Origin: Fastidiosibacter lacustris
GTDB lineage: Bacteria; Pseudomonadota; Gammaproteobacteria; Francisellales; Francisellaceae
DNA length: 32,000 nucleotides
Reading direction: 5' to 3'
Assembly (NCBI RefSeq): GCF_003428155.1
Contig: NZ_QLIR01000004.1
Location: forward strand, 94,050-126,049
Part shown: piece by piece, positions 1 to 32,000 of the stretch
How the letters are laid out: every line of letters starts with the position of its first letter
Numbering within the stretch: position 1 is the stretch's first letter
Notes under the pieces: model-generated
Database searches by the model: none
Told to the model about the DNA's origin: nothing
The model's input: only the letters and a program-made list of their open reading frames with translations
Program-made: the position numbers and the translations under genes

Positions 1-903
<903 letters not shown>

Positions 904-914
904 AGGTGGATGCT

Positions 915-1367
915 ATGAATAATAAACTCATCCATGTTAATGTGGTTAGTCAAGAAGGCTCTGTTTATAAAGCCGAGGCTAAAATGGTTAGCTTACGTGG
1001 TTCAGAGGGTGAAATGGGTATTGCTTATGGACATACTCAGCTTTTGTCGACTCTACCACCAGGTGTCGTCCGCATTGAACGTGAAAATGATGAAAGAGAC
1101 ACACTTTACATTTCTGGTGGTGTGCTTGAAGTTCAGCCTCACCAGGTCATCATTCTTGCTGATGTGATGGAGCGTGCTAAAGATTTAAATGAAGCAGCTG
1201 CTGAGAAAGCACGTCAACAAGCACAAGAAGTATTAAATAAAGCCAAAGATATGGATAAGCTTGAAGTGGAGGAGGCACGTCAAATGCTAGCTGAAGCGGA
1301 AGCACGTTTAAAAGCACTTAAAATCTTGAAAGGTGTTAATGCTTACTACAACGACTCTGATCGTTAA
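915..1367 (+). CDS. atpC: F1 ATP synthase epsilon subunit
   Basis: Lies immediately after atpD. AGGTGG at 904-909 favours ATG 915 over the GTG 906 start of the ORF track. Has the epsilon-type block EGEMGIAYGHTQLLSTLPPGVVRI and a helical, Ala/Glu/Lys-rich C-terminus. Confidence 0.9.
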   Translation: MNNKLIHVNVVSQEGSVYKAEAKMVSLRGSEGEMGIAYGHTQLLSTLPPGVVRIERENDERDTLYISGGVLEVQPHQVIILADVMERAKDLNEAAAEKARQQAQEVLNKAKDMDKLEVEEARQMLAEAEARLKALKILKGVNAYYNDSDR

Positions 1368-1460
1368 TGTTGTGAGAGTATTTATAAGGTAGTAGGTATT
1401 AAAACGCTTTATCTAAAAAGCGTCGATGTGTTAAGAGAGTCTGCAAAATCTTGAAACGAA

Positions 1461-1485
1461 TGCTAATAAACCGAGCTTATTAGCA
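1461..1485. terminator. Perfect 9-bp inverted repeat (tgctaataa, 7-nt loop, ttattagca) between convergent atpC and the kinase-like gene; possible bidirectional terminator
   Basis: Read directly from the sequence. The 3' arm overlaps the stop codon (1480-1482) of the minus-strand ORF. The stem is AT-rich and there is no clean U-tract, so support is weak. Confidence 0.3.
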
Positions 1486-2301
1486 TGATGCCTGCTGTAA
1501 TATCAAGATGTCGAGCAAGGTGTTTGGTTGCGGTCTATCTGCAAACTGCGTATGCAAAGTGCCGACACTTGTGTAATTATCACTGTTGAGTTTACCAATC
1601 TGAAAGGTCAGACAATGTGCTTTTGCCCATAGGATTGCTTGCGTTTGAATGACTTGAGTAGCTTTATCTTTTGCACAATCATAAGTAAGACTTTCAAAAC
1701 GTATTGCCTTAGGATGTTTATTAGGATCAAGATCATATACTCCATCGACATCTTTTAATAAAATACAACATTTAGCTTTAAGCTTATGAGCAATAAAAAG
1801 TGCGCTTAAATCAGAGCCGCCGCGACCCAGTAAACATGGTTCGTTTTTATCGTTATTTGCAATAAAACCAGGAACGACAATGACTTGTTGTAAAGCCAAA
1901 AGTGTGTTGAATGCTTTGGAATTTATGAACTTTGGTGTGGCATCGTTGTAGTCACCTTCAGCGATAATAGGGTTAGTAATGAAATCTGCTGGAATTGTTT
2001 GTTGTTGAAGTTTCTGAGTCAGATAAGCAACAGATTGCAATTCTCCAGTTGAGAGCAAAAGAGCATGTGCTTTGGTACTTACTTGAGTTTTTGTGCATAC
2101 AAAAGTTTGCTCGGATCTAATCAGGTTGTCAGTGGTATTGCCGATAGCAGAAACAACGGCAATAACTTTATATTTTCTATCGAGAAAACGTTTAATTTCT
2201 GTTACTGCATTACAAAAACAGTCAAGTGATTTTAAAATAGAGCTGCCAAACTTTAAAACGACGATTTCAGGTGGGAAACTGCTACAGCGATATTGAGTCA
2301 T
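1480..2301 (-). CDS. Amino-acid kinase family protein resembling the aspartokinase catalytic domain but lacking ACT regulatory domains
   Basis: Has VVLKFGSSIL (cf. KFGGTS) near the N-terminus and GRGGSDLSA, typical of aspartokinases. The ORF ends just after the ...VGTL... end of the catalytic domain. The start is probably ATG 2301 (MTQYRC...), because the upstream gene relic stops at 2306-2308. Confidence 0.7.
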   Translation of the reverse strand: MTQYRCSSFPPEIVVLKFGSSILKSLDCFCNAVTEIKRFLDRKYKVIAVVSAIGNTTDNLIRSEQTFVCTKTQVSTKAHALLLSTGELQSVAYLTQKLQQQTIPADFITNPIIAEGDYNDATPKFINSKAFNTLLALQQVIVVPGFIANNDKNEPCLLGRGGSDLSALFIAHKLKAKCCILLKDVDGVYDLDPNKHPKAIRFESLTYDCAKDKATQVIQTQAILWAKAHCLTFQIGKLNSDNYTSVGTLHTQFADRPQPNTLLDILILQQASC

Positions 2302-2305
2302 GTCT

Positions 2306-2513
2306 TTAAACCTTTTGTTTGTATGTTGCAACTGCCAAAACTTGATCTAAATTCTGAATGATATTAAAAGGATCTTCAAGCCCAACAGACAAATGAGCAA
2401 GTCAGTAATCAATATCAAGTTTTTTGTGTCCTTTCTCGAAATGGGTTCATGTATCATTGTGGCAGCTAAAGTTCAAAACTAGAAAGTCTTGAAAATGGTT
2501 CAAGTTGGGTATA
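2306..2513 (-). pseudogene. Relic (C-terminal ~65 codons) of a Cys/Met-metabolism PLP-dependent enzyme (cystathionine gamma-synthase/beta-lyase family)
   Basis: Minus-strand 2401-2306 reads LAHLSVGLEDPFNIIQNLDQVLAVATYKQKV*, matching the family C-terminal signature (L-x-R-L-S-V-G-L-E-D-x-x-D-L-I-x-D-L). In the same frame, upstream, EKGHKKLDIDY is followed by a TGA. Shifted frames give TLAATMIHEPISRK (cf. E. coli MetB HAATMTHAGM, recalled from memory) and FSRLSSFEL. There is no start codon, and the N-terminal ~300 codons are absent. Confidence 0.7.
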
Positions 2514-2574
2514 TTAAAATATAGGCATATGATAACATGCCGTGGATGAATTTAATTAAACCTAAAGGTGAAAT

Positions 2575-3090
2575 ATGGCTAAAGGTACAATCAATAAAGT
2601 AATATTATTAGGGCGTTTAGGAGCGGACCCAGAAATTCGTTATATGCCAAGTGGGATGTCGGTTGCAAATTTACGCTTAGCAACAAATGATGGCTATAAG
2701 GATCGCCAAACAGGTCAGTTTATTGAAAACACTGAATGGCATCGTGTTGTTGTATTTGGTAAGCAAGCAGAAGTAATTTCGCAGTATACACAAAAAGGCT
2801 CAATCATTTATATTGAAGGTCGAATTCGCACTAACAAGTGGCAAGATCAAAATGGTCAAGATCGTTATACAACTGAAATTGTTGCAACTGAAATACAATT
2901 AATTGGTGGTCGTGGAGATGGTCAAATTCAAGATTCAGCACCTGCTCAACCACAGCAGTCTCAAGCACAATTTGCTCAGCCATCAGCGCAACCAGCAGCA
3001 CCTGCATATAACCAACAGGCAGCTCAGAATCAAACGCCACCAGATATCAATCAATTAAATGATTTTGATGATGACGAGATCCCATTTTAA
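2575..3090 (+). CDS. ssb: Single-stranded DNA-binding protein
   Basis: Has an OB-fold N-terminus (INKVILLGRLGADPEIRYMPSG, WHRVVVFGKQAE), a Gln/Pro/Ala-rich linker and the acidic tip DFDDDEIPF. AAAGGTG lies upstream of the ATG. Confidence 0.96.
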   Translation: MAKGTINKVILLGRLGADPEIRYMPSGMSVANLRLATNDGYKDRQTGQFIENTEWHRVVVFGKQAEVISQYTQKGSIIYIEGRIRTNKWQDQNGQDRYTTEIVATEIQLIGGRGDGQIQDSAPAQPQQSQAQFAQPSAQPAAPAYNQQAAQNQTPPDINQLNDFDDDEIPF

Positions 3091-3092
3091 TT

Positions 3093-3695
3093 ATGCTAAA
3101 TGAATTTATCACGCTAACAGCAACAGATTCCATTTATTGGGATATTAAATATAGTCATAATGGGAATATTGTTGGACGCAAAATTAGCGGTTATTATGCA
3201 AATAAGTGTATGATGACGAAAAGTTGCTTTAGTGCACTGCAAAAAGTCACGGCTTCAGCTAAACGCTTAGGATATAGTTTATTAATTTGGGATGCCTATC
3301 GCCCTAAAAAAGCGGTAATCGATTTTTGGCACTGGTCTCAGAATTTAAGTGATAATGGTACTAAAGCACAATATTATCCTAATTTGTCTAAGGGTGAGTT
3401 ATTTGCCAAAGGCTATTTCAATAAAACCTCAAACCATTGTAGTGGTAGCACAGTCGATTTAACATTAATAAACAAAAGTGGTAAAGAGCTTGATATGGGA
3501 ACGTGCTTTGATTTTATGGATCCATTGTCACATCCACATAACTTGTGTGTTTCTAAAGTTGTGCAAGGTAATCGTAAACTTTTGCAAGGCATGATGATAG
3601 ATGCAGGTTTTGAGCCAATAGACACTGAATGGTGGCATTTTCGCTTATCTGATGAGCCTTTTGAAAATCAAATGTTTGATTTTGATATTATTTAA
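3093..3695 (+). CDS. ddpX: D-alanyl-D-alanine dipeptidase, VanX/DdpX type (peptidase M15D)
   Basis: 200 aa. Has SNHCSGSTVDL (SxHxxGxAxD zinc block) and EWWHF (catalytic Glu/His block), plus WDAYRP. The ATG lies 2 nt after the ssb stop. Confidence 0.85.
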   Translation: MLNEFITLTATDSIYWDIKYSHNGNIVGRKISGYYANKCMMTKSCFSALQKVTASAKRLGYSLLIWDAYRPKKAVIDFWHWSQNLSDNGTKAQYYPNLSKGELFAKGYFNKTSNHCSGSTVDLTLINKSGKELDMGTCFDFMDPLSHPHNLCVSKVVQGNRKLLQGMMIDAGFEPIDTEWWHFRLSDEPFENQMFDFDII

Positions 3696-3745
3696 ATTAG
3701 TATTGATCCATTAATTTGCTGATCAAAATAAGGATGTGAATCAGG

Positions 3746-4471
3746 ATGGGTAACAATGTTGAAATTAAAAAAAGCAAAGATTATCTGGAAGCGGTGTTGA
3801 TGGACCAAGACAATTCAGCACTAGCTGAATTTTTGTTGCCAAATTGTTTGGCGTTAACCGACTATGGCATTGCCTTTGGTCAAGAAGAAATTGCAATGGA
3901 TTTGAATTTTTTCTTCCAATCAATAGATGTTAAATCGATTAAATTCTCCGAACAGATGCATTGTGCTGATACTACTATCATTACATTTTCGGAGCGCTGT
4001 CAACACATTGGTGAATTTTGCGGAGTGGAAGCCACAGGTAAAGATTTTATTTTTAATGCAACGATTGCACTTCGTTGGCAAGAAGGCAAGATTCGAGAAT
4101 ATTCATTAACTCCAGATGTGAATGGTATGCTCAATCAATTAACGGACAATAATACAGCCACTAAAATTATGTTAGCTTTATCTGAATCAAATAATCGCTG
4201 TTACACCTTGTTGACCAAGTTGTATGCCTTAGTGCATGAAAAAGGACTGTGCTTAACCAAACAGCAACTCAAGTGCTTAGCATTACATTTTGAGGGCTAT
4301 AGTGCTGTGGTCAGTGCACGTATTTTAAATTGTTCGATTGAGACGGTTAGAACGCACATGAAAAATATTCGTGAGTTGTATCGAAACGGCTTTTTAGGTA
4401 ATATTGAAAATTGGTTTAAACAGCAAGGTTTGTACAGCTATATGCGCCGCTACGCTAAGCTTATGCGTTAA
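3746..4471 (+). CDS. Transcriptional regulator: N-terminal SnoaL-like (NTF2-fold, ester-cyclase-like) domain fused to a C-terminal LuxR/FixJ-type HTH
   Basis: The N-terminal half ends with CQHIGEFCGVEATGKDFIFNATIALRWQEGKIREYSLTPDVNGMLNQL, matching the SnoaL pattern THxGEFxGIxPTGKxV...GKIxExW...D...LxQLG. The C-terminus has LTKQQLKCLALHFEGYSAVVSARILNCSIETVRTHMKNI, a LuxR-type HTH. Confidence 0.7.
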   Translation: MGNNVEIKKSKDYLEAVLMDQDNSALAEFLLPNCLALTDYGIAFGQEEIAMDLNFFFQSIDVKSIKFSEQMHCADTTIITFSERCQHIGEFCGVEATGKDFIFNATIALRWQEGKIREYSLTPDVNGMLNQLTDNNTATKIMLALSESNNRCYTLLTKLYALVHEKGLCLTKQQLKCLALHFEGYSAVVSARILNCSIETVRTHMKNIRELYRNGFLGNIENWFKQQGLYSYMRRYAKLMR

Positions 4472-4760
4472 TTGTAAGAAGTTTCTTACTCTGAATGAAG
4501 TATGCCGCCAAACTAGGTAAAAACTTGCATCTTCGACACTTTAGTCCTGAGTGTAAACTCCTTTTAGGAAAAGCAGGTAATATGGTTGAAGCTAATGTTT
4601 TAGAGGATCCAGATTATCATGTCGCTTCTAATAAATTGGGATAAAATATTTTGTAAATAACTTTAACATTACTTTAACATAAACATTATTTTTTTTAGGG
4701 ACTCTGCTTTATATTCCTTATAAGATAAATCTCGGGTTAACAAAAATAAGGAACTTTTAT

Positions 4761-6155
4761 ATGCTGATCAAAAATAAACCGGTCACACTCACTTTCTTCA
4801 TAACTCTCTTTCAAACTATGAGTACAGGAGTGATGTTTAGCTTAACTGTTTTGTATTTAACTTTATCACTTAATGTCAGTGAGGCAGAGGCATATATGCT
4901 TAACACTGCTTTATTCTCGCTATTTTACTGCTTACCGCTTATCTCTGGGATGGTTGCTGACAAGTTTTTAGATGCCAAACGTACACTTATTATTGGACAA
5001 CTTTTTAGTATCGTTGGTTTTTTCACTTTAGCGAGCATGGGCACCAATATGCTTGTTGTGAGTTTAAGCTGTATTGCCATTGGTGGGGCTTTTTACTTAC
5101 CTAGCATCTGGAAGCTTTTGCATAGCTGCTTTCCTGAACACAATAGTAAGCGATCATATTATTTTACCGTTGCCTACATCAGCCTTGCAACAGGAGGGAT
5201 GATTTCAACTTTTAGCTCTGGATTTATTGCGGATCATTTTGGTTATCATACCGCTTTTTATATTGGTGGAATTTATAATGTCATCGCTTTAGTTTTGTTT
5301 ATTTTATTTCACCGAATTTACCCACGCTCGTCCTATCAGTTTTCTTTAGCTAAAATCGGCTATAGCGTTTGTATACTTATCCTTACCTTTGCGGCTGTTC
5401 ATTACCTTATTCAAAGACCAAACACTGCTGCGATGGTTATTTACATTGCTGCAATTGCACTATTTTTTTACTTTTTATATCTTGCCAAAACTGCCGATAA
5501 TGCCAATCAAACAAAGGGGATTCTTAAGTTTGTAATTTTATGTTTAATCTGTGTGACTTACTGGAGCATTGCCACACTGTCGCAAACTAACATTACCTTA
5601 TTCTCTCAATATAACCTTAATCGTTATATTTTTGGAATTATTTATCCAGCTGGTTCTGTTATTACTTTTTGGTATATCAGTATGTTTATCTGTGCCATTG
5701 CGGTCAGTACGCTATGGTATCGCAATATCAAGCACAATGCCTTTGATTTGAAATTTTTTATTGGACTTGTTGTCACTGCTATAGCAGGTATCACCATTCC
5801 TATCTCGATTGGCTTATCAGCCTCAGGCGCACAGGTTGCATTTTTCTGGATCATTATATTTTTCTTTTTCTTGGGTTTTGGAGAAATTCTTATTCATCCA
5901 AATGGCAGTGCTGCCGCTGGAGAATATATCACAGAAAAAAACAGGGGATTTGCACTTGGTGCTTGGGAGTTTTCAAGTGGTTTAGGTGTTGCTATTTCAG
6001 GGAAGCTCTCAATACTTACTATTACTGATGATAAGCAAACAAATCTCTTGCTGAGTAATCAAGCTTATAGTCGCACTTTCCTGTATATCGCGATTATTTG
6101 CTTTGCTTTTGGGGTTGTGACATATCTTGTTAATCGGCTACTCAAAACGCACTAA
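4761..6155 (+). CDS. Polytopic membrane transporter, divergent POT/PTR2-like (di/tripeptide permease family) MFS member
   Basis: 464 aa and about 12-14 hydrophobic spans. Has POT-like blocks (ISGMVADKFLDAKRTLIIGQ and KRSYYFTVAYISLATGGMIS, cf. ADRxLGxRxTI and RDxxFxxFYMxINLG). The canonical N-terminal ExxER motif is not evident. Confidence 0.6.
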   Translation: MLIKNKPVTLTFFITLFQTMSTGVMFSLTVLYLTLSLNVSEAEAYMLNTALFSLFYCLPLISGMVADKFLDAKRTLIIGQLFSIVGFFTLASMGTNMLVVSLSCIAIGGAFYLPSIWKLLHSCFPEHNSKRSYYFTVAYISLATGGMISTFSSGFIADHFGYHTAFYIGGIYNVIALVLFILFHRIYPRSSYQFSLAKIGYSVCILILTFAAVHYLIQRPNTAAMVIYIAAIALFFYFLYLAKTADNANQTKGILKFVILCLICVTYWSIATLSQTNITLFSQYNLNRYIFGIIYPAGSVITFWYISMFICAIAVSTLWYRNIKHNAFDLKFFIGLVVTAIAGITIPISIGLSASGAQVAFFWIIIFFFFLGFGEILIHPNGSAAAGEYITEKNRGFALGAWEFSSGLGVAISGKLSILTITDDKQTNLLLSNQAYSRTFLYIAIICFAFGVVTYLVNRLLKTH

Positions 6156-6191
6156 GCGATACTTTATACGGATTTTTTATCAGCAGGAATC

Positions 6192-6209
6192 CCCTTCCTT
6201 TAGGGAGGG
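6192..6209 (+). promoter_or_regulatory. Stem-loop cccttcc-ttta-gggaggg whose 3' arm is the Shine-Dalgarno-like purine run directly before ATG 6213
   Basis: Read directly: a 7-bp stem (one G-U pair) with a 4-nt loop. The 5' arm CCUUCC mimics the anti-SD. The sequence continues gggagggaggATG. Confidence 0.35.
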
Positions 6210-6212
6210 AGG

Positions 6213-6335
6213 ATGTCAAATCTGAGTATTGCGCGATTTTTACTAATATCCACCAATATCCCCCGATATCCCCCAATATTTTGGTATTACATTATATTTA
6301 TGTTTTGTTATCATAGACCCAATAGCAGATGCTAG
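6213..6335 (+). CDS. Possible 40-aa hydrophobic peptide (MSNLSIARFLLISTNIPRYPPIFWYYIIFMFCYHRPNSRC)
   Basis: Found by manual translation; too short for the ORF track. A strong purine-rich SD (GGGAGGGAGG) sits immediately upstream. Has an aromatic/hydrophobic core. No family was recognised. Confidence 0.2.
   Translation: MSNLSIARFLLISTNIPRYPPIFWYYIIFMFCYHRPNSRC
6246..6280 (+). repeat. 3.5 tandem copies of a 10-bp unit (ATATCCACCA ATATCCCCCG ATATCCCCCA ATATT)
   Basis: Read directly. The period of 10 bp is one helical turn. The repeat lies in the 365-bp intergenic region between the transporter and the methyltransferase, inside the putative 40-codon ORF. Confidence 0.8.
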
Positions 6336-6520
6336 TAAATGTTGTTTTTGCGATGGGGGTCGACAAAGTACAGCGTTTCTGAGAATATGCAATAGCATGT
6401 TTTCAGAAGCTGTCTGTGCTTTATGTATATGTTTGTAGATTATACGTATTTTTAAAGATAAAATTATAAGAATATGTTATACAATTTTATAAAAATTAAA
6501 AATACAGATGGAGTGACTAA

Positions 6521-7273
6521 ATGGCCACGATTCACACACCTAAACAATATGCCGAAATTTATAAAATCTTGCAAAAACATGACAACTCCAAGCAAATTAT
6601 AACCCATATCCAAAACACTATTTTGCCCTATATTGAAAAGCAGTATTTTCTTGATATTGGTGCAGGAGAAGGCAAAATAACTCAGCATTTTATTTCACAA
6701 TTTCAAAATAATACAGCGATTGAACCTAACTCTAACTATACAAAAATACTACAAAATTTTCCCCAATTGACTGTCATCAACGATATCTTTCAAAACACTT
6801 TTCTGTCACACAAGTATAACTTTATTTTATGTTCTCACGTTATGTACCACGTTGCAGAGCAAGAATGGGAAAGGTTTGTTTTAAAAGCCTATGATCAACT
6901 TGAAGAAAAAGGTAGATTGATGTTTGTAGTACCCTCTGACCAAGGTGTGCATTATGATAAATGTATCAGCTATAACCCATATTACAAATGCTATAAATTA
7001 TTGAAAAATATTGCACACAAATATGAGATCCCCTATCAGGTTACAATTGATAAAGCATTTTATAATACAGAAACCTTGGAAGAAATGTATCAAATTTGTC
7101 GCTTTTCTATCGTTGAAGATAGCTTTAATTATGACATGTACCAACAGTTGCTTAACAATGGCATAGCTGAATTTGATAGAGATGTGCTAAATTATGCAAA
7201 AAGTACAAAAATTAACGATACACTTTATTCACTTGTCATTCATCCTGCTTTTGTTACCTTATACAAAAGTTAG
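6521..7273 (+). CDS. Class I SAM-dependent methyltransferase (small-molecule/protein type, substrate unknown)
   Basis: Has motif I FLDIGAGEGKIT and a post-I/II pattern (FNFILCSHVMYHV, GRLMFVVP). No DPPY/NPPY DNA-methyltransferase motif is present. Confidence 0.7.
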   Translation: MATIHTPKQYAEIYKILQKHDNSKQIITHIQNTILPYIEKQYFLDIGAGEGKITQHFISQFQNNTAIEPNSNYTKILQNFPQLTVINDIFQNTFLSHKYNFILCSHVMYHVAEQEWERFVLKAYDQLEEKGRLMFVVPSDQGVHYDKCISYNPYYKCYKLLKNIAHKYEIPYQVTIDKAFYNTETLEEMYQICRFSIVEDSFNYDMYQQLLNNGIAEFDRDVLNYAKSTKINDTLYSLVIHPAFVTLYKS

Positions 7274-7574
7274 CCCATCAATATTGAGAGTCGTTACAAG
7301 TCAATTTTCGTTATATTTTACTCTTGTTTTCAACTACCTTGTTAATCCCTATTGAAATCAAAACCTCTTGTCTCACACCGTTAACCACGTTAGCCAACAA
7401 AACCGTTAGAATGACCCGTTTTAATGACTTGTTGATAGTAAATTTAGTGCAAAGGCTGTTATGGCTTGTAAAAGGAGAGCAAATAGAAACCAGTAATTTT
7501 AGTTAAATTATTACGGTTACTAAGGTGTATAAAATTAATTTATACTATCGCTGGATTAAATTTTAACATGGATT

Positions 7575-10500
7575 ATGGAAATGGTTATAAAAAAGTATTT
7601 TGCATATTTATTGGGGTGGGTTTTTCTTTTATCAGGCTGCGGTGGTAGCGGTGGCGGCAGTGAGGATGTATCTGCAATTAAAATAAAGCAAGGTATAGCT
7701 TTGCCAGATGTGATAAAACAAGATAGTGAAGCAATTGGTATTGTTGAGATAGGTTATGAAACAAATCGTGATCAATTTACGATTGCAACCAAGAGTGACA
7801 GTCAGCGTCTTATGATTGATAAGGATAAGATTAAACTGGAAGGCGAAGGAGTCAGAATAGCTTGGGACTTGGTTAATGATTCATCCTGTGTTAACAAGGA
7901 AAGGCAGTATGTTGAGCGCAATGGTAGTTGTAATTTACCTATTCAGATTAACAGTCAAAAGCTCGGTGTTCATTCGATTAACTTACAGGTGACCACGCGT
8001 GATGGCAAGACAGCAGAGCAATCATTTAAGATAGAGGTGGTAGAGCCATTTTCACCTAAGCTTGGTAGCAGTGCTATGATAGTCAATTATCTTGATCCTG
8101 TCCTAAATGGTATATATGGTCATAGTGATAGATCCGTTTTGCTATACAATGCGGGGAATAAATTAAACAATGTGCGCGTTCTGGATAAAAAAACTAAATT
8201 AGTGTTACATAGGGCAGTTGAATTAAAAGCCGGTGAATTAAGTAAATTACGATTTGATGGACAACTGGAGTTACCTTTTGGTCTGTCTCCTTCATTAGAT
8301 ATTATGGCAGCAAACTTGCGTGAGAATTTCAAAGTGAATTATTTGCCGCATGATTGGCTAGCAACGCGTGTTAATCACCTTGCAATTACCAAACCTGGGC
8401 AAAGTAAACTTGCATTTGAGGTTTTGCAACCAGGTTTTGAAGTGGTGGAAATAAGTTTTGACTTTGAAGGTAAGGGTGTAGCGTTAACTGATAAGCCATT
8501 CACCGAAGACGACACATTAGAGTCCAAATTATATAATTTTACTTTCTCAGTAGCAGATGATGCTTATGGAGCGGGGGACTTGACAGTTACATTGCGTCGT
8601 GATGGGCACGATGTGGAATATAAAAGTAAAGTTACTGTTCAACCGATTAGTTTAAAAGTTGAAGCAGCAGATGAAGTATTACGCGAAGCTGGACAACTTT
8701 ATACAATAAAGGTTACCAATCAATCGGCATTTAACTGGTCAATTTCACAGGATAAATTTGAGCTTGGTGGATTAGCACCTCATGCAATGTGGGATAATAC
8801 AGTTCTTGATAATTGTCGTGATCTATCTTACTTGGCAGCAGGTGGAAGTTGTAATTTACAACTAAAATATACTCCTGATGTTAATAACTTGCGTACAGGC
8901 AATTATGCGTTGAAGATAAAAGATGATATAAGACTTCCGAAAACGCAAAGTGTAGATATCAAGGTGATTCAAGGGAATCAGAAGTTGCATGTCTATGCAC
9001 CTGTAAAGCTGTCTGAAAATGATTATAAACTGGAGATTTTTAATAATGACAGTAAGAATGTTGATGTCACATTAATTGGTAATAATCTTGATTTTATCAC
9101 GGCTCAAAATTGTGGTCTTATAAAACAAGATGATAGTATTAAGGTAACAGTGTCTCAAACAAGCTTATGTACAGTTGAGCTTAGAAAGTCAGATGTCAAC
9201 ACTGAAGCAACATTAGAGTATGACAGTGAAAATGGTAGAGGTAAGTACTATTTCTTACAATCAGAGCAGTTATTGTATATCGATGGTAAGGCAGTTGTTG
9301 TTTATGATGTCAATAAATATGGAGAATTTATAAGGATTGATGAAAATCAATATCCTGTGAAAATTCAGAAAGTACAAGATATTGTGGCAAAAGAAGATGA
9401 GCTATATATTGCAACAGATGTTCCGGGTGTGTTGTATCGCTATAAGGATAATACGATAACTGAGTTTATCCATATTCCAGACAATAGTTTTATTCAGCAT
9501 ATTGAAAAGGGTGCAGCAGATGATGTTTTAGTGGCAGTATCTTTTAACCCGTTTGAGGAGCAAAACAATTTCTGGCAGATTAATTTGCAGACTCGAAACG
9601 TTGAGCTAATTGCCAGCTTTTCAGGATATATCAATCGTATTAAAGGAATTGAAGCAAATGAGTTTCATATTGTTGGTACGGATCTTATCTATAACAATCA
9701 GACATCAAATATACTGGTTTTAAAGGTTGATAAAGACAGTAGTAAAAGTGGTGTAATGATTCCTCCGCTTCCGGTTATTATGCAGAGCGGACCGATATTT
9801 GATGTTGCTCACACGAAGGATACTTATTATGCAGCCAGTATTTTTGGTGAGCATTCTGGATTGATCGAGCTTCCTTATCCTTTGGATGCCAGTAATACTG
9901 TGAAAGCGCAAACGGTGGTGATGGACGATACATTTTATAAGGAAGGAGGATATGTATCACAAGTAGATGCAAGTATTGAAGGAGATGCTGTTTATGCCTA
10001 TGGCTGGCTGAAAGACAATCAATACGTTTTGATGCAAAAGAAACAAGGTCAAGTTAAGCCTATCCCATTGAGTAGCTATATAAGATACATTGTGCCTATG
10101 TCAGATGGGCTATATTACAGTGCAACTGAAAGTAGTGGGAATAATCATTTTATTTCTCGCTGGAAGAATAAGGAAGAAGAACAAAAAATTATGAGTCAAA
10201 ACTTTACTATTTCAACAACAGAAAATGTGTTGAAATTGAAAAGACACCATCAGGAAGTTGTTTCTTCGAATGCATTTTCGGTATTATTGCCTGCGTCGTT
10301 GGAGATAACAGAGCGTAAAGAGCATCTATTACAAGCAAAAGAATTTGTATCTAGAAATATGGATAGTCATGCAATAGATTATGTTTGGTCAGGAGAGGTG
10401 GGGGTGTTTAACCCAGATGCAACAAATCAAGCAAGCATTAACTTGACTGCACCAGCTTTTAACCCAAGAGAGAACAATCAATATAATGTTAAGCTTTTAG

Positions 10501-13500
10501 CAACTTTGGATAATGAACAGCAAGCGCTAGAGACAATAGTAGAAGTACTTGTGGATCCAAATCTTAAAGGCAGTGTAGCGATTAGTGGAGATACTGAGGT
10601 TACAGAGAATAACGAAGTGACATTGAGCGCAAGCTATAGTGCCCCGAGTGATTCACCTGTACGTTTACCGAAAGCGGATGGATATAGCTGGACTGTACCA
10701 GCGGGTTGGAGCGTGGTAGGCGCAAGCAATCAAGCGACGCTTACAGTAAAAGCGCCGAACTGGAGTGCGACTCTTACAGCGGGATCGTTTAGTGTGACTG
10801 CGACGGATGATGCGAATATTACAACGGATAGCTCAGTAGCGCATGGTGTAACGGTTAAGCATGATACGAACTTAAAAGGCAGTGTAGCGATTAGTGGAGA
10901 TACTGAGGTTACAGAGAATAACGAAGTGACATTGAGCGCAAGCTATAGTGCCCCGAGTGATTCACCTGCACGTTTACCGAAAGCGGATGGATATAGCTGG
11001 ACTGTACCAGCGGGTTGGAGCGTGGTAGGCGCAAGCAATCAAGCGACGCTTACAGTAAAAGCGCCGAACTGGAGTGCGACTCTTACAGCGGGATCGTTTA
11101 GTGTGACTGCGACGGATGATGCGAATATTACAACGGATAGCTCAGTAGCGCATGGTGTAACGGTTAAGCATGATACGAACTTAAAAGGCAGTGTAGCGAT
11201 TAGTGGCGCGGCTGAGGTGATTGAAAATAACACGGTGACATTAACCGCGAATGTAACAAATCTTCCTGCTGGTAGAGAGATTCAAGTGGATGGATATGAC
11301 TGGAACTTACCAAGTACCTGGAGTGTTGTGGGAGATAAGAATAAAAAGGACATTACTATAAAAGCTCCACGCATGACTTTAGATCAAAATATAAGCAATA
11401 TAAATGTTGTAGTAGACGCAACGGATAATGCAGGTGTAAGAACATCTTTGGCTGTGAAGCGAATGACTATCAAGCCAGATCACAACCTTTTGACGGTAGA
11501 TGCAGGTTTTGGTGATAATGCAATAGAAGGAAGTACGAAGAATTTGGCTGCAACGGTGAGTGGAAGCGGTACTGCGCCGTATAGCTATCTTTGGACAAAC
11601 AATCAAGGTATTACTATTACAAATGCAAATCGAGCGTTCTTTGCGATGTTTACAGTGCCTATCCTTACAGCTCCCAATGAAGACTACACCTTTACGGTGA
11701 CGGTAACAGATGCGGTAGGTAGACAAAAGAGTGCAAATGTAACTTACATAGTAACGCCAGATAACAACCGCTTGCAGGTAAGTGCAGGTACTAATGGTTT
11801 TGTACAGGAAGAAATCGAACAAGCGTTGAGTGCAAGCGCAAGTAATGGTACTGCACCGTATCAATACAAGTGGACGACAACAGATGGGGTTAGCATTACA
11901 AATCAGAACGCCCAAAATGCGACATTTAAGGCACCTACATATAATGCAACTGGTAATAATCGCTACACATTTAATGTGGAAGTGACTGATGGAGTTGGTA
12001 GGAAAAGAACCGCTGTGGTGACTTATGATGTTGAGAAAGTCACAATTAATATCACCAAGGTAGTAGCGCTTCCAAGCGTTATGATGAAGGGTGTTAGCTA
12101 TCCTTTTACTTATGAATTTAAAAATACCTCAAAGGTTGCTATAAAAGGAGTCCACGTAGAGTATGATGGTAGTTCGGGCGCTGTTACTAATACTGTTTCA
12201 CATGGCTGTAGAGGGGAGATGGCTATAGGTGGATATTGTGAAGTAACTGGTGTATTCACACCACGAAATTTACGTACAGCGATGACACGTTTTAGATTGG
12301 GATACAATCAAGGTATGGGTAGAAAGTTTGTTTCTTCACTTGATCTAAGTGCTGTCTACGGTTTAACCACCCCAGTTGCCCCTGTATCAGGCAGTGTCAC
12401 TTCATCCAGTCAGCAATGGCCGGCTAGACGATTTGAAGAGGCGACTAACAGTATTGGTCAAGCTTGTAATGATGCGGTATATGATAAATTAACAGGATTG
12501 ATGTGGAGAAAAGATGGTCGCAATGGCTCGACATCATGGAATGCAACTTGGCCTACTGGGACAAGTGAAGGATCCACGTGTGGTTATACTGACTGGCGTC
12601 AACCTAATCTAAATGAACTGCGTAGTTTGGTGAATTATGGTCATCCAGGAACCCCCGCATCATGGTTAAATGCCAATGGGTTTAATAATATTCAAAGTGA
12701 GTATTGGACAACTACGGAATATGGTCCTGACAATACTAAAGTGTGGTGGATAGATATGACTAACGGTCAATTAAGTGTAGCCGCTAAGAGCAATAGATCT
12801 TATGTGATAGCTGTTCGTGAAGAGCGCCCTCCGGTTACAGTTACGACAGTAACGCCAATTCCAGAGCAAACGGTTGTGGGTGAGAGCTATCCTTTTAGGT
12901 ATGTTGTTACTAACTCTGGTGTATCTTTTGCAGTTGGTGCACCTGTATCAGCTTTAAGTATAACAGGGCAGCATACTGATAATGGGACTGTACAATTAAA
13001 TTCTGGCAATCGAACATGTGAAGATAATATGGTATTAAACTTCAATCAATCTTGTGAGGTAAGTGGTGTATTTACGCCATCCACCCCGGGTGTGCAGAAT
13101 GTCGGCTTTTTAGTAAAATATAATTTAGGTCTAGGTGGTAGGTATAAAAAGACGACTAGTACAGTCACCACGGCTAAATCTAAAACCTCCCCAATTGCGC
13201 CTCAACCAGATGCAGCTACTTTCCCGAATCATCAATGGCCTGAGGGAAGGATTAAATACTTGGGTTTCTGTACTATGATGGGCTCTGGAGGAATCCCTGT
13301 ATATAGATGGTATGATAACTTAACAGGTTTAACGTGGCACGTGAGTTTTAGGTCGATTATGTGGCAGGAGAGCAATAATATTAGTAGTATTAGTACTGAG
13401 AATAATTGTGGTGCGATGACAGGTTTGCGGTTACCTACCGTAAATGAGCTACAAAGTTTAGGGAACTTTGGTTATGCGGGAACTCCTTTTGTATGGTTAA

Positions 13501-13655
13501 CTGATGTCGGGGGCAGTGGTTTGGTTGGGACTTATTGGACAAGTAGCCCTGTTGCGCTCTCAAATACTCATGTGTGGGCAGTTGATATGACGAATGGTAA
13601 AGTAGTTGAGAAGCTAAAAACTGATTCTGCTTACGTGATACTTGTTAAGGCTTAA
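7575..13655 (+). CDS. Giant (2026 aa) surface lipoprotein/adhesin: lipobox, Ig-like (ASH/choice-of-anchor-D-like) modules, probable beta-propeller-like middle, PKD/Ig-like repeats, then two [Ig-like + DUF1566/Lcl-C] cassettes
   Basis: Signal peptide with lipobox LLSGC (7629-7640; Cys22) followed by a GGSGGGS linker. Recurrent C...GSCNL / SCEV(S/T)GVFTP strand motifs. Y-x-W ... F-x-A-P PKD-like repeats (SYLWTNNQG, YQYKWTTTDG). Two C-terminal modules carry CGYTDWRQPNLNELRSLVNYG and LRLPTVNELQSLGNFG. The 6-kb frame is uninterrupted. Confidence 0.92.
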   Translation: MEMVIKKYFAYLLGWVFLLSGCGGSGGGSEDVSAIKIKQGIALPDVIKQDSEAIGIVEIGYETNRDQFTIATKSDSQRLMIDKDKIKLEGEGVRIAWDLVNDSSCVNKERQYVERNGSCNLPIQINSQKLGVHSINLQVTTRDGKTAEQSFKIEVVEPFSPKLGSSAMIVNYLDPVLNGIYGHSDRSVLLYNAGNKLNNVRVLDKKTKLVLHRAVELKAGELSKLRFDGQLELPFGLSPSLDIMAANLRENFKVNYLPHDWLATRVNHLAITKPGQSKLAFEVLQPGFEVVEISFDFEGKGVALTDKPFTEDDTLESKLYNFTFSVADDAYGAGDLTVTLRRDGHDVEYKSKVTVQPISLKVEAADEVLREAGQLYTIKVTNQSAFNWSISQDKFELGGLAPHAMWDNTVLDNCRDLSYLAAGGSCNLQLKYTPDVNNLRTGNYALKIKDDIRLPKTQSVDIKVIQGNQKLHVYAPVKLSENDYKLEIFNNDSKNVDVTLIGNNLDFITAQNCGLIKQDDSIKVTVSQTSLCTVELRKSDVNTEATLEYDSENGRGKYYFLQSEQLLYIDGKAVVVYDVNKYGEFIRIDENQYPVKIQKVQDIVAKEDELYIATDVPGVLYRYKDNTITEFIHIPDNSFIQHIEKGAADDVLVAVSFNPFEEQNNFWQINLQTRNVELIASFSGYINRIKGIEANEFHIVGTDLIYNNQTSNILVLKVDKDSSKSGVMIPPLPVIMQSGPIFDVAHTKDTYYAASIFGEHSGLIELPYPLDASNTVKAQTVVMDDTFYKEGGYVSQVDASIEGDAVYAYGWLKDNQYVLMQKKQGQVKPIPLSSYIRYIVPMSDGLYYSATESSGNNHFISRWKNKEEEQKIMSQNFTISTTENVLKLKRHHQEVVSSNAFSVLLPASLEITERKEHLLQAKEFVSRNMDSHAIDYVWSGEVGVFNPDATNQASINLTAPAFNPRENNQYNVKLLATLDNEQQALETIVEVLVDPNLKGSVAISGDTEVTENNEVTLSASYSAPSDSPVRLPKADGYSWTVPAGWSVVGASNQATLTVKAPNWSATLTAGSFSVTATDDANITTDSSVAHGVTVKHDTNLKGSVAISGDTEVTENNEVTLSASYSAPSDSPARLPKADGYSWTVPAGWSVVGASNQATLTVKAPNWSATLTAGSFSVTATDDANITTDSSVAHGVTVKHDTNLKGSVAISGAAEVIENNTVTLTANVTNLPAGREIQVDGYDWNLPSTWSVVGDKNKKDITIKAPRMTLDQNISNINVVVDATDNAGVRTSLAVKRMTIKPDHNLLTVDAGFGDNAIEGSTKNLAATVSGSGTAPYSYLWTNNQGITITNANRAFFAMFTVPILTAPNEDYTFTVTVTDAVGRQKSANVTYIVTPDNNRLQVSAGTNGFVQEEIEQALSASASNGTAPYQYKWTTTDGVSITNQNAQNATFKAPTYNATGNNRYTFNVEVTDGVGRKRTAVVTYDVEKVTINITKVVALPSVMMKGVSYPFTYEFKNTSKVAIKGVHVEYDGSSGAVTNTVSHGCRGEMAIGGYCEVTGVFTPRNLRTAMTRFRLGYNQGMGRKFVSSLDLSAVYGLTTPVAPVSGSVTSSSQQWPARRFEEATNSIGQACNDAVYDKLTGLMWRKDGRNGSTSWNATWPTGTSEGSTCGYTDWRQPNLNELRSLVNYGHPGTPASWLNANGFNNIQSEYWTTTEYGPDNTKVWWIDMTNGQLSVAAKSNRSYVIAVREERPPVTVTTVTPIPEQTVVGESYPFRYVVTNSGVSFAVGAPVSALSITGQHTDNGTVQLNSGNRTCEDNMVLNFNQSCEVSGVFTPSTPGVQNVGFLVKYNLGLGGRYKKTTSTVTTAKSKTSPIAPQPDAATFPNHQWPEGRIKYLGFCTMMGSGGIPVYRWYDNLTGLTWHVSFRSIMWQESNNISSISTENNCGAMTGLRLPTVNELQSLGNFGYAGTPFVWLTDVGGSGLVGTYWTSSPVALSNTHVWAVDMTNGKVVEKLKTDSAYVILVKA
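10566..11206 (+). repeat. Near-perfect in-frame tandem duplication: 309-bp (103-codon) unit x2 (10566-10874, 10875-11183), plus the first 23 nt of a third, diverged unit
   Basis: Line-by-line comparison found one difference between the full units (T10660 vs C10969, Val to Ala). The third unit (11184 to about 11490) is recognisably homologous at protein level only. Confidence 0.95.
12411..12822 (+). other. DUF1566/Lcl C-terminal-like module, copy 1 (inside the giant lipoprotein)
   Basis: QQWPARRFEE ... LTGLMWRKDG ... CGYTDWRQPNLNELRSLVNYG ... YWTTTEYGPD ... VWWIDMTNG ... SYVIAVRE. Confidence 0.8.
13227..13652 (+). other. DUF1566/Lcl C-terminal-like module, copy 2 (C-terminus of the giant lipoprotein, more diverged)
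   Basis: HQWPEGR ... LTGLTWHVS ... CGAMTGLRLPTVNELQSLGNFG ... YWTSSP ... VWAVDMTNG ... AYVILVKA. Confidence 0.7.
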
Positions 13656-13684
13656 TAAAAATTAATAAATGCTAGGAATATAAT

Positions 13685-14251
13685 ATGAAAAACATTCAGC
13701 ATAGAATAATAAAAAAAATTGGCTTGCTTTCAACCCTGCTTATTTTCTTGGGAGTGGCAAGTCAAAGCTTCGCTTATGATGTTGTGATCCAAGCGGATGA
13801 TGCAGCATTTCGCGGTGATGGACAATGGCCAACCCCTAGGTTTGTAGAGGCAATTGGAGCAGATGGTGTGCCTTGCTCTAGTTTACTACGTGATAAATTA
13901 ACGGGTTTGACATGGCGAAAGAATGCTTATGAGGGTCGCACAAATTGGCAGGGTGCAATGAATTTTGCAGCGAACTTTGCAAAGGATCATCCTATTTCTG
14001 CGTGTGGTTATACGGACTGGCGCGTGCCTAATATTAATGAGCTTCGAAGCCTAGTGAATTATGGCGCTCAAGAGCCAAACATATGGTTAAATGCCAATGG
14101 GTTTAATAACTTTCAAGATACTGCTGGTTATTGGACAAGTACGGAATATGGACCTGACAAAGATCAAGCCTGGCTCGTGGATATGGGAGAGGGTGGCACT
14201 TTTTTCGCTCCTAAGCGCAATGGACGAGCTTATGTAGTGATTATTCGTTGA
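13685..14251 (+). CDS. Secreted single-domain DUF1566/Lcl-C-like protein (188 aa)
   Basis: Sec-type signal peptide (MKNIQHRIIKKIGLLSTLLIFLGVASQSFA) with no lipobox Cys. Then GQWPTPRF, LTGLTWRKN, CGYTDWRVPNINELRSLVNYG, YWTSTEYGPD, AWLVDMGEGG, AYVVIIR. AGGAAT lies upstream of the ATG. Confidence 0.88.
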   Translation: MKNIQHRIIKKIGLLSTLLIFLGVASQSFAYDVVIQADDAAFRGDGQWPTPRFVEAIGADGVPCSSLLRDKLTGLTWRKNAYEGRTNWQGAMNFAANFAKDHPISACGYTDWRVPNINELRSLVNYGAQEPNIWLNANGFNNFQDTAGYWTSTEYGPDKDQAWLVDMGEGGTFFAPKRNGRAYVVIIR

Positions 14252-14361
14252 TTAACAACGGTCATTGAGTCATTTGATGATTTATTTTAATTGCTTTGTA
14301 AGTAAAAATTGAAACAGAATAAATAGGTACAAAAATCGATAGAGTTTTTAAGGAATATGCG

Positions 14362-14967
14362 ATGAAAAGCATTCAGCACAAAATAATAAAAAAAATCGGG
14401 ATTGTTATGACCTTGTCCATGACCTTAGGCATTGGTGAGTATAGCTTTGCGGCGGCTATCGTTCAAGATGTCAAGCCAGGTGGTATGGGTTTTGGAGGAT
14501 GGCCAAATCCCAGATTTGAAGATGCAGTTAAGGCAGATAGTACACGTTGTGCTGACGCAAAAATAGATAACTTAACGGGGTTGATGTGGCAACATAATGC
14601 TAGAAATGGTGGACATACTTGGCATCATTTAACGAACGCTGCTACAGGTGCCAAAACATGTGGTTATACTGATTGGCGTTTACCTGACTTAGGTGAAATG
14701 TTAAGTTTAGTGAATTATGGAAGCGCTGGTACACCAAGAGATTGGTTATTGGGTCAAGGATTTTTTTATGACATTCCAGGGGATGCTTATTATTGGACAA
14801 GTACAGCAAATTCGCAAAACAGTAATCAGGCGTGGCTTGTTGATATCATGAATGGCAGTACACGAGTACACAATAAGGGTAGTTATGAAGTCGCTACTTC
14901 TCCAACAACAAGGTACACCTTTGCCTGGTATGTTCGTGGACCCAAGAATCCGCATTTGATTTTGTAA
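14362..14967 (+). CDS. Secreted single-domain DUF1566/Lcl-C-like protein (201 aa), paralogue of 13685-14251
   Basis: Signal peptide MKSIQHKIIKKIGIVMTLSMTLGIGEYSFA, with an N-region near-identical to the upstream paralogue. Then GGWPNPRF, LTGLMWQHN, CGYTDWRLPDLGEMLSLVNYG, YWTSTANS, AWLVDIMNG. Confidence 0.88.
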   Translation: MKSIQHKIIKKIGIVMTLSMTLGIGEYSFAAAIVQDVKPGGMGFGGWPNPRFEDAVKADSTRCADAKIDNLTGLMWQHNARNGGHTWHHLTNAATGAKTCGYTDWRLPDLGEMLSLVNYGSAGTPRDWLLGQGFFYDIPGDAYYWTSTANSQNSNQAWLVDIMNGSTRVHNKGSYEVATSPTTRYTFAWYVRGPKNPHLIL

Positions 14968-15165
14968 TTATGTTTATGACGTTTTTTGTATTTAAAGAAG
15001 GGGAATATGATCGATAAATGCACACTAGTGATTTGTTTTGCATACTTTTTACACAACTATAAACATTTAACAGCATTATTTAGCATAAGCCACCTGATTT
15101 ACCTAAAATGAACCGCGTATTTACCGATATTGGTCATTATAGGAACTTTATAAAGGACAGCTGAC

Positions 15166-16266
15166 ATGACAGATAAAATACCAACAGAAATAAATGCTTC
15201 AAAATCTGATATGCTTTCATCAGAAGGCACAATTGATTTATTTCATGACGTTACCAAACTTATTGAAGAAGCTCGTAATCATGTTGCCAGAGAGTATAAT
15301 TCAGCTCAAGTGCTACTTTGCTGGCTGATTGGCGAGCGCATCAATGATCGTTTACTACAGTCCGATCGAGCTGACTATGGTGAAATGGTAGTAAGTTCTT
15401 TAGCCGACCAACTTAAAGTGAAGTATGGTAAAGGTTATAGTCGAGCAAACTTATTTCGTATGATCAAATTTGCTAAGTTATATCCTGATCGCAAGATTGT
15501 CTCAACGCTGTCGCGACAATTATCCTGGTCTCACTTTGTGCTTATTTGCGGTATTGATGATTACTTAAAACGAGACTTTTTTGCTGAAATGTGCCGTGTA
15601 CAGAAATGGAGCGTTCGAGCATTGCAAAAGCAGATTAATGGAATGCTTTATGAGCGTGTTGGTTTAAGCAAGCAACCAGAGGGGGTAATTAAAGCTCAAA
15701 TTAGCCAACTTAAAAATAACGATGAAATGACGCCAGAGATGACATTTAAAGAACCTTACTTTTTGGATTTCATTGGTGCTCATTCTTATGCTTCAGAGCA
15801 AGAACTCGAAGATTTGATTTTGCAAAATATCACTGAATTCCTGCAAGAGATTGGAACTGATTTTTGCTTTGTTTCTAGACAAAAACGTATGAGTACTGGC
15901 AAAAAGGATCGGTATCTGGATTTATTATTTTTTAATCGTCGACTGCGCCGCCTTATTGCCATCGATCTTAAACTCGGTGATTTTGATCCAGCTTATAAAG
16001 GGCAGATGGAATGGTATTTGAACTGGCTGGATAAAAATGAACGTCTTGACTACGAAGAAAAGCCTATGGGCATTATTTTATGTGCAGGCAAAGATCATGA
16101 TGATATTGAATATCTTGAAATGGATAAAACCGGCATTCATGTTGCTCAATACCTAACAGAATTACCACCTAAAGAAATCTTAGAAGAGAGTCTACGCAAA
16201 GCGATTTCAACCGCAAGAGAAACCCATATTAAGCGTCTATTACTAGAGGATAGGCGTGATGATTAA
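15166..16266 (+). CDS. DUF1016/YhcG-family PD-(D/E)xK nuclease-like protein
   Basis: 366 aa. Helical N-domain (SAQVLLCWLIGERI, LSWSHF). C-terminal restriction-endonuclease-like core: FKEPYFLDFIG, ELEDLILQNITEFLQEIGTDFCFVSRQ, RYLDLLFFNRRLRRLIAIDLKLG, GQMEWYLNWLD, MGIILC. AAGGA lies 8 nt upstream of the ATG. Confidence 0.85.
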   Translation: MTDKIPTEINASKSDMLSSEGTIDLFHDVTKLIEEARNHVAREYNSAQVLLCWLIGERINDRLLQSDRADYGEMVVSSLADQLKVKYGKGYSRANLFRMIKFAKLYPDRKIVSTLSRQLSWSHFVLICGIDDYLKRDFFAEMCRVQKWSVRALQKQINGMLYERVGLSKQPEGVIKAQISQLKNNDEMTPEMTFKEPYFLDFIGAHSYASEQELEDLILQNITEFLQEIGTDFCFVSRQKRMSTGKKDRYLDLLFFNRRLRRLIAIDLKLGDFDPAYKGQMEWYLNWLDKNERLDYEEKPMGIILCAGKDHDDIEYLEMDKTGIHVAQYLTELPPKEILEESLRKAISTARETHIKRLLLEDRRDD

Positions 16267-16553
16267 ATTAAACTCTTACCTTAGTGTGTAATAAGTCTCA
16301 AATTCTTGACTATCCATTTTCTCCTCAATATGAGAATTAATGCTTTGACCAATGTATTTATTGCTCATTTAAAACCTCCATCATACGTTTCTCGCTGATT
16401 CCACGATCATTGTTTTTTGTATTTTGAGTTGGGTAGGGATTATTGCTTCAGCGAGTGTTTAACACATCCTGTATTACTTCCTCTGCACCGAGTCTAACCC
16501 TTTAAGCAGCGATGATTCAGATAGAGAGTTTACTATTGTTAGATTAAGGGGTA

Positions 16554-16889
16554 TTACGACAATATTACCTTAGAAATTTTGAGGATCTCATCAAGGCATG
16601 TTTTGGGGCACGTTTCTATTTTTTCAGCATTTCTTGATTTAAAATCCATTGAGCGAATCTGAAATGTTAAAATACTGCCTTTTGTTTTACATTTTCCGGG
16701 AAGTGTAACTTCAAATTTATTGCTCCGTTGCACACTTGTAATTGGAGCAACAAAGGTAAACCCCGTGTGATCGTTAAAAACAGCTTTTGTTAAAACAAGT
16801 GCTGGTCTGCGTTTCATTATTTCACGACCAAGGCTTGGATCAAAATCAAGCCAGATAATATCTCCTTGGTCTGGAATATATTTTTTCAA
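16554..16889 (-). CDS. mazF: MazF/PemK-family type II toxin (endoribonuclease)
   Basis: YIPDQGDIIWLDFDPSLGREIMKRRPALVLT ... APITS matches the PemK/MazF N-terminal signature. The ORF track starts at ATG 16922 (37-nt overlap with mazE). A TTG at 16889 gives MKKYIPDQGD... with a 4-nt TTGA start/stop overlap and AAAGGAAAAGAG upstream, so the start is ambiguous. Confidence 0.85.
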   Translation of the reverse strand: MKKYIPDQGDIIWLDFDPSLGREIMKRRPALVLTKAVFNDHTGFTFVAPITSVQRSNKFEVTLPGKCKTKGSILTFQIRSMDFKSRNAEKIETCPKTCLDEILKISKVILS

Positions 16890-17140
16890 ATCTCTTTTCC
16901 TTTTGGCTTGGCTTGAACCCACTCTTTATCTTCGTCAAGAAGCTTAAAACTATCTTTTGGGCTTTCAGCAAGCATTTTTTCTAGACTTAATTCTTCTTTT
17001 TTAGGTATCAAAATGATTTTATTATCTTCAACATGGATATCAAGCTTATCACCCGTATGCAAGTTGAGAATTTGAAGTATTTTTTTAGGGATGCTCACAA
17101 TACTCGCACCACCTGATTGTCTAAGTGATAGTGATGACAT
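16886..17140 (-). CDS. mazE: MazE/AbrB(SpoVT)-type antitoxin
   Basis: 84 aa. SLRQSGGASIVSIPKKILQILNLHTGDKLDIHVEDNKIILIP is the swapped-hairpin AbrB/MazE fold signature. Sits immediately upstream of, and overlapping, the toxin gene. GGAG lies about 10 nt upstream of the ATG. Confidence 0.85.
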   Translation of the reverse strand: MSSLSLRQSGGASIVSIPKKILQILNLHTGDKLDIHVEDNKIILIPKKEELSLEKMLAESPKDSFKLLDEDKEWVQAKPKGKEI

Positions 17141-17164
17141 TGTATTTATTCTCCAAGTTTTTTT

Positions 17165-17182
17165 GTTATATAAAAGTATAAC
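17165..17182. promoter_or_regulatory. Candidate mazEF operator: perfect 6-bp inverted repeat gttata-N6-tataac, 25-42 nt upstream of the mazE start
   Basis: Read directly. Type II antitoxins usually autoregulate via palindromes at this position. The sequence is AT-rich and short, so it could arise by chance. Confidence 0.3.
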
Positions 17183-17358
17183 TCAGATTCATACTACTTT
17201 CATTCGTTATTTTATAAAACACTGCCGACATTGTTTGAATATCCAATGCGATAAGTTTAGAATAAGCCGCAGGAAAAAAAGCTACGTTAAGCTACTAGGC
17301 GCGTGTAAACGGTATCCTAAACAATAGATGCGACATAGTGGCAATAAAGGTCTCTAAT

Positions 17359-18033
17359 ATGAATATTGAGCTTGCAAAAGAAAACATGATAAAACAGCAA
17401 ATCCGTCCCTTGGGTGTGCCATATGGGGATTTATTGAGCACAATTATCGATACGCCAAGAGAAATATTTGTACCAAAAAGTTTTAAAGAATTGGCTTATT
17501 CTGAGGTCGAAATTTTGCTTAATCACGGTCAAAAAGAGCTTACGCCTCAAACGGTAATTAAGATGTTGCAACAACTTGCCCCTAAAAGGCATGAAAGGGC
17601 TTTGGAACTAGGTTGTGGTTGTGGCTATTTAACCGCTTTATTGGCTAAACTCACTAAGCTTATCGATGTGGTAAGTGAACACGAAGATATGTTAAATCAC
17701 GTTAAAAATGCTTTAAAGACGATTGGGGTATACAATGCAAAATATCACCTTGGTGTGACAAAAGATGCTAAAACATTGACTGAACTTGTTGGATTGGATG
17801 TAAAATTTGATGTTATAGTGGTGCATAAATATCTTACTGTATCGCCTGAGAATTATCTAAAATACTTAGCAGGAAATGGGCGAATGCTATACTTTTTAGC
17901 CAAAGGTGGCTATGCTAAGGCGGTTTTGATTCATAAAAACGTAGATGGTTCATATCATCAAACATCAACGTTTGATGTTTATGAAAATGTAGATAAGAAA
18001 ATGCAAGCAAAAAAAGCAGTATTTAAATTTTAA
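17359..18033 (+). CDS. Protein-L-isoaspartate O-methyltransferase family protein (Pcm-like)
   Basis: SAM motif I ALELGCGCGYLTALLAKL, and N-terminal NMIKQQIRP typical of Pcm paralogues. The ORF track starts at GTG 17338; ATG 17359 (MNIELAKENM...) is more likely. Confidence 0.75.
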   Translation: MNIELAKENMIKQQIRPLGVPYGDLLSTIIDTPREIFVPKSFKELAYSEVEILLNHGQKELTPQTVIKMLQQLAPKRHERALELGCGCGYLTALLAKLTKLIDVVSEHEDMLNHVKNALKTIGVYNAKYHLGVTKDAKTLTELVGLDVKFDVIVVHKYLTVSPENYLKYLAGNGRMLYFLAKGGYAKAVLIHKNVDGSYHQTSTFDVYENVDKKMQAKKAVFKF

Positions 18034-18057
18034 TAATGGATCACGATAGGTTAGCGG

Positions 18058-19446
18058 ATGAAAAGAATTACAATACTATTAAGTGGATTATTAATGACTG
18101 GATTAGCGTTAGCTAAGATAGACACGATGGATGCTGATGTAGAAAAAACAGCTTCTCTACCACAAAATTTGTCACAGATTTATGCACTTGCACAACAACA
18201 TAATGCACAATATTTAGCAGCAGAAGCGACATTTAAATCAACTGAGCAAAACGTACCACAAGCTTTAGGTAAGCTATTGCCAAATATTACCGCAAGCTAT
18301 AATGCACAGAGTAACTACAGCCAAACTGTGGATGAGTCAACGGGTGCTAAAAACAAATATTTTACTCAAGCGCCTAGCTTAACAGCAACACAAGCACTCT
18401 TTAATTGGGGAGCGTGGGGAGGATATAACTATGCAAGTTATCAAGCTAAAGCAGATGCGATTACTTTTGTGATTGCGCAAGCAAATTTAATTATTTTTGT
18501 TACAAGTGCATATTTTGCGGTATTACAAGCAGAAGACAACCTTGCTTATGCACAAGCAAATGAATCTTGGAATAAAGAATTGCTCAATCAAACGCAAGAA
18601 AAATATAAAGTGGGATTATCGGCTATTACCGATGTCCAAGCAATTAAAGCACAATATGAACAATCAGTAGCGGTAACTGTGCAAGCTAAAAACAACTTAG
18701 CGACAGCGTTTTCGCAAATCAGTCAAATTATCGGTGAACAGGTGACATCGATTGAAAATTTAAGTGACAAATTCCCATTCGACAAACCACAGCCAGACAA
18801 TATGGATAAGTGGCTGCAAATTGCATTAAAGCAAAATAATAATATTGTACAAAATCAATTTTTAGTGGAGGCAGCTCAAGCGGGTGTAAGTGGTTTATGG
18901 GGAGCATTTTTGCCTGCGGCAGAGTTAAATGCTTCTTTGTCACGTAACTTAAATTACCAAAATAAAAACTATACGTCAGGGAGCACAACTTCAGCAGCTG
19001 GTGTTGGGGTGAGCTGGAATCTTGTCAATGGTGGCAGTGACTATGCGGCATTAAAATCTCAACAATATACAGCAACAGCGACCAAATATACTTTGCAAGA
19101 AACACAGCGTGCAACGGAAAGTAAGCTAAAAACAGCTTACCTAACCGTGTTATCCGACATTGCTCAAGTAGAGGCCTACAAGCAAGCAGTTATTGCAGCA
19201 GAAGCTTCTGTTAAAGCGATGAAAGCAGGTTATGATGTAGGAACGCACACTATTGTCGATCTGTTACAACAACAGCAACAACTCTTCCAAGCCCAAAGGC
19301 AATATGCTCAGGCAAAATATGCTTATATCAATGATTTATTGACTTTGAAAAATACAGCTGGGGTATTGAGCTATAAAGACGTTGATGCAATCAACAAATG
19401 GTTAACTGCTGAGAAAGTATCAACACAAAGTAGCAGTATGATTTAA
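18058..19446 (+). CDS. tolC: TolC-family outer-membrane efflux channel
   Basis: 462 aa with a signal peptide (LLSGLLMTGLALA). Two-repeat architecture with long Ala/Gln-rich helical segments. Typical blocks: LSQIYALAQQHNAQ, VGLSAITDVQ, GYDVGTHTIVDLL. Confidence 0.85.
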   Translation: MKRITILLSGLLMTGLALAKIDTMDADVEKTASLPQNLSQIYALAQQHNAQYLAAEATFKSTEQNVPQALGKLLPNITASYNAQSNYSQTVDESTGAKNKYFTQAPSLTATQALFNWGAWGGYNYASYQAKADAITFVIAQANLIIFVTSAYFAVLQAEDNLAYAQANESWNKELLNQTQEKYKVGLSAITDVQAIKAQYEQSVAVTVQAKNNLATAFSQISQIIGEQVTSIENLSDKFPFDKPQPDNMDKWLQIALKQNNNIVQNQFLVEAAQAGVSGLWGAFLPAAELNASLSRNLNYQNKNYTSGSTTSAAGVGVSWNLVNGGSDYAALKSQQYTATATKYTLQETQRATESKLKTAYLTVLSDIAQVEAYKQAVIAAEASVKAMKAGYDVGTHTIVDLLQQQQQLFQAQRQYAQAKYAYINDLLTLKNTAGVLSYKDVDAINKWLTAEKVSTQSSSMI

Positions 19447-19480
19447 TGACAAAGAGAGTATATAAAGAAAAGAGAAATAA

Positions 19481-20011
19481 ATGTTAAAACGAAGTGCTGA
19501 TAAACTCAGTAAGCTTGAAGTTTTTCTTGAGCGTGCCATTTTTGCAAGTCGCTGGATTCAAGCGCCAATTTACCTTATTTTAGTATTGGTTTTGCTTGCT
19601 TTTGTTTATCAAATGGCAAGCGAAGTTTTACACCTTTTTATGACGATAAAGAGCTTAGCACCGCATGAGCTGATTGTGCTTGGTTTGACTTTGTGTGATA
19701 CCGTTTTGGTGGCAAACTTAATCGTGATTGTAATTATCAGTGGCTATGAGAATTTTGTCTCAAAAATCGACGTTGAACACAAATCAGGTGAACCTATTTG
19801 GATTAAACGCTTGTCACATACGGGTGTTAAGCTTAAAATTGCAGGATCAATTGTGGCAATTTCCTCTATTTCATTACTTAAGCAATTTTTGGATATTCCA
19901 CAGTTATCGAACCGTGATTTGATGTGGTATGTATTATTGCACTTAACTTTTTTAGTTTCAGCGTTAATATTGGTATTTGTAGGTCTGTTAGAGAAAAAAA
20001 TAAAAGAATAG
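19481..20011 (+). CDS. yqhA: UPF0114 family inner-membrane protein (YqhA-like)
   Basis: Collinear similarity to E. coli YqhA as recalled from memory: ASRWIQAPIY, SGYENFVSKID, IAGSIVAISSISLL, DLMWYVLLHLTFLVSA. Confidence 0.85.
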   Translation: MLKRSADKLSKLEVFLERAIFASRWIQAPIYLILVLVLLAFVYQMASEVLHLFMTIKSLAPHELIVLGLTLCDTVLVANLIVIVIISGYENFVSKIDVEHKSGEPIWIKRLSHTGVKLKIAGSIVAISSISLLKQFLDIPQLSNRDLMWYVLLHLTFLVSALILVFVGLLEKKIKE

Positions 20012-20209
20012 TTTAGACGGTTAATAAACCCTCTATCACCTAAAGAAAATAAAAAGCATTCCGTTTGTGCTTTGACCGCTATCATTCTATAAGCTATAAG
20101 CATAGCTTTATATGAAGTCACTATAAGTAACATTGATTAAATGATTAAGCGTACATAATAAGTAAACGTTATTGCCAATGTGCCTTACATAATAAACACG
20201 AGTGAAAAT

Positions 20210-20635
20210 ATGAATATAATGGAACGACAACAGGCTTTGATTGATGACTTTAATTTTTTTGACGATTGGAGTGATAAATATGCCTATTTGATTGGTTTAG
20301 GCAAGAATTTAGAACCTTTCCCAGAGAGTAAAAAAGATGAAGCACACATGGTTAAAGGTTGTCAGTCACAAGTGTGGTTTGATGCGCAGTTGCAACAAGG
20401 CAAGCTTATGTTTCATGGTATCAGTGATGCCGCAATTGTATCGGGTTTAATTGGATTGCTATTGCAAGTTTATAGCGATGCCTTTCCTCATGAAATTCTT
20501 GATTCTACTACTGATTTTATGACAGAAATTGGATTGGCTAAACACCTAAGTCCAACACGTAATAATGGATTATATGCCATGATCAACTATATCTATAGTA
20601 CGGCACAAAAATATGTCGATGCAACAACCCCCTAA
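20210..20635 (+). CDS. sufE: SufE/CsdE-type cysteine desulfuration (sulfur acceptor) protein
   Basis: FDDWSDKYAYLIGLG and the persulfide-carrier Cys block VKGCQSQVWF. The ORF track begins at GTG 20180; ATG 20210 or 20219 is more plausible. Confidence 0.85.
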   Translation: MNIMERQQALIDDFNFFDDWSDKYAYLIGLGKNLEPFPESKKDEAHMVKGCQSQVWFDAQLQQGKLMFHGISDAAIVSGLIGLLLQVYSDAFPHEILDSTTDFMTEIGLAKHLSPTRNNGLYAMINYIYSTAQKYVDATTP

Positions 20636-21377
20636 AGTTATTGTCTGCCGACCTGAGCCCAAAGCAACTGAACTTGTGGAGCAATTAAATAAATGTGATA
20701 TAAGTGCAGTTGTTATTGAGCCTTTTATAATCAATTATTTGCCTTTTGAGCTTAATGCAATTGATAGGGTGACAGATATGATCTTTACGAGTACCTTTGC
20801 TGTTGAAGCTTTCTTCCACCAAATGGTGCCTATTGATATGCTTGACGACAAAAAAATATGGGCGATTGGTGAGGCGACCAAGGCTAAGCTTAAAGCGTTT
20901 GGGTTAAGTGCAATCGCGCCGCAACATGCTGACTCAGAGGGACTACTTGAAGTGATGGATTATAGCGCAGATGTATTATCTAAAGGGCACTTTTTGATTG
21001 TGAAAGGCGAAGGAGGACGCGAGTATTTAGCATATGCTTTAGCAAACAAAGTCAAAAAATTAACAATGGTGGACTGTTATCGGCGCGTATTCGTGAGTAA
21101 GCATGATTTAGTGCAACAATTGCAATCTATCGACTCTCAAACAGCGCCTTGCGTTATTCTCTATACTAGCTTTGATGCCATGCAAGCAACGATGGCGATG
21201 TTTGATCTGTACCCTAGTTGGCGCAATGAATCTATCGTTACTGTAACAAATACCCGAATGTTAAGCTGGGCTAAATGCCAAGGTTTTGTTAAATTATATT
21301 TGTTAGAGAAATTGAGCAACGATGCGCTTATAAACACACTTATGACACTGCTCAAAAAAGGGATGGTAAGATGGTAA
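20613..21377 (+). CDS. hemD: Uroporphyrinogen-III synthase
   Basis: 254 aa. N-terminal KVIVCRPEPKA (cf. ilvtRP) and IFTSTFAV (cf. ifTS.naV). Position directly upstream of hemX/hemY-like genes. Confidence 0.7.
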   Translation: MSMQQPPKVIVCRPEPKATELVEQLNKCDISAVVIEPFIINYLPFELNAIDRVTDMIFTSTFAVEAFFHQMVPIDMLDDKKIWAIGEATKAKLKAFGLSAIAPQHADSEGLLEVMDYSADVLSKGHFLIVKGEGGREYLAYALANKVKKLTMVDCYRRVFVSKHDLVQQLQSIDSQTAPCVILYTSFDAMQATMAMFDLYPSWRNESIVTVTNTRMLSWAKCQGFVKLYLLEKLSNDALINTLMTLLKKGMVRW

Positions 21378-22624
21378 ATGAAACGACTAAGCATGATGAG
21401 GATCCAACAGCGCAACAAACACAAAACACTGATGTGCCATTAACACATATTAAAGAGCGGCAAGCGCTTTTAATAGAGGAACCTGATGTGTCCAAACTTA
21501 TAAAAGATAAGCTCTATAGATCAAGCGGGCGAGGATATACTTTTATTGTGTTATTAGCCATTGGTATTGCGCTATGTGGATTGGGGGTAGGTCTATTTGC
21601 ATTGTATAAGCAGCAAAGTTATAACGCGGTATTGCAAGAATTCGTCAGTGTCGAACAAATGCCAACCAAGATAGATGATAGTGTTGTTAAAGCTTTGCAA
21701 AATAAGCTTAATACTCAAGATATGCTGATGAATAAGCAGCAAGACGCATTAACTGTATTACAAGCACAACAAACAAAGCAAAAATCAGAAATAGATAATG
21801 CATTAAAAGCAAACGATCTTAATCAGGTCGAGCTTGCACAAAAACTTAGCCAATTACAGCAAAGCTATTTATTGCCAACTACTGAGTTAAGTAAGCAAAT
21901 TCAGCTTATGCGCAAACAAACACTCATCCTAAACCTAGCGTTTGCTAAACAAGCATGGCAAGTTCTAGGCAGCACAACACAAACTCTATTTTTCATTAAT
22001 CAAGCAAAATCGATACTTATTAACATCGATCAAGCTGGTGGATGGTTTCCCAAACTTGATGCCATTGCCACAGAATTACAAAATAGTGTAAGTATTGAAG
22101 ATAACTTCATCAAGATCTCTACTTTGCAAGCTCTACTTCTAAAATTAAAATCGTTACCACCTATTGCTCTAGATCAAACTAATAAAGCAACTGCTGTAGT
22201 GCAATCAAATGCAGCTGATGAAAGTTGGAGCAAGGCGATTGATGTTTTATGGCAGCAAGTAAAATCGCTTATTCAAGTACAAAAACTCACAAATGACAAT
22301 AGCGTTTTACTTGCTCAAAATGCGCATTTTAAAATACTGGCAAATTTATATGAATTATTACTTGAGCTTAAAATTGCACTTCTGAATAACGATGCCCCAT
22401 TGTTGCAAACCATTAAAGAAACATTGGATAAAAATATCCTCAGTTACTTTGCTGATGATCAAACAAGGCAAGCTGCACTTGCGCTAATTGCACAAATTAA
22501 AGTTACACCTGCTAAGATAAATGATGAAATTGATCAATTAATCACATCCATTCAACAAAACTCGGTTGAAACGACTACACCACAAATGAATTTTCCACAA
22601 GAACCACAAGGTAAGCTATCATGA
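21371..22624 (+). CDS. hemX: HemX-like membrane protein (charged N-terminus, one TM, Gln-rich coiled coil)
   Basis: Architecture and conserved hemD-hemX-hemY position. No catalytic motif is expected. Confidence 0.6.
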   Translation: MVNETTKHDEDPTAQQTQNTDVPLTHIKERQALLIEEPDVSKLIKDKLYRSSGRGYTFIVLLAIGIALCGLGVGLFALYKQQSYNAVLQEFVSVEQMPTKIDDSVVKALQNKLNTQDMLMNKQQDALTVLQAQQTKQKSEIDNALKANDLNQVELAQKLSQLQQSYLLPTTELSKQIQLMRKQTLILNLAFAKQAWQVLGSTTQTLFFINQAKSILINIDQAGGWFPKLDAIATELQNSVSIEDNFIKISTLQALLLKLKSLPPIALDQTNKATAVVQSNAADESWSKAIDVLWQQVKSLIQVQKLTNDNSVLLAQNAHFKILANLYELLLELKIALLNNDAPLLQTIKETLDKNILSYFADDQTRQAALALIAQIKVTPAKINDEIDQLITSIQQNSVETTTPQMNFPQEPQGKLS

Positions 22625-23793
22625 AAAAGGTAGCATGGTTAATATTGATTTGTGCTTTAGCAGTACTTGGCAGTCTGTCGGTATTGTATCATCCTGGTGT
22701 GGTTGCTTTTTTTGTCGATGATACTTTGATTAAACTGCCGTTATGGTTATTCATCGTTATTATTGTTGTGGGACTTACTATTTTAGGTTTTGTTTATCAT
22801 TTACTTAAGGTAGTTGTGTTTACGCCAAGACATTGGTGGCAAACCTTGCACATGCGTAAAAAAAAGAAACTCAATATATTACTTGTTGAAATGCAAAAAG
22901 CCTATTTATTACAAGATCAACGCTATATTGATAAACATAAAGCGCAAGCTAAGCTTGATACTCCCGAGGTTGGTGAAGGGTTGACCATGCTCTATTGGCA
23001 AAGTCTTTACGATGCAGGTAAATATAAAGAATTACAAAGTATTTTACTTGCGCTAAAAAGACAGATGGAACTTGAGTTTATTTGGCGTTATTATCAAGCG
23101 ATGATTTTCGTTAAGGTTGCTGAATATGGCGAAGCGTTGGCACTGTTGCAGGGTTTAATCGAACAAGAACCACGTAGCAAAAGCCTTATTCATACACTTA
23201 TCATCTGTCAGATTGAACAAAAACAATCTATCATTGCTCGAAATACGATTGTTAAATATCAACATTTATTCAGCTTGGATGAGCTTAATCACTATTTTGA
23301 ACAGATTTTAATGTCTGTGGTAAGCTACAATGATTTAAGTGAAATTTGGCAAGGCTTGCCAAAACGTTGTCGTATAACGAGTGGGCTTGACTGTGTATAC
23401 TTTAAACGACTAGCAGCTTTTGTACCTCTTGCTGATTTTAGAGAGCAAATTCAAAAGGAGCTAACACATCGACTTAGATTTGAACTGGTATTGCTTTATT
23501 TAAATAAACTAAAAGATCAAAGAGCGTATGAATTTATAAAAGCATGTTGGCTTAAACAAAATGATGGTGATTTAGATCAATTAAATTTGTTGTTGCTAAC
23601 ACAAGCGCTTGTTTATCAGGATTGGGAATTTATGGAAACACATATAGATCGACTACAACGCACAAAGCTTACGACTCAAGAGGAGGTAAAATATTTACTG
23701 TTACGCTCAAAATTTTGTGAGCATCAATCTATGCCAAATCAAGCACATAAGCTTTTAGCTGAAGTAGAACAGCTATTATTGGAGTTAAAATGA
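22621..23793 (+). CDS. hemY: HemY-like protein (two N-terminal TM segments plus TPR-like helical repeats)
   Basis: Architecture and position. ATGA overlap with hemX. Confidence 0.65.
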   Translation: MKKVAWLILICALAVLGSLSVLYHPGVVAFFVDDTLIKLPLWLFIVIIVVGLTILGFVYHLLKVVVFTPRHWWQTLHMRKKKKLNILLVEMQKAYLLQDQRYIDKHKAQAKLDTPEVGEGLTMLYWQSLYDAGKYKELQSILLALKRQMELEFIWRYYQAMIFVKVAEYGEALALLQGLIEQEPRSKSLIHTLIICQIEQKQSIIARNTIVKYQHLFSLDELNHYFEQILMSVVSYNDLSEIWQGLPKRCRITSGLDCVYFKRLAAFVPLADFREQIQKELTHRLRFELVLLYLNKLKDQRAYEFIKACWLKQNDGDLDQLNLLLLTQALVYQDWEFMETHIDRLQRTKLTTQEEVKYLLLRSKFCEHQSMPNQAHKLLAEVEQLLLELK

Positions 23794-24566
23794 TCTATGT
23801 TAAACGTTGGTATTTAAACAATTCGCTGAGAAATTATAATTATTCGTTGGTAAATGATGTCAGTCAAACAGCTTTAATTATTGATCCTACTTTGGTTGAT
23901 CATTTTGTTCAATTTTGTGAACAAAATGCACTTAAACCAGAGGCGATTTTATTGACACATGAACATGGTGATCACGTTGGCGCTGCTGTTTCTTTGAAAG
24001 AAAAATATCAGCTTCCAATTTATGCCCATTTCTATGAGTTTAGGGGAGCTCGGGTTGATTATGTTATAACAGACGGTGAAAACTTAAGCTTTTCAACCGC
24101 AGACTGCACGGTGATGGCATGTCCTGGGCATACGGCATCACACGTAAGTTTTTATGTTCAGGAACAAGGGCTTTTGTTTTGTGGTGATACGATTTTTACA
24201 GCGGGGGTAGGGAATCTAAAAGATAGTACAGCTGATGTGAATGCGCTTTATGAGAGTATTTTGCGCTTGGTGAGTTTACCAGGTTTAGTGAAGCTTTATC
24301 CAGCACACGATTATTTTGAAAATAATTTGTTATTTGCTCAAAGTATTGATGCTCATGATCAAGCATTTCAAATCTGGTATAAAAAAGTAAAGGATGTTCC
24401 AGCTGAAGACAAGCCGATCACCAGTATTCAAGATGAAAAATCGATGAATATCTTTTTGCGTACGCATGAACCCAATTTACAGCATATTTTACAGCGATCT
24501 AATAGAAAAGTGATAGATGCTAAATCAGCTTTTTGTGAATTAAGGGCACGTAAAGATGTCTTCTGA
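23790..24566 (+). CDS. gloB: Hydroxyacylglutathione hydrolase (glyoxalase II), metallo-beta-lactamase fold
   Basis: Has THEHGDHVGA (HxHxDH), CPGHTASHVSF and YPAHDY. Length of 258 aa fits GloB. Confidence 0.8.
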   Translation: MIYVKRWYLNNSLRNYNYSLVNDVSQTALIIDPTLVDHFVQFCEQNALKPEAILLTHEHGDHVGAAVSLKEKYQLPIYAHFYEFRGARVDYVITDGENLSFSTADCTVMACPGHTASHVSFYVQEQGLLFCGDTIFTAGVGNLKDSTADVNALYESILRLVSLPGLVKLYPAHDYFENNLLFAQSIDAHDQAFQIWYKKVKDVPAEDKPITSIQDEKSMNIFLRTHEPNLQHILQRSNRKVIDAKSAFCELRARKDVF

Positions 24567-25329
24567 TTACTATCCGTTATCGGATTTACTTCATGTCATG
24601 CAGGTGATGCGTGATGAAGAAAAAGGATGTGCTTGGACAAGGTCACAAACTTGGTATTCATTAACGGAACACACCTTAGAAGAAGCATATGAATTGGTCG
24701 ATGCGATTGAGCACAAAAATGCAATTGACGTTAAATACGAGCTTGCTGATCTATTAAATCAAGTAATTTTTTATGCCCAAATTGCGAAAGAGCAAAAACT
24801 ATTTGATTTTAATGATATCGTTCATGTTTTAACGGATAAACTCATTCGACGTCATCCGGATGTTTTTGGCGATGGTCAAATACGAGAAATTGAACTATTG
24901 GAAAAACAATGGCAACAAATCAAGCAAAAAGAGCGTGGTGAGCGCCAAAGTGAACTTGATGAGATTGCACTTAACTTACCTGCGTTAAGTATGGCAAAAA
25001 AATTACAGATGAGAGCTTCAGCTGTAGGTTTTGACTGGGATAATATTGAGGATGTCTTTGATAAACTGGTCAGTGAAGTCAATGAACTTAAACAAGTACT
25101 AAAAGTAGATGAAAAAAAAGCACAAGAAGAATTGGGAGATTTAATGTTTAGTTGTGTAAATTTAGCACGCCATTTAAAAGCAGATCCCGAAATGCTTTTG
25201 CGTGGGGCAAATAAAAAATTCGAACGGCGTTTTCGCGGTATTGAAATTGCTTTAAAAGAAAAAAAACGCCATATACGTGATGTAAGTCTTGATGAGTTAA
25301 ATGCACTGTGGGAAGCTCAAAAAAAGTGA
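24556..25329 (+). CDS. mazG: Nucleoside triphosphate pyrophosphohydrolase MazG (two tandem MazG domains)
   Basis: MRDEEKGCAWTRSQT, EEAYELVDAIE, ELADLLNQVIFYAQIA, KLIRRHPDVFG; the second domain has ELGDLMFSCVNLARHL. Confidence 0.9.
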   Translation: MSSDYYPLSDLLHVMQVMRDEEKGCAWTRSQTWYSLTEHTLEEAYELVDAIEHKNAIDVKYELADLLNQVIFYAQIAKEQKLFDFNDIVHVLTDKLIRRHPDVFGDGQIREIELLEKQWQQIKQKERGERQSELDEIALNLPALSMAKKLQMRASAVGFDWDNIEDVFDKLVSEVNELKQVLKVDEKKAQEELGDLMFSCVNLARHLKADPEMLLRGANKKFERRFRGIEIALKEKKRHIRDVSLDELNALWEAQKK

Positions 25330-25342
25330 TAAGTAGCAGATA

Positions 25343-26827
25343 ATGAAGAATATTAATTATTTCACTTTTTTAAACAATCGACTGTCAATTCAGAAATTTT
25401 TGAGTATTTGTCTTATTTTATTGATTACTTGTTCAATCTTTATTTTAGGGATTTTCAATTATTATAAAATGCGTCAACAAAATGAAGATTTGTTTAAAAT
25501 GCAGATGGTTAATAGTGCGAATGCAATTGATGCTTTGTTATCTGCAGCAGTAAAAGATAGTTCTAAGCGTCAACTTAGTGATTTGTTGAAATCTAATTCA
25601 TTGACCATGCTTGATAACATCGCTGATAACCTAAAGCCAAAAGTTGCGCAATTTGATAATGTTTATCAAGACTCATTTGCTTTTCAAGTTTATGATCGAC
25701 GCAATGGTAATCTATTGTTGCATTCTACTGGCTCGCCAGAGATGTCAACTTTTCAAAAAGGTACATTAGATACTTTTCAAACCATGAACTTAAAAACAGC
25801 AAAAGGTATGCAAGCATGGAATATGTTTAGTATCAATAGTCGTTACCAACCTTATCGTATTGTGGTTTTGGTGAGCTCTGACTTCAAGCATCAGATGTTT
25901 TTAAATCTATTTCGTAGTGCGATATGGGATTTAGTTATCTTGTACGTATTTTTATTGTTTTCGATATTTGTTATTGTGCAATTAGCCTTGCGTCCACTAT
26001 CGGATATTCGTCGTGCTATTGCGGTAAAAGATCCACGTAAACCGGAACCCATTGCCATTAAAACTGCACCACCTGAAGTGCTACCACTTTTAAATCAGCT
26101 GAATACTTTGTTTCAAAAAATTAGCAAGGTACTAGACCGTGAAAAGCGCTTTGCTAGTGATGCTGCACATGAGCTTAAAACACCGCTTGCTGCACTTAAA
26201 ACTCAGGCAGAAGTAGCTCTAAACTTAAATGATATAGATGAAATCAAAAAAAAGATTGCGAATATCATCAGTGGAGCAGATCGCTATTTTTATATTATTG
26301 ATCAACTTTTAACCTTAAGTCGCTTAGAACCACAACAAGACTTACCCAATAAACAGCAAGTCAATGCAAATATTGTAGCTGAGAATCAACTAGCAGATTT
26401 AGCGTTGTTAGCGCTGCATAAAAACATTGATTTACAATTTATGCCAAGCAAAGAGTCTGCCTATGTTTTTGCTAGCGAAGCACTACTTGGTGTCCTTTTT
26501 CGAAACCTCATTGATAATGCAATTCGCTATACGCAAGCCTCAGGTAAGGTGACCTTATATAGTTATGTCACTAAAGACACAGTGATTTTTGAAGTCGTCG
26601 ATAATGGCATAGGTATAGCAGAAGATAAGCAAAAAAGGATTTTTGATCGATTTTATCGAGAAGTCGGGACAGGTCAGGCTGGAAGTGGTTTAGGCTTATC
26701 AATTGCAAAGGAAATTGTGCGTTTACATGATGGTCAAATTAGTGCCCGCACATCAGAAGGTGGGCAGGGATTGACTCTAATGGTAAGCTTTCCTTATTGC
26801 AAGGTTACAACACTAATATCTACATAA
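25343..26827 (+). CDS. Two-component sensor histidine kinase (QseC/PhoQ-like topology: TM, periplasmic domain, TM, HAMP, HisKA, HATPase)
   Basis: H-box FASDAAHELKTPLAAL, N-box FRNLIDNAIRYT, G1 DNGIGI, F-box FDRFYR, G2 GSGLGLSIAKEI. Two hydrophobic spans flank a ~150-aa domain. Confidence 0.9.
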   Translation: MKNINYFTFLNNRLSIQKFLSICLILLITCSIFILGIFNYYKMRQQNEDLFKMQMVNSANAIDALLSAAVKDSSKRQLSDLLKSNSLTMLDNIADNLKPKVAQFDNVYQDSFAFQVYDRRNGNLLLHSTGSPEMSTFQKGTLDTFQTMNLKTAKGMQAWNMFSINSRYQPYRIVVLVSSDFKHQMFLNLFRSAIWDLVILYVFLLFSIFVIVQLALRPLSDIRRAIAVKDPRKPEPIAIKTAPPEVLPLLNQLNTLFQKISKVLDREKRFASDAAHELKTPLAALKTQAEVALNLNDIDEIKKKIANIISGADRYFYIIDQLLTLSRLEPQQDLPNKQQVNANIVAENQLADLALLALHKNIDLQFMPSKESAYVFASEALLGVLFRNLIDNAIRYTQASGKVTLYSYVTKDTVIFEVVDNGIGIAEDKQKRIFDRFYREVGTGQAGSGLGLSIAKEIVRLHDGQISARTSEGGQGLTLMVSFPYCKVTTLIST

Positions 26828-26960
26828 GGGCGAAGCGTTGGGCAAGTAGCAAGGGTCGCGTGTATGGGATGACGATAGACTTGGCTTAAGGTTGAAAGCA
26901 CTTATTAATCAATGTTAGGATGGTTTTTATGAATCAGGATAGAAAAGAGAAATAAGCACG

Positions 26961-27977
26961 ATGAAAAACACGAGTTTTAAGATTTGTGATGTTAATGTAT
27001 CTCCTGGGGAAAAAGCAACTTTGGCACTCCCATTACCAGAGCAGTATTCCTGTTCCCCGATGTATATGCCAATAAAAGTGATCAATGGACAACAAAAAGG
27101 TGAGTGCTTGTTGGTGTTTGCGATGACAGATGGCAATGAGTTTAACGGTTTGGAAATCGTTAACCAGTTGTTTGATGATATATCAGCGAATGAAATAGCA
27201 GGAACACTCATTACCATTCCAGTATTAAACGTTTATGGTTTAGCGCATTTTCCTGAGTTCACACCAAATGGTATGAAGCTAAGTGACTGGTTTCCAGGAG
27301 ATGAAAATGGTAATTTTGGTGAACGCATTGCACATGTATTCACTCATGAAATACTAAAAAAAGTGAATTATTGTATAGAGCTGCAAACTGGCTCACTTAA
27401 TCATGAAATTTTGCCGCAAGTATATTGTAATTTTGATAGTAAAGAAGCAAGAAAACTTGCTCGAGCTTTCCAAGCGCCCGTTATTACTGAAGTGGAAACA
27501 AAAATAAGTAGCCTAAGAATGACAGCAGAGAACCTAAACGTTCCAGTATTAGTATATGAAGCAGGTGAAGCCATGCGTTTTGATCAGCAAGCAATTCAAG
27601 TCGGTTTAGTGGGTGTGAAAAATGTTATGCGTACACTTAAAATGCTAGAGGGAGCAGTGAGTGAGAGTATTGCTTTAGTCTTCTCTAAGGATGATGATTG
27701 GATTATTTCCTCCTCATCTGGCGTGTTGCATAGCGATGTGTCTCTTGGTGAGTCGATTACAAAAGGAGAAAAAATTGGTAGACTGTCTGACCCATTTAGT
27801 AATGAAAATGCAACGATTATCAAATCCGACCTGGATGGTGTGATCGTTGGAATTAACCGTTCACCTTTGATACAGGAAGGCACGTCTATTTTTAAAGTTG
27901 CATCTTTCGTCGACAATGAAAAAGCCAAAGCCATATTGGAAGAATGGCAGGAGACAAAATTTGAGGGAGATGGGTAG
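26961..27977 (+). CDS. Succinylglutamate desuccinylase/aspartoacylase (AstE/AspA, M14-like) family protein with substituted predicted metal ligands
   Basis: Family layout: LLVFAMTDGNEFNGLEI (cf. HGxE block), AGTLITIPVLNVYG, WFPGDENGNFGERIAH (cf. NRxFPG...G...eRiA), NYCIELQTG (cf. iDLHtG), and a C-terminal beta-barrel-like segment. Confidence 0.65.
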   Translation: MKNTSFKICDVNVSPGEKATLALPLPEQYSCSPMYMPIKVINGQQKGECLLVFAMTDGNEFNGLEIVNQLFDDISANEIAGTLITIPVLNVYGLAHFPEFTPNGMKLSDWFPGDENGNFGERIAHVFTHEILKKVNYCIELQTGSLNHEILPQVYCNFDSKEARKLARAFQAPVITEVETKISSLRMTAENLNVPVLVYEAGEAMRFDQQAIQVGLVGVKNVMRTLKMLEGAVSESIALVFSKDDDWIISSSSGVLHSDVSLGESITKGEKIGRLSDPFSNENATIIKSDLDGVIVGINRSPLIQEGTSIFKVASFVDNEKAKAILEEWQETKFEGDG

Positions 27978-27982
27978 AGCAA

Positions 27983-29257
27983 ATGAATCATAATCAGAAA
28001 ATGAGCCTTATTGGCGTAATTATTTGGATTGTGTGTGCGTTATTTTTTATGTATGAGTTCTTGCTCAGAACGATCTTAGGAACCTTTGAACATACGATTG
28101 TTCAAGATTTAAATTTAAATTTGATAAGTTTTGCTATTTTAAGCTCAACAGCATATCAAATGGCATATGGTTTGATGCAGCTTCCTGTTGGTTTTATCAC
28201 TGATCGCTTTGGTCTTAAGAGAACCTTGTTTTTTGCAACAGTATTTTGCGCTTTTGCGGTGATTGGATTTGGCATGAGCTTAGGCTTTAATAGTGCTTTG
28301 ATTTTTCGAGTATTAATGGGTATCGGCTCTTCTTTTGGTTTTATCTGTTTGTTAGTTGCAGTTTATGACTGGATGCCGCGCCAACATATTGCTTTATGTA
28401 TTGGTCTATCACAATTTATCGGAACCATGGGTCCTATGCTTGCAGCCGGTCCTTTAAATGCTTTATCGACACACTCTGAACTCTCTTGGCGATTTATTTT
28501 TTATATGCTGGGGGTGGTGGGGCTTATCATTGCAATTATTGCGTTATTAATTGTTCGCAATAATAATGACTATACAGCCAGTTTCCGTATTTTAAAGCGC
28601 CCTGAGCCACTTACAAATAGTTTGTTATTGTTAGTGCGTGAACCACAGGTTTGGTATATTGCTCTTTATTCTTCGTGTGTTTACTTTGCAATTGAATATT
28701 TTTCTGAAAATAGTGGCAAGGCTTTTTTAATGTTAAATGGCTATAGTTCGACTATTTCTTCGTATATGCTGACAATATCGTGGTTAGGTTATGCAATTGG
28801 TTGCCCATTATTAGGATTCTTTTCAGATCGAATGAGTAAGCGTAAGCTTATTATGAATATTGCTGCAATTTGTGTTTTGTCCTCAGCAATTTTTATTACT
28901 TATTTCCCATTTAATACAGTTATTACCAGTATTGCATTTTTTTGTTTAGGGGTAGGTGCCAGTGGGCAAAGTATTGGTTTTGCGATTATGGCTGAGCAAT
29001 GCAATAATAATTACCTGGCTGCGGGATTAGGATTAAATAACGGTATGGTTATGTTGGTTACGTCATTAATGGCACCAGTTATTGGTGGTATGCTATCATG
29101 GCTAGCACAAGGGAATGAACTTAGCGTTCAGAATTATCAAACTGGATTCTTGTTGATTCTGATTTTGATGCTAAGCGCTCTCCTTATATCAGTTTTTTTA
29201 ATTAAAGAGACATTTTGTAAGTCAACCAAAGAAACAACAAAACTCCACTTGAAATGA
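27983..29257 (+). CDS. MFS transporter (12-TM)
   Basis: 424 aa. Has the MFS loop 2-3 motif GFITDRFGLKRT and repeated 6+6 hydrophobic spans. Confidence 0.85.
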   Translation: MNHNQKMSLIGVIIWIVCALFFMYEFLLRTILGTFEHTIVQDLNLNLISFAILSSTAYQMAYGLMQLPVGFITDRFGLKRTLFFATVFCAFAVIGFGMSLGFNSALIFRVLMGIGSSFGFICLLVAVYDWMPRQHIALCIGLSQFIGTMGPMLAAGPLNALSTHSELSWRFIFYMLGVVGLIIAIIALLIVRNNNDYTASFRILKRPEPLTNSLLLLVREPQVWYIALYSSCVYFAIEYFSENSGKAFLMLNGYSSTISSYMLTISWLGYAIGCPLLGFFSDRMSKRKLIMNIAAICVLSSAIFITYFPFNTVITSIAFFCLGVGASGQSIGFAIMAEQCNNNYLAAGLGLNNGMVMLVTSLMAPVIGGMLSWLAQGNELSVQNYQTGFLLILILMLSALLISVFLIKETFCKSTKETTKLHLK

Positions 29258-29679
29258 ATATCGATAAAATTGAAATTAAATCTTCACGCTTAAAAACTAT
29301 CTTGATTGCATTTCTGTTTATAAGTTGTGCACTTATGATTGTTGTACTTTTTCGGCATAGCCTTTTGTATTTAGCTCTGATATTATGGTGGATTGCACTT
29401 ATTGGTTTTTTGATCGATTGGCGTTATCGTCCAAGGATTAGTTGTCTGACTTTAACAGAGACACAATCACATAAAAAAATGAATATACTCTACGGTCAAA
29501 GCTGGATAAATGACGTGAGAATAAAGCGCTATTTGTTTTTGGCTGGTAACATTTACCTTGAATGTGAAATGGGGTTCAAAAACAAGTCTTGCAAAAAAGT
29601 AAGTATATGGTTGTTTAAAGATAATTTTTATTCTGCTCAAGATAATTATGCCTTGGTGAGGTTTTTAATGTTAAGTTAA
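29254..29679 (+). CDS. Small two-TM membrane protein, CptA/YgfX-like
   Basis: 141 aa. ATGA overlap with the MFS stop. SRLKTILIAFLF... and a second TM followed by DWRYRPR. The C-terminal VSIWLFKDNFYSAQDNYALVRFL parallels E. coli YgfX HLWLAADSMDEAEWRDLRRIL (from memory). Confidence 0.45.
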   Translation: MNIDKIEIKSSRLKTILIAFLFISCALMIVVLFRHSLLYLALILWWIALIGFLIDWRYRPRISCLTLTETQSHKKMNILYGQSWINDVRIKRYLFLAGNIYLECEMGFKNKSCKKVSIWLFKDNFYSAQDNYALVRFLMLS

Positions 29680-29774
29680 TTTCATTAACTGTAAGTTACT
29701 TATATGTTAATTTTATTTTAATTTAAATGAATTATTCTTAATAAATTAACATACAAAAAATTGTAATATCGTCG

Positions 29775-30539
29775 ATGAGTATTTTAAAAAGGTTTTTATT
29801 TTCAGCCTCATTGTTAATATTATCGAATTTCGTATTTGCTGATTCATATAGTCATATTACTATCAAAATTTATAATAATTCTTATGGCAACTTCGAAGTT
29901 GATCAACCACATTTTTATAATGGGCATTTAGATTCGAATCAACCAGAGAAAGGAAATGCATTAATGGCATTTTCTGCAACTTCGCCTGATGGTAGAGGTG
30001 GAAACAGCAGAGTATCTGGATTCATTAATATAACATTAAATGGATCAGTTGCATTTAGTTGCGATTTTAATAGGGATATTCATGCAAGCCCAGAGCATTT
30101 AGAAGTTAACTGTGATAAAAAGATATCTGATGAAACATATAAAATTAGTGTTGCGGGTGGTGGAAGCGGTGATATAACAATTAGTTACCCAGATACAATT
30201 ATTCCATTTCATTTTTATTCTCTTGGACTTGGTAATATTTCAATAATAGCTTGTTCAGAAAGTGCTACGTCATTAAATGATCACCTTTATCAAAACCCCT
30301 GTCAAGGTAATATAGAAGGGAAAAAAATTATGGTTCAATTTTCTAATACGCCCAACATATGTAGTTTTACTATAGACAAAGACATGAATTCGAATATAGA
30401 TTGTGGGAATGGTATTATTGCACGCTATATAAAAAGTAAAAGCACTATTCTTTTTTTATGTGAACAAAAAACTGCTGGTGGATCTTCTTGTCCTTGGATT
30501 GACCTTGTTAATAATAAATCTAATTTGAATTTTTTTTAA
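29775..30539 (+). CDS. Secreted Cys-rich protein of unknown function (signal peptide; possible aegerolysin-like beta-sandwich N-domain)
   Basis: Signal peptide MSILKRFLFSASLLILSNFVFA. The mature part has 10 Cys. No family was recognised with confidence. Confidence 0.6.
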   Translation: MSILKRFLFSASLLILSNFVFADSYSHITIKIYNNSYGNFEVDQPHFYNGHLDSNQPEKGNALMAFSATSPDGRGGNSRVSGFINITLNGSVAFSCDFNRDIHASPEHLEVNCDKKISDETYKISVAGGGSGDITISYPDTIIPFHFYSLGLGNISIIACSESATSLNDHLYQNPCQGNIEGKKIMVQFSNTPNICSFTIDKDMNSNIDCGNGIIARYIKSKSTILFLCEQKTAGGSSCPWIDLVNNKSNLNFF

Positions 30540-30591
30540 AAAATGGTTCTCTTGCAGACTCAAGAGTTGTTTACACATAGGGTGACAGTAA

Positions 30592-31334
30592 TACGTCGGT
30601 GAACCGGTAGTGACTTATGGCGGTGAGCGTGAATCGTTAATGGCAGGAGGATCAAGAATGCAAACTGCTAACGGCATAACTTACAATAATGCTGGTGTTG
30701 TTGATCAACAGCCTTTTGATTTTAGAAGTGGGCAAACGGTGTCAACGGGATTGTCGCAAACACAAGCTGACTTTGTACTGATGTTTATTTAAATTGGTAT
30801 CGAGAAAATGCAGCAAGCATTGATTTAAGAGCGCAAACTGAAATCAATAGCAATGATCAACGCTTTAATAACGGTAAAGATATAATTGATACTGAAAAAG
30901 AAGCCAATCATCGCCAAGTTGACAAAGAAAGCAGTATTAATCAAAGCAACCTTGAGTATGATATTCATCAAAGACGAGGAGAAACAATGCAATCGACGAT
31001 TAGCACCTATGATCAATTAAATCAAGCCACATTAGCAGAAATGCGTAGACTTGGTTTAACTGCTGATCAAGCGCCTGTGATTGATCAGCCTAAAAATCCA
31101 TTTGATTTTGAGCGTCCAGATATGATTAAAATAGATCAAACAAATCAAAAGGTTAATGAACAATCACAAGTCGTTTTAAATGAAAAAAATAAAATGGCAA
31201 ATGATGTACAACATAATGTTGATAGAGGTTTAATTTCAATCACAAAAGAATACAGAGATTTACATAATAAGGAGCGAACAGAAGAGAAAGATAAAATGCT
31301 TAAAAATCCAATGCTACCGCCATCATTGCAATAA
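30592..31334 (+). pseudogene. Probable frameshifted gene of unknown function: frame 1 open 30592-30792, continuing in the -1 frame open 30771-31334
   Basis: Manual translation. The frame of the 30987-31334 ORF stays open 72 codons upstream of its ATG (LCTDVYLNWYRENAASIDLRAQTEINSNDQRF...). It overlaps the end of the 30610-30792 ORF by 22 nt. There is no ATG near the 5' end (GTG 30610 or ATG 30640). Confidence 0.4.
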
Positions 31335-31349
31335 AAAGTATCAGTAGTT

Positions 31350-31646
31350 TTATAAAAATCTAAAATGACGAGACATATAGGCTTTGATTGTTGGCATACC
31401 TGCTTTGTAAGCAAAAAAGTAAGATAGTCCTATGGTTGAAAACCCAATTATAAAAAATGGGATTACAAAGCTACCAAAGCGGTCGTCTATCAAAATTGCT
31501 CCAAAAATTGATAACATAACGAAAACAAAACATAGTGCAGTGCCTATAGAAATCACAGCAAAATACCTAATCTGTATTAGTCTAGATATAATCTGACATT
31601 CATCTTGACTTAGATGAGGTTGCCTGTTTTGATAAACGTGAAACAA
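31350..31646 (-). CDS. Hypothetical two-TM membrane protein, possibly 5'-truncated or chimeric at the IS junction
   Basis: Two clear hydrophobic spans. The only start is TTG 31646, with no SD. The first ~11 codons overlap the inverted repeat preceding the transposase gene. Confidence 0.3.
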   Translation of the reverse strand: MFHVYQNRQPHLSQDECQIISRLIQIRYFAVISIGTALCFVFVMLSIFGAILIDDRFGSFVIPFFIIGFSTIGLSYFFAYKAGMPTIKAYMSRHFRFL

Positions 31647-32000
31647 AATAAATCAAAAACAGGAGCAACCTCATGTTGGATACTAATAATAAATTCATCA
31701 AAAATAAAGTCGGTTTGTTAAATTTAGCAGAGGAATTAGGAAATATTTCCAAAGCATGCAAAGTAATGGGTTTCTCACGTGAAACCTTTTATCGTTATCA
31801 AGAAGCGGTAAAAGATGGTGGTGTTGAAGCTTTACTGGATAAAAACAGACGTGTACCTAATTTCAAAAACCGCGTTGATGAAGTAATTGAAAAAGCCGTT
31901 ATTGAATATGCGATTGAATACCCTGCCTATGGACAACTACGTGCCAGTAATGAGTTAAGAAAACAAGGCATATTTGTTTCTCCTAGTGGCGTTCGCTCGA
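31614..32000 (+). mobile_element. Left part of an insertion sequence (IS481-like); exact left end undetermined
   Basis: Rests on the transposase gene above and the fold-back inverted repeat 31614-31630 / 31656-31674 around its SD and ATG. No terminal inverted repeat can be defined without the right end. Confidence 0.5.
31673..32000 (+). CDS. Transposase, N-terminal 109 aa (HTH region) of an IS481-like DDE transposase; continues beyond the window
   Basis: Not in the ORF track because there is no stop inside the window. AGGAG at 31661-31665 lies 7 nt before the ATG. Translation: MLDTNNKFIKNKVGLLNLAEELGNISKACKVMGFSRETFYRYQEAVKDGGVEALLDKNRRVPNFKNRVDEVIEKAVIEYAIEYPAYGQLRASNELRKQGIFVSPSGVRS. This matches the N-terminal pattern of proteins I recall being annotated as IS481-family. 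Confidence 0.75.
   Translation, partial: MLDTNNKFIKNKVGLLNLAEELGNISKACKVMGFSRETFYRYQEAVKDGGVEALLDKNRRVPNFKNRVDEVIEKAVIEYAIEYPAYGQLRASNELRKQGIFVSPSGVRS

Follow-up and report, generated by a model that had tools for sequence, protein, structure and literature searches.

The window analysed here, a 32-kb stretch of Fastidiosibacter lacustris DNA, holds three consecutive plus-strand open reading frames, which ORF calling recovered exactly where the original prediction had placed them: a gene for a 2026-residue lipoprotein (LSGC followed by GGSGGGS), which we call the giant, and, directly downstream, two genes for small signal-peptide proteins, S1 and S2 (Table 1). The architecture that had been read from the letters, a putatively anchored multivalent lipoprotein accompanied by small Sec-signal proteins of a single module, stands, and all of the motifs quoted in its support are present (WPxxR, LTGL[MT]W, CGYTDWR/CGAMTGLR, YWT[ST] and the CEV[TS]GVFTP strand), with small deviations in S2 (EM for EL, DI for DM, YEVAT for YVIxV).

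Table 1. Features of the F. lacustris locus, in window coordinates.
Feature	Position	Strand	Basis
Giant lipoprotein gene ("large" partner), 2026 aa	7575..13655	+	ORF; Pfam Lcl_C x2, K319L-like PKD x4, PKD_6 x2
Predicted lipoprotein signal peptide, aa 1-22, and GGSGGGS linker, aa 23-29	7575..7661	+	Read from sequence
N-terminal beta-rich region of giant, aa 30-554, with repeated C-x(n)-G-x-SC-x-L "Ig-like" motifs	7662..9236	+	Weak Pfam
Giant aa 555-993, no Pfam assignment, no homologue	9237..10553	+	Pfam and homologue search
Three tandem 309-nt (103-aa) PKD-like repeats in giant	10554..11480	+	Repeat search; TRF period 309; PKD_6/K319L-like PKD matches
Two K319L-like PKD domains, aa 1311-1487	11505..12035	+	Pfam E 1.4e-14
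Ig-like module 1 (..GGYCEVTGVFTP..)	12036..12401	+	Aligns with Ig-like module 2 and with pre-Lcl_C modules of L001, L002 and L004 large proteins
Lcl_C module M1, internal, aa 1610-1752	12402..12830	+	Pfam 75.4 bits; small-type signature CGYTDWRxPNxNELRSLVNYG
Ig-like module 2 (..NQSCEVSGVFTP..)	12846..13226	+	Aligns with module 1 and with relatives' large-protein tails
Lcl_C module M2, true C-terminal tip, aa 1885-2026	13227..13652	+	Pfam 53.4 bits
29-nt giant-S1 spacer with RBS (AGGAATAT), no terminator	13656..13684	+	Sequence
S1, small 188-aa protein with a Sec signal (..SQSFA|YD) and one Lcl_C module	13685..14251	+	Pfam 95.7 bits
110-nt S1-S2 spacer, duplicated RBS context	14252..14361	+	Repeat search; no DGR cassette remnant
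S2, small 201-aa protein with a Sec signal (..EYSFA|AA) and one Lcl_C module	14362..14967	+	Pfam 72.2 bits; WP_116963613.1

The giant begins with MEMVIKKYFAYLLGWVFLLSGC-GGSGGGS, in which a lipobox (LSGC, Cys22 at 7638-7640) precedes the Gly/Ser linker; both elements recur in the large partners of the related loci L001, L002 and L004. Beyond them, residues 30-554 give weak Pfam matches only (FixG_C, E 0.002; HYDIN/VesB Ig, E 0.04), a single-sequence AF2 model of residues 555-901 is uninterpretable (pLDDT 35.9), and database searches with residues 23-1000 detected no homologue. Copies 1 and 2 of the PKD-like repeats are 98% identical. The two tandem terminal cassettes, each a putatively Ig-like module followed by an Lcl_C module, are real repeats, as had been proposed, with 36 of 128 residues identical between the two Ig-like modules, and each cassette aligns with the corresponding tail of relatives' large proteins; the Ig-like label itself stays provisional, the Pfam match of these modules to HYDIN/VesB-like Ig being faint (E 0.05). 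The "CGAMTGLRLP" of M2 is similar to the large-type signature.

Because the 29-nt spacer holds no terminator, the giant and S1 are probably co-transcribed. S1 is 100% identical to an F. lacustris database protein. The near-identical starts noted for the two small genes are borne out by 86% nucleotide identity over 49 nt, covering the RBS and the first 13 codons, against 61% over the modules; S2 further carries a C-terminal extension (..WYVRGPKNPHLIL), and a weak hairpin with a T-run at 14936-14963 lies at the 3′ end of its gene. The GC3 of the locus is like that of the neighbouring genes and thus gives no sign of a recent foreign origin. No usher, T1SS, T5SS or sortase partner adjoins the locus, in agreement with the earlier reading; a TolC-like OEP 3.1 kb downstream, without an ABC/MFP partner, is the only nearby candidate.

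All four modules exceed the gathering cut-off of Pfam PF07603 (Lcl_C/DUF1566; 34.9 bits), at 75.4 bits for M1 (E 5.6e-21), 53.4 for M2 (E 3.9e-14), 95.7 for S1 (E 2.9e-27) and 72.2 for S2 (E 5.7e-20), so that the family assignment passes the very search that the original prediction had named as its check. The AF2 model of S1, the module modelled (pLDDT 87.4, pTM 0.81), has the C-terminal domain of Lcl as its best PDB match in Foldseek (8q4e_A; E 3.2e-6, TM 0.54/0.64, 24% identity), followed by the C-type-lectin-like domains of snaclecs, InvE and 4EPS; a sequence-profile match to 8q4e (E 1.1e-5) agrees. S1 is thus predicted to have a C-type-lectin-like fold as in the solved Lcl-CTD.

Beyond PF07603 and this fold match, the locus proteins have in common with Lcl, the Legionella pneumophila collagen-like protein (PDB 8Q4E), a predicted extracellular, adhesin-type nature, yet they differ from it in most other respects. 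The collagen-like GXY repeats of Lcl are absent from the giant, S1 and S2, the stalk of the giant consisting of PKD/Ig-type modules, and so is the N-terminal amphipathic helix that re-anchors the T2SS-secreted Lcl; the giant instead has its lipobox, S1 and S2 their cleavable Sec signals. There are two conserved cysteines in every module, where Lcl-CTD is without a disulfide, and an extra insert of about 20 residues (SLVNYG..WLNANGF). As to the basic GAG-binding surface of Lcl (R342, K369, K380, K385, K391), the modules are neutral to acidic (pI 5.1-7.2) and do not appear to conserve its lysines; the Lys-rich C-terminal hairpin of Lcl aligns to their most divergent region. Within Legionella itself, those lysines are reported not to be conserved beyond L. 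pneumophila and L. quateirensis (PMC11162425). GAG binding can thus not be assumed here by analogy with Lcl. Invasin, intimin, the D5 domain of InvE, echicetin, botrocetin and Bacteroides BACOVA_04982 (PDB 4EPS) belong to the same fold class, and invasin and intimin, like the giant, set a C-type-lectin-like tip on an Ig-repeat stalk; at 7-19% identity, however, these tips and snaclecs show no sequence relationship to the modules, and the giant would be anchored by its lipoprotein signal rather than by an autotransporter or inverse-autotransporter barrel.

We defined a pair as a lipoprotein gene ending in Lcl_C whose immediate downstream neighbour, in the same orientation, is a small (≤260 aa), signal-peptide, single-module gene; the present locus is such a case, with spacers of 29 and 110 nt. 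Elsewhere, every one of the 16 S1-like small genes examined directly follows a larger gene whose product has a single Lcl_C module at its end and, wherever the 5′ end is available, is a lipoprotein. Same-strand pairs of this kind were found in L001, L002, L007 (two), L009, L011, L013, L014 and L015, and a metagenome scan added L048 (two), L052, L081, L083 and L090; the single Lcl_C end of the large gene was confirmed by Pfam in L001, L002, L004, L007 (both), L009 and L011. The pairing to which the original prediction attached meaning is therefore a recurrent and conserved one, common in related genomes, which the original prediction had listed among its refuting outcomes, although not experimentally characterised, and we found no description of the regularity itself, a small gene directly downstream of a large one, in the literature searched. 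The further remark that no described arrangement of this kind was known goes too far: DUF1566 lipoproteins and short DUF1566-only proteins, together with Ig-type extensions and multiple targets of one system, are all described for the DGR target class known as CLec2 or "category d" (DUF1566/DUF823/Fib_succ_major), which includes LdtA of Legionella pneumophila (PMC5758913).

The low-GC relatives of F. lacustris connect the pair to DGRs directly. In the Cysteiniphilum-type loci L003, L004 and L005, where, as here, a lipoprotein with a C-terminal DUF1566 module of C-type-lectin fold accompanies a short DUF1566-only protein, a bAvd-TR-RT cassette lies between or beside the large and small genes, and TR and VR disagree only where the TR has an adenine (12 mismatches in L003); in the small gene of L001, 18 mismatches fall at A and 3 elsewhere. 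These comparisons indicate that the DGR of Cysteiniphilum and related MAGs mutates both the large and the small gene at adenine-templated sites, one TR diversifying both partners. In the L001 spacer, the beginning of avd and the final 61 codons of the RT (100% amino-acid identity) survive around a palindromic scar, and the L002 spacer still matches the RT 3′ end at 67-75%; judging from these remnants, the cassette has been deleted in two relatives, recently in L001 and longer ago in L002. The small target of L005 is already decaying. At least five lineages have the pair but no DGR, and just one clade has both, so the DGR is probably a derived addition to it.

No such element is apparent in the window. 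Pfam assigned neither RT nor Avd among the 20 flanking ORFs scanned, and a tblastn search of the whole 32 kb in six frames with the family RT and Avd gave a best E of 0.49, compared with 1.6e-33 for the L001 positive control. A TR-like second copy of the 3′, VR-equivalent segment of any module is absent from the window, and the giant-S1 and S1-S2 spacers show neither similarity to the DGR cassette nor a remnant of it. Against the family TR the modules display no adenine bias (M1 mismatches: A16, C12, G6, T4). The fold of the modules and its C-terminal position match those of a DGR variable domain, but the conserved 3′ end of family VRs (..VLPVRGPN, or ..LPVRGPN/IMH) is missing from M1, M2 and S1 and is kept in part by S2 (..WYVRGPKN, GTTCGTGGACCCAA), and divergence extends over the whole length of the modules: between them identity is 36-56% in the scaffold and 19-46% in the VR-equivalent region, compared with 68-90% and 23-66% in the DGR clade. 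A genome scan with the family RT returned close relatives only, and neither there nor among the top 120 RT matches did a close homologue from F. lacustris appear.

Strain-level hypervariation is likewise missing. In 'Ca. Nebulobacter yamunensis' (L006), S1 and S2 are identical in protein sequence to those of the window, and the VR-equivalent regions differ by only three substitutions (M1 1, M2 2, S1 0, S2 0), as against a hot spot of 14 within 164 nt (8383-8546) in the N-terminal region of the giant; the L006 giant, called as 1921 aa, has one copy fewer of the 309-nt PKD-like repeat. Measured against this second genome, the F. lacustris modules do not appear hypervariable.

How the four modules relate bears on the idea that the small genes are free copies of the giant's own tip, and the comparison overturns it. 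Pairwise identities are 33-50%, and the closest pair joins S1 not to the terminal M2 but to the internal M1, its sister in the module tree (90.5% bootstrap); M2, on a long branch, is the most divergent module, at 33-40% to the other three (33% to S1, 37% to S2). The modules are best explained as old paralogues that differ most in the C-terminal beta-hairpin region. What stands of the first interpretation is thus the domain, the architecture and the pairing, while the tip copies and the transfer of GAG binding fall away and the lack of precedent was overstated.

We interpret the locus, with a probability of roughly 0.6, as a retroelement-free form of a recurrent large + small Lcl_C unit, expanded to four fixed paralogous modules. 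In low-GC bacteria related to Fastidiosibacter and its sister genus Cysteiniphilum, this unit would comprise an outer-membrane lipoprotein with an Ig/PKD-type stalk tipped by a C-type-lectin-like, putatively ligand-binding Lcl_C module, directly followed, probably on the same transcript, by a small Sec-exported protein consisting of the Lcl_C module alone. In F. lacustris the tail cassette appears to have been duplicated, giving M1 and M2, and the small gene likewise, giving S1 and S2. The divergent beta-hairpin region would correspond to what in DGR-diversified relatives is the hypervariable, adenine-mutagenised ligand-binding face, and the outcome is likely to be four fixed predicted binding specificities, two carried by a long, anchored stalk and two in soluble form, either periplasmic or secreted, which may cooperate with the anchored ones or work in parallel to them. 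The probable role is to recognise ligands on the surface of the ciliate host or of other cells.

A different history would make the locus a frozen DGR relic, in which an ancestral bAvd-TR-RT between the large and small genes was lost, the variable regions became fixed, and the genes then diverged and duplicated. The gene order, the lipobox with its Gly/Ser linker, the Ig-like + Lcl_C tail and the small-gene signal peptide all match DGR loci (L001-L005), the database proteins most similar to S1 are present or former DGR targets, and L001, L002 and the decaying small target of L005 illustrate that cassette loss does occur; the DNA of the S2 VRGPKN end, moreover, resembles the 3′ end of family VRs (GTTCGCGGACCCAA). 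The PVRG end is a family-wide structural motif, however, and hence not DGR-specific; neither DNA nor protein comparison finds a trace of avd, TR or RT in the window; and with the pair DGR-free in L007, L009, L011, L013, L048 and others, parsimony favours gain of the DGR in one clade. The deep nodes of the module tree (supports 5-20%) do not separate a locus that never had a DGR from one that lost it long ago. We hold such a loss to be possible but doubtful.

The regularity of the pairing invites a second proposal, compatible with the retroelement-free unit, in which the small exported module docks on the anchored one to form a heteromeric C-type-lectin-like head. The two genes are closely linked and point the same way in every one of the 16 S1-like pairs (spacers of 29-176 nt), and in this subfamily the number of modules on the large protein equals the number of small genes, 1:1 everywhere and 2:2 in the window; large-type and small-type signatures are each conserved across loci (in L009/L011, 90% bootstrap for large with large and 99.5% for small with small), and in Cysteiniphilum both partners share one TR. 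The fold itself has precedents for oligomerisation: Lcl-CTD forms trimers whose interface includes a conserved Trp (PMC11162425), and heterodimeric snaclecs stand among the top fold matches. Yet the count rule breaks in other subfamilies (L018, L068, L075), in several lineages the module of the large gene is sister to that of the small one, which fits simple duplication or gene conversion equally well, and a Sec-only protein and a surface lipoprotein may reach different compartments. A two-chain receptor is accordingly rather unlikely in our estimation, but, if real, it would loosely resemble heavy and light chains and would account for the strictness of the linkage, for a stoichiometry of 1:1, or 2:2 here, in the subfamily and for the use of a single DGR template for both partners.

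We think it improbable that the soluble paralogues serve as decoys or competitors for a GAG-like ligand of the anchored adhesin, or as a donor reservoir for tip switching. A 24-codon tract shared by M1 and S1 (12663-12735 and 14084-14160), 88% identical in nucleotides and 90% at third positions against 58% at third positions overall (permutation p~0.025), gives a weak hint of recombination, and large and small scaffolds up to 90% identical in Cysteiniphilum-like loci are consistent with homogenisation; but the tract is short, AT-rich codon bias inflates third-position identity, no free module comes close to the terminal tip M2, and the tips of relatives are diversified by mutagenic retrohoming, not recombination. 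Modules 33-50% identical and most divergent at the putative binding face would not compete for one ligand, nor do their pI and the poor conservation of the Lcl lysines point to GAGs. Finally, that at least one module is still an active target of a DGR elsewhere in the genome is very improbable: although non-adjacent targets are documented (45 of 372 DGRs; PMC5758913) and the modules share the fold and C-terminal position of CLec2 variable regions, the near-absence of VR-equivalent substitutions, the lack of adenine bias, the missing 3′ end in three of the four modules and the absence of a close F. lacustris RT homologue from the top 120 RT matches and from the genome scan all speak against it, and a single TR could serve at most one module because the modules differ from each other throughout.

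Read as a retroelement-free, expanded unit, the locus is real and informative without being a new kind of system, and no new mechanism or component is demonstrated by it. Set beside its relatives, it would place a putative pair of anchored and soluble receptors in three states across sister lineages. In Cysteiniphilum-type loci the pair would be under active hypermutation, in L001 and L002 deletion of the cassette would have frozen it only recently, and in F. lacustris it would have been fixed for a long time and expanded. To our knowledge, no natural ligand of a chromosomal bacterial DGR target has been identified. F. lacustris can be cultivated, and the ciliate Euplotes houses its near-identical sibling 'Ca. 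Nebulobacter', so the fixed version is a practical starting point for finding the ligand and working out what the small partner does; should the two-chain receptor prove true, these two bacteria, whose ciliate host is known and whose sequences are fixed, would make a tractable system for the ligand of a chromosomal DGR-type receptor.

DUF1566/Lcl_C is a very large family, which counts 56,746 representatives (clusters at 50% identity). Many members are giants with 4-16 Lcl_C modules, the Nebulobacter orthologue P0282 being among the matches; the present giant differs in having an N-terminal region of about 1000 residues without a detectable homologue. Small DUF1566 proteins with type-I signals are known in Leptospira (PMC12723034), and small DUF1566 proteins are abundantly expressed in a mussel symbiont (PMC7750550). 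In a metagenome sample of the wider family, pairing is not universal, occurring, where the sequence upstream is informative, in 10 of 19 small genes, and in 9 of 39 large genes; the recurrent large + small arrangement nevertheless makes a useful annotation rule.

All three open reading frames of the original prediction were found exactly where it had placed them, and the products of the two small downstream genes, S1 and S2, are 100% identical to NCBI proteins of Fastidiosibacter lacustris. The proposed DUF1566/Lcl_C modules, internal (M1) and terminal (M2) in the giant lipoprotein and one in each small protein, all score above the PF07603 gathering cut-off of 34.9 bits (M1 75.4, M2 53.4, S1 95.7, S2 72.2). 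[quoted passage not shown] At the sequence level, too, a 16-sequence profile matches 8q4e (E 1.1e-5), where a 4-sequence profile missed Lcl in the PDB. Given the reading-frame positions, the domain scores, and the fold and profile matches, the observation of Lcl_C modules in the giant and both small genes therefore stands.

By its build, the giant is predicted to be a surface lipoprotein that carries two C-type-lectin-like heads on a stalk, and two more heads are predicted to be made from the same strand as small Sec-exported proteins. The signal peptides of all three proteins were identified by eye, those of S1 and S2 being Sec-type and ending in SFA. Spacers of 29 and 110 nt separate the three genes, which share one strand and have no convincing terminator between them; tRNA and Rfam scans of the window returned no matches. 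The N-terminal 978 aa of the giant have no homologues at E<=1e-3 and at most faint Ig-type matches in this part (Pfam, E<=1), and single-sequence AF2 gave no usable model for aa 555-901 (pLDDT 35.9). From the ribosome-binding site through codon 13, S1 and S2 are 86% identical at the nucleotide level, against ~61% over the modules. Local conversion could explain this, as could constraint on the n-region of the signal peptide or an element with a role in translation or regulation. A 178-aa, TTG-start reading frame antisense to the giant's PKD region, with a Cys/Ile/Thr-rich, low-complexity translation, is almost certainly a shadow ORF.

Features of the gene cluster, its surroundings and three relatives' loci (coordinates are those of the locus named)
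Feature	Locus	Coordinates	Description
Three-gene cluster	window	7575-14967	giant, S1, S2
Giant lipoprotein	window	7575-13655	2026 aa; begins with lipobox LLSGC and GGSGGGS linker
Giant, past linker	window		weakly Ig-like beta modules, then ~440-aa region without Pfam assignment
Hot spot	window	8383-8546	giant aa 270-324
PKD-like repeats	window	10554-11480	three in tandem, 309 nt (103 aa) each; copies 1 and 2 98% identical
K319L-like PKD domains	window		two (Pfam), between tandem PKD-like repeats and terminal cassettes
Terminal cassettes of giant	window		two, each an Ig-like module plus Lcl_C
Antisense reading frame	window	11379-11915 (-)
M1/S1 tract	window	12663-12735; 14084-14160	~24 codons
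S1/S2 5' similarity	window	13674-13722; 14351-14399
Nuclease and toxin-antitoxin genes	window	15166-17140	YhcG/DUF1016 PD-(D/E)XK nuclease; MazE/MazF (minus strand)
Methyltransferase and OEP genes	window	17338-19446	PCMT-like, then TolC-like (18058-19446)
Cassette-loss scar	L001	9660-10010
Mobile-element-dense DGR region	L003	3000-12900
Small target gene	L005	2898-3443

The free genes had been taken for copies of the anchored tip, a view that the module comparison overturns. Pairwise identities lie at 33-50% (M1-S1 50%, S1-S2 47%, M1-S2 44%, M1-M2 40%, M2-S2 37%, M2-S1 33%), and S1 groups with the internal M1 (90.5% bootstrap), not with M2, the true tip, which in the module tree is the most divergent module and has no close free copy. 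Judged from their sequences, the four modules are old paralogues, not copies. Their divergence peaks in the C-terminal ~40 residues (19-46% identity), and the scaffold has also diverged (36-56%). One tract shared by M1 and S1 stands out at 88% nucleotide and 90% third-position identity, against an overall third-position identity of 58% (permutation p~0.025), a weak hint of a possible short gene conversion.

Genomic neighbourhoods were compared for all usable homologues of S1, with counts resting on the matches listed. Immediately 5' of each, on the same strand, is a larger gene ending in a single Lcl_C module (L001, L002 (Cysteiniphilum halobium), L007 with two pairs, L009, L011, L013, L014 and L015), and every large partner at these loci whose 5' end is present carries a lipobox. 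A metagenome scan added at least six further pairs of the S1 subfamily (L048 with two in tandem, L052, L081, L083 and L090). Together, these contexts and counts make an anchored large protein with an exported small one a recurrent unit. The pairing appears invariant within the S1-like subfamily and frequent outside it: in a wider, more distant sample, a larger Lcl_C gene comes before 10 of the 19 small genes whose upstream sequence is informative, and 9 of 39 large genes have a small gene 3' of them. In the S1-like subfamily, each large protein carries as many modules as there are small genes with it, 2:2 in the window and 1:1 in all other cases; as a general rule this equality is broken by L018, L068 and L075. 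Whole pairs also occur twice over, in tandem in L048 (JACCEA011058570.1; 473<+192 and 1080+191) and divergently in L007 (537+181 and 509+232), and such multiplication would be an alternative to the within-gene module duplication of the window.

In three relatives, L003, L004 and L005 (Cysteiniphilum marinum), a diversity-generating retroelement (DGR) lies between or next to the large and small genes, in the order large lipoprotein with variable region (VR), bAvd, template repeat (TR), RT, small protein with VR. In L003 (both VRs), the L004 large target and the cut target of L005, the ~103-nt TR and VR repeats mismatch exclusively where the TR has an adenine, and AAC and AAT codons abound in the TR. 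An adenine-templated DGR at such a DUF1566 pair, as these repeats suggest, agrees with the literature, in which DUF1566/DUF823/Fib_succ_major proteins form DGR target 'category d', comprising all CLec2 VRs and 14% of DGRs, with the Legionella surface lipoprotein LdtA as exemplar; about half are short DUF1566-only proteins and the remainder carry Ig-type and other extensions (PMC5758913). Most of the best 120 RT homologues listed have a C-terminal MutS_I-like domain, an extension noted for three RTs by Wu et al. 2018. Many RT homologues of the family clade (P0017-P0134) have precomputed PF07603 matches, probably from an ORF call running through the TR. The DGR region of L003 is dense in mobile elements (two Transposase_mut, DDE_Tnp_1, rve/IS3-type and resolvase genes, and a group-II-intron-type RT with a GIIM domain).

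Two further relatives have lost the cassette, as the remains between their target genes show. In the 333-nt spacer of L001, the avd start runs through a palindromic scar into the final ~210 nt of the RT gene (95% DNA identity, with 61 codons at 100%); the ~58-nt joining segment holds a perfect 17-bp inverted repeat (GACCTACCCCGCGAATT...AATTCGCGGGGTAGGTC), perhaps left by a mobile element or by a hairpin-mediated deletion. The L001 VRs still look like products of the TR, with 18 adenine mismatches against 3 others in the small target. All that L002 retains of the cassette is a 67-75% match to the RT 3' end, and its VRs have diverged at non-adenine positions too. Even beside the intact cassette of L005, the small target shows non-adenine TR mismatches and an altered 3' end (..VRER*), and may have lost the capacity to take up sequence from the TR.

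For the window itself, an active DGR was rejected on every test: Pfam identified no RT or Avd in any ORF scanned, six-frame tblastn found no remnant of either in the whole 32 kb, the spacers hold no cassette remnant, no module's 3' end has a TR-like second copy in the window, and module mismatches to the relatives' TR are not biased towards adenines. Most DGR-clade targets conserve a ..VLPVRGPN end (the L002 large and L005 small targets deviate), which M1, M2 and S1 lack and S2 keeps only in part.

Has this locus lost a cassette, or did it never have one? Large and small pairs without a DGR occur in at least five other lineages, Avd or RT appears in only 5 of 80 metagenome loci, and only in the Cysteiniphilum-like clade does a cassette lie between the two genes. 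By parsimony, then, the ancestral pair more probably lacked a DGR, which would later have colonised one lineage. That the window locus is instead a relic stripped of its cassette accords with the losses in L001 and L002, and with poor support for the deep nodes of the module tree, which keeps an early loss compatible; set against the DGR-free pairs and the narrow range of the cassette, we regard it as rather unlikely.

Whether the window is a DGR target can be tested directly against L006, 'Candidatus Nebulobacter yamunensis', a Euplotes endosymbiont almost indistinguishable from F. lacustris (PMC9837558). The three genes differ by 25 single-base substitutions, 24 of them in the giant; the four VR-equivalent regions contain only three, and neither S1 nor S2 differs in protein sequence. 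Flanking genes diverge by about 0.05%. Fourteen substitutions (8 non-synonymous) crowd into a 164-nt hot spot elsewhere in the giant, which indicates that there was time enough for change. At 12 of these 14 positions one of the two strains carries an A, and the window contains no TR-like copy of the hot spot, which could be a recombination tract or mark local diversifying selection in an Ig-like module. The L006 giant (1921 versus 2026 aa) has one 103-aa PKD-like repeat fewer, reflecting either stalk-length variation between near-identical strains or assembly collapse. A genome scan with the relatives' RT, which reaches close relatives only, matched only Cysteiniphilum marinum and one MAG; no F. 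lacustris RT is among the best 120 matches of the RT protein search, and the Nebulobacter paper and its supplements (PMC9837558) do not mention reverse transcriptase. Given the constancy of the VR equivalents and the outcome of the genome scan, an active DGR acting remotely from elsewhere in the F. lacustris genome is very improbable.

We propose that the locus would encode four fixed specificities, its modules binding ligands through the C-terminal hairpin face, since this is the region that the DGR mutates in relatives, that holds the glycosaminoglycan-binding lysines of Lcl, and in which the four paralogues differ most. With a lifestyle that switches between free-living and intra-ciliate phases, the organism has obvious candidate ligands in the surface structures of its host or prey. 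Glycosaminoglycan binding, in which Lcl has been implicated, cannot be presumed here: the four modules have neutral to acidic pI values (5.1-7.2), and the Lcl lysines are not conserved even among Legionella species (PMC11162425). The small and anchored modules might assemble into a hetero-oligomeric head, as their strict linkage, the matching stoichiometry in the S1-like subfamily, the separate conservation of large-type and small-type signatures, and the tendency of the fold to oligomerise (Lcl-CTD trimer, snaclec heterodimers) would hint; we think this unlikely. The earlier suggestions of decoys, or of a recombination reservoir for tips, fit the data less well.

Much of this was already known: the domain and fold, multi-module giants (up to 16 modules in a family of 56,746 representatives), the link between DGRs and DUF1566, multi-target DGRs and the MutS_I-like RT tail, as well as small secreted DUF1566 proteins (PMC12723034, PMC7750550). 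Our literature search did not find the regular pairing of a large lipoprotein with a small exported paralogue described. Nor did that search find a sister-lineage series of three states, DGR-active, freshly frozen and long-fixed, of which the window appears to be the fixed, expanded member.

Directly downstream of the cluster lie a nuclease gene and a MazE/MazF pair, followed by a PCMT-like methyltransferase and a TolC-like OEP. A type I secretion link through the last was rejected, as the nuclease, MazEF and PCMT-like genes intervene and ABC and MFP genes are absent. Horizontal acquisition of the cluster was likewise set aside: its GC content is raised (40.3% against 36.0% around it; PKD repeats 45%), yet the GC3 of its genes (0.31-0.34) is similar to that of their neighbours (0.27-0.34), and the elevation is attributable to Gly/Ala/Thr/Ser-rich composition, not foreign origin.
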